From: Promethearchaeota archaeon | GTDB taxonomy: Archaea; Asgardarchaeota; Hermodarchaeia; Hermodarchaeales; Hermodarchaeaceae | Direction of reading: 5' to 3' | DNA length: 9,235 bases | Assembly: GCA_048938295.1 (NCBI GenBank) | Contig: JBHLMI010000048.1 | Location: 1 to 9,235, forward strand | Part shown: in pieces, positions 1 to 9,235 of the stretch | Layout of the letters: each line of letters starts with the position of its first letter | How positions within the stretch are numbered: the first letter of the stretch is position 1 | Program-made: the position numbers and the translations under genes | Notes under the pieces: generated by a model | Told to the model about the DNA's origin: nothing | Database searches by the model: none | The model's input: the letters and a program-made list of their open reading frames with translations, nothing else

Positions 1-31
1 ACGATCCGTTGCGGTGGACAATCACTTTTTT
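1..31 (+). repeat. Array repeat copy 1 (right arm only, truncated by window start)
   Basis: GTTGCGGTGGACAATCACTTTTTT matches the right arm of copy 4 (GTTGCGGTGGACGACCACTTTTT). Confidence 0.85.
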
Positions 32-55
32 CATGTTATTTGTGTGCGCGTTGGG

Positions 56-946
56 TTAGAGGTAGGTTTCGGGTTCTTTTCTGTCGGGGTAGCCTTTGTG
101 TAGATCGCTTTGTGATTTGAGAACGCGTTTGCTCATGACCCGTGCGCCGGTGGGACAGTTTTTGACGCAGGCACAGCACCAGATGCATGCATTATGGTCG
201 GTGGTAATCAACTGCAGGTTGTATCCGATCATGGGGGATGGATTGGATGACACATGTTGAATTCGAATTGCAGCAGTGGGGCAGACGTCTACGCACGTGC
301 CGCATTTGGTGCATTGGTCTTCATTGGTGGAGGGGGTGGCTAATGCGCCGTAGTCGTACCAGGTGAGATTGGCACGCATGGATAACGAGTACGGGGTTGT
401 ACCAGGAGGAGTGACGGGGGAGAGGTCCTCCATGGTATCGACCTGTGCATATTTGTCCCGGATTTGTTGGCCAAACGCTTTGGCTTTGGCGAGATCTTTT
501 GTGTCAGGTCGTCCATGGGCTGTAGGTACTTCAGGGACGCTAAAGGAGTGTTCGCATAGAAAAACCCCTGCAGCGATGGGTTGGAATCCCACCTCGGAGA
601 CAATGTCGCCTAGTTCATAGAGTGCGTCCTCGTAGGCGCGGTTGCCGTAGGTGACGACAATGACGACTGGGATTTTTTGTGCCCGTTTAGCTCCATAGGG
701 TTCCCTGTTACCTGTGAGTCGTCGGATCCGGTAGGCGGCTTCGGTGGGGACGCGTCCGGCGTAGACGGGCACGGAGATAATGGCGAGCTCATCGGTGAAT
801 TCCTTAAATTGCTGGGTGCGTGCACTGGGCGGAGTCAGGTCTATGTGTTCTATGGGGGCTTGGATGCCTTGGGCGATAGCTTCAGCTACCTTCCTTGAGC
901 CCCCGGTTGGAGAGAAACTGATGACTTTAACAGCTCTAATTTTCAA
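56..946 (-). CDS. Flavodoxin-domain / 2x[4Fe-4S] ferredoxin fusion protein (EFR1-like family)
   Basis: N-terminal flavodoxin-type motifs FSPTGGSRKVA, VPVYAGRVP, YGNRAYEDAL, EHS and GRPD. C-terminal CxxCxxCxxxCP motifs CTKCGTCVDVCP and CIWCCACVKNCP. TTG start with GAGGT 8 nt upstream. Confidence 0.9.
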   Translation of the reverse strand: MKIRAVKVISFSPTGGSRKVAEAIAQGIQAPIEHIDLTPPSARTQQFKEFTDELAIISVPVYAGRVPTEAAYRIRRLTGNREPYGAKRAQKIPVVIVVTYGNRAYEDALYELGDIVSEVGFQPIAAGVFLCEHSFSVPEVPTAHGRPDTKDLAKAKAFGQQIRDKYAQVDTMEDLSPVTPPGTTPYSLSMRANLTWYDYGALATPSTNEDQCTKCGTCVDVCPTAAIRIQHVSSNPSPMIGYNLQLITTDHNACIWCCACVKNCPTGARVMSKRVLKSQSDLHKGYPDRKEPETYL

Positions 947-982
947 TGGAATTTACCTCAATTGGGTTTGAATTTATTGATG

Positions 983-991
983 TTATAAAAA
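983..991 (-). promoter_or_regulatory. Archaeal-type TATA box (TTTTTATAA) for the 56..946 gene
   Basis: Reads TTTTTATAA on the minus strand, about 36 nt upstream of the start, with an SD-like GAGGT (955-959) between. Confidence 0.6.
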
Positions 992-1025
992 TCTAACATA
1001 CCTTGAGAGACGTTTTGTGCGGCAC

Positions 1026-1089
1026 GGGAGCGGGTGTATCACTCGGAAACACGGGTGTTGTCCCAGACTGGGGTGGACGCTCATTTTTT
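1026..1089 (+). repeat. Array repeat copy 2
   Basis: GGGAGCGGGTGTATCACTCGGAAACACGGGTGTTGTCCCAGACTGGGGTGGACGCTCATTTTTT. Centre contains CCCA-GAC-TGGG hairpin. Confidence 0.93.
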
Positions 1090-1208
1090 GTCTTCTAATG
1101 ATTTCGCAGTTTTCTAATATGTGCTTTTCCAGTGAAGAAGTTTTATCTGCCCTGGCTTTGTGGAATCTGTATTGAGTATTGATTTTGCATGAATTGGTGG
1201 AGTTTGTT

Positions 1209-1556
1209 ATGGCGTTGATTGATACGGCGAAAATCTTGGCGAAGGCGGGTTCCATTGTGTGTATCATTTTAGGGATTCTTGCTGGTGTGTTGAATGGTCT
1301 TGTGATGTATGAAGAGTTTAGTGGACGGCATGGTATTGCTGTTGAGACTACTCTGTGGTTTTCATTAGCGATTGTCGCGGTGGTCTTCGGGTTCATTATT
1401 CTGTTCTATTGTGTGCCGAGGATCGACCAGGATCGGCAAACAGCAGCCATTTATCTGATTATTTTTGGTGTGATAGCGGCGATTGGTTCGTTCCTTGTCG
1501 GTGGGGTGTTAATATTCGTCGCAGGAATTTTGTTGGCGGTGGAGCAAGCGCGCTAA
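1209..1556 (+). CDS. Small integral membrane protein (about 115 aa, 3-4 hydrophobic helices), function unknown
   Basis: The listed ORF 1179..1556 has a better start at ATG 1209, preceded by GGTGGAG. Long hydrophobic stretches, and it is the sole long + strand ORF between repeats 2 and 3. Confidence 0.8.
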   Translation: MALIDTAKILAKAGSIVCIILGILAGVLNGLVMYEEFSGRHGIAVETTLWFSLAIVAVVFGFIILFYCVPRIDQDRQTAAIYLIIFGVIAAIGSFLVGGVLIFVAGILLAVEQAR

Positions 1557-1700
1557 TTGAACGAAGCCTAATAACCTGATGACGTGGGCATTGAGCTCGT
1601 AAATATCCCAAGCCAATTTTGTTAACGATGTGACTTTAGCCTCCCAACTCTTCTGAGGGATTCCTTGCAATGGACAGCTTGGGAGCCTTTTGTGCGATAC

Positions 1701-1769
1701 GGGAGCGGTTGTATCACTCGGAACACAGGTCCTGTAGACTATCCGTTGGGGTGGACGACCACTTTTTTT
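1701..1769 (+). repeat. Array repeat copy 3
   Basis: GGGAGCGGTTGTATCACTCGGAACACAGGTCCTGTAGACTATCCGTTGGGGTGGACGACCACTTTTTTT. Also shares the upstream flank TTTTGTGCG..ACG (1688-1701) with copy 2 (1013-1026). Confidence 0.95.
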
Positions 1770-1817
1770 GCTAGGTTTTAGGATGGCAAGAGTAATTAGA
1801 AACTAAAGAAGAATAGG

Positions 1818-2921
1818 TTGAGTGGTGTTGGTATGGCACGTGTGGGGTTGGTGGTTTGTTTCATGGGGCTATTGTGGGTTTCGTTGATGGGGGGGCTTCC
1901 GGGGGGAATGTTCGGTGTTGGTGCGGTGGAGGCGCAGAGTGGGGGGTTCAATTTTGTGGCTTATGGGGATACGCGGTCGCATGAGCTTCCGGCGGCGGTG
2001 TCACCGGTGCATGATGGGTTGGTGGCGATGTATCTTGGAGAAAATCCGGAGTTTGTGTTGCATACAGGGGATATGGTGATGGCGGGAGGGATCTGGGATC
2101 AGTGGGTGGAGTTTAACGATTCGATTCAAGGGATTTGGGCGGCAGGAATTCCTTTCTATGGTGTGGTGGGAAACCACGAAAAATACACGGGAACTTGGTA
2201 TGTGTATGATGAGGGATTGAACAATTATACCACCTTTTTTGATTTCGGTGATGCAGTGGATGTGCCCGGTGAAACAGAATTACAGTACGCTTTCACTTAT
2301 GAGGGCGTTCATTTCGTGTTCTTGAATACCGAGGATTACTTCGACGATATGTTTGGGGGTACGCAGCAGTTTAACTGCTCAAGTGGGCAAATGAATTGGT
2401 TATCCAGTTATTTGGTGACTGTCGATCCCGAGGAGTTTCTTGTGGTAACGTTTCATCGCACCGCTTGGTCCATTCTCTTTGATCAACCAAATCGCTGGGA
2501 GGAAGCGCAAACGATTCGTGATGACTTCCATGACCTGTTTGTGCAGTACGATGTCGATTTAGTCTTAATGGGCCATGATCATTATTATTATCGCACTCTG
2601 CGGGATGGGATCTATTATGTCACGACGGGGGGTGGAGGAGGCCCACTGGCAGAAATTGATGTGACGGCTCCGATTTGGCAACCAGGTGATGTGGCCGCTT
2701 CGGAGTACCATTACTGTAACATCAAAGTGAATTCCACCGATGTCACCGTGACAGCATACACATCCGACCACAGTCTGTTAGATTCTTTCAGTATTGAAAG
2801 ACCGAGTAACCCTCTCCCTGGCCCACCCATTGAACTTCTTGTCCTGGGTCTCTGTGTCGTTACCATCATTGTCATTATCATTGTCGTTGTTTTGATCCTC
2901 TATTGGCGAAGGAAAAGCTGA
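1818..2921 (+). CDS. Secreted, C-terminally membrane-anchored metallophosphoesterase (calcineurin-like superfamily, purple-acid-phosphatase-like)
   Basis: Five metal-ligand motif blocks: YGDTRS, HTGDMV, VVGNHE, VTFHR and GHDHYY. Hydrophobic N-terminal signal, Pro-rich linker, C-terminal TM helix and WRRKS tail. The start could be ATG 1833. Confidence 0.9.
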   Translation: MSGVGMARVGLVVCFMGLLWVSLMGGLPGGMFGVGAVEAQSGGFNFVAYGDTRSHELPAAVSPVHDGLVAMYLGENPEFVLHTGDMVMAGGIWDQWVEFNDSIQGIWAAGIPFYGVVGNHEKYTGTWYVYDEGLNNYTTFFDFGDAVDVPGETELQYAFTYEGVHFVFLNTEDYFDDMFGGTQQFNCSSGQMNWLSSYLVTVDPEEFLVVTFHRTAWSILFDQPNRWEEAQTIRDDFHDLFVQYDVDLVLMGHDHYYYRTLRDGIYYVTTGGGGGPLAEIDVTAPIWQPGDVAASEYHYCNIKVNSTDVTVTAYTSDHSLLDSFSIERPSNPLPGPPIELLVLGLCVVTIIVIIIVVVLILYWRRKS

Positions 2922-2948
2922 GGCCCGATACAATTAGCGCTATTGGAA

Positions 2949-2955
2949 TTTTTTT
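2949..2955 (+). terminator. Oligo-T tract (T7) 28 nt after the phosphoesterase stop; candidate archaeal-type terminator
   Basis: TTTTTTT directly downstream of TGA 2919-2921. Confidence 0.4.
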
Positions 2956-2995
2956 GTGTCCGATGAAAATTAATTGGATGTCCTGGAGTGGCCGA

Positions 2996-3058
2996 GGGAG
3001 CTTGGGTGTATTATTCGTGACAAGTTAATTACCGGGTTGCGGTGGACGACCACTTTTT
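2996..3058 (+). repeat. Array repeat copy 4
   Basis: GGGAGCTTGGGTGTATTATTCGTGACAAGTTAATTACCGGGTTGCGGTGGACGACCACTTTTT. Both arms are conserved and the centre is divergent. Confidence 0.92.
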
Positions 3059-3074
3059 GTTGATATTTGTGGGA

Positions 3075-3254
3075 TTATGCCTGTTCTTCGATGATCCAGA
3101 GGTGGCTGGTTTTGACTGAGCTGGGGAAATCGGGACCGATCGCGGGAATGATGGTGATGAGCGTGCCTTTGAGGGTGTTGAGGAAGTCCTCCAGTTTTTG
3201 TTTGTCGTGATTCATATCGATAGGGAGTTTGTGAACTTTGTAAGTTGACACCAT
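3075..3254 (-). CDS. 59-aa hypothetical protein missed by the ORF track: MVSTYKVHKLPIDMNHDKQKLEDFLNTLKGTLITIIPAIGPDFPSSVKTSHLWIIEEQA
   Basis: Hand-translated ATG(3254) to TAA(3075), 60 codons. SD GGGTGA at 3259-3264 and TATA TTTTTATAT at 3289-3297. It fills the unit between repeats 4 and 5. Confidence 0.85.
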   Translation of the reverse strand: MVSTYKVHKLPIDMNHDKQKLEDFLNTLKGTLITIIPAIGPDFPSSVKTSHLWIIEEQA

Positions 3255-3288
3255 TTACTCACCCAAGAGGTGTATCGGAGGATTGGAC

Positions 3289-3297
3289 ATATAAAAA
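3289..3297 (-). promoter_or_regulatory. Archaeal-type TATA box (TTTTTATAT) for the 59-aa gene
   Basis: About 35 nt upstream of ATG 3254, with a GGGTGA SD in between. Confidence 0.6.
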
Positions 3298-3317
3298 CTT
3301 GGAGTAGCGTAGACAAA

Positions 3318-3380
3318 GGGAGTAGGCGTATCACTTGGAAACACGGGTGTTTTTCGATTGGTTTGTGTGGATAACCATTT
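3318..3380 (+). repeat. Array repeat copy 5
   Basis: GGGAGTAGGCGTATCACTTGGAAACACGGGTGTTTTTCGATTGGTTTGTGTGGATAACCATTT. The short T-run overlaps the methyltransferase stop codon (3379-3381). Confidence 0.9.
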
Positions 3381-4035
3381 ACTTATCATGCGAGGTGTTG
3401 CGGGCATAGAGTTTCATATGCCAGATGAAGGTTTTTTGATGGACGAGTTGTGTGAAGCCGGTGTTTTTTAGCAGCGTGTCAATTGCTTTGACGGGGTGGA
3501 TGAAGGTTCGGAAGGGGTGGCGTCGTAGCCATAGGATGAAATTTTCCCATCCGATGGAGAGCTTGCTCGTTAAATTCGTCCGCGGGATTACGATGCCAAA
3601 GAATGTGCGAGCAAGGGCGGCGGATCGTTCAACGAGGGTTTGCCAATCGTCATAGCAACAGATTACTTTATCGAGGGTGACAATGTCGGTGGGGGAGAGG
3701 GTGGAGGCGATGTCGACGAAATCCCCATGATGGTAGCTAATGCGGTCCGTATGACCTTGTCGAGTGGCTTCCTCCTTTGTCGCTTCGATATAAGCCATGG
3801 AGGCTTCCACGTTAATGCTGTGGCGTAACCCAGCTTGTAGTAATTCGTGTTGAATTATGCCGATGCCACCACCAATATCGAGTAAGGTTTTTCCCTGGAC
3901 CCCTTGGCTTTTGAGGGCATCAACGAGTAGGTGCGTGGTTTTATTCATGCCCTTCACCCGATAGGTGCGGAGTTCCGCTTCAGCTACACTCCGATCGAAG
4001 GTCGTTTCAAGTACCTGATACTGACAACAGCCCAT
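3379..4035 (-). CDS. Class I SAM-dependent methyltransferase (substrate unknown; superficially BchM-like size and layout)
   Basis: Motif I LLDIGGGIG, acidic post-motif (VEAS), HGDF, and motif IV-like DIVTLDKVICCY. N-terminal MGCC. Confidence 0.88.
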   Translation of the reverse strand: MGCCQYQVLETTFDRSVAEAELRTYRVKGMNKTTHLLVDALKSQGVQGKTLLDIGGGIGIIQHELLQAGLRHSINVEASMAYIEATKEEATRQGHTDRISYHHGDFVDIASTLSPTDIVTLDKVICCYDDWQTLVERSAALARTFFGIVIPRTNLTSKLSIGWENFILWLRRHPFRTFIHPVKAIDTLLKNTGFTQLVHQKTFIWHMKLYARNTSHDK

Positions 4036-4120
4036 GATTCATGCTTCCATCTATTTAGGATAGAATAAGGTAACGCAACAAACTAGTTAATATCTCATTT
4101 GGAAAATCTGTACGGAAAGA

Positions 4121-4190
4121 AGCCTGGGTGTATTATGGCGTAAACATGGGTGCTGCACGATGCAGTTGGGACAGACGACCATCTTTCTTT
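4121..4190 (+). repeat. Array repeat copy 6
   Basis: AGCCTGGGTGTATTATGGCGTAAACATGGGTGCTGCACGATGCAGTTGGGACAGACGACCATCTTTCTTT. Centre hairpin CTGCA-CGA-TGCAG. Confidence 0.88.
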
Positions 4191-4342
4191 CAAGATGAAT
4201 TAGTCTCATAGTTTAGAAGAATAACACCCCGGTCTTTGAAGGCGCATCTCATAGAAATGAAGTTATTAGTATCTCAACTGACATTAAGGAGTGAAATTCA
4301 GCTCTACCAAGAATAGATGGAGGCGTTCCTCTGTCACAGTTT

Positions 4343-4960
4343 ATGAATGGAGAAAGAGTGAAGCCGAATCAAGTCCCGTATTTGGTTGCGTTTTTTGCCA
4401 GAGAGTATATGCCCAAAATAAAGGCGTTTCTCGAGACGGAGTATCCGACTCGTCAAGAAGGCGTAGAGGGGTTCACAACCGTGATGCGGGCAATTTATCC
4501 GCAGGTCTATCAGTTGCAACAGCAGTTACCCGAATCCCTAGCAGAAGAGATGATTCTAGAGCTTCCTGCGTTTATTAGTCTTCATGAGTGGGAGAAAGAG
4601 CCCAGAACATGGAACAAGGGAAAGAAAAAGGCGCTCACCGCGTTTCTGGAAGGACACGAGACGCCTGCCGATGAGTACGGGAATCCTGAGTTTCTTAGTG
4701 GTATGTTTGTCTCGATTATGATGTTATTGAATTCAACCTATAAGGGGCTAATCTCGCTAAGAGGTCTTTGCAGCAACTTCGAAGATGCCGTATACACTGA
4801 ATCCTATTTTAGCTCAGTTTATCATCAGTTTGAATATGAGATTTTTGTCAAAGGGCTCCTCAAAACCCTTAGCGATCTCAGAGGAATTCTTCCGTTAATC
4901 TATGAGATTGAGCGAAAACTCGCACTGTATCCACCCACTGGGGAACTGGAAAAGATGTAG
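4343..4960 (+). CDS. Hypothetical 205-aa soluble, probably helical protein; no family recognised
   Basis: Longest ORF between repeats 6 and 7, with protein-like composition and no recognisable motif. Confidence 0.75.
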   Translation: MNGERVKPNQVPYLVAFFAREYMPKIKAFLETEYPTRQEGVEGFTTVMRAIYPQVYQLQQQLPESLAEEMILELPAFISLHEWEKEPRTWNKGKKKALTAFLEGHETPADEYGNPEFLSGMFVSIMMLLNSTYKGLISLRGLCSNFEDAVYTESYFSSVYHQFEYEIFVKGLLKTLSDLRGILPLIYEIERKLALYPPTGELEKM

Positions 4961-4993
4961 GGAAACTAGAAAAAAGTACTACCTTTCAATTAA

Positions 4994-5061
4994 AGCCTAG
5001 GATTGTATGTCTGAACAGCAGGAGTTGTAGGATCCTCTGGCATGGACGACCACTTCTTTTT
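4994..5061 (+). repeat. Array repeat copy 7
   Basis: AGCCTAGGATTGTATGTCTGAACAGCAGGAGTTGTAGGATCCTCTGGCATGGACGACCACTTCTTTTT. Right arm intact, centre contains palindrome AGGATCCT. Confidence 0.85.
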
Positions 5062-5120
5062 CCCTTCGGTATTCTCCAAGCGGGGAAGTGTTAGTATGAC
5101 AGATGTTGGGAAGGACCTCT

Positions 5121-5163
5121 GCTGCAACCTTTAAAATGCAGCTCGCCAAAAACGAGAGAAAAA
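5121..5163 (-). terminator. Candidate terminator region downstream of the DUF4256 gene
   Basis: Minus strand has two T5 tracts (5148-5152, 5159-5163) and an inverted repeat GCTGCA/TGCAGC (5121-5142). Confidence 0.35.
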
Positions 5164-5189
5164 GCGTTGAAATTCGAAAATGTCAGAGT

Positions 5190-5756
5190 TTAGACTCGTA
5201 GCGAGCCGCGGAAGGCTCTAGAGCTATAGTATGAAGGCGCACTGTTGTGATAGACGAAGACGGTGTTGTAGCGGCGATCGCAAAAGAGGGCGCCGCCGAG
5301 TTTTCTGATATCAGGAGGGGTTTTTATCCAGCTTGAGGTCTTCGCATCGAACTGTCCGAGTTTCTGTAACGCTCGATATTGATCTTCGGTTAGAAGCTCA
5401 ATGCCCATAGCGGTGGCCATATCGATTGCGTTATTTTTTGGTTTCGCTGATTTCCGTGCGTCCTGCGCTTCACGGTCGTAGCAAACATTTCTGCGGCCTG
5501 TTGGAGTTTCTGGTGAACAATCATGAAAAATGTATTCACCCGTCTTTTTATCATGACCCACAACATCTGGTTCACCGCCAGTTCGTTCCATTTCGTTGAG
5601 TGACCACAGTTTGTCAGGATTCGCTTTCAACTTTGTTTGGATGTTAGCCCATTCAATCCCTTGATGGCGGTTCATATTGTTCTCAAAGCGGGCTTTCAAC
5701 ACGCGGAGTAGTTCTTCATGTTGTTTTGGTGACAACTCCTTTTTGAGTTTGCTCAT
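5190..5756 (-). CDS. DUF4256 family protein
   Basis: Recognised by family-typical strings: LKARFENNMNRH, LWSLNEMERTGGEPDVVG, RRNVCYDREA, MGIELLTE.QYR.LQKLG.FD.KTSSW, GGALFCDRRY..VFVYHN, RAFRGSLRV. Confidence 0.9.
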   Translation of the reverse strand: MSKLKKELSPKQHEELLRVLKARFENNMNRHQGIEWANIQTKLKANPDKLWSLNEMERTGGEPDVVGHDKKTGEYIFHDCSPETPTGRRNVCYDREAQDARKSAKPKNNAIDMATAMGIELLTEDQYRALQKLGQFDAKTSSWIKTPPDIRKLGGALFCDRRYNTVFVYHNSAPSYYSSRAFRGSLRV

Positions 5757-5778
5757 ACTCTGTAGTAATCGTCCCGTG

Positions 5779-5787
5779 TTTATAAAA
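5779..5787 (-). promoter_or_regulatory. Archaeal-type TATA box (TTTTATAAA) positioned for a leaderless DUF4256 transcript
   Basis: TATA centre about 26 nt upstream of ATG 5756, with no SD motif in between. Confidence 0.65.
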
Positions 5788-5942
5788 GCATCAACGCAAG
5801 GGTGACATTGACTTTCTAGCGTATGATCATGTAAAAGATAATAGCTCTATTTTCGTCAGAAAGGCATTAAAGCATACGCTTGGAAACCAAGTTCTTCTAG
5901 AGGACCCAGTGAGGATACCAGGGGAGATGATGTGTGCTGTAA

Positions 5943-5979
5943 GGAGTCTGGGTGTATGATGGTGGAAACTCGAATGTTG
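5943..5979 (+). repeat. Array repeat copy 8 (left half recognisable; right arm degenerate or lost)
   Basis: GGAGTCTGGGTGTATGATGGTGGAAACTCGAATGTTG aligns with copy 6 (CTGGGTGTATTATGGCGTAAAC). The expected GTGGACGACCAC-T-run is not recognisable at about 5990-6005, where the next gene's stop lies. Confidence 0.7.
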
Positions 5980-6003
5980 GAAGCCAAAATTTCATATGAT
6001 GCC

Positions 6004-6822
6004 CTATTGACGGAATTTGGGGAAATGGAGTTTGCCTTCTTGTTTCAGGTAGGAAAAGATCATGAGAACAAAGAGAACAATGGTGATGCCAACAAAAATG
6101 ATGGTGGAAATAACTGAAAACAATTCAAGAGGAGGAGGGAAAAGAGGAATCTGAGGTCCTGTGACCCGGCAGTAGTTTATGTAGAGTTGGGCATCAGGTT
6201 TTCCAGGGGCTTCGATTAGCTGCCAGTGGATGCGATAGTGGTGATAGGTGGCGTTAATATTAATTAGATCATGGGTGATGGTGGTGTAGTTGGTCCAGTA
6301 ACCGGGAGTTTCATTGATGTGTGGGTGGAGGGTGAGGAGATAGGAGTGAGTACCGTTCGGGAGAGGGGTGTCTGATGTGATGCTGGCGTTGAGCCCATAA
6401 AGTAGGATGAGGGCGGACGGTCCGGTGGCGCAACTTCGAAACTGGATGGTGACTTGGTTGATGTCCAAGGGGATGAAGTCTTGCCAGAACATAATGGTGT
6501 GCTCTTGGTTTGCGCGGGTGGGTTGCAGGAACAGGGTATCAGCATCTCCACCATTTTCGGTATCATTGATGAGATGGTATTGTTCTTTGGGTCCGGTGGT
6601 ATCGCCGGTAAAATGCCAGAAGGCGGGTTTAGTTGCGTTATGATCATTACCCTCCCAGCCACCAGGTTCTGTTATGGTGAAATCCCAATTGGCTACTAAA
6701 TCAACGGGAACAGGAAGTTGCTTTGACGCCCTAGAGAGAGGAACTTGGTTAGTTATCGGCGTCAGGGAGAATATGGTCAGTAAACTAATCAGGAGTAGAC
6801 AGGTTGTGAGCGATTTTTTCAT
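6004..6822 (-). CDS. Secreted / C-terminally membrane-anchored hypothetical protein (272 aa), probably beta-rich extracellular domain
   Basis: Signal peptide MKKSLTTCLLLISLLTIFSL, several N-x-S/T sequons (NATK, NDTE, NASI, NGTH, NETP no, NYTT, NATY), PPPLEL then a TM helix and basic tail. SD GGGTGA at 6829-6834. Confidence 0.82.
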   Translation of the reverse strand: MKKSLTTCLLLISLLTIFSLTPITNQVPLSRASKQLPVPVDLVANWDFTITEPGGWEGNDHNATKPAFWHFTGDTTGPKEQYHLINDTENGGDADTLFLQPTRANQEHTIMFWQDFIPLDINQVTIQFRSCATGPSALILLYGLNASITSDTPLPNGTHSYLLTLHPHINETPGYWTNYTTITHDLININATYHHYRIHWQLIEAPGKPDAQLYINYCRVTGPQIPLFPPPLELFSVISTIIFVGITIVLFVLMIFSYLKQEGKLHFPKFRQ

Positions 6823-6975
6823 TCCTTTTCACCCGCTGGAGATGCTATTTCACCGCTGGAATGTGAGGATAAATGTTCTTTACCGGTTTAAAGAACGCAT
6901 TGGTCCTTATGTGAATATAAAGAAAAGATTGAGAAAAACCGAATACACCATTTCGTGCAGGACCCCTCAAAGATT

Positions 6976-7027
6976 GAGCCGAGAATGTCAATGACCATGA
7001 GTTGATTGGAGTTGACGACCACTTTTT
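6976..7027 (+). repeat. Array repeat copy 9 (shortened centre)
   Basis: GAGCCGAGAATGTCAATGACCATGAGTTGATTGGAGTTGACGACCACTTTTT. The right arm GACGACCACTTTTT is exact and ACCATGAGT is shared with copy 10. Confidence 0.8.
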
Positions 7028-7081
7028 GTATGCTATTTTTTAACTTGGATGTCTTATATGTGATAGGTCGACGAGGAGGCC

Positions 7082-8869
7082 TTGTGTACGTCAACTGCTG
7101 TGCTCATGAAGTTGTTGGAAACAGCGCCGTGGCGCTATGACCAGGGGATTGATTTTCTCACACTGGGTGTTGATTCGAAGCTTAAAAAACGGATTGCAGA
7201 TGAATTTATCTTTCCGTCGGATGATGTTCTTGAAATAGGGAGTGGAACGGGTTCCTTGGCGTTGTTGTGTGCCCAGAAAGGGGCGCAGGTGATGGGCATT
7301 GATGTATCACCTACAATGATTGCATTAGCTCAAACCAAAGTGGCGAAGGCCCGGTTGTCGGATCGGGTTCAGTTTCGGGAAATGGACCTGACGGAAATTG
7401 ACCAGTTGCCCGATGCCTCCTTTGATGTGGTGATTGCCACCTTGGTGTTTAGTGAATTGTCGGAGGTGGAGCAGTTTTATGCGCTCCGTGAAGCGTGGCG
7501 GCTGCTTCGCCCAGAGGGACGGCTAATCATTATGGATGAAGTTCGACCCCAATTGCTCCGCAAGATGCTTCCCTACTACATGTTACGTGTCCCTCTCACA
7601 ACATTCACTTTTCTATTGAGCCAAACAACGACCCATCGGGTGAAGAATCTCGAAACAAAGCTCGAAATATCCGGATTTCGAATTACCATGCAAGAGCAGC
7701 ATTTACTAGATTCGATTATGTTACTCGTCGCCACCAAACAACCCCAACGACCCATTGAAGCAGCAGGTCCTCGTCTGTTTCCAACGGTTCACGTTGGATC
7801 ACGAATGAAGTATGTGGCTGAAACTATTTTTCGTTGGGTAGGTGTCCCTATCACACCCGGGTATATCGCTGTGGGACAGCCCTCCGATGAAAGCCCTGTT
7901 CTAGTCACATGCAATTATGACTTGACGGTTCGCCGCGTTCTAAAAACACTTCAACACGCACAGGTTGATTGCTTTCTACTGGTAGCTCCAACTCGGGGAA
8001 TCAACGTGTGGTGTGCCTCTTGTGGTGGAGATTTTACGGCACACTCCGTTATCGCGGCAATCAAGCTTAGTGGCATTAACAACCTGGTGCAGCACCGACA
8101 TTTGTTTCTACCTCAACTGGCAGCACCGGGAGTTGACCCCGATGTGATTAAGGAGGAGACGGGATGGTCAGCACAGTTTGGACCAGTGAAAGCCAAAGAT
8201 ATACCCACCTACTTGAAGAATGGAGCACAGAAAACCGAGGCCATACGCACTGTACGATTTCCGGTGTCAAAGCGCTTAGAAATGGCAAGTCTATATGCGA
8301 TCATAATTTCACTCCTTGCAATCCCCATCAGCCTAATCTTTGCACCCCCCAAGCTCCTCACGACCCTAGGAATCATTTGGCTGCTTATCTGCGGTGCCTA
8401 TCTTCTTTCGCCATATCTCCCGAGTAGATCTGGGTTCGTGAAAACGCTGGTGTATGGCATCTGTGCCATCTCCGTTGTCCTACTTGTGGCCCTTTATACC
8501 ACGGGGAGCCTGTTAGGATTGCCATGGGAACTTCTTCTAACGATTCTTGTTTTGCTAATCTTAGGGGTTGATTTCAACGGGATGACTCCGATACTACCCA
8601 GCGACCTCGGTCGTCTACTCTATGGCCGAGGTCACTCAGAAATGCCCTTCTTCACAGGAAAGTATCCGCTTCAACCCTATGGACGAATCACCGAGGATGT
8701 GGAGTCATGTATTGGATGTGGGATGTGCGTACAAGTCTGTCCAAGGAATGTCTACCAGTTAGATAAAGCAAGACGTAAGGCGGATTTAATACACCCCAAG
8801 GACTGTGTCAACTGTAATGCTTGTGTTCATCGATGCCCCGCACATTGCCTTCACATTATCAAATCATGA
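7082..8869 (+). CDS. Fusion: class I SAM methyltransferase + HgcA/CdhD-like corrinoid-binding domain + ~4 TM helices + HgcB-like 2x[4Fe-4S] ferredoxin (HgcAB-like fusion with N-terminal methyltransferase)
   Basis: EIGSGTG motif I in a UbiE-like N-terminus. SPVLVTCNYDLT, TRGINVWCASCGGDFT and LPQLAAPGV match the corrinoid domain of the HgcA/CdhD family. A hydrophobic block follows, then CIGCGMCVQVCP (8708) and CVNCNACVHRCP (8804). The exact start (TTG 7082 vs ATG 7106) is uncertain. Confidence 0.85.
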   Translation: MCTSTAVLMKLLETAPWRYDQGIDFLTLGVDSKLKKRIADEFIFPSDDVLEIGSGTGSLALLCAQKGAQVMGIDVSPTMIALAQTKVAKARLSDRVQFREMDLTEIDQLPDASFDVVIATLVFSELSEVEQFYALREAWRLLRPEGRLIIMDEVRPQLLRKMLPYYMLRVPLTTFTFLLSQTTTHRVKNLETKLEISGFRITMQEQHLLDSIMLLVATKQPQRPIEAAGPRLFPTVHVGSRMKYVAETIFRWVGVPITPGYIAVGQPSDESPVLVTCNYDLTVRRVLKTLQHAQVDCFLLVAPTRGINVWCASCGGDFTAHSVIAAIKLSGINNLVQHRHLFLPQLAAPGVDPDVIKEETGWSAQFGPVKAKDIPTYLKNGAQKTEAIRTVRFPVSKRLEMASLYAIIISLLAIPISLIFAPPKLLTTLGIIWLLICGAYLLSPYLPSRSGFVKTLVYGICAISVVLLVALYTTGSLLGLPWELLLTILVLLILGVDFNGMTPILPSDLGRLLYGRGHSEMPFFTGKYPLQPYGRITEDVESCIGCGMCVQVCPRNVYQLDKARRKADLIHPKDCVNCNACVHRCPAHCLHIIKS

Positions 8870-8934
8870 ACGTAAAATGATGGAACCATGAGTGTTGTAG
8901 ACGAACTGTGGCGGTTGATAGCCACTTTCTTTTT
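8867..8934 (+). repeat. Array repeat copy 10
   Basis: TGAACGTAAAATGATGGAACCATGAGTGTTGTAGACGAACTGTGGCGGTTGATAGCCACTTTCTTTTT. The left end coincides with the fusion gene's TGA stop. Confidence 0.78.
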
Positions 8935-9045
8935 CAAAAAAGATTGATGGGGAGAATACGGCTGAACTCGTTGTGGTGAGCATATTAGGCAAATTATTTC
9001 TGGGGGTTGTCGTGTAGTGGGTAAAGGTAGGTGGTTGGTTCGTTG

Positions 9046-9235
9046 ATGGAGATTACGTTGGGTGTGTTGTTTTGGGGGTATGTGATGGCGTACTGTGTGC
9101 ATGTCGTCGAGGAAGCGGCTGTGGGTGAAGGGTTCATTGAGATGATGCGTACCACCTTTCATCCAGACTATACGGGTCGGATGTTCTTTGGATTTAACCT
9201 CATGATTTTTTTGGTGTTTGTCGCTGGGATTGTAG
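9046..9235 (+). CDS. HXXEE-domain membrane protein, 5' part only (runs off window)
   Basis: Hand-translated open frame MEITLGVLFWGYVMAYCVHVVEEAAVGEGFIEMMRTTFHPDYTGRMFFGFNLMIFLVFVAGIV... has HVVEE after a hydrophobic helix. In-frame TAG at 9028 bounds it upstream. Confidence 0.8.
   Translation, partial: MEITLGVLFWGYVMAYCVHVVEEAAVGEGFIEMMRTTFHPDYTGRMFFGFNLMIFLVFVAGIV

Follow-up and report, generated by a model that had tools for sequence, protein, structure and literature searches.

Single-gene units separated by copies of the 16S rRNA 3′ trailer form integron-like arrays in Hermodarchaeia

In a 9,235-nt contig of a Promethearchaeota archaeon from the Hermodarchaeia (JBHLMI010000048.1, assembly GCA_048938295.1; hereafter the window, that is, the whole stretch of DNA analyzed), we observe ten copies of a repeat, all on the plus strand, all intergenic and one at each gene junction. 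The repeat copies the 16S rRNA 3′ trailer, which comprises the processing-stem 3′ strand and an oligo-T run. On balance, we consider the window to be the middle of a 16S-anchored array in which gene cassettes have accreted, with homology-dependent insertion as the most likely route.

An earlier, sequence-only reading of this DNA had described ten related elements in a single orientation, and an nhmmer profile built from the ten copies recovers each of them where it had been placed, with E values of 5e-13 to 1e-7 for nine; copy 1 scores weakly (E 8e-3) because it is truncated by the contig end. The profile search and the ORF list also bear out the localized, co-oriented layout with one gene per unit and one copy per junction, and the even division of the genes between the strands (five plus, five minus; Table 1). 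Other parts of that description need amendment. Although the copies are intergenic, three touch the end of a neighboring ORF (3306-3386, 5931-6008 and 8855-8940). A length of about 65 bp suits some copies but several are longer, with homology reaching about 145 nt upstream, and the right arm ascribed to every copy has been lost from the one at 5931-6008. The supposedly variable center contains a consensus, ACGATCnGnTGGGG, that is present across 60-90 copies from relatives. Each unit thus extends from a T-run, through one gene that may lie in either orientation, to a trailer copy of 65-145 nt. TATA-like boxes lie upstream of the three minus-strand genes inspected (56-946, 3075-3254 and 5190-5756), and a TATA-like TTTTTTAAC motif precedes the plus-strand gene F4.

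Table 1. Repeat copies and cassette genes in the window. F numbers denote cassette families.
Feature	Position	Strand	Evidence and remarks
Repeat copy 1	1..33	+	Center, right arm and T-run only; nhmmer model positions 45-76, E 8e-3
F10, flavodoxin-like + 4Fe-4S protein, 296 aa	56..946	-	Pfam Fer4 1.6e-10
Repeat copy 2, type-1 trailer copy	1013..1095	+	nhmmer E 4e-11; native 16S trailer homology from ATACCTTG
Small membrane protein gene (F19 region)	1209..1556	+	ORF list; homologue in G003 array
Repeat copy 3, type-1 trailer copy	1688..1775	+	nhmmer E 5e-12
F11, membrane-anchored metallophosphoesterase	1833..2921	+	Pfam Metallophos 5e-14
Repeat copy 4, type-2-like trailer copy	2987..3064	+	nhmmer E 4e-9; trailer typing
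59-aa ORF, smallest unit (0.32 kb)	3075..3254	-	ORF list; no Pfam match
Repeat copy 5, type-2-like	3306..3386	+	nhmmer E 1e-10; overlaps next gene's stop codon
F1, SAM methyltransferase	3379..4035	-	Pfam methyltransferase families
Repeat copy 6, right-arm variant GGGACAGACGACCA	4107..4196	+	nhmmer E 5e-13
F2, 205 aa, without known family	4343..4960	+	Pfam; five species' arrays, + throughout
Repeat copy 7	4985..5067	+	nhmmer E 3e-10
F20, DUF4256	5190..5756	-	Pfam 2e-90
Repeat copy 8, degenerate, right arm lost	5931..6008	+	nhmmer E 1e-7; overlaps F3 stop codon
F3, 272-aa secreted or membrane protein	6004..6822	-	Four species, - throughout
Repeat copy 9	6950..7033	+	nhmmer E 3e-8
F4, methyltransferase / CdhD-like domain / 4Fe-4S domain fusion	7106..8869	+	Pfam
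Repeat copy 10	8855..8940	+	nhmmer E 5e-10; overlaps stop codon of neighboring ORF
Next cassette gene, start only, cut by contig end	9031..9235	+	ORF list

Whereas the repeat had been taken for a novel site, it is a copy of the 16S trailer, and the arrays are anchored on the 16S gene. These start directly after the 16S gene on contig C48 of this genome (G000), in the congener G014 and in the sister genus, and by Rfam annotation of G000:C48, G014:C26 and G016:C21 the 16S 3′ end immediately precedes the first copy. In a trailer copy, the stem strand that pairs with the 16S leader precedes a small GTGG-ACGA-CCAC palindrome and then oligo-T. In G006, trailer positions +51 to +121, which correspond to the repeat, form 49 base pairs with leader positions −128 to −58, and the cofold of leader and trailer reaches −104 kcal/mol, compared with −72 ± 4 for shuffled trailers. 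The copies reach leftward to different extents; the upstream homology of some includes the last 7 nt of 16S rRNA (CACCTCC), and copies can contain between 7 and 27 nt from the 16S gene proper. Native trailers are of type 1 in G000 and G014 and of type 2 in G006 and GCA_016840185.1, and arrays of single genomes mix both types, each native to different species. Non-native copies retain the hairpin pairing via compensatory changes. The farther a copy lies from the 16S gene, the lower its repeat score (pooled Spearman rho −0.69, p 0.0003).

The window contig and C48, which bears the 16S end and the first two repeat copies, are separate in the assembly; the probable link of the window contig to the 16S gene in this genome comes from the shared repeats and from G014, where the 16S gene and the window families F1 and F3 lie on one contig. 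A profile scan of the whole 2.52-Mb assembly found, beyond the window contig, only the two copies on C48 and one partial copy at C33:15829-15879, and the motif is therefore not genome-wide. Of the 14 copies in the genome, 13 lie on two small contigs in a single orientation, on which ground we rejected a dispersed REP/MITE repeat; the alternative of a genome-wide REP/MITE or terminator, raised in the sequence-only reading itself, is not borne out. Arrays are present in 12 of 14 congeneric species and weakly in one of four sister-genus genomes, with copies co-oriented within each contig, whereas a search of 22 further genomes from the phylum revealed none. A closed genome from a different family holds a single extra copy of the 16S end and trailer.

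Units recur across congeners in a different order but in the same orientation. Orientation relative to the repeat is conserved in 107 of 109 between-species comparisons of shared families, whereas the same neighbor is found in only 18 of 187, so that the fixed gene order in relatives, which had been named as grounds for abandoning the cassette interpretation, is not seen. Individual cassettes have identical ends in three to four species, as F4 does in four. F1 occurs in the arrays of six species, always on the minus strand relative to the repeat, and F10 has orthologues in the G001 and G006 arrays, likewise on the minus strand. Contigs from a sediment run (X1) cover different cassettes at depths of 13.5, 26 and 32-37, and in one of them position 1747, inside repeat copy 3, is joined to a different left partner.

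The same genome contains at least four such arrays with unrelated repeats. One, on C18, repeats the actin 3′ end at least nine times, each repeat ending in a hairpin and T-run, and two further arrays, C66- and C32-type, are built on other repeats. Despite the unrelated sequences, these three sister arrays have the same architecture as the 16S array, and the actin repeat, like the 16S one, copies the 3′ end of its anchor gene. The family F6 lies in the 16S-type array of four species and here in the C66-type array, with only a trailer relic adjoining it.

Junctions between units are spread over about 100 nt of the repeat. By maximum-likelihood breakpoints, identity linked to the left gene ends between −103 and +15 relative to the core, with half of the breakpoints 45-103 nt before it, and identity linked to the right gene starts at +13 to +40, just past the core or T-run, in 13 of 14 comparisons. 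A number of junctions fall close together, no more than 20 nt from GGTGGACGACCAC, and the most conserved 15 nt of the repeat coincide with most junctions; because background identity in the core is very high, breakpoint analysis has little power there. The tyrosine recombinase family PF00589 gave no match on any array contig across 15 genomes of the genus (this one and 14 congeners), all of them fragmented MAGs in which unassembled array ends may hold further genes, and we rejected integrase-bearing units on this basis. The only conserved tyrosine recombinase of the genus is a 314-aa Xer-like protein that never lies on an array contig. Pfam searches of this genome revealed no Y1 transposase, serine recombinase, IS110 or Cas1, and none of the 25 commonest among the 119 Pfam families in 82 proteins from the array loci and near flanks is a mobile-element family. 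In three species, the unit that comes first after 16S is a gene for a conserved 419-aa nuclease; this gene, too, is flanked by repeats, and G014 either lacks it or has it in degraded form.

We propose that a unit would enter in circular form or as a linear ends-in fragment, bearing a trailer copy from its former host, and would insert by Campbell-type recombination with a trailer copy on the chromosome. Such an event would duplicate the trailer, preserve both the terminator and the native processing stem of 16S and shift older units outward, and recombination between direct copies would excise units again. The recombination would most likely depend on homology and proceed via the host RadA machinery, possibly aided by a nuclease. 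The varying left extent, the arrays with unrelated repeats and the lack of a recombinase on array contigs fit homology-dependent insertion better. Because the junctions scatter and an actin 3′-end array exists in the same genome, this route is tentatively favored. Several points count against it. Homologous recombination is inefficient on 65-145 nt at 70-95% identity. The right-linked starts and the clustering of junctions near GGTGGACGACCAC would be equally expected from a site-specific crossover. Homology leaves the frequent single-gene units without explanation, the movement of F6 between arrays is not accounted for by repeat homology, and an enzyme gene may lie at an unassembled array end in these fragmented MAGs.

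The sequence-only reading had instead proposed a site-specific capture system with its enzyme encoded outside the window. A recombinase encoded elsewhere, either the conserved Xer-like protein or a novel enzyme, would then cut and rejoin within GGGGTGGACGACCAC and the T-run, and the native 16S trailer would be the equivalent of attI. The conserved 15 nt at most junctions, the narrow range of right-gene-linked starts, the alternative partner joined at 1747 in run X1, the strict co-orientation of the copies and the position of the nuclease gene next to 16S in three species all agree with such a system. The left-linked breakpoints, half of which lie well before the core, do not, and one conserved tyrosine recombinase is set against at least four arrays with unrelated repeats. 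Furthermore, the palindrome arms measure just 4 bp, the repeats decay along the array rather than being maintained, and the nuclease gene is a repeat-flanked unit that G014 lacks or has in degraded form. With no dedicated enzyme on any array contig in the 15 genomes, junctions that scatter and other arrays that copy the 3′ ends of other genes, the proposal is not supported as made, and we regard an integron-type site-specific enzyme as less likely than homology-dependent recombination and, taken by itself, doubtful.

Direct repeats of the 3′ end of an RNA gene are a hallmark of integrase-mediated insertion beside tRNA and tmRNA genes, and the arrays could accordingly be relics of integrase-bearing elements that integrated serially at a 16S-trailer attachment site and were later deleted to about one gene and one att copy each. 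The extra 16S end and trailer in the closed genome of another family would suit such a history, as would the Heimdallarchaeum elements HeimM2 and HeimV2, which insert directly beside 16S (PMC8813620). The array contigs of the 15 genomes, however, contain no integrase or fragment of one, and random decay would not give discrete one-gene units with identical ends in several species; this history is improbable. Still less probable is that the copies are regulatory or RNA modules (terminators, processing sites or protein-binding sites) kept for expression, with ordinary rearrangement behind the differences in order. Their small hairpin and T-run would terminate archaeal transcription arriving from the left, and the native copy acts as RNA in 16S processing, but all copies lie on one strand while half the genes lie on the other, they decay with distance from 16S, and they carry fragments of the 16S 3′ end that are of no use. 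Nor do they fold better than chance: single-stranded DNA folds of eight copies, on both strands, gave no attC-like hairpin (z −1.8 to +0.4 versus shuffles), and RNAalifold found no common stem among copies (0 and 4 pairs). In addition, 90% of neighbor pairs differ between species while orientation is kept. Least credible, to the point that we give it almost no weight, is a fragment of a canonical integron (a CALIN, or attC cluster without a nearby integrase gene), a type reported from Asgard archaea. The layout matches, and small CALINs in Hermodarchaeia MAGs are listed by Ghaly et al. 2022 (PMC9668308). Yet a regular-expression search of nine window copies with 25 nt per side, on both strands and at spacings of 30-130 nt, found no RYYYAAC/GTTRRRY pair, and this, together with the lack of an attC hairpin, upholds the earlier statement that the separators differ from canonical attC sites. 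Mostly co-oriented, promoterless cassettes read from a Pc promoter were rejected, as the genes run both ways (five plus, five minus) and several have TATA-like boxes upstream. Two public assemblies with these repeats are absent from the integron list of Ghaly et al. (PMC9668308), a weak point given that the genomes there were quality-filtered.

Should homology-dependent insertion be the right reading, foreign genes have a sanctioned way in beside the sole 16S gene of these Asgard archaea, and ribosome production would be undisturbed because each insertion brings its own processing-stem strand and terminator. Together with the actin-anchored array, this points to integron-like arrays built without integron sites or integrase. 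More tentatively, and with less confidence than we attach to the array itself, Hermodarchaeia may possess a general, homology-templated form of gene capture, in which the 3′ ends of essential genes with high expression and high conservation (the single 16S gene, actin and others) act as landing pads and small one-gene circles carry the pad of the previous host, possibly aided by the two-domain 419-aa nuclease. Since units carry a copy of the landing pad, they would move between species without an element-encoded integrase; if true, genes would pass horizontally, by a route that has not been described before, in the archaeal lineage closest to eukaryotes. IntegronFinder-type screens are not expected to detect arrays that lack attC cores and hairpin, and the archaeal cassette gene pool may therefore be underestimated. 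The repeats also break MAG assemblies exactly at 16S, and this may be part of the reason that Asgard bins so often lack rRNA genes.

The integron-like layout is thus real, with sites that differ from attC and apparently without the integron enzyme. Like integrons and CALINs, among them the archaeal ones (PMC9668308) and the sedentary chromosomal integrons whose attC sites are homogeneous (Vibrio VCRs), the arrays have co-oriented repeats, one per junction, and mostly one gene per unit. As in integrons, the gene travels with the repeat on a fixed side, the units are reshuffled among relatives with orientation preserved, the cargo is assorted and accessory, and new units seem to enter at one end. 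The sites, however, are trailer copies without R″/R′ cores or a single-strand hairpin, they decay along the array, and the junctions do not fall at one fixed base. No IntI was found with the array, its genes run both ways with TATA-like boxes upstream of several, and it inserts at the flank of an essential RNA gene, whereas an integron inserts at attI beside intI. Xer/dif (pdif-type) modules have 28-bp dif-like sites of 11-6-11 structure that alternate in orientation around the modules; we rejected this class, as the copies are co-oriented and their sole palindrome is 4-4-4 nt. In tandem islands at tRNA and tmRNA 3′ ends, the end of the gene is repeated directly with every insertion. The array likewise has direct repeats that copy the 3′ end or flank of its target RNA gene, with the native gene intact and the insertions stacked on one side, but its target is the 16S processing-stem trailer (actin 3′ end in the sister array), and its units, at least ten per array, are single genes without an integrase, common to several species and reshuffled among them. 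Campbell-type pop-in also duplicates a homologous segment around the insert, is oriented by homology, varies in its crossover point and is reversible; to our knowledge, it is familiar from the laboratory and from plasmids, not as a natural builder of arrays of 10-20 units on 65-145 nt of homology. HeimM2 and HeimV2 differ in being single elements of 8 and 44 kb with their own machinery, and the searched text of PMC8813620 mentions no cassette, integron or partition site. Their insertion point lies precisely between a tRNA gene and the single 16S rRNA gene (PMC8813620), so that there, as in the array described here, the immediate 3′ flank of the sole 16S gene of an Asgard archaeon is an insertion point for foreign DNA.

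Re-inspection of the window upheld the sequence-only reading of ten related elements, each of which is present, intergenic and on the + strand, and of a one-gene-per-unit layout with five genes on each strand. The cargo includes a flavodoxin/4Fe-4S protein, a metallophosphoesterase, two methyltransferases and a DUF4256 protein, and an Rfam scan of the window (E up to 1) returned nothing but a chance snoRNA-like match. An nhmmer profile built from the ten copies recovers those in the window at E values of 5e-13 to 1e-7, with a value of 8e-3 for the copy at 1-33, which is truncated by the contig end. Beyond the window, which is the whole of contig C31, a profile scan of the entire assembly (an archaeal MAG of 2.52 Mb in 66 contigs, 45.8% GC, 91.6% complete) added only three hits: two copies on contig C48, which is 6.3 kb long, and a partial one on contig C33. 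Given so few copies elsewhere, the motif is not distributed genome-wide and we are therefore dealing with a local array rather than a dispersed REP or MITE. The partial copy, comprising the centre, right arm and T-run, lies alone, flanked by radA and a small methyltransferase gene, distant from every array.

The conserved ORF-like stretch that adjoins the first repeat in three genomes belongs to the 16S rRNA gene (Rfam RF01959) and represents its 3′ part. On C48, this gene ends in GGATCACCTCC, and the first repeat copy lies inside the 3′ trailer; beyond the gene for a 419-aa protein, a second stretch of ~145 nt repeats the trailer from CACCTCC on. The same order of 16S gene, trailer copy and array is found on contig C26 of the congeneric genome G014 and on contig C21 of G016, from the sister genus. 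In G006, a congener for which the complete 16S gene and its leader are assembled, trailer positions +51 to +121 are exactly the repeat, and they pair with leader positions -128 to -58 through 49 base pairs at a cofold energy of -104 kcal/mol, versus -72 ± 4 kcal/mol for shuffled trailers. From this pairing and the adjacency to 16S, we conclude that the 3′ strand of the 16S processing stem constitutes the repeat, whose end is formed by a GTGG-ACGA-CCAC palindrome followed by an oligo-T run. Oligo-T runs are the usual archaeal termination signal.

The rRNA genes examined in the genome of the window and in G006 are much longer than the model positions they cover, with large insertions that are probably introns, and the 16S and 23S genes are unlinked. 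In the closed genome G029, from another family of the phylum, the final ~27 nt of the 16S gene recur, together with the trailer, ~1 kb downstream of the gene, and the hairpin of this extra copy carries compensatory changes (CCCCACCC/GGGTGGGG versus CCCGCCC/GGGCGGG).

Locations of arrays, genes and repeat copies; the genome is that of the window unless stated otherwise
Feature	Location	Strand	Description
16S rRNA gene, 3′ half	C48 (L001), 1-1445		about 1360 nt for 684 model positions
First repeat copy	C48, 1506-1579		inside 16S 3′ trailer
419-aa gene	C48 (L001), 1603-2862	minus	first unit after 16S gene
DUF4256 gene	window, 5237-5852 (span of high contig depth)
Actin array	C18:800-11475		3′ part of actin gene, then at least nine co-oriented copies of its 3′ end
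C66 array	C66:188-50904		nine co-oriented intergenic copies around TTTCGAAGACATACATGCC over 51 kb
F6 gene (506 aa)	C66:31466-33474		between C66-type repeats; orientation opposite to copies in 16S-type arrays
C32 array	C32:247-14710		seven co-oriented intergenic copies around TTTACTCACAAAnCCAAGCCTTAC over 15 kb
Xer-like gene	C32:33535
Partial repeat copy	C33:15829-15879	minus	between methyltransferase gene and radA
23S rRNA gene, 3′ part	C20:44859-46418		1560 nt for 830 model positions
16S rRNA gene of G006	L046 (G006:C71), 619-4212		3594 nt for 1478 model positions
Extra 16S end and trailer of G029	L061 (G029:C1:450750-470749), 300-1500		~1 kb downstream of 16S gene

A sequence-only covariance model detected the repeat in 12 of the 14 species of the genus, weakly in one of four sister-genus genomes and in none of 22 other genomes of the phylum. 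Wherever it occurs in the relatives, its copies are grouped together on one or a few contigs, and on any one contig they all point the same way. Calling genes on 20 array contigs and clustering the proteins gave 40 families present in at least two species. The shuffling of units that had been proposed from the window is borne out by these families: relative to the repeat, their genes point the same way in 107 of 109 between-species comparisons, and a neighboring gene is retained in only 18 of 187. Unit ends can be identical across three or four species, as for the cassette families F4 and F2. The farther a copy lies from the 16S-proximal end, the lower its repeat score (pooled Spearman rho -0.69, p 0.0003), and in distal parts of the arrays genes of the cassette families are still present where the repeat is no longer detectable. 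Native trailers fall into a type 1 (the genome of the window and G014) and a type 2 (G006 and GCA_016840185.1), and both types stand side by side in the arrays of single genomes, the window included. In the non-native copies, the pairing of the trailer hairpins is preserved through compensatory changes. On this comparative evidence, the trailer in a unit comes from a former host, and transfer between lineages is implied.

The window is also present in four sediment metagenome runs, all from one study and compared here as contigs rather than raw reads. In one of them, X1, near-identical contigs that span different cassettes have depths of 13.5 over positions 109-1626, ~26 over 1772-2723 and 2804-3421, and 32-37 over the rest, and one contig has another left partner attached at position 1747, within repeat copy 3. 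Because these are contig-level data, they are suggestive of, but not conclusive for, strains that differ in the cassettes they carry. Two loose ends, at 1016 and 1061, were rejected as recombinants, since the second trailer copy on C48 cross-aligns to window copy 2 (46 nt, 3 mismatches), and a 1766>3024 joint was discarded for having only 20 nt on one side. The DUF4256 gene reaches a contig depth of 100-480x in all four runs. We do not read this as evidence of recent transfer, because the extreme conservation of the family accounts for the depth: identity is ~80% among the best 120 of at least 8000 matches, Hodarchaeota and Nitrososphaeraceae proteins included, which is unusual for a protein of unknown function.

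The limits of shared identity define the unit. Identity linked to the left gene extends through the trailer copy, and identity linked to the right gene begins at or just past the core and T-run; a unit therefore consists of a T-run, then a gene, then a trailer copy. Most junctions lie near GGGGTGGACGACCAC. Maximum likelihood applied to each pair gives a more scattered picture: the end of left-linked identity ranges from -103 to +15 relative to the core and in half the cases precedes it by more than 45 nt, and right-linked identity starts in one case at -81. The core itself has a background identity too high to place breakpoints finely.

Further arrays in the same genome were found by counting 10-mers, genome self-BLAST being too insensitive. 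The actin array has the same architecture as the window: each copy comprises the last ~20 codons of the gene, the stop codon, a GGGAGGC/GCCTCCC hairpin and a T-run, with a spacing of about 0.5-3 kb and nhmmer E values of 1e-18 to 3e-4. The repeats of the C66 and C32 arrays are unrelated in sequence to the other separators. The gene family F6 lies inside 16S-type arrays in four congeners (G005, G007, G011 and G014). The F6 gene on C66 shares 81% protein identity with the G011 copy and 76-81% nucleotide identity with the four array copies compared, and just beyond its stop codon it retains a truncated relic of a 16S-type trailer with the exact 13-mer AAGGTATCCCGCT.

The sole conserved tyrosine recombinase of the genus is a 314-aa Xer-like protein encoded once per genome and never, in the genomes of the genus, on contigs with 16S-trailer arrays. 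A Pfam search of the genome of the window (91.6% complete) found no Y1 transposase, serine recombinase, IS110 or Cas1. Twelve TnpB-like (Cas12f1-like_TNB) genes, with no Y1 TnpA detected, are carried on contigs C2, C6, C7, C15, C19, C33, C35, C57 and C65. The 419-aa protein belongs to a family of 12 members (42-87% identity), all on short contigs, and one related-locus search of genome contigs returned no relatives. Its gene has a repeat on both flanks and is the first unit past 16S in the genome of the window, in G006 and in a 44%-identical relative; in G014, it is absent from this position and a C-terminal remnant occurs elsewhere. The protein has no sequence match in Pfam, PHROG or PDB, and the family has invariant PD...ExK...QxxxY residues. 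In the structural model (pLDDT 81.8), the N-terminal domain is beta-rich; for the C-terminal domain, matches to restriction-endonuclease folds, Mrr and MspJI among them, are of high probability but low TM-score, and we assign this domain as a predicted PD-ExK-QxxxY nuclease domain of the Mrr/restriction-endonuclease-like fold. A role as the array recombinase is unsupported, the gene being itself a repeat-flanked unit, missing or degraded in G014 and equally plausible as a defence gene; the protein may be a recombination helper, may home to the site or may be a mere defence cassette. On the public contig of protein P0003 (ENA ERZ27275891, 11.4 kb), genes for an AAA_21/OLD-like TOPRIM protein, a UDG-family protein and an MFS transporter lie upstream of the 419-aa gene, which suggests defence-type cargo in some arrays.

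With regard to mechanism, we lean cautiously toward homology-dependent Campbell-type insertion, which fits better than one sequence-specific enzyme. An incoming circle or ends-in fragment bearing a copy of the anchor tail would recombine with the homologous anchor, and each insertion would restore the native trailer and hence 16S processing and termination. Homology would set the orientation of the unit, recombination between direct copies would free units again, and conserved anchors would supply homology across species. We favor this mechanism because one genome contains at least four arrays whose separators are unrelated, and because in two of them the separators duplicate the 3′ end of the anchor gene itself and extend leftward, into that gene, by varying lengths. 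The scatter of the junctions, the decay of copies along the array and the failure to find a linked recombinase argue in the same direction. Less likely, in our view, is a site-specific system dedicated to these arrays and working at the core. In its favor are the concentration of junctions around the core, the high frequency of units with a single gene and the F6 case, for which repeat homology offers no explanation.

Several known systems invite comparison. The paper on Heimdallarchaeum (PMC8813620) offers a precedent for insertion beside the single 16S gene; aloposons were dropped as a parallel, the text searched containing no mention of partition-site repeats. A paper on ANME-1 'hotspots' was also set aside, as it does not concern repeat-delimited arrays. 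Ghaly et al. (PMC9668308) include small CALINs of Hermodarchaeia in their list, from which the two public assemblies with the present repeats are absent; the genomes behind that list were quality-filtered. The arrays resemble integrons in layout and cassette turnover but fail all tested features of attC, the integron recombination site, and no gene for an IntI-type integrase is found on the array contigs of these fragmented MAGs. As the sequence-only reading held, the separators lack the attC cores: no RYYYAAC...GTTRRRY pair occurs on either strand at any of the nine window copies scanned. Single-strand folds are no better than those of shuffles (z between -1.8 and +0.4), and the copies have no consensus structure. 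Tandem island accretion at tRNA genes gives rise to repeats in a like manner, whereas the units described here are without integrases and are one-gene modules common to several species.

Follow-up and report, generated by a model that had tools for sequence, protein, structure and literature searches.

We identified a strand-composition sawtooth in a cassette array of an Asgard archaeon, in which G and T on one strand jump at each boundary repeat and relax downstream over approximately 0.5 kb. It is very probably a repeat-anchored, polar mutational footprint, and we did not find a prior description of such a repeat-anchored strand-skew sawtooth in the literature. The scar is large (an 8–10-fold G:C shift), sharply anchored, and reproducible over approximately 150 repeats, two array families, and about a dozen species. 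Local strand-asymmetric scars are among the few sequence-only records of the sites and directions of recurrent DNA opening or copying, and this one provides a quantitative handle on the building and shuffling of Asgard cassette arrays (start point, polarity, and 0.5-kb run length). The accessory genes of the arrays are recoded, amino acids included, by their place relative to a boundary, and this position-dependent recoding matters whenever codon usage, gene transfer, or dating is analysed in these genomes.

Results

The cassette array and its boundary repeat

The window (9,235 nt) is an entire contig of an archaeal MAG and carries ten one-gene cassettes, five on the + strand and five on the − strand. 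The cassettes are parted by a repeat of approximately 72 nt, all copies of which are co-oriented. This repeat reproduces the 16S rRNA 3′ trailer, is rich in G clusters, and has a terminal hairpin GTGGACGACCAC followed by a T-run. Contig C48, which is distinct from the window contig, carries the same repeat joined to the genome's own 16S gene, and the array starts approximately 55 nt past that gene. Searching the window against Rfam (E<=1) gave no family matching the repeat. The copies in the window were located with an nhmmer profile:

1–32, + strand: repeat copy 1, 3′ part only, truncated by the contig end; hairpin GTGGACAATCAC and T-run (profile match)
1022–1091, + strand: repeat copy 2 (E=4.9e-15)
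1697–1769, + strand: repeat copy 3, canonical GTGGACGACCAC and T7 (E=8e-15)
2994–3060, + strand: repeat copy 4 (E=6.7e-7)
3314–3385, + strand: repeat copy 5 (E=2.5e-12)
4115–4189, + strand: repeat copy 6 (E=1.1e-11)
4988–5060, + strand: repeat copy 7 (E=1.3e-6)
5940–6012, + strand: repeat copy 8, degenerate, only the 5′ half recognisable, without hairpin or T-run (E=3e-4)
6958–7029, + strand: repeat copy 9, only the 3′ core recognisable (E=0.013, same strand)
8858–8932, + strand: repeat copy 10 (E=1.4e-6)

The 16S leader and trailer are compositionally complementary, with CGTCCACC in the leader opposite GGTGGACG. Pairing of the leader with the trailer repeat was predicted at −83.6 kcal/mol at one locus (L015) vs. 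−73.9 ± 5.8 for shuffles, a z of only about −1.7, and a processing stem between the two is plausible.

The ten cassette genes, with the GC4 skew or the gradient of each, are as follows:

56–946, − strand: gene 1, flavodoxin-like/4Fe-4S protein; + strand GC4 skew +0.68, flat along the gene
1179–1556, + strand: gene 2, small membrane protein; GC4 skew +0.62
1818–2921, + strand: gene 3, calcineurin-like phosphoesterase; clearest single-gene gradient
3075–3254, − strand: gene 4, 59-aa ORF; + strand GC4 skew +0.53
3379–4035, − strand: gene 5, SAM methyltransferase; + strand GC4 skew +0.48
4343–4960, + strand: gene 6, without Pfam family; weak gradient, 10/16, 10/20, 5/13
5190–5756, − strand: gene 7, DUF4256; + strand GC4 skew +0.41
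6004–6822, − strand: gene 8, without Pfam family; gradient 21/23, 27/32, 15/22
7082–8869, + strand: gene 9, methyltransferase-CdhD-4Fe-4S fusion; gradient 16/22, 18/33, 10/26, then baseline
9031–9235, + strand: gene 10, truncated by the contig end; GC4 skew +0.43

Strand skew restarts at each repeat

The preliminary description had reported the sawtooth from hand counts of G/C, which match a 120-nt composition table exactly (38/12 at 1201–1320, 21/34 at 2701–2820, and 53/10 at 9001–9120). Re-examination at 4-fold degenerate third positions, a check set beforehand, showed that the gradient persists there and is even stronger, which tells against amino-acid composition as its source. In the window, the repeat-strand G:C odds at 4-fold sites jump approximately 10-fold at the T-run edge (amplitude 2.33 log-odds) and decay exponentially with a length of 492 nt until the genome baseline is reached, for + and − genes alike. 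The 4-fold repeat-strand GC skew of + genes is 0.79, 0.55, 0.43, 0.00, and −0.18 at 0–150, 150–300, 300–450, 450–600, and 600–800 nt past the repeat, respectively, and that of − genes is 0.70, 0.64, 0.52, and 0.45 with growing distance. The fitted far skew is −0.21 in + genes and +0.11 in − genes; the genome coding mean is −0.21. At the 4-fold sites of the phosphoesterase gene, G/(G+C) is 31/31, 16/21, 17/31, and 8/24 per 300 nt. With all sites counted, GC skew rises abruptly at the repeat to a maximum of 0.42 at +50–100 nt and has returned to 0.05–0.1 by 600–800 nt.

Within-gene permutation in the window gave z=5.7 overall (p=0.0002), with z=5.1 for + genes (z=2.45 when the phosphoesterase gene was left out) and z=2.5 for − genes. 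When the repeat positions were shifted circularly, the observed early-minus-late contrast was attained in 1% of shifts. As first described, the skew restarts at each repeat, runs from it in one direction only, and is indifferent to gene direction, being seen in + and − cassette genes alike; it is absent on the approach to the next repeat and on the upstream side of the repeats. The first unit hardly decays (25/29, 26/32, 33/39), also as noted before. Downstream of the degenerate copy 8, the skew is strong nonetheless, with G at 21 of the 23 4-fold G/C sites within 300 nt of it.

The attribution of the skew to mutation also held. G and T increase jointly, as raised C>T plus A>G on the + strand would give, and the T:A odds (amplitude 0.66–0.73) rise alongside the G:C odds. 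The effect is larger at 4-fold and third positions than at first positions and larger at first than at second positions, the order expected from mutation pressure filtered by selection, and intergenic DNA is skewed as well. Ordinary genes of the same genome show no gradient along their length, and their coding GC4 skew is −0.18 to −0.25.

Other arrays and control loci

Approximately 65 further units at 13 loci in nine congeneric genomes gave the same curve as the window (amplitude 2.07, length 502 nt), and within-gene permutation at these other 16S loci gave z=14 (+ genes 11, − genes 8). Separate fits to all 16S arrays, including the window, gave lengths of 465 nt for + genes and 497 nt for − genes, and early skew exceeded late skew in 33 of the 39 testable units, the window included (p=1.4e-5). 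A second array family has a repeat unrelated to the 16S one, consisting of the last ~20 actin codons, the stop, a hairpin, and a T-run; the hairpin sequences of the two families differ. These actin-tail arrays lie directly 3′ of the actin gene, co-oriented with it, and ten such loci showed a like curve with an amplitude of 1.53 and a length of 474–670 nt.

Amplitude and decay were equal across units of 300–800, 800–1300, 1300–2000, and 2000–4500 nt; they are set by absolute distance from the repeat (~0.5 kb), not by unit length. This result does not support the earlier proposal that each unit is processed on its own, and the fixed ~0.5-kb decay argues against whole-unit rolling circles. Single-stranded circles of whole cassettes, with the second strand primed at the repeat, are disfavoured because the amplitude is no larger in longer units. 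The amplitudes at ranks 1–4 of one array (L005) were 0.74, 0.32, 0.60, and 0.94, with no drop along the array, and repeat integrity did not correlate with downstream skew (Spearman −0.02, p=0.9). Silent-site divergence between orthologous cassettes was 0.34–0.42 near repeats vs. 0.29–0.37 far from them, without a consistent or detectable increase towards the repeat, in a weak test since only a ~1.5-fold rise is expected.

Ordinary terminators are excluded as the cause, since the 496 genes with a T5+ run at most 100 nt past the stop had an excess skew of 0.00–0.03 at every distance. The 47 strongly codon-biased genes in this set had an excess of 0.03–0.11 without a gradient. A third co-oriented repeat family (60 nt, contig C66), which is not terminator-like, showed no flanking gradient. 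Transcription of the cassette genes themselves is also excluded, because − genes carry the G and T excess on their template strand and reach its peak at their 3′ end. Beyond the 23S rRNA gene, which has a trailer terminating in a similar ACGACCAC and T-run, a suggestive gradient was found, with an excess skew of approximately 0.45 at 400–900 nt (44 sites only) and 0 further on. A group-4 hydrogenase/Nuo-like operon lies beyond the last repeat in three genomes; its large subunit begins at least 724 nt from the repeat and has a codon profile that is unchanged in orthologues without an upstream repeat. The G fractions of the 30-kDa subunit gene were 0.46–0.53 beside repeats vs. 0.24–0.50 without them in an underpowered comparison. 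Eight-gene windows genome-wide had an SD of 0.12, vs. 0.40 for the window contig.

Recombination at the repeats

Congeneric genomes share cassettes that are 75–94% identical and differ in order, and in sediment-metagenome contigs the window cassettes are joined to different neighbours with junctions exactly at repeats. The shuffled order and the placement of the junctions indicate that recombination at the repeats is real. One further metagenome joint, which skips 1257 (1766 to 3024), has 20 nt on one side and is not trustworthy. No RNA run was listed as containing the window sequence. No nicking enzyme, HUH/Rep protein, IS200-type Y1 transposase, or reverse transcriptase was found in the 91.6%-complete MAG, and its only two tyrosine-recombinase-like genes are both away from the array. 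The best match in this MAG to the IntI-specific domain (NCBIfam TIGR02249) scored 87 + 63 bits, under the cut-off of 265, and is a 313-aa Xer-like recombinase on a different contig. An attC site is an imperfect inverted repeat (R″-L″...L′-R′) that forms a long hairpin when single-stranded; folding of the ten copies on both strands gave no such repeat-spanning hairpin, the only stems being one of 4 bp (GTGG/CCAC) and a small internal one, and for the attC core GTTRRRY the repeat offers only the core-like word GTTGGGG or GTTGCGG. The cassette array is no canonical integron.

Discussion

Most likely, a polar process at each repeat exposes or re-synthesises the sense strand. We tentatively favour, as its likeliest driver, DNA synthesis that would be primed from a 3′ end at the T-run edge. 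Each repeat, as the tail copy of a highly expressed host gene, would mark the start of a one-directional event that proceeds downstream, following the sense orientation of the host gene, and stops stochastically after a mean run of approximately 0.5 kb. The sense (+) strand would meanwhile be single-stranded, with C deaminating to U and A to hypoxanthine; alternatively, it may be re-synthesised with G·T mispairs. Either route would raise both C>T and A>G on the + strand, and arithmetically a ~4-fold increase in these rates reproduces the 8–10-fold G:C and 2-fold T:A odds shifts. The 3′ end could be provided by a site- or structure-specific nick made by the recombination machinery of the array, or by a nascent or invading strand paired with another repeat copy (D-loop, copy-choice). 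As this end is extended, the sense strand in the cassette downstream would be displaced or replaced, and cassette shuffling may arise from those same synthesis events. The analysis shows the footprint itself, with its polarity, length, specificity, and tie to the repeats; exposure or resynthesis of the sense strand is what we infer, and a nick or primer at the repeat and the tie to recombination are speculative. Since the two families have different hairpins, a single sequence-specific enzyme is unlikely, and any trigger would need to recognise structure, unless terminator function is itself the trigger. Because the skew is unrelated to repeat integrity, a slow-fading fossil or a low-sequence trigger fits at least as well as ongoing site-specific nicking. 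A broader scheme, in which terminator-like repeats are start sites of DNA synthesis (from a structure-specific nick, a nascent strand switching between repeat copies, or a terminated transcript in an R-loop) and copy-choice or the D-loop itself shuffles the cassettes, is unlikely in our estimation. If true, the arrays would be the Asgard counterpart of an integron without an integrase, seeded by tail copies of the most highly expressed genes, and the skew would be a lasting signature of cassette-shuffling synthesis.

The strongest competitor of primed synthesis, although itself rather doubtful, involves R-loops: sense transcripts crossing or ending at the repeats would re-anneal to the template and leave the + strand single-stranded for a few hundred nt downstream. 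The hybrid would be nucleated by the repeat RNA, which is G-rich and untranslated, deamination would add G and stabilise later R-loops in a positive feedback, and in one variant the 3′ end of the hybridised RNA would prime DNA synthesis. Such a process is consistent with the position of both array families, each of which lies immediately 3′ of a very highly expressed gene in the same orientation (16S rRNA or actin) and has the terminator of that gene as its repeat, and with the abundance of G clusters in the 16S-trailer repeat, the lack of skew at the non-terminator-like third family, and the excess skew 3′ of the 23S gene. Terminal GC skew and R-loops at gene 3′ ends are known in eukaryotes, and the single-strand occupancy that spontaneous deamination needs, estimated at approximately 1–2%, could be supplied by a persistent structure. 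However, ordinary terminators, those of strongly codon-biased genes included, are without a gradient, half of the cassettes are transcribed in the opposite direction, and the skewed zone persists past the degenerate repeat that lacks a hairpin and T-run. The amplitude also does not drop with rank, and ten of ten window units are skewed though the contig is not beside the 16S gene; read-through from the strong promoter cannot supply all copies. If the trigger is a terminator or R-loop, it would tie eukaryotic termination-zone GC skew to the archaeal relatives of eukaryotes. We consider it improbable that the skew is instead a fossil of the first array position, where cassettes inserted at the real 16S or actin terminator would have been scarred on the non-template strand by read-through fading over ~0.5 kb, before newer insertions shifted them down the array. 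The start of the arrays immediately after the 16S and actin genes, the indifference of the skew to current repeat integrity, and the small suggestive gradient past the 23S gene would suit such a history. Yet a near-equilibrium skew (an 8–10-fold shift in G:C odds) requires on the order of one substitution per silent site, while order varies among congeners whose shared cassettes are 75–94% identical; the amplitude does not decrease with rank, and nothing is seen behind other strongly codon-biased genes.

Selection could maintain G and T enrichment of the sense strand in the first 0.5 kb of each cassette as a functional element, for example, as a pause or termination zone insulating the cassettes, or by freeing the repeat hairpin from competing pairing. 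The pattern is preserved across species and both array families, and G-rich pause zones past terminators are known in eukaryotes, but this explanation is quite improbable: the effect is graded across 500 nt, follows the third > first > second order of codon positions, affects intergenic DNA equally, moves G and T jointly in the ratio that two transitions predict, and incurs amino-acid changes. Silent divergence by the repeats is not lowered, unlike under constraint. Ordinary causes, namely replication-strand skew, mis-binned foreign DNA, or amino-acid composition such as signal peptides, are scarcely credible, although the whole contig is an outlier (GC skew 0.183), as a mis-binned one could be, and hydrophobic segments begin several + genes. 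Replication-type skew has one sign over tens to hundreds of kb and switches only at the origin and terminus, whereas this one resets every ~1 kb and returns to the baseline of its own genome; it is seen at 4-fold sites and also in − genes, whose 3′ ends are the skewed portion, the repeat also occurs on the contig with the genome's 16S gene, and the pattern was found again in nine congeners. A double-strand break followed by resection was rejected, because the skew is one-sided and would, by inference, have the wrong polarity for a deaminated surviving 3′ tail.

Among known systems, vertebrate mitochondrial DNA and APOBEC-edited retroviral cDNA (with its twin G>A gradients) carry gradients of single-strand exposure. 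The array resembles them in its silent-site, deamination-type transitions, which enrich one strand in G+T, are graded from a fixed start, and reset at the next. Their gradients scale with the time that a replicon segment spends single-stranded, whereas the amplitude in the array is independent of unit length, which speaks against exposure of whole units. The array starts also lie ~1 kb apart in a cellular chromosome, unlike in mitochondrial or retroviral replicons. GC skew associated with transcription and R-loops occurs at eukaryotic promoters and terminators and in immunoglobulin switch regions; there too the non-template strand is G/T-rich over about the first kilobase, and G-rich DNA and R-loops reinforce each other. 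Unlike this skew, the polarity in the array disregards the transcription of the cassette gene, and ordinary terminators of the same genome are unskewed. Double-strand-break hot spots share a mutational scar of a few hundred bp adjoining a recombination site, but break-and-resection gives mirror-image skews on the two sides, whereas the array is skewed on the downstream side only.

Integrons, which have attC sites and IntI and are also known in archaea (Ghaly et al. 2022, PMC9668308), likewise have one gene per unit, co-oriented repeats, and shared cassettes in a different order, and they recombine at the repeats using a single-stranded attC strand. Unlike integrons, the array has no long imperfect hairpin of the attC type and no IntI above the family cut-off, and its repeat is the 3′ tail of a host gene with a terminator. 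Archaeal integron cassettes are “generally in the same orientation” (PMC9668308), while the array genes are divided 5/5 between the two orientations; one ORF per unit does match. The word “skew” is absent from the text of that report (PMC9668308). GRINS are duplicated stretches of >500 bp with >80% identity within a cluster and a mean absolute GC and TA skew of >0.15; they lie inside bacterial PKS genes with both skew signs on one strand, by a mechanism that is unknown (2021, PMC8256042). They share with the array local, intense, and correlated GC and TA skews in coding DNA, recoded proteins, and a link to recombination or gene conversion. The skew of the array reaches the intensity of GRINS, but the cassette bodies are unduplicated and only the ~72-nt repeats recur. 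Unlike in GRINS, the skew in the archaeal array is a one-signed exponential ramp that starts from a short repeat and runs through unique cassette sequence.

A cassette array bounded by copies of the 16S trailer

The window is the complete contig C31 of a 2.52-Mb archaeal MAG in 66 contigs (hereafter G000). It holds ten single-gene units, with five genes on each strand, whose functions are unrelated. Their products are the following:

flavodoxin/4Fe-4S protein
calcineurin-like phosphoesterase
methyltransferases (two)
DUF4256 protein
proteins without a family (several)

The units are divided by a co-oriented repeat of ~72 nt, which ends at its 3' side in a small hairpin, GTGGACGACCAC, and a T-run. 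Contig C48 of the same genome carries this repeat together with an archaeal SSU rRNA gene (Rfam), and the 16S gene lies directly upstream of the array start in three loci (C48 and two congeners). Because the array starts right after the 16S gene, and the first copy begins ~55 nt past the mature 16S 3' end (...GGATCACCTCCT), the repeat is a copy of the 16S 3' trailer with a terminator-like end. C/A-rich words complementary to the repeat are present in the 16S leader, and the pre-rRNA processing stem may therefore have the master copy as its 3' half; the energy of the leader/trailer-repeat duplex is only 1.7 SD better than that of shuffles. The repeat has no match in Rfam. A profile search recovered ~70 more copies at 13 loci in nine congeneric genomes; within any one locus, all copies face the same way.

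Large insertions are present in the 16S rRNA genes of the genus, as seen in C48 (1-1450) and in locus L015 (619-4212), where the 16S copy spans 3.6 kb. In C48, a 183-aa ORF lies within the 16S gene (181-729) and a further insert is located close to the 3' end. These insertions are probably rRNA introns.

Many of the window cassettes were found again in congeners at 75-94% identity, in different order and context. Contigs from sediment metagenomes link window cassettes to other neighbours precisely at the repeats: they diverge from the window exactly at the repeat edges 1016, 1061, 1747, 3061 and 4105 and enter other cassettes, and those at 1061 go on as the C48 repeat copy 2964-3037. The stretch shared by the alternative joints is ~22 nt (GGGGTGGACGACCAC plus the T-run). 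These exits indicate alternative cassette orders within the population. The array resembles an integron in layout and behavior, but the defining features of an integron are absent. The repeat was rejected as an attC site, and genome searches gave no integron integrase above the family cut-off. Two proteins resembling tyrosine recombinases are encoded in G000, in contig C32 (33.3-34.0 kb) and contig C33 (7.5-8.0 kb). The archaeal integrons of Ghaly et al. 2022 (PMC9668308) are canonical attC/IntI arrays whose cassettes are co-oriented, and that paper's text nowhere uses the word "skew".

Strand skew restarts at each repeat

The preliminary description had claimed a sawtooth strand skew that resets at each repeat independently of gene direction, and its 120-nt G and C counts were correct on recount. 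The contig is a compositional outlier, with a GC skew of 0.183 and an AT skew of -0.105, compared with about +/-0.03 for most contigs. After each gene was corrected for the coding-strand preference of the genome (skew at 4-fold degenerate sites, GC4, mean -0.21, SD 0.24), all eight called window genes moved towards G on the + strand, by 0.40 on average, where 8-gene windows have an SD of 0.12. GC4 skew of the repeat strand declines with distance from the preceding T-run edge, and this gradient persists at 4-fold sites in genes of both orientations. An exponential fit put the amplitude at 2.33 log-odds (10-fold G:C odds) and the decay length at 492 nt, and its asymptotes lie near the genome baseline (+ genes, -0.21; - genes, +0.11). 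Since tails of ~0.5 kb occur in units of ~1 kb, the contig-wide skew is largely their sum.

The sawtooth is confirmed at high significance and is replicated in other arrays of the 16S-trailer type and in a second array type in the genus, the actin-tail family. The actin-tail repeat consists of the last ~20 actin codons, the stop codon, a different hairpin (GGGAGGC..GCCTCCC) and a T-run, and the skew curve of these arrays runs in the actin sense direction. Among the proteins of G000 is an actin whose C-terminus is eukaryote-like.

Skew gradients downstream of boundary repeats
Window, within-gene permutation, all genes: z = 5.7
Window, within-gene permutation, + genes: z = 5.1
Window, within-gene permutation, + genes minus the phosphoesterase: z = 2.45
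Window, within-gene permutation, - genes: z = 2.5
Window, circular boundary shifts matching the observed contrast: 1%
13 other 16S-trailer loci, + genes, successive distance bins: 0.59, 0.56, 0.35, 0.23, 0.02, -0.10
13 other 16S-trailer loci, - genes, successive distance bins: 0.80, 0.70, 0.62, 0.49, 0.44, 0.35, 0.32, 0.23, 0.17
13 other 16S-trailer loci, permutation: z = 14
13 other 16S-trailer loci, fit: amplitude 2.07, length 502 nt
All 16S arrays including the window, decay length: 465 nt (+ genes), 497 nt (- genes)
Units with early skew above late skew, window counted: 33 of 39
Actin-tail arrays, ten loci in G000 and other genomes: amplitude 1.53, length 474-670 nt

The signal is one-sided, being at baseline on the left approach to the next repeat. 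Counted over all sites, GC skew stands at 0.05-0.1 ahead of the repeat, rises abruptly there and reaches its maximum of 0.42 at +50-100 nt, is halved by about 350-400 nt and regains baseline at 600-800 nt; the first 50 nt past the T-run are AT-rich (37-40% GC). T/A climbs alongside G/C, less strongly (amplitude 0.66-0.73, ~2-fold odds). Intergenic DNA is also skewed, and within codons the effect ranks position 3 > 1 > 2. The cassette proteins are therefore being recoded. Amplitude and decay are equal across unit lengths of 300-800, 800-1300, 1300-2000 and 2000-4500 nt. Amplitude does not drop as rank behind the 16S gene increases, and the skew shows no dependence on repeat integrity.

Ordinary genes, which were checked for similar gradients, keep a flat profile from one end to the other. 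Where an ordinary gene is followed by a T-run terminator (496 genes), the DNA beyond it has an excess skew of 0.00-0.03. The 47 of these with the strongest codon bias, taken as a proxy for expression, have an excess of 0.03-0.11 downstream and no gradient. Generic terminators are excluded or disfavored as the cause, as are replication skew and the cassette genes' own transcription.

Possible mechanisms

The skew very probably reflects a polar mutational pressure anchored at the 3' edge of the repeat, rather than coding or selection. The run of the underlying process is stochastic, ~0.5 kb. Suppose that both C>T and A>G become f-fold more frequent on the + strand; by our own arithmetic, f squared then equals the G:C odds shift multiplied by the T:A odds shift, and the observed shifts of 8 and 2 give an f of about 4. 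The two shifts are unequal, as an AT-biased background predicts. Spectrum and polarity together could be read in two ways: the + strand would be displaced and then deaminate, or it would undergo repeated rightward re-synthesis with G.T mispairs. Either reading would need an R-loop that begins at the repeat or a 3' end that is extended from it.

Nick-primed or D-loop-primed synthesis tied to recombination at the repeats is our leading candidate for the driver, held tentatively at somewhat below even chances: genome searches found no enzyme for it, the hairpins differ between the 16S-trailer and actin-tail families, and the skew is indifferent to repeat integrity. R-loops formed at the repeats rank second and are rather doubtful. 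Next comes a fossil of heavy read-through dating from array position 1, which we consider improbable, and selection, in fourth place, is slightly more improbable still. A double-strand break with resection is disfavored because it would give a mirror-image skew of opposite polarity, and whole-cassette single-stranded circles are disfavored because amplitude would increase with unit length. The general idea of the preliminary description, a process launched from each repeat, is supported; its proposal that the array is processed unit by unit is not.

The nearest published case of intense local GC and TA skew linked to recombination is GRINS, long duplicated segments in bacterial PKS genes that show both skew signs and whose mechanism is unknown (PMC8256042). 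The nearest mechanistic analogues of the present gradient are the single-strand gradients of mitochondria and retroviruses and the R-loop skews near promoters or terminators. A full-text literature search, judged by titles and abstracts, returned no description of such a gradient.

Other repeat and skew loci

A third co-oriented repeat family is present in G000 contig C66 (15771-44805), where eight elements of ~60 nt (TTTCGAAGACATACATGCCT...GATGTGAAAGA...) lie between accessory genes. These elements are not terminator-like and have no skew gradient on either side. The 23S trailer (contig C20, about 44700-44859, minus strand) ends in GGGGTATACGACCACCACTTTCTTTTT, which is similar to the core of the 16S-trailer repeat, and its end, ACGACCAC plus a T-run, resembles the end of that repeat. 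The gene after the 23S has a sense-strand excess of ~0.45 at 400-900 nt and none beyond, a suggestive observation from 44 sites only.

In the actin-tail array of contig C18, 10 of the 12 called genes past the first actin-tail repeat oppose the actin direction. The skew there is 0.6-0.8 over ~1 kb and then 0.45-0.55; in the 16S arrays the decay is faster. Contig C62 (1-18822) is a domain of skew in which no boundary repeats are visible: the ~18 kb that follow ribosomal protein S19 are strongly enriched in G at 4-fold sites of the S19 sense strand, with an excess of 0.7-1.2 between 0.6 and 2 kb and of 0.5 out to 8 kb, and neither copies of the S19 tail nor other repeats were detected in it. Its gene content looks accessory (HTH protein, beta-propeller and FKBP). 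The short, strongly skewed contig C37 has a 51-nt direct repeat (273-323 and 2467-2517, 80% identical) on either side of a gene for a 636-aa protein without a known family, whose + strand GC4 skew is +0.77; it may be another array fragment with yet another repeat.

In each of the four metagenome runs, the DUF4256 cassette gene (depth signal at 5237-5852) has a summed contig depth ~10-fold above that of the rest of the window (300-480 versus 15-50), and its best-supported variant places have 6-18 variant contigs per run. Near-identical copies seem to be carried by other organisms that are more abundant in these sediments, and the cassette is a candidate for recent cross-lineage transfer. The congeneric genome G004 has two copies of the hydrogenase operon, and in its contig C164 a 16S-trailer repeat copy (1088-1148) lies 55 nt 3' of the gene for the hydrogenase large subunit; the array in this genome may have taken up an operon that is normally chromosomal.

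Follow-up and report, generated by a model that had tools for sequence, protein, structure and literature searches.

Cargo-gene arrays behind the 16S rRNA gene of Hermodarchaeota and a possible link of their G-rich tracts to homing and break repair

Results

Organization of the window

The window, i.e. the whole stretch of DNA analysed here, comprises 9,235 nt of contig JBHLMI010000048.1 (GCA_048938295.1) from a Promethearchaeota archaeon of the Hermodarchaeaceae, whose genome (G000) is 91.6% complete. It carries cargo genes, five in plus and five in minus orientation, set between copies of a repeat (Table 1), and none of them is orc1/cdc6-like. The 115-aa membrane protein is present in 8 arrays and, in 7 of them, lies 108-124 nt past its repeat. 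The metallophosphoesterase exhibits G/V/W enrichment at its N-terminus, and the 272-aa protein is probably secreted and membrane-anchored, judging from its hydrophobic ends. A viral search with the DUF4256 cargo gave no match, nor did exact-pattern searches and a PDB sequence search.

Table 1. Features of the window. Scores are those of the comparison with 16S trailers.
Feature	Position	Strand	Remark
16S 3' trailer copy, terminal part	1..36	+	truncated by contig start
Flavodoxin-like/4Fe-4S protein, 296 aa, cargo	56..946	-	strong tract, little decay
16S trailer copy, offsets +35 to +145 past 16S end	998..1105	+	score 106, shuffled maximum 33.5
115-aa membrane protein, cargo	1209..1556	+	
16S trailer copy, offsets +12 to +131	1649..1772	+	
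Metallophosphoesterase, cargo	1833..2921	+	clearest tract of the window
16S trailer copy	2984..3065	+	
59-aa protein, cargo	3075..3254	-	no match in Pfam
16S trailer copy	3298..3393	+	
SAM methyltransferase, cargo	3379..4035	-	present in 5 arrays
16S trailer copy	4099..4193	+	score 99 against the G014 trailer, 71.5 against its own genome's
205-aa protein without assigned function, cargo	4343..4960	+	weak tract
Degenerate 16S trailer copy	4982..5064	+	
DUF4256 protein, cargo	5190..5756	-	
16S trailer copy without terminator, begins 2 nt past 16S end	5883..5982	+	score 94.5 against the G014 trailer, 63 against its own
272-aa protein, hydrophobic ends, cargo	6004..6822	-	present in 5 arrays
Trailer remnant, terminal hairpin and T run only	7004..7035	+	weak: score 36, shuffled maximum 31
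CpaM methyltransferase fused to HgcAB-like protein, cargo	7106..8869	+	present in 5 arrays
Degenerate 16S trailer copy	8868..8936	+	
Membrane protein, cargo	9046..9234	+	truncated by contig end; homologues in several arrays
G-rich, C-poor tracts, about 0.5-1 kb each, beginning past a trailer copy	32..9235	+	

Origin of the repeat

The repeat of the window is a copy of the 16S rRNA 3' trailer, which is found directly past the 16S gene in G000, G006, G014 and G016. In two genomes, the trailer pairs with the 16S 5' leader, with energies of -25 and -57 kcal/mol compared to -13 ± 4 and -20 ± 5 kcal/mol in shuffles; the predicted duplex, searched for a strict 3-4-3 bulge-helix-bulge motif, contains internal loops. 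The duplicated pieces are 100-150 nt long, include the trailer and have ragged left ends, and, of 84 non-native copies, 26 begin within the interval from -12 to +9 around the mature end of 16S. Up to nine extra trailer copies occur per contig. The units, each a trailer and a cargo gene, are common to several species in shuffled order, and two trailers of the window (4099..4193 and 5883..5982) resemble that of G014 more than that of their own genome, as far as pairwise scores tell. We read the window as part of the interior of a cargo-gene array that has the 16S 3' end as its anchor; in the assembly, the window contig and the 16S contig are separate, with no join.

Other identities of the repeat were rejected. 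An attC site or other folded repeat is not indicated by consensus pairs (none) or by folding z-scores (-1.5 to +0.25), a likeness of the repeat core to Gly-Asn-Thr-Gly codons or ORB boxes gained no further support, and Rfam returned no credible match. No integrase or attI was found at the array head, which is 16S rRNA. The two tyrosine recombinases of G000 both lie on contigs other than that of the window, and reverse transcriptases (RVT_1) were absent from G000 and present in 1 of 19 genomes of the family.

Nuclease-like genes at the array heads

The first array position behind 16S is often occupied by a gene for a putative PD-(D/E)xK-like nuclease flanked by two trailer copies. The encoded protein, of 419 aa in G000 (contig C48, 1603-2862), has no match in Pfam or NCBIfam. 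Its PD...ECK residues are invariant in 12 homologues, and its C-terminal domain resembles PD-(D/E)xK nucleases, a moderate likeness with Z below 8 (MspJI, Z 7.3, rmsd 4.2, 141 aligned; Foldseek E of 4e-4 to the best nuclease fold match). Among the fetched homologue loci, the trailer lies upstream of the gene in 7 of 7, a detectable copy directly downstream in 6, and the 16S end in the 4 that are long enough; L193, L194 and G006 look like one species, which makes some of these loci non-independent. A distant homologue in G016 sits elsewhere. The arrays of G014 and G016 have a position 1 without this gene, and 3'-end remnants of it were found past internal trailers in G001 and G014. The gene itself carries a modest G-rich tract only. 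All 16S genes that bear the putative nuclease gene have a short insert close to their 3' end, as does 16S of G014, and that of G016 lacks it; the insert may mark alleles that would be spared from cutting by the position-1 protein.

Five genomes have an array of the same design behind actin, and in 4 of these a LAGLIDADG gene or fragment comes first; two hydrogenase-type genes likewise carry such arrays. The LAGLIDADG protein behind actin has a feature score of 0.92 and a TM of 0.59. Further LAGLIDADG genes lie behind an Arf/Ras GTPase gene and a hydrogenase gene, and 5 of 14 Pfam LAGLIDADG sites are near a strong tract compared to 8.6% of random sites. The LAGLIDADG genes at actin, the Arf/Ras GTPase and the hydrogenase are free-standing, each next to a conserved gene as its presumed target and not within an intron or intein, as in free-standing homing endonuclease elements. 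The LAGLIDADG genes behind actin grow more G-rich away from the anchor, and the actin skew switch is mostly 10-30 nt ahead of the starts of the duplicated ends.

Strand bias in the window and in related arrays

The preliminary description of this DNA had reported, from 120-nt counts, a + strand G excess that resets at each repeat and is independent of gene direction. All 18 of its G/C counts were reproduced exactly, and the gradient persists at 4-fold degenerate sites (n = 1144), which rules out amino-acid composition as its cause. At these sites, the + strand GC skew in successive bins of distance from the preceding repeat (0-150 to 1400-2000 nt) was +0.73, +0.58, +0.50, +0.29, +0.21, +0.12, -0.21 and -0.03, i.e. 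highest just past the repeat and about zero by 1 kb. The correlation with distance (Spearman rho -0.22) was significant against random boundaries (p = 0.0012) and shifted boundaries (p = 0.008). The gradient is seen on both gene strands: the skew falls from +0.82 to about -0.2 in plus genes and from +0.70 to +0.40/+0.56 in minus genes, which stay short of a full return to baseline. Ordinary genes of G000, called with our own gene caller, have a coding-strand skew that stays between -0.20 and -0.31 with hardly any slope, so that window genes of both orientations begin far above baseline. As the sign tracks the DNA strand and not the gene, the skew is mutational, and its polarity is that of a newly made or displaced + strand, both as had been proposed.

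The 4-fold G/C counts by thirds are 38/0, 18/17 and 16/18 in the metallophosphoesterase gene and 32/4, 24/6 and 28/6 in the first unit (56-946), which indeed scarcely decays; the tract is weak in 4343-4960. The composition change consists of G going up and C going down, while T hardly moves. The same gradient recurs on both gene strands in arrays of related Hermodarchaeota genomes, where 94 of 100 array units have a G excess, and it is one-sided, with no C excess ahead of the next repeat. Tract strength is not linked to repeat conservation (rho -0.09). Some tracts remain where the repeat is now undetectable, and the tract is missing past some trailer copies, as at the ABC operon in G001 and G003.

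Tracts and switches across the genome

The link of the gradient to the repeats, which equal gradients elsewhere would weaken, held only in part: 178 segments (140 kb) carry such tracts, nearly all of them with no repeat. Two-sided switches of skew are divergent in 17 cases and convergent in 0. They often sit at fixed codons in conserved genes, identical in 13-18 genomes. Each is confined to a few codons; conservation is even along the genes concerned, and their synonymous sites are not more conserved at the switches. Mid-gene switches include those of radA, the H+-pyrophosphatase (PPase) and the pyruvate-oxidoreductase beta subunit (PFOR-beta); in the sampled genomes, no nuclease gene was found beside these three, and a k-mer search at switches yielded no short shared motif that was convincing after multiple testing. 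Between G000 and G001, radA is 92-94% identical ahead of the switch and 81% past it, and PPase and PFOR-beta are 72-85% identical compared to 88-93% for three control genes, which suggests interspecies replacement. An array anchored at radA was rejected: the trailer and gene unit upstream of radA occurs in G000 and in no relative examined, pointing to a solo insertion.

The preliminary description had invoked deamination of single-stranded DNA. The excess of C>T and A>G fits, but deamination is insufficient alone, since transversions to G are also asymmetric, C>G being the largest asymmetry, and T falls in radA. Silent sites in tracts reach 45-80% G, enough to shift amino-acid composition, and the overall substitution rate is not clearly raised (4.1 compared to 4.0, a rough estimate). 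In a likelihood comparison of fossil and ongoing bias, the stationary model was better by 11 log units for plus cargo and tied for minus cargo; stationarity is something that site heterogeneity is able to mimic. Parsimony polarisation of substitutions was discarded as uninformative, being biased toward common-to-rare changes.

Discussion

From the observed anatomy of the arrays, we infer cleavage, an error-prone enzyme and a timing of the bias, and favour, as rather probable, that free-standing homing endonucleases and repair copying build the arrays and leave the G-biased tracts. The position-1 gene would encode a homing endonuclease whose cuts, in unprotected alleles, fall close to where 16S ends. 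Of the two broken ends, the left one would invade another allele, often that of a related species, copy the trailer, the nuclease gene and sometimes further units, and then anneal to the trimmed right end via a trailer copy, so that new units come in at the head of the array. Once the nuclease is lost, a trailer and its cargo would be left, and the cycle could start again. The new DNA would be the + strand to the right of the break and the - strand to the left, as far as resection and conversion tracts reach, and uncorrected errors in this new (or D-loop-displaced) strand, over many cycles, would produce G-rich tracts decaying over about 1 kb. The polymerases of this genome include a Y-family enzyme (contig C20), PolB and PolD. 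Since the array would take along nothing but the right side of the cut, its tracts would look one-sided, and fill-in starting anew from internal trailer copies would probably refresh part of the bias. Break repair predicts the divergent-only pattern of the two-sided switches. Against the model count the three mid-gene switches with no nuclease neighbour, the arrays of G014 and G016 that lack the gene at position 1, the modest tract of that gene, the rise of G away from the anchor in the LAGLIDADG genes behind actin, the substitution rate, which is not clearly raised in tracts, and the very many repair events that 45-80% G would need.

An unlikely alternative dispenses with a dedicated nuclease: conserved gene ends and trailers would anchor incoming DNA of relatives, the invasion would prime error-prone synthesis, and the nuclease genes would be passengers. 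The anchors rank with the most conserved genes, a nuclease neighbour is missing at several switches, and the PPase and PFOR-beta identities fall below those of the controls, all as expected from such anchoring. It does not account for the sharpness of the switches within uniformly conserved genes, nor for the recurrence of different nuclease families at position 1 of different anchors.

Still less likely, R-loops would cause the bias, the transcripts of stable RNAs and some mRNAs staying hybridised at 3' ends or pause sites, where they expose the sense strand or prime synthesis, with trailer copies acting likewise in place. The tracts lie downstream and not upstream of tRNAs (11 of 15; mean +16.9 compared to -1.5), another is downstream of 23S, many switches sit near gene 3' ends, and the bias of plus cargo looks maintained. 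However, gene 3' ends in general score about zero, with no tract, and EF-1 alpha shows none, the same lack of signal on which general read-through transcription was rejected; upstream of 16S, it is the opposite strand that is G-rich, and mid-gene two-sided switches and duplications are left unexplained. The trailer forms one arm of a stem and a terminator and is not a promoter, and the transcription start that had been proposed in each repeat is likewise not supported; a sigma-70-type promoter scan, a model ill-suited to archaea, was at chance level.

We give little credence to a replication origin or rolling-circle nick site in each repeat that processes its own unit, as the preliminary description had also suggested. 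The skew resets at each repeat, its polarity resembles a leading or displaced strand, and the solo unit beside radA exists in G000 only. Yet the repeat is a 16S trailer, the skew is one-sided and unlinked to repeat quality, identical tracts occur elsewhere with no repeat, no conserved hairpin was seen, and a search of G000 for the Y1 relaxase domain (PF01797) gave no match. Selection on codon choice, protein termini, chromatin or RNA structure is the least credible cause: actin and radA, highly conserved and probably highly expressed, are C-rich over most of their length, but the skew follows the DNA strand at 4-fold sites and flips within single genes.

Returning to homing and break repair, we tentatively extend it to a possible wider picture, in which Hermodarchaeota would practise integrase-free gene capture, homing endonucleases that target conserved gene ends (those of 16S rRNA, actin and hydrogenases) repeatedly stacking relatives' genes into integron-like arrays and strongly G-biased repair marking every past break. 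If true, Asgard archaea would have a route for gene exchange and array building by homing, with no integrase, even at actin and the rRNA gene. Mutagenic break repair would leave an unusually strong and readable signature in which fixed switches predict cut sites within a few codons, and silent-site skew would map break and recombination hotspots genome-wide, including those whose nuclease is gone. It would further suggest that nucleases with long targets await characterisation, a PD-(D/E)xK-like family associated with 16S rRNA among them, and the open question whether homing is mutagenic (PMC5378118) would become testable. Local GC-skew switches in these genomes are no evidence for replication origins. 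Neither the arrays nor the tracts are described in the literature searched, subscription papers aside.

Tandem genomic islands at tRNA or tmRNA 3' ends arise when integration duplicates the 3' end of the stable RNA and elements stack behind it; in contrast, the duplications here are 100-150 nt long with ragged left ends, include the trailer, and their units have no integrase. Replication skew and mitochondrial strand-displacement gradients also show a G-rich strand leaving a switch point, with C>T and A>G excess. They differ from the present tracts, which have a scale of about 1 kb, many sites inside genes, no rise of T and C>G as the largest asymmetry. Integrons and CALINs, including archaeal ones (PMC9668308), share mostly single-gene units between repeats, shuffling between genomes and apparent growth at one anchor; here, there is neither an attC fold nor an integrase at the anchor, genes point either way, and each gene comes after its repeat, which stems from the end of a host gene.

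Mutagenic homing near mobile introns has been reported as SNP density (PMC5378118), and the same paper refers to Hicks et al. 2010 for a figure of about 1400-fold for mutation during HO-break repair. In both cases, change is concentrated around endonuclease targets, putative ones here, in conserved genes and decays with distance, but the Hermodarchaeota tracts are a polar, strand-specific shift at silent sites. T-even phages exhibit intronless homing and SegB-driven segmental amplification (PMC13096335, PMC2790892, PMC3943268): a free-standing nuclease cuts a conserved neighbour, often a tRNA gene, repair co-converts the flanks and the locus may expand, as would happen here if cutting occurs. 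SegB amplifies one segment in tandem in a phage, whereas successive units here are different genes on a cellular archaeal chromosome. In fungal mitochondria, free-standing homing endonuclease genes with a partial duplication of the neighbour gene are known at atp6, atp9, cox1 and rns, and strand-biased tracts are not among the features reported in the excerpted text (PMC7487136). These elements share with ours a conserved gene that is partly duplicated and has a nuclease gene next to it, of LAGLIDADG type at actin; the 16S element described here differs in being PD-(D/E)xK-like, and the Hermodarchaeota loci form arrays in which each copy has unrelated cargo that is shared between species.

Strand skew in the window and in related arrays

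The preliminary description had reported a sawtooth G/C strand skew that is reset at each repeat. All of its 18 hand counts were exact on recount, and the gradient persisted, on both gene strands, when restricted to 4-fold degenerate sites (permutation p = 0.0012); the skew observation is thus confirmed. At these sites in the window, which makes up the entire contig C31 of a 2.5-Mb genome (G000), the GC skew goes from +0.73 at ≤150 nt from the repeat to about 0 by 1 kb. G rises, C drops and T is little altered. The ordinary genes of G000, predicted with our own gene caller, which also recovered the genes of the window, present a coding-strand skew near −0.22 that is almost flat along their length. 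The arrays of related genomes exhibit a matching curve, in + and − genes alike, and no mirror-image skew ahead of the next repeat; 94 of 100 array units have a G excess.

The repeat is the trailer of 16S rRNA

The window carries 10 copies of the repeat, every one on the + strand and without a common fold. Of 12 genomes sampled within the genus, 10 contain the repeat; 8 genomes from other families lack it. The best copy in G000, located on contig C48, directly follows the 16S rRNA gene at its 3′ end, and three relatives (G006, G014 and G016) likewise present it after the 16S 3′ end, with arrays extending away from 16S. This trailer, which terminates in a hairpin and a T run, base-pairs with the leader of 16S. 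The repeat therefore consists of the 3′ arm of the pre-rRNA stem and a likely terminator. Well-kept copies reach as far back as the 16S end; of 84 non-native copies, 26 begin between −12 and +9 relative to it.

Across species, the cargo genes carried in the arrays keep their orientation and trailer distance and differ in order, and two trailer copies of the window are closer to another species' trailer than to that of G000. Because the repeat is the 16S trailer, units are common to species and some copies are foreign-like, the window is most likely an internal portion of a 16S-anchored array, C31 and C48 being unjoined in the assembly. In one mobile cargo, present in 5 arrays, the corrinoid-associated methyltransferase CpaM is fused to an HgcAB-like protein; both parts exceed their NCBIfam cut-offs, and the cargo falls under the cut-off for true HgcA. 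A solo unit beside radA in G000 indicates that units are able to land outside the array.

In both G000 and G006, the gene that comes first behind 16S (position 1) lies on the opposite strand and specifies a 419-aa protein with 11 homologues, in which a PD...ECK motif is invariant. In structure comparison, the C-terminal half of its model (pLDDT 82) resembles PD-(D/E)xK nucleases with moderate scores. The homologues' gene sits after a trailer in all 7 fetched loci, 16S itself being visible in the 4 that are long enough. In 6 of the 7, a second trailer copy, starting at most about 8 nt from the 16S end, lies just beyond the start codon. In the 16S genes that carry the position-1 gene, a short insertion sits at about 25 nt from the gene end and could protect bearers from the predicted nuclease. 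Short remnants of the 3′ end of the gene, directly after internal trailers in G001 and G014, indicate that at least some internal units were formerly position-1 elements.

Arrays at other anchor genes

Self-comparison of the G000 genome gave a second array, on contig C18, in which the actin 3′ end and terminator recur in nine additional copies and the skew has the same sawtooth form as in the window. Its first gene encodes a LAGLIDADG protein, with orthologues in G012 and G014 and a fragmentary counterpart in G005, and a LAGLIDADG fragment also lies behind an internal actin-end copy in G000. Actin-anchored arrays are also present in four relatives. At the silent sites of actin, an excess of C gives way to one of G, mostly 10-30 nt ahead of the starts of the duplicated ends. 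Smaller cases of duplicated ends lie behind two hydrogenase-type genes. The array design is thus general beyond 16S.

In the actin 3′ end of G010 (L188, contig C32), a short insertion, possibly a small archaeal intron, breaks the reading frame exactly at the skew switch. Three nuclease-like genes (at L138, L007 and L006) have an amino-acid composition visibly distorted by skew, with T/P/H/I-rich or G/V/W-rich stretches; at L138 and L007 the skew grows with distance from the anchor.

Coordinates of arrays, cargo and neighbouring features
Feature	Location	Remarks
CpaM/HgcAB-like fusion	window 7106-8869 (+)	
Actin array	G000:C18, L005 1-11834	
Short array of duplicated 3′ ends, hydrogenase-type large-subunit gene	L189 (G000:C2 108.3-112.6 kb)	
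Short array of duplicated 3′ ends, hydrogenase-type large-subunit gene	L007 1-2600	LAGLIDADG-like gene between copies
Solo trailer and methyltransferase unit	L004 15245-15890	between radA and upstream neighbour; G000 only
Nuclease-like gene	L138 966-2552	
Nuclease-like gene	L007 362-2272	
Nuclease-like gene	L006 16878-18734	
LAGLIDADG-containing ORF	G000:C35 34318-35087	starts in or directly after tRNA-Thr gene
Local short duplications beside tracts	G000:C6 59-805 and 4815-4898; C38 6632-8375; C32 3014-7738; C66 16723-44790	
16S rRNA genes with several insertions	L003 1-1445; L084	some with nuclease-like ORFs; one or two short insertions close to 3′ end

G-rich tracts across the genome

A scan of 4-fold sites in G000 yielded 178 G-rich segments covering 140 kb. 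Along the G-rich strand, 49 of 65 strong, non-tied segments decay 5′ to 3′, like the window. The preliminary description had linked the gradient to the repeats; ordinary genes are nearly flat, and tracts occur throughout the genome, nearly all of the 178 segments being without this repeat. Two-sided switches, where the silent-site skew changes sign, are divergent in 17 cases and convergent in none. The 16S locus is two-sided, with C-rich genes upstream; downstream tracts occur at tRNAs and 23S, and gene ends in general have none. In G000, the 23S trailer (contig C20) has an end hairpin and T run resembling those of 16S, followed by a tract; a repeat array was not seen there.

Switches lie at identical codons across 13-18 genomes in H+-pyrophosphatase (PPase), pyruvate-oxidoreductase beta (PFOR-beta) and radA, and coincide with conserved protein motifs. 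The radA switch is absent in 16 more distant Asgard genomes. The relatives of G000 in radA bear the label Candidatus Hermodarchaeota. G010 and G013, counted as separate species, have near-identical PPase and PFOR-beta genes (L142/L143, L161/L162). Among the family genomes, G013 alone has reverse transcriptases; its 9 matches lie on short contigs (L123-L130) and could be contamination.

In a rough rate model of the G-rich strand, C>T is 3.7 vs 1.9 for G>A, A>G 2.8 vs 1.35 for T>C, C>G 2.0 vs 0.4 for G>C and T>A 1.95 vs 0.9 for A>T. In the radA tract, G attains 60-80% and T drops. Deamination of resected overhangs predicts a polarity opposite to that observed, and deamination by itself would not give the asymmetric C>G and T>A rates or the T decrease in radA.

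Proposed mechanism

Reasoning from standard double-strand-break repair, we consider it fairly probable that homing endonuclease cutting and biased break repair build both arrays and tracts. The endonuclease would cut near the anchor 3′ end, and repair would use a donor allele. Re-annealing via a trailer copy would insert trailer and gene units at the array front, leaving copies whose left ends are ragged and lie just beyond the cut, and units would stack through repeated nuclease invasion and decay. Extension of the left 3′ end, with refilling of the resected right end, would produce + strand DNA to the right of the break, the newly made DNA on the left being the − strand. This polarity of synthesis matches that of the tracts. 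The earlier proposals are partly right: a displaced + strand, like a newly made one, agrees with the tract polarity. The repeat as an origin or rolling-circle site is not supported, the repeat being the 16S trailer.

Homing is known to be accompanied by co-conversion (PMC3943268), and mutagenic repair of breaks made by endonucleases has been suggested and, in yeast, measured (PMC5378118). With regard to the enzyme behind the G bias, G000 encodes a Y-family polymerase. An ABC operon after a trailer has no tract in two genomes, and tract strength does not correlate with repeat quality, which together favour marking beside the anchor; a likelihood test on + cargo favours continued renewal of the bias. 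In the sampled genomes, the switches of radA, PPase and PFOR have no nuclease gene as a neighbour; one radA 3′-end remnant is present in G014.

Comparison with known systems

In the literature searched, neither arrays of this kind nor polar G tracts were described. The array resembles that of an integron but does not pass the tests for one (PMC9668308), since its repeats share no fold and its head is 16S. In its proposed working, the system of the window is like a free-standing homing endonuclease with a duplicated gene end (PMC7487136, PMC13096335).

What the first reader, a model, noticed from the sequence alone, without database searches (positions are those of the whole stretch)
1181..9235. 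Sawtooth strand skew that resets at each repeat, independent of gene direction
Hand counts of + strand G/C per 120 nt, early vs late in a unit: 1201-1320 38/12 vs 1561-1680 25/29; 1981-2100 49/18 vs 2701-2820 21/34 (same gene); 3061-3180 45/17; 3421-3540 45/15 vs 3901-4020 31/31; 4381-4500 34/24 vs 4801-4920 21/23; 5221-5340 41/21 vs 5521-5640 21/30; 6241-6360 48/10 vs 6661-6780 35/21; 7201-7320 38/19 vs 8281-8400 19/39; 9001-9120 53/10. The first unit barely decays (61-300 78/47 vs 721-960 78/53). Synonymous codon endings change along the phosphoesterase gene from G/T to C. Known: single-stranded DNA accumulates C>T and A>G deamination, giving G/T-rich strands, and skew also flips at bidirectional origins. 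Inference: each unit has repeatedly been processed on its own from the repeat. Options are strand displacement or rolling circle exposing the + strand from its 5' end, an origin in each repeat, or + strand transcription/R-loops started at the repeat.
Basis: partly seen in the sequence, partly recalled or inferred. Interest (0 to 1): 0.88.

Follow-up and report, generated by a model that had tools for sequence, protein, structure and literature searches.

The report
Sawtooth strand skew in archaeal cassettes
In an Asgard (Hermodarchaeia-like) archaeon, arrays of shuffled single-gene cassettes show a jump in G+T richness on one DNA strand at every cassette junction that fades over about 300-500 bases, which looks like the scar of a strand-specific event starting again and again at each junction.

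Summary
All 16 hand counts are correct. In the window the jump in GC skew at the repeats beats 5000 boundary permutations (p<=0.0002). It recurs in a second array of the same genome and in 119 testable junctions from 14 of 14 related genomes: mean +0.03 before and +0.32 after the repeat, with an excess that decays with a length constant of about 315 nt.

The skew is purely keto (C and A fall, T and G rise, purine content stays constant). It is strongest at 4-fold sites and does not depend on gene direction, unit length or repeat quality. It is absent from ordinary genes, from tRNA flanks and from actin flanks in 27 other Asgard genomes.

The repeats are cassette junctions. Gene order differs between genomes and metagenomes, with joints at the T-run. 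This array type starts directly after the 16S rRNA gene, and its repeat copies the 16S 3' trailer and terminator hairpin. A sister array type starts at the actin stop codon and repeats the actin tail. It is not a canonical integron.

Best reading, inferred: a strand-specific nick with strand displacement or re-synthesis starting at each junction. Transcription/R-loop and replication explanations remain possible.

The parts
1..32 (+). 3' part of a repeat (hairpin GGTGGACAATCAC plus T-run). Junction 0.
   Evidence: the repeat finder D1/D2; R1 17.3 bits
56..946 (-). Cassette 1 gene: flavodoxin-like plus 2x[4Fe-4S] protein, 296 aa
   Evidence: Pfam Fer4 1.6e-10, weak Flavodoxin_1
1009..1095 (+). 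Repeat copy (box, spacer, hairpin, T-run). Junction at about 1091.
   Evidence: R1 53.1 bits; alignment A2
1179..1556 (+). Cassette 2 gene: 125-aa hydrophobic protein, no family
   Evidence: orthologous cassette in G003 and G014
1684..1782 (+). Repeat copy. Junction at about 1769; joints 1766/1767 seen in other metagenomes.
   Evidence: R1 48.2 bits; read laying joints
1818..2921 (+). Cassette 3 gene: metallophosphoesterase with N-terminal signal and C-terminal anchor. Steepest gradient (+0.67 to -0.17).
   Evidence: Pfam Metallophos 5.4e-14
2980..3073 (+). Repeat copy. Junction at about 3060; joint 3056->27 seen in another study.
   Evidence: R1 33.8 bits
3075..3254 (-). Cassette 4: 59-aa ORF, no family
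3301..3389 (+). Repeat copy. Junction at about 3385.
   Evidence: R1 47.6 bits
3379..4035 (-). Cassette 5 gene: SAM-dependent methyltransferase, 218 aa
   Evidence: Pfam Methyltransf_11/25
4102..4193 (+). Repeat copy. Junction at about 4191.
   Evidence: R1 49.1 bits
4343..4960 (+). Cassette 6 gene: 205 aa, no family; weak gradient
5019..5066 (+). Partial repeat (hairpin plus T-run only). Junction at about 5060.
   Evidence: R1 14.7 bits, E 0.017; D1 75%
5190..5756 (-). Cassette 7 gene: DUF4256 protein; weak gradient
   Evidence: Pfam 2.1e-90
5926..6011 (+). Weak, uncertain repeat copy. Junction at about 5990.
   Evidence: R1 12.6 bits, E 0.069; D5 78% to 4106-4145
6004..6822 (-). Cassette 8 gene: 272-aa protein with N-terminal signal-like end, no family. 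+ strand skew up to +0.66 across its 3' half.
7006..7029 (+). Hairpin plus T-run part of a repeat. Junction at about 7029.
   Evidence: D1 88%
7082..8869 (+). Cassette 9 gene: methyltransferase, CdhD-like (HgcA-like) domain, membrane segments and 2x[4Fe-4S] fused in one protein, 595 aa
   Evidence: Pfam
8909..8932 (+). Hairpin plus T-run part of a repeat. Junction at about 8932.
   Evidence: D1 71%; terminator-like site
9031..9234 (+). Cassette 10 ORF, open at the contig end. Skew +0.68 at 9001-9120.

Best explanation
SHOWN. The window is part of a cassette array of an Asgard (Hermodarchaeia-like) archaeon. It holds about 10 mostly single-gene cassettes, with genes on either strand. Each cassette ends in a same-sense 50-140 nt repeat whose constant part is a G.T-tolerant GC hairpin followed by a T-run.

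[quoted passage not shown] A sister array type in the same genomes begins at the actin stop codon and repeats the last 16 actin codons plus a hairpin and T-run.

Cassette order differs among genomes, and the joints fall at the T-run. Exactly at that junction the + strand becomes poor in C and A and rich in T and G. The excess decays with a length constant of about 315 nt toward a plateau of about +0.08.

INFERRED. The gradient is a mutation pressure: excess C>T and A>G on the + strand. It arises because the first few hundred bases of the + strand downstream of each junction are repeatedly single-stranded, or repeatedly re-synthesised. The most likely start is a strand-specific nick made at the junction by the still unidentified machinery that recombines the cassettes. 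The free 3' end is extended and the old + strand is displaced or replaced over a short, processivity-limited tract. Deamination of the displaced strand, or G.T-type misincorporation into the new strand, both give the observed keto skew.
For: Anchoring:
- Mean skew is +0.03 in the 300 nt before the repeat and +0.32 after it, in 119 junctions. 91% of steps are positive, and 14 of 14 genomes have a positive mean.
- At 25-nt resolution, C falls from 0.20-0.23 to 0.10-0.13 immediately after the T-run.
- Fit: skew = 0.083 + 0.364*exp(-d/315 nt).

Mutational nature:
- The keto fraction falls from 0.68 to 0.55 with distance while purine content stays at 0.50-0.53.
- + strand skew at 4-fold sites runs from +0.56 to -0.09 in + genes and from +0.67 to +0.35 in - genes. 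The genome background is -/+0.22.
- 4-fold divergence between orthologous cassettes is flat at 0.33-0.38. Inferred per-base C>T and A>G rates are about 2.3-fold higher near the junction.
- G-runs are no more frequent than composition predicts, and there is no dinucleotide context.

Independence from genes:
- The step is +0.31 when the next gene is on +, +0.29 when it is on -, and +0.33 when both neighbours are on -.
- The step is the same for repeats that keep only the hairpin and T-run (+0.26, n=29).
- The decay length is the same for short, medium and long units.

Specific to cassette junctions:
- There is no step after tRNA genes.
- There is no step after the actin gene in 27 Asgard genomes of other genera.
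- Ordinary genes are flat.

The junction is the recombination point:
- Joints 3056->27, 1767->9044, 1766->3024 and 3056->7089 are seen in contigs of other sediment metagenomes.
- Cassettes are shared in different orders among genomes.
- Similarity between orthologous cassettes begins right after the junction.

Strand polarity of the site: the hairpin is 93.5% paired, with many G.U/G.T pairs that work only on the + strand.
Against: - No nick, single-stranded DNA, circle or enzyme has been observed.
- No integron integrase, Y1 or Y2 HUH transposase, viral Rep or reverse transcriptase was found. The controls for Y2_Tnp and Viral_Rep were silent, so those two searches are uninformative.
- The rate estimates assume compositional stationarity, so they are partly circular.
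- Gene calls are longest-ORF heuristics. Junctions of related genomes are not independent, because cassettes are orthologous.
- The first cassette after the 16S in G000 and G006 shows little gradient, as do window units 6 and 7.
- A 21-kb core-gene contig (C62) has an orientation-independent skew of -0.16 without any repeats. The array-wide plateau may therefore have another cause, possibly replicative.
Confidence: 0.42

Rival explanations
1. Transcription or R-loops. Each repeat releases or passes + sense transcripts, either from a cryptic promoter in or just after the repeat or by read-through of the terminator-like hairpin. The non-template + strand is exposed in R-loops and deaminated, with a decay set by where polymerases stop.
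For: - The arrays lie directly downstream of, and in the same sense as, two of the most highly expressed genes: the 16S rRNA gene and actin.
- The repeat ends in a terminator-like hairpin plus T-run on the + strand.
- The sign of the skew (G and T rich on the non-template strand) fits transcription-associated deamination.
- The first 25 nt after the junction are 49% T.
Against: - The step is as large where both neighbouring genes are on the - strand (+0.33, n=23).
- Repeats reduced to hairpin plus T-run behave the same, so a promoter in the box is not needed.
- There is no step after tRNA genes in this genome or after actin terminators in 27 genomes without cassettes.
- Read-through from the anchor gene predicts drops, not rises, at successive terminators.
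- There is no G clustering beyond composition.
- No archaeal promoter motif was identified. This was judged by eye only, because the scan tool covers sigma-70 promoters only.
Confidence: 0.2
2. Replication-linked exposure. The + strand is the lagging-strand template. The repeats (hairpin or T-run) act as preferred priming sites or barriers, so that the stretch just 3' of each repeat is filled in last. Alternatively, each repeat is a weak unidirectional initiation site.
For: - An array-wide plateau of + strand G/T excess remains far from junctions: +0.08 overall and about +0.2 in long units.
- Another contig (C62) has a strong orientation-independent skew without repeats. Regional strand effects therefore exist in this genome.
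Against: - Polymerase stalling at a hairpin on the template would expose the side 5' of the hairpin on the + strand (the left side), not the observed 3' side. This is reasoning, not a test.
- Archaeal Okazaki fragments are about 100-150 nt (general knowledge), which is shorter than the gradient.
- Bidirectional origins would give sign flips, not a sawtooth of one sign.
- No origin proteins or ORB-like motifs were sought or seen.
Confidence: 0.14
3. Selection. A G/T-rich, C-poor leader on the + strand is needed at the start of each cassette, for example to stop read-through or as a recombination enhancer, and is maintained even at synonymous sites.
For: The pattern is conserved in 14 of 14 genomes and across unrelated genes.
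Against: - 4-fold divergence between orthologous cassettes is not lower near the junction (0.33-0.36 against 0.34-0.37).
- There is no motif, G-run or G4 enrichment.
- Purine content is constant, that is, only transitions are involved.
- The decay is smooth and exponential rather than a bounded element.
Confidence: 0.06
4. By-product of protein composition, codon usage or foreign origin of the cassettes (signal peptides, Pro-rich tails, horizontally acquired genes).
For: Several + genes start with hydrophobic, G/T-rich signal or membrane segments (window 1179-, 1818-, 9031-).
Against: - The gradient is stronger at 4-fold sites than at codon positions 1+2 (+0.65 against +0.26 in the first bin).
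- It is present in non-coding DNA.
- It has the same sign for genes on either strand.
- It is absent from 2000 ordinary genes.
Confidence: 0.02

Closest known systems
Integron cassette arrays and CALINs, including the archaeal ones of Ghaly et al. 2022 (PMC9668308)
   Same: Arrays of mostly single-gene cassettes, each ending in a conserved recombination-type repeat. Order is shuffled among strains. The array starts at one fixed chromosomal site. Repeats are more alike within an array type than between types. Recombination in integrons is strand-specific (bottom strand of attC). Asgard archaea were reported as enriched in such arrays, and two Hermodarchaeia genomes are listed with small attC clusters.
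   Different: No IntI was found (best 87 bits against a cut-off of 265). The repeats do not fold as one long imperfect palindrome. Genes lie on both strands in equal numbers (159:145) and - strand genes appear to have their own promoters. The repeat is a duplicate of the anchor gene's 3' end. No sawtooth skew has been described for integrons in the papers I found. I could not check whether the attC sites listed for Hermodarchaeia are these repeats.
Tandem accretion of site-specifically integrated elements at the 3' end of a gene (att duplications, as at tRNA genes); in Asgard, HeimM2/HeimV2 inserted just after the only 16S rRNA gene of Heimdallarchaeum (Wu et al. 2022, PMC8813620)
   Same: The direct repeats are copies of the 3' end of the target gene, and the first copy is the gene's own end (16S trailer; actin tail). 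The site after the 16S gene is a known insertion spot in another Asgard lineage.
   Different: The units are 0.3-3 kb cargo genes without an integrase, replication genes or virus genes. There are up to 12 or more units in a row. No integrase lies near the arrays.
Deamination gradients on the strand left single during strand-displacement replication (vertebrate mtDNA, PMC8565317; chloroplast DNA, PMC2695485)
   Same: Excess C>T and A>G on one strand, strongest at 4-fold sites, falling monotonically with distance from a fixed start. The skew is keto rather than purine.
   Different: Here the gradient restarts about every kilobase at each cassette junction inside a chromosome. Its length constant is about 315 nt rather than spanning a replicon. 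Single-strandedness is inferred, not shown.
R-loop-associated GC skew downstream of promoters and terminators in eukaryotes, and promoter-anchored somatic hypermutation (reviewed in PMC10030826; otherwise my own knowledge)
   Same: A sharp 5' boundary followed by decay over hundreds of bases, with G excess on one strand.
   Different: No transcript start is known here. The skew is independent of neighbouring gene direction. There is no G clustering and no hotspot context.
Rolling-circle elements (RCR plasmids, IS91/ISCR, Helitrons)
   Same: One-strand polarity, a hairpin close to the 3' end of each unit, and a predicted exposure of the displaced strand from its 5' end.
   Different: No HUH protein was found (two of these searches had silent controls). 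The gradient does not scale with unit length.

Membership tests
Integron / CALIN | IntI-type tyrosine recombinase next to the array | tested here: not met
   TIGR02249 best match is 87 bits (cut-off 265), on another contig. There is one Xer-like 313-315 aa recombinase per genome, never on array contigs. Contigs are fragmented, so absence is not proven.
Integron / CALIN | attC: imperfect palindrome that folds as one hairpin with paired R''/L'' and L'/R' boxes | tested here: not met
   ssDNA folds of four repeat copies on both strands give z-scores of +0.6 to -1.9. Only a 4-7 bp terminal hairpin is stable. RNAalifold finds 5 pairs.
Integron / CALIN | Cassette ORFs mostly co-oriented and promoterless | tested here: not met
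   5 + and 5 - genes in the window. 159 + and 145 - ORFs in 37 array loci.
Integron / CALIN | Array of short cassettes separated by a conserved repeat, with order varying between strains | tested here: met
   (joints at the T-run).
att-duplication arrays from site-specific integration at a gene's 3' end | The repeats are copies of the 3' end of the target gene, and the first copy is the gene's own end | tested here: met
   Window type: the first copy abuts the 16S 3' end in G000:C48, G014:C26 and G006:C71. The second copy in C48 keeps the last 8 nt of the 16S. Sister type: the first copy is the actin C-terminus in four genomes.
att-duplication arrays from site-specific integration at a gene's 3' end | An integrase encoded in or beside the integrated units | tested here: not met
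   Not found in the arrays or their flanks. No viral contig carries the actin-type site.
ssDNA deamination gradient (mtDNA type) | Strand-specific excess of C>T and A>G, strongest at 4-fold sites, graded with distance from a fixed start | tested here: met
ssDNA deamination gradient (mtDNA type) | The graded strand is demonstrably single-stranded for a graded time | not testable with these tools
   Needs ssDNA or nick mapping. Only DNA contigs of sediment metagenomes were available.
R-loop type GC skew | The skewed strand is the non-template strand of a transcript that starts at the boundary | tested here: inconclusive
   No RNA data. The step is unchanged where both neighbours are - strand genes. 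Negative controls at tRNA and actin terminators.
R-loop type GC skew | G clusters at the initiation zone | tested here: not met
   Runs of three or more G occur at or below shuffled expectation (z from -2.5 to +1.1). G4 motifs occur at 0.2 per kb or less.
Rolling-circle (HUH) elements | HUH nuclease (Y1 or Y2 transposase, Rep) | tested here: inconclusive
   PF01797 is absent in 5 genomes, with working controls. PF04986 and PF02407 are absent in 15 genomes, but their controls did not respond either.

The most novel reading that the evidence does not exclude
Hermodarchaeia carry a previously undescribed gene-capture system. Cassettes are stacked behind the 16S rRNA gene and behind the actin gene, using duplicated 3' ends of those genes as recombination sites. 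They are mobilised through a single-strand intermediate started by a site-specific nick at each junction (rolling-circle-like or integron-like, but with unrelated sites and an unknown enzyme). The sawtooth keto skew would be the evolutionary footprint of that nick-and-displace step. It could then be used as a sequence-only detector of such strand-specific processing sites in other genomes.
Probability: 0.25. Interest if true: 0.9.

Novelty: new variant of a known kind. Interest (0 to 1): 0.8.

Why it matters
A mutational gradient that restarts at every cassette junction records a strand-specific DNA transaction at a defined site, in organisms that cannot yet be handled genetically. It tells where and on which strand to look for a nick, a flap or an R-loop, and it turns 'how do these arrays move?' into a testable question.

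It also shows that in one Asgard lineage the 3' ends of the 16S rRNA and actin genes anchor dynamic arrays of accessory genes. This bears on how Asgard archaea take up foreign genes.

Practically, such arrays distort codon usage and skew-based origin prediction, and they break assemblies next to the 16S gene.

Tried and rejected
- Rfam: no family in the window except a chance snoRNA-like match below threshold.
- Integron reading: rejected as membership, because there is no IntI, no attC fold and mixed gene orientation.
- Small-RNA gene reading of the repeat: hairpin 1 is only 73% paired, with two pairs broken in more than half of the copies. Repeats without the box give the same step.
- 16S leader/trailer processing-stem (BHB) idea: duplexfold gave -93.8 against shuffled -84.9 +/- 6.1, which is not convincing. 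Dropped.
- 419-aa PD-(D/E)XK-like protein (first cassette after the 16S) as the array's enzyme: found in only 4 of 41 genomes searched, all 4 within the 19-genome family that includes G000. Genome contigs gave nothing.
- Second tyrosine recombinase region on C33: no repeats and no skew pattern.
- HUH families and reverse transcriptase: not found.
- Common origin of the two repeat types: a model built only from actin-type repeats finds nothing in the window or in the 16S-adjacent loci. My earlier idea that the window's repeats derive from the actin tail is withdrawn. They share only the layout and a short GGGNGCNGGNGT core.
- G-quadruplex or G-run selection and deaminase hotspot context: no signal.
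- DUF4256 cassette as a recent transfer explaining its weak gradient: the family is simply very conserved, with thousands of proteins at about 80% identity. No conclusion.
- Viral contigs: no copy of the actin-type site.
- RNA evidence: no RNA holder listed for this stretch.
- Contigs of other runs leave parts of the window uncovered. No inference was drawn from that.


Full report
CHECK OF THE OBSERVATION

The window is a complete 9235-nt contig (C31) of a 2.5-Mb, 66-contig metagenome-assembled genome. Its overall GC skew is +0.183, while most contigs lie within +/-0.07.

I cut the contig at the 3' ends of the ten repeat copies. Each unit then starts at +0.25 to +0.67 and falls to about zero or below within 450-600 nt. 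Units 6 and 7 are weak. The pooled difference between the 300 nt after and the 300 nt before a repeat is +0.248. None of 5000 circular shifts of the boundaries reached it, and p=0.0002 for random positions.

At 4-fold degenerate sites the gradient is larger than at codon positions 1+2 (+0.65 to -0.13 per 200-nt bin, against +0.26 to -0.03). About 2000 ordinary ORFs of the same genome show a flat coding-strand 4-fold skew of about -0.22 from start to stop.

WHAT THE REPEATS ARE

The repeat has three parts: a box (...GGGAGCGGGTGTATCACTCGGAAACACGGGTG...), a spacer, and a GC hairpin followed by a T-run. All copies are in the same sense.

A covariance model (R1) finds the family in arrays in 12 of 14 other genomes of the genus and 1 of 4 genomes of the sister genus. 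Within each locus all copies point the same way. An RpoA1 fragment places the organism among the Asgard archaea, closest to MAGs labelled Hermodarchaeota (95-85% identity).

In three genomes the first copy of the window's repeat type lies directly after the 3' end of the 16S rRNA gene, in the same sense: G000:C48, G014:C26 and G006:C71. In C48 the second copy even retains the last 8 nt of the 16S plus the trailer hairpin.

A second repeat type, on contig C18 of the same genome and in most relatives, starts at the stop codon of the actin gene.
- Its box reads K-E-Y-M-E-Q-G-A-G-V-I-H-R-C-F-stop.
- Its first copy is the real actin C-terminus in four genomes.
- Outside the family, R1 hits only the single actin gene end.
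- Among internal copies of this type, the variable columns are the third codon positions of the actin frame.

A model built from the actin type alone does not detect the window's type. I therefore treat the two as parallel constructions, each array repeating the 3' end of its own anchor gene. They share the layout, a short GGGNGCNGGNGT core and the hairpin plus T-run.

The hairpin is 93.5% paired across 62 copies, with compensatory changes and many G.U/G.T pairs. It therefore only works in + polarity. The first hairpin I suspected in the box is not supported. The repeats do not fold like attC sites.

THE REPEATS ARE CASSETTE JUNCTIONS

The units carry unrelated genes. In the window these include:
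- a flavodoxin/ferredoxin-like protein;
- a metallophosphoesterase;
- two methyltransferases, one of them fused to a CdhD/HgcA-like domain and ferredoxin;
- a DUF4256 protein;
- several proteins without a family.

The same cassettes occur in other genomes at 72-93% identity, in other orders and next to other neighbours. Contigs from other sediment metagenomes join the end of cassette 3 to the start of cassette 1 (3056->27, with 255 nt on the shorter side). Others join 1767->9044, 1766->3024 and 3056->7089. All joints lie at the T-run that ends the repeat.

Genes lie on both strands in equal numbers (159:145).

No integron integrase, other array-linked tyrosine recombinase, Y1 transposase or reverse transcriptase was found. 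Searches for Y2 transposases and viral Rep were uninformative because their controls were silent. The distal flanks hold ordinary metabolic genes.

GENERALITY AND ANATOMY OF THE SAWTOOTH

- The second array of the same genome (C18, opposite contig orientation) shows the same step (+0.278, p<=0.0006).
- 65 units from ten other genomes, and then 52 further units, reproduce it.
- Over 119 testable junctions in 14 genomes, the mean skew is +0.03 before and +0.32 after the repeat. 91% of steps are positive, and every genome has a positive mean.
- At 25-nt resolution the change is abrupt at the end of the T-run. C drops from 0.20-0.23 to 0.10-0.13, G rises to 0.32, T rises to 0.36-0.49 and A falls to 0.17-0.21. 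The values then relax smoothly.
- An exponential fit gives a plateau of 0.083, an amplitude of 0.364 and a length constant of 315 +/- 45 nt.
- The decay length is the same for units shorter than 800 nt, 800-1500 nt and longer than 1500 nt.
- Purine content stays at 0.50-0.53 while the keto fraction falls from 0.68 to 0.55. The change therefore consists of C-to-T and A-to-G exchanges on the + strand.
- The step is +0.31 when the following gene is on the + strand, +0.29 when it is on the - strand, and +0.33 when both neighbours are on the - strand.
- The step does not depend on the repeat's score or on whether the box is present.

MUTATION OR SELECTION

- + strand skew at 4-fold sites runs from +0.56 to -0.09 in + genes and from +0.67 to +0.35 in - genes. 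The genome backgrounds are -0.22 and +0.22.
- Between 37 orthologous cassette pairs, 4-fold divergence is flat with distance (0.33-0.38). There is therefore no sign of extra constraint near the junction.
- Under stationarity, the per-base C>T and A>G rates are about 2.3 times higher in the first 150 nt than beyond 900 nt, while G>A and T>C are not. That estimate uses composition and is partly circular.
- G-runs are not more frequent than composition predicts, G4 motifs are rare, and there is no dinucleotide context effect.

I conclude that the sawtooth is a strand-specific mutation pressure and not a selected sequence feature.

WHAT STARTS AT THE JUNCTION

The controls speak against simple read-through from strongly expressed genes. 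There is no step after tRNA genes of this genome. There is none after the actin gene in 27 Asgard genomes of other genera, which have similar T-rich terminators but no second copy of the tail within 1.5 kb.

Cassette genes' own transcription cannot be the cause, because - / - junctions behave the same.

Double-strand breaks with 5'-3' resection would expose the other strand on the downstream side, and so predict the opposite sign. Polymerase stalling at the hairpin would expose the upstream side. Both points are reasoning only.

What remains fits a + strand-specific nick at the junction, whose 3' end is extended for a few hundred bases. The displaced old + strand would deaminate (C>T, A>G). 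Alternatively, the newly made + strand would collect G.T-type misincorporations. Either route gives a keto skew of the observed sign and a decay length limited by processivity.

The event sits exactly at the point where cassettes are joined, and the site's hairpin has + polarity. I therefore link it to the unknown cassette recombination machinery. This step is inferred; no nick, flap, circle or enzyme has been seen.

R-loops from cryptic + sense transcripts and replication-linked exposure remain possible. A replicative or regional effect may well explain the array-wide plateau. A 21-kb contig of core genes (C62) has an orientation-independent skew of -0.16 without any repeats.

COMPARISON WITH WHAT IS KNOWN

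The arrays work like integrons or CALINs, which were reported as enriched in Asgard archaea. Two Hermodarchaeia genomes are listed there with 2-attC clusters. They nevertheless fail three defining features of integrons: IntI, the attC fold and co-oriented promoterless ORFs.

They also resemble tandem accretion at the 3' end of a target gene. The site after the 16S gene is a known insertion spot in Heimdallarchaeum. Here, however, the units are bare cargo genes.

The gradient works like the deamination gradients of mitochondrial and chloroplast DNA. It differs in restarting about every kilobase inside a chromosome. I found no description of such a per-cassette sawtooth.

LIMITS

- The genomes are fragmented MAGs.
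- Genes were called as longest ORFs.
- Junctions in related genomes are partly orthologous, so they are not independent. The per-genome sign test (14 of 14, p=1.2e-4) is the conservative figure.
- No RNA or raw-read data were available.

Noticed in passing
G000 contig C18 (L005:11400-11834, - strand) and L022:2903-4048: A second array type starts at the stop codon of the actin gene. Its repeat is the last 16 actin codons (KEYMEQGAGVIHRCF*) plus a hairpin and T-run. Internal copies vary mainly at third codon positions of that frame, as if they were kept translatable.
   Followed up: yes
L004 (G000:C48) 1-1448; L037 (G006:C71) 619-4212: The 16S rRNA gene carries large insertions. 1478 model positions span 3594 nt in G006, and there is an insertion of about 100 nt close to the 3' end in G000. 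These are presumably rRNA introns.
   Followed up: no
L004:1603-2862 (- strand): The first cassette after the 16S in G000 and G006 encodes a 419-aa protein with a PD...ExK-like motif and weak structural likeness to PD-(D/E)XK nucleases. It is flanked by about 140-nt direct repeats that include the last 8 nt of the 16S. It occurs in only 4 of 41 genomes searched (all 4 within the 19-genome family that includes G000), and its cassette has little skew gradient.
   Followed up: partly
window 5237-5852: The DUF4256 cassette recruits about 15 times more contig depth than its neighbours in four metagenomes. It has thousands of homologues at about 80% amino-acid identity, in archaea among others, so the family is unusually conserved.
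   Followed up: partly
G000 contig C62 (L008:1-20000): A 21-kb stretch of core genes (Spt5, ribosomal proteins L10 and S19, glycosyltransferases) has a strand-wide skew of -0.16 that does not follow gene direction. One - strand gene has a 4-fold coding skew of +0.73. No repeats were detected.
   Followed up: partly
window 7082-8869: One ORF fuses a SAM methyltransferase, a CdhD/HgcA-like corrinoid domain, membrane segments and a 2x[4Fe-4S] ferredoxin. It is an HgcAB-like fusion with an added methyltransferase.
   Followed up: no
L025:6810-7298 and L025:6042-6599 (G010:C32): Right after the last detected repeat of one array lie a NYN-domain nuclease gene and an Ssb-like OB-fold (ssDNA-binding) gene.
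   Followed up: no
G013, several small contigs: One genome of the genus has nine reverse-transcriptase matches while the other 14 have none. This may reflect retroelements or contamination of that bin.
   Followed up: no
L183 (SMTZ1_10036074) and 11 other JGI metagenome contigs: Actin-type arrays also occur on contigs from other sediment metagenomes. In L183 one unit (2780-4037) shows a textbook sawtooth (+0.71 falling to -0.07), while the first unit after actin does not.
   Followed up: partly

What the first reader, a model, noticed from the sequence alone, without database searches (positions are those of the whole stretch)
1181..9235. Sawtooth strand skew that resets at each repeat, independent of gene direction
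Hand counts of + strand G/C per 120 nt, early vs late in a unit: 1201-1320 38/12 vs 1561-1680 25/29; 1981-2100 49/18 vs 2701-2820 21/34 (same gene); 3061-3180 45/17; 3421-3540 45/15 vs 3901-4020 31/31; 4381-4500 34/24 vs 4801-4920 21/23; 5221-5340 41/21 vs 5521-5640 21/30; 6241-6360 48/10 vs 6661-6780 35/21; 7201-7320 38/19 vs 8281-8400 19/39; 9001-9120 53/10. The first unit barely decays (61-300 78/47 vs 721-960 78/53). Synonymous codon endings change along the phosphoesterase gene from G/T to C. Known: single-stranded DNA accumulates C>T and A>G deamination, giving G/T-rich strands, and skew also flips at bidirectional origins. Inference: each unit has repeatedly been processed on its own from the repeat. 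Options are strand displacement or rolling circle exposing the + strand from its 5' end, an origin in each repeat, or + strand transcription/R-loops started at the repeat.
Basis: partly seen in the sequence, partly recalled or inferred. Interest (0 to 1): 0.88.

Follow-up and report, generated by a model that had tools for sequence, protein, structure and literature searches.

The report
Strand-skew sawtooth in archaeal gene-cassette arrays
In an Asgard archaeon, every gene cassette in an array that starts at the end of the 16S rRNA gene becomes strongly G-rich and C-poor on one DNA strand just after the boundary repeat, fading over about 400 bases whichever way the gene points, which suggests a one-directional DNA or RNA process starting at each repeat.

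Summary
All 16 hand counts reproduce. At 4-fold degenerate sites the + strand GC skew falls from 0.71 (0-200 nt after a repeat) to -0.15 (>1100 nt). All 10 genes show the fall, in both orientations.

- **Not a general gene property:** ordinary genes of this genome show no such gradient.
- **Source:** the window is a whole contig of a Hermodarchaeia (Asgard) genome.
- **The repeats:** they are copies of the last bases of the 16S rRNA plus its roughly 135-nt 3' trailer. The array begins directly at the 16S 3' end.
- **Replication:** the sawtooth recurs at 65 repeats in 11 other species of the genus and in a second repeat family.
- **Pooled fit:** amplitude 0.73, e-fold length about 411 nt.
- **Composition near the repeat:** sense and antisense genes give the same repeat-strand composition (G about 0.48, C about 0.08).
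- **Other properties:** the bias also reaches amino-acid usage, is conserved among orthologous cassettes despite 46% 4-fold divergence, and comes without G-run enrichment.

Best reading (inferred): a recurrent, short-range, one-directional displacement or resynthesis of the repeat-sense strand, starting at each repeat's 3' edge. Simple cytosine deamination does not fit, because G rises far more than T. The repeats fail three defining integron tests.

The parts
1..31 (+). 3' part of a type-A boundary repeat, cut by the contig start
   Evidence: nhmmer match to repeat profile positions 51-81; sequence
32..1013 (-). Cassette 0: flavodoxin-like/4Fe-4S protein gene at 56-946, antisense to the repeat
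   Evidence: Pfam Fer4 families. The + strand 4-fold skew by thirds is 0.73/0.68/0.62. There is a 94% identical orthologue in another species.
1014..1091 (+). Type-A repeat
   Evidence: 49.8 bits
1092..1688 (+). Cassette 1: small membrane protein gene at 1209-1556 (sense)
   Evidence: 4-fold skew 0.82/0.50/0.54. Orthologues in 5 species.
1689..1769 (+). Type-A repeat
   Evidence: 52.1 bits
1770..2991 (+). Cassette 2: metallophosphoesterase gene at 1818/1833-2921 (sense)
   Evidence: Pfam Metallophos. 4-fold skew 1.00/0.03/-0.06, with G38:C0 in the first third.
2992..3060 (+). Type-A repeat
   Evidence: 37.5 bits
3061..3306 (-). Cassette 3: 59-aa ORF at 3075-3254 (antisense)
   Evidence: ORF list. 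4-fold skew 1.00/0.50/0.00.
3307..3384 (+). Type-A repeat
   Evidence: 47.4 bits
3385..4107 (-). Cassette 4: methyltransferase gene at 3379-4035 (antisense)
   Evidence: Pfam methyltransferase families. 4-fold skew 0.44/0.68/0.30. Orthologues in 5 species.
4108..4190 (+). Type-A repeat
   Evidence: 57.1 bits
4191..4989 (+). Cassette 5: unknown 205-aa protein gene at 4343-4960 (sense); weak gradient
   Evidence: 4-fold skew 0.10/0.20/-0.29. Orthologues (79-81% amino-acid identity) lie in Promethearchaeota/Hermodarchaeota MAG contigs.
4990..5061 (+). Type-A repeat
   Evidence: 39.5 bits
5062..5931 (-). Cassette 6: DUF4256 gene at 5190-5756 (antisense)
   Evidence: Pfam DUF4256, E = 2e-90. 4-fold skew 0.68/0.27/0.14.
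5932..6008 (+). Type-A repeat (degenerate)
   Evidence: 36.7 bits
6009..6951 (-). Cassette 7: 272-aa protein gene of no known family at 6004-6822 (antisense; possibly secreted, not tested)
   Evidence: 4-fold skew 0.83/0.66/0.44. The gradient is kept in 3 orthologues at 68-72% identity.
6952..7029 (+). Type-A repeat
   Evidence: 32.6 bits
7030..8862 (+). Cassette 8: methyltransferase / CdhD-like / 4Fe-4S fusion gene at 7082-8869 (sense)
   Evidence: Pfam. 4-fold skew 0.17/-0.05/-0.12.
8863..8933 (+). Type-A repeat
   Evidence: 40.5 bits
8934..9235 (+). Cassette 9 (cut by the contig end): membrane protein gene starting at 9031 (sense)
   Evidence: ORF translation. 4-fold skew 1.00 in the first third.

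Best explanation
The window is a cassette array of a Hermodarchaeia (Asgard) archaeon.

**Shown: anatomy.** Each cassette holds one gene, in either orientation. It is bounded by a direct repeat that copies the last bases of the 16S rRNA plus its roughly 135-nt 3' trailer, ending in a small hairpin and a T-run. The array starts directly at the 16S rRNA 3' end, and cassettes are shuffled as units between species.

**Shown: the skew.** A strand-specific substitution bias acts on the strand that carries the repeat in the sense of rRNA transcription.
- It switches on at the last base of each repeat and decays with absolute distance, with an e-fold length of about 400 nt.
- It drives neutral sites to about 48% G and 8% C, and it also shifts amino-acid usage.
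- It has persisted while the species diverged.

**Inferred: mechanism.** At every repeat, a one-directional, short-range event recurs in which the repeat-sense strand downstream is displaced as a single strand or resynthesised. Candidates are:
- an R-loop from transcripts starting at the repeat;
- a D-loop;
- nick-primed strand displacement at the recombination site.
Tracts end stochastically, so bases nearest the repeat are exposed most often. Damage on the exposed strand, or errors in the new strand, would be fixed mostly as G. That fits better with lesion or abasic-site bypass inserting C opposite than with plain C>U deamination.
For: **Gradient at neutral sites**
- Window.
- Pooled over 82 units in 12 species, sense and antisense genes give the same repeat-strand composition in the first 150 nt: G 0.45/0.51, C 0.08/0.07, A 0.18/0.16, T 0.30/0.26.
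- Exponential fit: amplitude 0.73 (0.58-0.88), length 411 nt (279-645). The antisense baseline of +0.25 equals the genome's usual codon skew.
- The decay follows absolute distance, not relative position. In 35 of 41 units near exceeds far (Wilcoxon 2e-8), and p = 7.5e-7 using relatives only.

**Onset and direction**
- The bias starts in the first 20 nt after the repeat, and skew is about 0 to -0.14 just upstream.
- A gene-intrinsic model fails. Sense genes lack C-rich 3' ends and antisense genes lack G-rich 5' ends.
- Contig-level skew sign follows repeat orientation in 15 of 15 related loci. Flanks outside the arrays have skew near 0.
- A second repeat family gives the same profile in 6 species and contributes 10 of the 23 repeats pooled for the window's genome.

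**Mutation-like character**
- 4-fold sites are affected far more than codon positions 1+2.
- Amino-acid shifts are opposite in sense genes (V, G up; P, T down) and antisense genes (H, T, Q, P up; G, V down).
- G-runs and G4 motifs are not enriched (439 observed against 493 +/- 16 in shuffles).

**Still acting**
- Orthologous cassettes keep the profile at 68-94% identity.
- Sites that differ between orthologues are still skewed (0.39), close to what a stationary process predicts.

**Breaks or ends must occur at the repeats**
- Cassettes are reordered between species with orientation kept.
- The 16S end is duplicated with the repeat.
- One repeat is split.
Against: - No enzyme, promoter or nick site was identified. 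No integron integrase scores above its cut-off.
- The repeats do not fold significantly.
- No AT-rich, TATA-like stretch is visible by eye about 26 nt before the repeat edge. This is an inspection only, not a test.
- The total 4-fold substitution rate near the repeat is only about 1.1 times that far from it. My rough calculation for a pure extra-damage model expects about 1.5 times.
- The strength of the skew does not correlate with conservation of the upstream or downstream repeat (Spearman -0.05 and -0.19). It also differs reproducibly between cassettes.
- T is hardly enriched, so the classical ssDNA C>T signature is weak.
- Genes that are probably highly expressed in this genome are C-rich, not G-rich, on the non-template strand at synonymous positions. 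This argues against transcription alone.
Confidence: 0.5

Rival explanations
1. The repeat-sense strand just after each repeat is selected to be G-rich and C-poor, rather than mutated that way. Possible reasons are keeping a single-stranded DNA or RNA intermediate unstructured, or favouring RNA:DNA hybrids that prime or terminate something.
For: - The total substitution rate is not clearly raised near the repeats. That is compatible with a fixation bias.
- The level of skew is specific to each cassette and conserved among orthologues.
- All exchanges favour G rather than following one chemical pathway.
Against: - The effect is largest at 4-fold sites and smoothly exponential over several hundred nt, in unrelated genes of both orientations.
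- G-runs and G4 motifs, the usual functional units of R-loop or G4 elements, are slightly depleted relative to composition.
- It distorts protein composition, which is a cost.
Confidence: 0.15
2. The gradient is imprinted during cassette mobilisation, when a cassette is excised or copied as single-stranded DNA starting at the repeat in a rolling-circle-like way. It is only inherited in the resident array.
For: - Cassettes move as units.
- Skew strength is a property of the cassette, not of the present neighbouring repeat.
- In one contiguous array, skew and repeat conservation both fade with distance from the 16S gene.
Against: Orthologous cassettes differ at 46% of 4-fold sites, yet all keep a skew of about 0.6-0.7, and changed sites are still skewed. 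A past imprint should have decayed. Only a few rearrangements separate the species, so each event would have to be massively mutagenic.
Confidence: 0.2
3. Each repeat is a bidirectional replication origin, and the sawtooth is ordinary leading/lagging-strand skew.
For: - The sign of the skew (G and T excess) is that of a leading strand.
- The repeat contains a GGAAAC motif and G-rich blocks faintly reminiscent of archaeal origin recognition boxes (by eye and from memory only).
Against: - There is no opposite-sign skew to the left of the repeats. It only decays to about 0.
- Ten origins in 9 kb, all in one orientation, are implausible.
- The range is only about 400 nt.
Confidence: 0.03
4. The pattern is a by-product of coding: signal peptides, Pro/Thr-rich tails, codon usage, or a general 5'-to-3' gradient within genes.
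For: With one gene per unit, a universal fall of coding-strand skew from 5' to 3' would mimic a direction-independent sawtooth (my own derivation). Two of the + strand genes, at 1209 and 1818, do start with hydrophobic stretches rich in G/T codons.
Against: - The effect is strongest at 4-fold sites.
- Ordinary genes show a difference of only 0.036 between first and last third.
- Sense genes lack C-rich 3' ends and antisense genes lack G-rich 5' ends.
- Non-coding edges show the bias too.
Confidence: 0.02

Closest known systems
Integron cassette arrays, including clusters of attC sites without an integrase (CALINs), reported as enriched in Asgard archaea (Ghaly et al. 2022, PMC9668308)
   Same: Tandem single-gene cassettes of accessory functions (glyoxalase, DinB, methyltransferases, hydrolases) separated by 80-135-nt repeats. 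The cassettes are reshuffled between species with orientation kept, and the array is anchored at one fixed site. That paper lists Hermodarchaeia genomes with 2-6 'attC' sites and no integrase.
   Different: - The repeats are conserved in sequence and show no attC-type hairpin.
- No IntI scores above its cut-off.
- About half of the genes are antisense.
- The repeat is a copy of the 16S rRNA 3' end and trailer.
- I found no report of a per-cassette strand-skew gradient in integrons.
Strand-displacement mutation gradient of vertebrate mitochondrial DNA (time spent single-stranded), and the APOBEC gradients in retroviral cDNA
   Same: A strand-specific compositional gradient at neutral sites, set by distance from a one-directional start point and independent of gene direction. 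The exposed strand becomes G/T-rich and C-poor. (Established knowledge, from memory.)
   Different: Here the range is about 400 nt and restarts at every repeat. G rises far more than T, and no rise in rate is seen.
GC skew with R-loops downstream of eukaryotic CpG-island promoters and terminators, and the asymmetry near transcription start sites (Ginno et al. 2012/2013; Polak and Arndt 2008; from memory)
   Same: Positive GC skew on the non-template strand that starts at a transcription landmark and fades within 1-2 kb. Here the landmark is a copy of the rRNA terminator region, oriented the same way as rRNA transcription.
   Different: No promoter has been shown, and there are no G-clusters. 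The skew lies inside unrelated coding sequences of both orientations. Genes likely to be highly expressed in this genome carry the opposite synonymous-site skew.
[quoted passage not shown] 2022, PMC8813620)
   Same: The 3' flank of the single 16S rRNA gene serves as an integration site in another Asgard lineage.
   Different: That is a single 8-kb element with a gene resembling a homing endonuclease. It is not an array of single-gene cassettes with trailer repeats, and no skew was reported.

Membership tests
Integron / CALIN cassette array | Tandem array of short, mostly single-gene cassettes separated by recombination-site repeats | tested here: met
   10 repeats and 10 one-gene units in 9.2 kb. 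Arrays are present in 12 of 14 genomes of the genus.
Integron / CALIN cassette array | attC sites: little sequence conservation, but an imperfect hairpin (R''-L''/L'-R') formed by one strand | tested here: not met
   RNAalifold finds 0 consensus pairs. Single-strand DNA folds of either strand have z-scores from -0.24 to +0.39 for the core repeat. The only stable hairpin is a local one in the 16S-proximal extension. The attC covariance model itself could not be run.
Integron / CALIN cassette array | Integron integrase (IntI) next to the array | tested here: not met
   For TIGR02249, the best match in the genome scores 87 bits against a cut-off of 265 and lies on another contig. The genome is 91.6% complete and the region upstream of the 16S gene is not assembled, so absence is not proven.
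Integron / CALIN cassette array | Cassette genes mostly in one orientation, read from a common promoter | tested here: not met
   5 of 10 genes in the window are antisense. Pooled over species, 66 are antisense and 57 sense.
Integron / CALIN cassette array | Cassettes move as units | tested here: met
   Orthologues of 9 of the 10 window cassettes occur in other species in a different order but the same orientation relative to the repeats.
Replication-origin GC skew | Skew changes sign at the origin, with opposite signs on the two sides | tested here: not met
   Skew is about 0 to -0.14 upstream of the repeat and +0.3 to +0.44 downstream, with no mirrored decay.
Single-strand deamination gradient (mitochondrial type) | C>T and A>G on the exposed strand, so both G and T rise and the substitution rate goes up | tested here: inconclusive
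   C and A fall and G rises by 0.22, but T rises by only 0.05. The implied q(C>T)/q(G>A) is 1.1 while q(A>G)/q(T>C) is 4.3. The near/far rate ratio is about 1.1. Polarisation by parsimony is unreliable at this level of divergence.
Promoter- or terminator-linked R-loop GC skew | A transcription start or read-through at the landmark, and G-clusters that seed the hybrid | tested here: inconclusive
   The repeat copies the rRNA trailer and is oriented the same way as the 16S gene. G3+ runs and G4 motifs are not enriched. Transcription cannot be tested with these tools.

The most novel reading that the evidence does not exclude
Hermodarchaeia carry a previously undescribed cassette system. [quoted passage not shown] Each repeat acts as a one-directional start site for strand displacement (an R-loop, a D-loop, or nick-primed synthesis used for cassette exchange). 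That activity is frequent enough to rewrite synonymous sites, and even protein composition, over about 400 nt of every cassette. If so, the skew is a readable footprint of an active recombination or priming mechanism with no known enzyme.
Probability: 0.4. Interest if true: 0.9.

Novelty: new variant of a known kind. Interest (0 to 1): 0.8.

Why it matters
Strand-asymmetric composition is one of the few footprints that DNA transactions leave in sequence. Here it resolves single cassettes, and it does so in uncultured Asgard archaea, the closest prokaryotic relatives of eukaryotes.

- **Where and in which direction.** The footprint shows exactly where (the 3' edge of each rRNA-trailer repeat) and in which direction an unknown process starts. 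It links gene-cassette exchange to the rRNA locus.
- **A testable prediction.** It gives a concrete expectation for stranded RNA, R-loop, single-strand DNA or nick mapping.
- **A caution for other analyses.** In such arrays codon usage, and even amino-acid composition, are set partly by position relative to a repeat. This affects codon-based inference of horizontal transfer and expression level.
- **A possible marker.** If general, the sawtooth could be used to find active recombination or priming sites in other cassette arrays.

Tried and rejected
- **Rfam.** Scans of the window and of array loci found nothing relevant, and there are no tRNA genes.
- **Repeat structure.** A consensus RNA structure of the repeat gave zero pairs. 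attC-like folding gave z-scores near 0.
- **Integron integrase.** Only a Xer-like match, below the cut-off.
- **Polarising substitutions by parsimony.** I used singletons and then nearest pairs with outgroups. This suggested net loss of G near repeats. I reject it as unreliable, because 4-fold sites differ at 46% and the stationarity check contradicts it.
- **More close triplets.** A wider clustering of units to obtain them yielded only two clusters, and the script then failed.
- **G-quadruplex or G-run selection.** Not enriched.
- **Dependence on repeat integrity.** No correlation with the profile score of the upstream or downstream repeat.
- **Type-B repeat as the 23S trailer.** The 23S 3' end lies on C20 and has no type-B match there.
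- **C62.** It is another strongly skewed contig without repeats. It carries core genes (ribosomal proteins, glycosyltransferases), and its skew coincides with a GC-rich stretch at two convergent gene ends. I judged it not analogous and did not pursue it.
- **GC-biased gene conversion.** It would raise the frequency of both G and C, yet GC content near the repeats is not raised.
- **Literature.** Searches for a described skew gradient in integron or Asgard cassette arrays found none.


Full report
**1. The observation**

The window is the whole contig C31 of a 2.52-Mb, 66-contig genome. The contig has GC skew +0.183 and AT skew -0.105, among the most extreme in the genome.

About 80-nt direct repeats, ending in GGTGGACGACCAC plus a T-run, lie at 1-31 (cut by the contig start), 1014-1091, 1689-1769, 2992-3060, 3307-3384, 4108-4190, 4990-5061, 5932-6008, 6952-7029 and 8863-8933. 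All are on the + strand. Each interval holds one gene, five on each strand.

Over all sites the fall of skew within units is modest but non-random (circular-shift p = 0.016, random anchors p = 0.005).

At 4-fold degenerate sites it is striking. The + strand skew is 0.71, 0.59, 0.28, 0.26, 0.13 and -0.15 for 0-200, 200-400, 400-600, 600-800, 800-1100 and >1100 nt after a repeat. In all ten genes the first third in + strand order exceeds the last third. The phosphoesterase gene goes from G38:C0 to G18:C17.

**2. Controls**

With one gene per unit, a direction-independent sawtooth is arithmetically the same as coding-strand skew falling from 5' to 3' in every gene. I therefore tested ordinary genes.

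Across 1565 genes outside the arrays, 4-fold coding-strand skew is -0.20, -0.23 and -0.24 by thirds. The mean difference is 0.036 (sd 0.32), against about 0.3 in all 15 array genes.

A gene-intrinsic model is also excluded by the pooled data. Sense genes do not have C-rich 3' ends and antisense genes do not have G-rich 5' ends. Only the side next to the repeat's 3' edge is affected. The second refutation test therefore also fails to refute.

**3. What the locus is**

The genome is archaeal (SSU model). Orthologous cassettes lie in contigs titled Promethearchaeota / Candidatus Hermodarchaeota, so this is an Asgard archaeon of the Hermodarchaeia.

On contig C48 the same repeat lies directly after the 3' end of the 16S rRNA gene. 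A second copy there includes the last 7 nt of the 16S (CACCTCC) and 84 nt of trailer at 88% identity. In another species, one 27.7-kb contig runs from the 16S gene through its trailer straight into the array.

The boundary repeats are thus copies of the 16S 3' end and trailer, oriented the same way as rRNA transcription.

A second, related repeat family (type B, about 113 nt, ending in a GGGAGGC hairpin and a T-run) forms another array on C11+C18. Those two contigs are joined by a split cation-efflux gene.

Cassette genes are typical accessory functions: glyoxalase, DinB, hydrolase, methyltransferases, transporters.

Orthologues of 9 of the 10 window cassettes occur in other species in a different order, but always in the same orientation relative to the repeats. 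The cassettes therefore move as units.

The repeats do not behave like attC sites. There is no consensus structure, and fold z-scores for the core repeat are near 0 on either strand. No integron integrase scores above its cut-off.

Ghaly et al. 2022 list Hermodarchaeia genomes with a few 'attC' sites and no integrase. I could not check whether those are these repeats.

**4. Replication in independent data**

Type-A repeats occur in 12 of 14 other genomes of the genus and in 1 of 4 genomes of a sister genus. None were found in the 22 more distant genomes of the phylum that were searched.

In 15 of 15 fetched loci the sign of the locus-wide skew follows repeat orientation. Flanks outside the arrays are near 0.

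The profile around 65 repeats from 11 other species is 0.33-0.38 in the first 150 nt, about 0.19 at 300-450 nt, about 0.1 by 500-700 nt, and about 0 just upstream. Type-B arrays in six species give 0.42, 0.34, 0.25 and 0.21 per 100 nt, against 0.0-0.1 upstream.

Pooled 4-fold sites (15,240 sites, 82 units) show the same repeat-strand composition near the repeat for both orientations:
- sense genes: G 0.45, C 0.08, A 0.18, T 0.30;
- antisense genes: G 0.51, C 0.07, A 0.16, T 0.26.

An exponential fit gives amplitude 0.73 (bootstrap 0.58-0.88) and length 411 nt (279-645). Baselines are -0.02 (sense) and +0.25 (antisense); the antisense value equals the genome's normal codon skew.

The decay follows absolute distance in short, medium and long units. 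In 35 of 41 units near exceeds far (Wilcoxon 2e-8). Orthologous cassettes are not independent, so these p-values overstate the evidence somewhat.

**5. Nature of the bias**

- **Onset.** It starts in the first 20 nt after the repeat, including non-coding DNA.
- **Codon positions.** It is much weaker at positions 1+2 (a shift of about 0.13) than at 4-fold sites (about 0.6).
- **Proteins.** It still moves amino-acid usage in opposite directions. Sense genes gain V and G and lose P and T. Antisense genes gain H, T, Q and P and lose G, V and A. This is how a mutational or conversion pressure behaves, not selection on the protein.
- **G-runs.** G3+ runs (439 against 493 +/- 16) and G4 motifs (3 against 7.5 +/- 4.8) are not enriched.
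- **Conservation.** Orthologous cassettes keep their individual profiles at 68-94% identity.
- **Divergence.** Between orthologues, 4-fold divergence is 0.46 near and 0.47 far from the repeat. Sites that differ are still skewed (0.39), and the base compositions of differing and identical sites are close to what a stationary G-favouring process predicts (with my own calculation). The bias has therefore acted throughout the divergence of these species, without obvious hypermutation.
- **Which exchanges carry it.** Under stationarity the asymmetry sits in A>G against T>C (4.3-fold), C>G against G>C (4-fold), C>A against G>T (2-fold) and T>G against A>C (1.6-fold). C>T against G>A is only 1.1-fold. 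These ratios follow partly from the composition itself.
- **Repeat integrity.** Skew strength does not correlate with conservation of the neighbouring repeats.

**6. Mechanism (inferred)**

The facts call for a process that:
- starts at the 3' edge of each repeat;
- runs one way, in the direction of rRNA transcription;
- has tract lengths of a few hundred nt;
- treats the two strands differently;
- recurs often enough to hold neutral sites at a skewed equilibrium.

I favour recurrent displacement or resynthesis of the repeat-sense strand. This could be an R-loop from transcripts starting at the repeat, a D-loop, or nick-primed strand displacement at the site where cassettes recombine.

The preference for G over T fits bypass of lesions or abasic sites on the exposed strand with C inserted opposite better than it fits plain cytosine deamination. 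This last step is speculation.

The points against this reading are listed in the Against line. Briefly, no enzyme or promoter was found, the substitution rate is barely raised near the repeats, and genes that are probably highly expressed show the opposite synonymous-site skew.

Rival explanations:
- an imprint acquired during mobilisation as single-stranded DNA, weakened by the stationarity result;
- selection for a G-rich, C-poor strand, which cannot be excluded because the rate is not raised, but which is unlikely given the smooth decay, the lack of G-run motifs and the cost to proteins;
- a bidirectional origin at each repeat, contradicted by the one-sided profile;
- coding artefacts, refuted.

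**7. Comparison and novelty**

The array works like an integron, but it fails three of five defining tests (attC fold, IntI, co-orientation). Its attachment sequence is the 16S rRNA 3' end and trailer.

The 16S 3' flank is known as an insertion site for one element in Heimdallarchaeum.

The gradient resembles the strand-displacement gradient of mitochondrial DNA and the R-loop-linked GC skew at eukaryotic promoters and terminators. It differs in range, in restarting at each cassette, and in spectrum.

I found no description of such a sawtooth in the held literature. I rate it a new variant of known kinds. There is a substantial chance that it marks a new recombination or priming system.

Noticed in passing
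G000 contig C48 (L007) 1-1445: The 16S rRNA gene carries large insertions relative to the archaeal SSU model. One, of about 610 nt (about 130-740), contains an open reading frame; shorter ones lie near 1160-1200 and 1330-1430. They are probably rRNA introns.
   Followed up: partly
G000 contigs C11 (L010 12783-13637) and C18 (L004 1-11834): A second cassette array with a related 113-nt repeat (type B). C11 and C18 are joined by one cation-efflux gene split across the contig ends. Type-B arrays occur in 8 of 12 other genomes of the genus and show the same sawtooth. What lies at the start of this array is unknown; no rRNA or tRNA gene is present in the assembled parts.
   Followed up: partly
L004 (C18) 5334-5367 and 5888-5927: One type-B repeat is split into its 3' and 5' halves by about 520 nt of unrelated sequence. 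This may show where recombination crosses over, between the conserved halves at the variable centre of the repeat.
   Followed up: no
window 1013-1091, 1688-1769 and other repeats: Within the type-A repeat, the block CGGGTGT(A/T)T occurs twice as a direct repeat (GAGCGGGTGTAT ... ACACGGGTGTTGT). The two copies are separated from the terminal hairpin by a variable spacer of 8-12 nt. They could be protein-binding sites.
   Followed up: no
G000 contig C33 15829-15879 (L009 7830-7879): A solitary partial type-A repeat with an antisense methyltransferase cassette lies between an aldehyde:ferredoxin oxidoreductase gene and radA. In three other species the orthologous methyltransferase cassette sits inside an array.
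   Followed up: partly
G000 contig C62 (L005) 16400-18000: A GC-rich stretch (0.55-0.63) with GC skew about -0.5 spans the convergent 3' ends of a beta-propeller protein gene and an unknown 618-aa gene. It lies on a contig of core genes and has no repeats. The cause is unknown.
   Followed up: partly
G000 contig C1 (L011) 900-5000: Third-codon-position GC skew changes sign sharply near 2600, between an ORF containing a LAGLIDADG-like domain, a small-GTPase gene and an unknown gene. There is no type-A or type-B repeat there.
   Followed up: no
window 7082-8869: An unusual fusion protein: an N-terminal SAM methyltransferase, a CdhD-like (CO dehydrogenase/acetyl-CoA synthase delta) segment, hydrophobic and probably membrane-spanning stretches (by eye), and a C-terminal 4Fe-4S dicluster. 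It is conserved as a cassette in at least three other species.
   Followed up: no
whole genome G000: Synonymous positions of ordinary genes prefer C over G on the coding strand (4-fold mean skew about -0.22). Third-position skew reaches about -0.7 in genes likely to be highly expressed (pyruvate:ferredoxin oxidoreductase, hydrogenase subunit, RadA, small GTPases).
   Followed up: partly

Follow-up and report, generated by a model that had tools for sequence, protein, structure and literature searches.

The hairpin predicted within the repeat at positions 1701-1769 is not a feature of this DNA; the element that underlies it is a new variant of gene-capture arrays. On sequence evidence, the ~85-nt repeat derives by duplication from the 3' trailer of the 16S rRNA gene, and its pairing partner is the 16S leader, not the repeat itself. 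We consider it probable that these trailer duplicates stand at the joints between gene cassettes, which may be moved by a homology-guided process and not by the reading of a hairpin.

The window, that is, the whole stretch of DNA analysed, is the entire 9,235-bp contig C31 of a 2.5-Mb archaeal genome bin (G000; completeness, 91.6%) that encodes RadA and an aldehyde:ferredoxin oxidoreductase. Ten copies of the repeat occur in the window, all on the + strand and one in each gap between adjacent genes, and the genes themselves have unrelated functions and use both strands (Table 1). Beyond the ten window copies, the genome has only four more, namely two on contig C48, a single one on C33 and a doubtful one, for a total of 14. 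Twelve of these lie on the two array contigs (C31 and C48), and the C33 copy marks the distal flank of the array. Using a covariance model (CM) built from sequence only, we collected 99 copies from 13 genomes of the genus, which are co-oriented on each contig. Right arms retain high conservation even where the rest of the copy has been lost. At the E-value threshold, an Rfam search of the window and C48 placed the repeat in no family, the only matches being the 16S rRNA and a sub-threshold C/D-box hit. Derivation from a tRNA fragment was rejected, a tRNA search of the neighbouring loci having given none.

Three side observations concern the extent of the array. The C33 copy (L001:9822-9895, - strand; G000:C33:15821-15887) lies alone between radA and a methyltransferase gene, and in G002 the same methyltransferase/AFOR flank comes after the last repeat of the 16S array, which suggests that the array end in G000 has been joined to radA by rearrangement or misassembly. 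On L045, L052 and L040 (G007:C226, G010:C1 and G001:C393) a right-arm subtype, GACGCCCAC or GATGCCCAC, replaces GACGACCAC and may represent a second array or a second exchange group. A weak repeat-like match within an endonuclease III-type gene (L003:7352-7436, - strand; G000:C47) is probably due to chance.

Table 1 Repeat copies and cassettes of the window, with the actin-tail copies of contig C18 (positions are those of the window unless a contig is named)
Feature	Position	Strand	Observation
Repeat copy 1	1..32	+	Truncated by contig start; centre and right arm only; nhmmer and CM matches
Cassette A: flavodoxin-like domain and 4Fe-4S ferredoxin	56..946	-	Pfam; first slot behind 16S in G002; follows C in X6
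Repeat copy 2	1013..1093	+	CM 53.8 bits; closest to 16S trailer among window copies
Repeat copy 2, duplex with 16S leader	1013..1093	+	-67.9 kcal/mol, z -6.2
Cassette B: small protein, no Pfam family	1179..1556	+	Homologue elsewhere in the G011 array
Repeat copy 3, full extent	1688..1771	+	CM 53.5 bits; leader duplex z -1.7
Copy 3 core with proposed hairpin	1701..1769	+	RNA MFE -23.8 kcal/mol, z -1.51; absent with DNA parameters
Copy 3 right arm (GGGTGGACGACCAC) and oligo-T run	1749..1769	+	Most conserved block; cassette-exchange zone; column identity 0.86-0.98
Cassette C: metallophosphoesterase	1818..2921	+	Pfam; homologue at another position in G009
Repeat copy 4	2986..3061	+	CM 43.2 bits; X6 contig joins 3056 to 27
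Repeat copy 5	3305..3386	+	CM 52 bits
Cassette E: SAM methyltransferase	3379..4035	-	Pfam; homologues in G002, G009 and G012 arrays
Repeat copy 6	4106..4191	+	CM 58.2 bits
Cassette F: no Pfam family	4343..4960	+	Order G, F, E in G002; E, F, G here
Repeat copy 7	4984..5062	+	CM 41.1 bits
Cassette G: DUF4256	5190..5756	-	Pfam E 2e-90
Repeat copy 8	5931..6008	+	CM 38.3 bits, model positions 2-75 only; right arm degenerate
Cassette H: no Pfam family	6004..6822	-	Pfam search
Repeat copy 9	6950..7031	+	CM 33.7 bits; left arm degenerate
Cassette I: methyltransferase, CdhD-like domain and ferredoxin fusion	7082..8869	+	Pfam; neighbours differ in G008 (first slot), G009 and G011
Repeat copy 10	8856..8934	+	CM 42.2 bits
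Actin-tail copies	C18, flipped: 2178, 2772, 3413, 4449, 5169, 5908, 6468, 7740	reverse	

The origin of the repeat was traced on C48, which starts within the 16S rRNA gene. The mature 3' end of the 16S rRNA (GGATCACCTCCT, at about L002:1447) is followed by a 9-bp hairpin and then by the founding copy, copy 0, at 1499-1580, ~50 nt behind the mature end and past the small covarying trailer hairpin. The same layout of 16S gene, trailer hairpin, repeat and array recurs in G012, G014, G008 and G002, giving five genomes in all, in each of which the hairpin varies in sequence and keeps its pairing. The 16S 5' leader, assembled in five relatives, holds a well conserved C/A-rich block of ~85 nt; the assembly of G000 itself yielded neither the 5' half of the 16S gene nor its leader. 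Copy 0 is complementary to this block along its whole length (~75 nt, G.U pairs included), and the duplexes formed by six copy-0 sequences reach -58 to -69 kcal/mol, compared with -43 to -50 +/- 5 kcal/mol for shuffled trailers (z -2.3 to -4.6). When the G014 leader and trailer are cofolded, they form a single long interrupted helix (-105 kcal/mol), in which no bulge-helix-bulge motif is recognizable. Own leader-trailer pairs are not more stable than cross-genome pairs among the three or four genomes with both halves, so that no signal of co-evolution is seen in this set. The blocks paired with the leader (GGGTGTAT, CGGAAA, GGTGTTG, GTTG, GGTGGACG and the T-run) coincide with those conserved across the repeat family, and leader-paired columns are better conserved than the others (0.787 versus 0.678, p 0.004).

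From its position behind the 16S gene, its complementarity to the leader and its oligo-T end, copy 0 is predicted to be the 3' strand of a leader-trailer helix of the 16S precursor together with its terminator, a role that would explain why the repeat is G/T-rich on one strand only and where its conserved blocks lie. Several right arms are likewise flagged as terminator-like, that of copy 3 at 1748-1765. Leader complementarity is lost further along the array (z of -6.2, -1.7, -1.7, -1.1, -1.9, -0.8, -1.1, -1.0 and +1.2 for copies 2 to 10), and we therefore regard the downstream copies as duplicates, not as working trailers. The RNA element envisaged in the original prediction is thus borne out in the founding copy, with the 16S leader and not the repeat itself as its partner. 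A site of a cassette array that can be traced to a known functional sequence, here a putative 16S processing-stem strand plus terminator, would have a datable origin and a polarity. Separately, the 16S genes carry insertions: ~100 nt in the helix-45 region in G000 (L002:1318-1425, G000:C48), and in G014 the gene spans 3.6 kb (L013/L059, G014:C71:619-4212) and contains an ORF with a LAGLIDADG-like GFWDAEGG motif.

The units between the repeats behave as cassettes. Those of the window recur in other genomes at different positions and in different orders, permuted without inversion (Table 1), and their genes point either way (25 on the array strand and 22 opposite). The first slot behind the 16S gene is occupied by a PD-(D/E)xK-like gene in G000 and G014, by cassette I in G008 and by cassette A in G002. 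Among pairs of junctions from different genomes with one shared neighbour (n=62), 23 shared only the upstream and 39 only the downstream cassette, and none shared both. A contig from an independent marine-sediment metagenome of another study (X6) joins position 3056 directly to 27, so that cassette A follows C, with the joint in the T-run; reading of the metagenome runs (X3-X6) was restricted to the parts of the window with contig cover. Single-linkage clustering of cassette bodies was left out, as it lumped unrelated units.

Linkage between repeat and cassettes points to where the exchange happens. The left arm and middle of the repeat travel with the left cassette (identity 0.70; baseline, 0.52-0.61), the right arm is linked to neither neighbour, as is also seen for copy 3, and the T-run travels with the right cassette (0.81 versus 0.73). 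Because the three parts are linked in this way, the exchange point is placed at or beside the right end of the repeat, at the boundary between GGACGACCAC and TTTT. The recombination site that had been predicted therefore stands as the place where cassettes join and exchange, but not as a site recognized through a hairpin.

Two cassettes deserve separate mention. Cassette I, which combines SAM methyltransferase, corrinoid-type CdhD-like and 4Fe-4S ferredoxin parts, is mobile, occurring in four genomes with different neighbours; in G009 it is followed by F. The DUF4256 cassette (window 5237-5852) has a summed contig depth of 47-278 in four sediment metagenomes, compared with <10 for the rest of the window, and sequence at least 90% identical to it is therefore carried by far more abundant organisms, which suggests a recent cross-lineage transfer.

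Every repeat is accompanied by a polar skew in base composition. In the window (1-9235) and in arrays L038-L056, the 16S-sense strand is C-depleted for ~500 nt beyond each copy, whichever way the gene points. Across 57 cassettes, the array-strand GC skew averages +0.37 in the first 100 nt past the right arm and declines to ~0.05 by 600-800 nt, and the AT skew weakens from -0.31 to about -0.05. Genes on both strands show the same gradient. It peaks at third codon positions (+0.58 and +0.63 close to the repeat, -0.02 and +0.24 at a distance), does not depend on slot number and is seen in the distal flank too. Because it is independent of gene direction and of slot and strongest at third codon positions, the skew appears to be mutational: the 16S-sense strand loses C beside every copy. 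This depletion upholds the earlier idea of a strand-specific process, although the asymmetry of folding offered in its favour reflects base composition. Mutational footprints of this kind, with synonymous sites depleted of C in a polar, orientation-independent way, are rare, and this one could reveal how cassettes move.

The same footprint occurs at a second locus. Downstream of the actin gene on contig C18 of G000 (reverse strand), eight same-direction copies of the last ~100 nt of actin are found, and each is followed by a positive GC skew as in the 16S array. The actin-tail repeat is unrelated in sequence to the 16S-trailer repeat. Since two unrelated repeats share one footprint, the mechanism appears to be guided by homology to the tail of the anchor gene and not by one site sequence, and we predict that it operates behind other anchor genes as well.

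Searches for an enzyme covered the main recombinase and transposase families. For integron integrase (TIGR02249), the best match in the genome falls in a 313-aa Xer-like ORF and is split into two pieces, which score 87 and 63 bits where the cut-off is 265 bits. No Y1 HUH transposase of the IS200/IS605 type (PF01797) was matched in the genome, and control genomes did give matches; a serine recombinase (PF00239) was not found; and the IS91-type Y2 transposase model (PF04986) was silent in this genome and in the control genomes alike. Matches to PF00589 in six genomes lie only on contigs unrelated to the arrays. One Xer-like gene is present in each genus genome examined and is the only conserved tyrosine recombinase, unlinked to the arrays; a second tyrosine recombinase, 8 kb from the distal flank on C33, was set aside as it is absent from that place in relatives. 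In the 99-copy consensus, read on both strands for R''/R' boxes (RYYYAAC / GTTRRRY), the right half has a GTTGGGG-like word and no RYYYAAC partner. The right arm contains only a 4-bp dyad (GTGG-ACGA-CCAC), with a purine run on one side and the T-run on the other, and is unlike the AT-rich inverted repeat beside xerA. That inverted repeat (27 nt; L006:2540-2595, G000:C32), which lies within an extended AT-rich spacer, 200 nt downstream of the Xer-like gene, is a possible dif site or origin-like element.

The first-slot gene of G000 and G014 is a candidate cutting enzyme. Its product, P0001 (L002:1603-2862, - strand; 419 aa), matches no family of Pfam or NCBIfam. It contains a PD...ExK motif and resembles PD-(D/E)xK nucleases in its C-terminal half (atlas score 0.91, TM 0.52-0.65). 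As a universal array enzyme it was rejected: it occurs in G000 and G014 only, G012 having a remnant and G018 a distant relative, which makes it a cassette and not a fixed component.

Starting from what the comparisons above show (where the unit comes from, its role at cassette joints, where exchange takes place and the polar skew), we propose that cassettes would be inserted or exchanged by homology-guided copying or break repair at tail copies, with no hairpin-reading enzyme. The newly made or displaced 16S-sense strand would be single-stranded, and prone to deamination, for some hundreds of bases downstream of a tail copy, and such transient single-strandedness with cytosine deamination would leave a polar C depletion. 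We offer this combination of homology-guided insertion, a transiently single-stranded sense strand and a mechanism independent of site sequence tentatively. Conservation of the right arm and an exchange point at one end count against it, since a sequence-specific enzyme would account for both better than plain homologous recombination does. More speculative again is the wider proposal that Hermodarchaeota might possess an undescribed, integrase-free means of capturing single-gene cassettes behind highly expressed conserved genes (16S rRNA, actin), with copies of the tail and terminator of the anchor gene as sites and a strand-specific single-stranded intermediate that would mark every cassette with the polar C-depletion gradient.

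The strongest rival, which we regard as unlikely, is a site-specific recombination of double-stranded DNA by an enzyme acting in trans. The right arm (GGGGTGGACGACCAC followed by the T-run) would be the core site of an Xer-like or unrecognized recombinase or nickase encoded elsewhere; cassettes would be excised as circles and re-inserted at any copy, the site would be unfolded and the left arm would be an accessory or a passenger. Such an enzyme better accounts for the right arm alone staying conserved, often as the sole surviving part of a copy, and is consistent with an exchange point concentrated at the right edge of that arm, with the permutation of co-oriented cassettes without inversion and with the Xer-like gene in every genus genome examined. 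Against this, Xer/dif sites have two ~11-bp inverted arms around a ~6-bp spacer, and the right arm has only its GTGG/CCAC dyad, unlike also the repeat adjacent to xerA. None of the arrays has a recombinase gene linked to it, the actin array has the same skew with a wholly different repeat and a 500-nt mutational gradient is left unexplained by simple strand exchange.

Homology-guided movement is also to be weighed against a passive history, which seems improbable, in which integrative elements, each bringing its own integrase and a copy of the tail of the target, inserted successively at the 16S 3' end as in tRNA-gene islands, later lost their integrases and left the copies as dead attachment-site scars. 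Although the repeat does correspond to the 3' end of a target gene, the copies become more degraded along the window and the occupant of the first slot differs between genomes, the units are single genes of 0.3-1.9 kb, ~100 of them contain no integrase remnant, cassette order is permuted with adjacency never kept, the skew does not vary from slot to slot, the distal flank included, and the right arm is under apparent constraint.

Still less credible is that the copies are working RNA or transcription elements, either terminators or insulators against read-through from the strong rRNA promoter or processing sites, retained for that function, with recombination incidental: each copy does end in a small hairpin and a T-run in the 16S sense that is flagged as terminator-like, oligo-T is the termination signal of archaeal RNA polymerase and the G-rich non-template strand downstream resembles that of R-loop-prone termination zones, but half of the cassette genes point the opposite way and cannot be terminated by the T-run, left arms are conserved yet have no part in termination and the permuted cassette order is left unexplained.

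Equally remote is the original prediction, in which a + strand hairpin with an extrahelical A is read as single-stranded DNA by an enzyme like integron integrases or HUH transposases. The pairing itself was described correctly: in copy 3, 1704-1712 pairs with 1755-1763 (one C.A mismatch and one G.T wobble), A1713 is bulged and 1714-1719 pairs with 1749-1754, copy 2 was confirmed to pair in the same way, and the hairpin is the RNA-parameter MFE of both (-22.0 kcal/mol for copy 2 and -23.8 kcal/mol for copy 3). Folding energy against dinucleotide shuffles, named beforehand as a check, is no better than chance with RNA parameters (z -0.24 for copy 2 and -1.51 for copy 3), since 77/200 and 15/200 shuffles, respectively, fold as well. 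With DNA parameters, the hairpin forms in no copy (z -1.27 to +0.69, both strands). Copies 4-10 adopt RNA folds of other, unrelated shapes, and the mean z of the family is about -0.4 to -0.5 on both strands with DNA or RNA parameters. The fold was said to be specific to one strand; the minus strand does fold less well, but so do its shuffles, which attributes the asymmetry to G/T-rich base composition.

Covariation in the larger set, the other check named, likewise gave the hairpin no support. Across the 99 copies, the 15 proposed pairs are formed in 63.5% of cells, compared with 63.1% when partners are shuffled (126/500 shuffles reach the observed value), and the covariation score is 0.071 versus 0.072 for shuffles. 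The inner helix is broken in most copies. T1709-A1758 of copy 3 had been matched with G1034-C1080 of copy 2 as a compensatory pair; over the 99 copies, this position is G-C in 9, U-A in 2 and unpaired in 53. RNAalifold predicted 0 pairs for the family, and a scan of all column pairs on either strand found no stacked covarying columns. Two other candidate structures were rejected: small hairpins within its variable central part, which average z -0.33 with DNA and +0.18 with RNA parameters, and a possible CCGG...CGG stem in the middle block, which shows no consistent compensation by eye and no signal when all columns were scanned. The consensus left and right arms are somewhat complementary, with slid controls pairing in 34-48% against their 63.5%, so that a weak ancestral inverted repeat in the arms is conceivable.

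The intra-repeat hairpin is a by-product of low-complexity G/T-rich sequence, unconserved and unstable as DNA. That copies 2 and 3 can fold, that the arms exceed slid controls and that the + strand is treated differently beside each copy all speak for the predicted hairpin, but many functional-looking junctions retain the right arm only, which makes it impossible there; and judged by its own two checks, energy and covariation, it is already refuted. A structure-recognized single-stranded site of the attC or HUH kind finds no support either, there being no covariation or energy excess in the repeat and no IntI, Y1 transposase or R''/R' boxes among the searches above. The folded, structure-read site should be dropped as stated, which spares hairpin probing and attC-type assays.

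Several known systems share parts of this arrangement, and searches of the literature turned up no earlier account of an array behind the 16S gene in an Asgard archaeon. The processing stem of archaeal pre-rRNA, cut by the splicing endonuclease, has in common with the array a copy 0 right behind the 16S gene, ~75 nt of leader complementarity and the oligo-T; it differs in its bulge-helix-bulge motif, which was not located here, and in that the downstream copies are decaying DNA duplicates with no leader partner of their own. The actin-tail array resembles the 16S array, with same-direction copies of an anchor tail separating accessory genes and with the same skew, and differs in its unrelated repeat and protein-coding anchor. 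REP/RAYT elements and IS200/IS605 ends are also short intergenic repeats with some self-complementarity and a strand polarity, but they are dispersed, whereas the repeat here forms one array with no Y1 transposase and no stable hairpin. In tandem islands at tRNA and tmRNA genes, such as the tycheposons of Prochlorococcus, the attachment-site repeats are the 3' end of the target gene. Like the array, these islands have direct repeats copied from the end of a conserved RNA gene (its 3' end), with variable cargo in between; here, by contrast, no element-borne integrase was found, the units are single genes and their order is shuffled, not stacked.

The closest comparison is with integrons. The array shares with sedentary chromosomal integrons and CALINs, the archaeal ones (PMC9668308) included, mostly single-gene cassettes with one polar site at the downstream end of each, exchange at the downstream edge of the site, a permuted order and a variable first slot. 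It differs from them in having no IntI, R''/R' boxes or conserved hairpin, in genes that point either way (25 versus 22), in a site that copies the tail of the neighbouring gene and in the polar mutational skew. As far as sequence can tell, the array works like a sedentary integron yet departs from four of five integron criteria, the remaining one being a single site per cassette with exchange at its downstream edge. Integrons with attC sites and CALINs are reported to be enriched in Asgard archaea (Ghaly et al. 2022, PMC9668308); if capture in the array described here needs no integrase, some of the integrase-less Asgard arrays may not be integrons.
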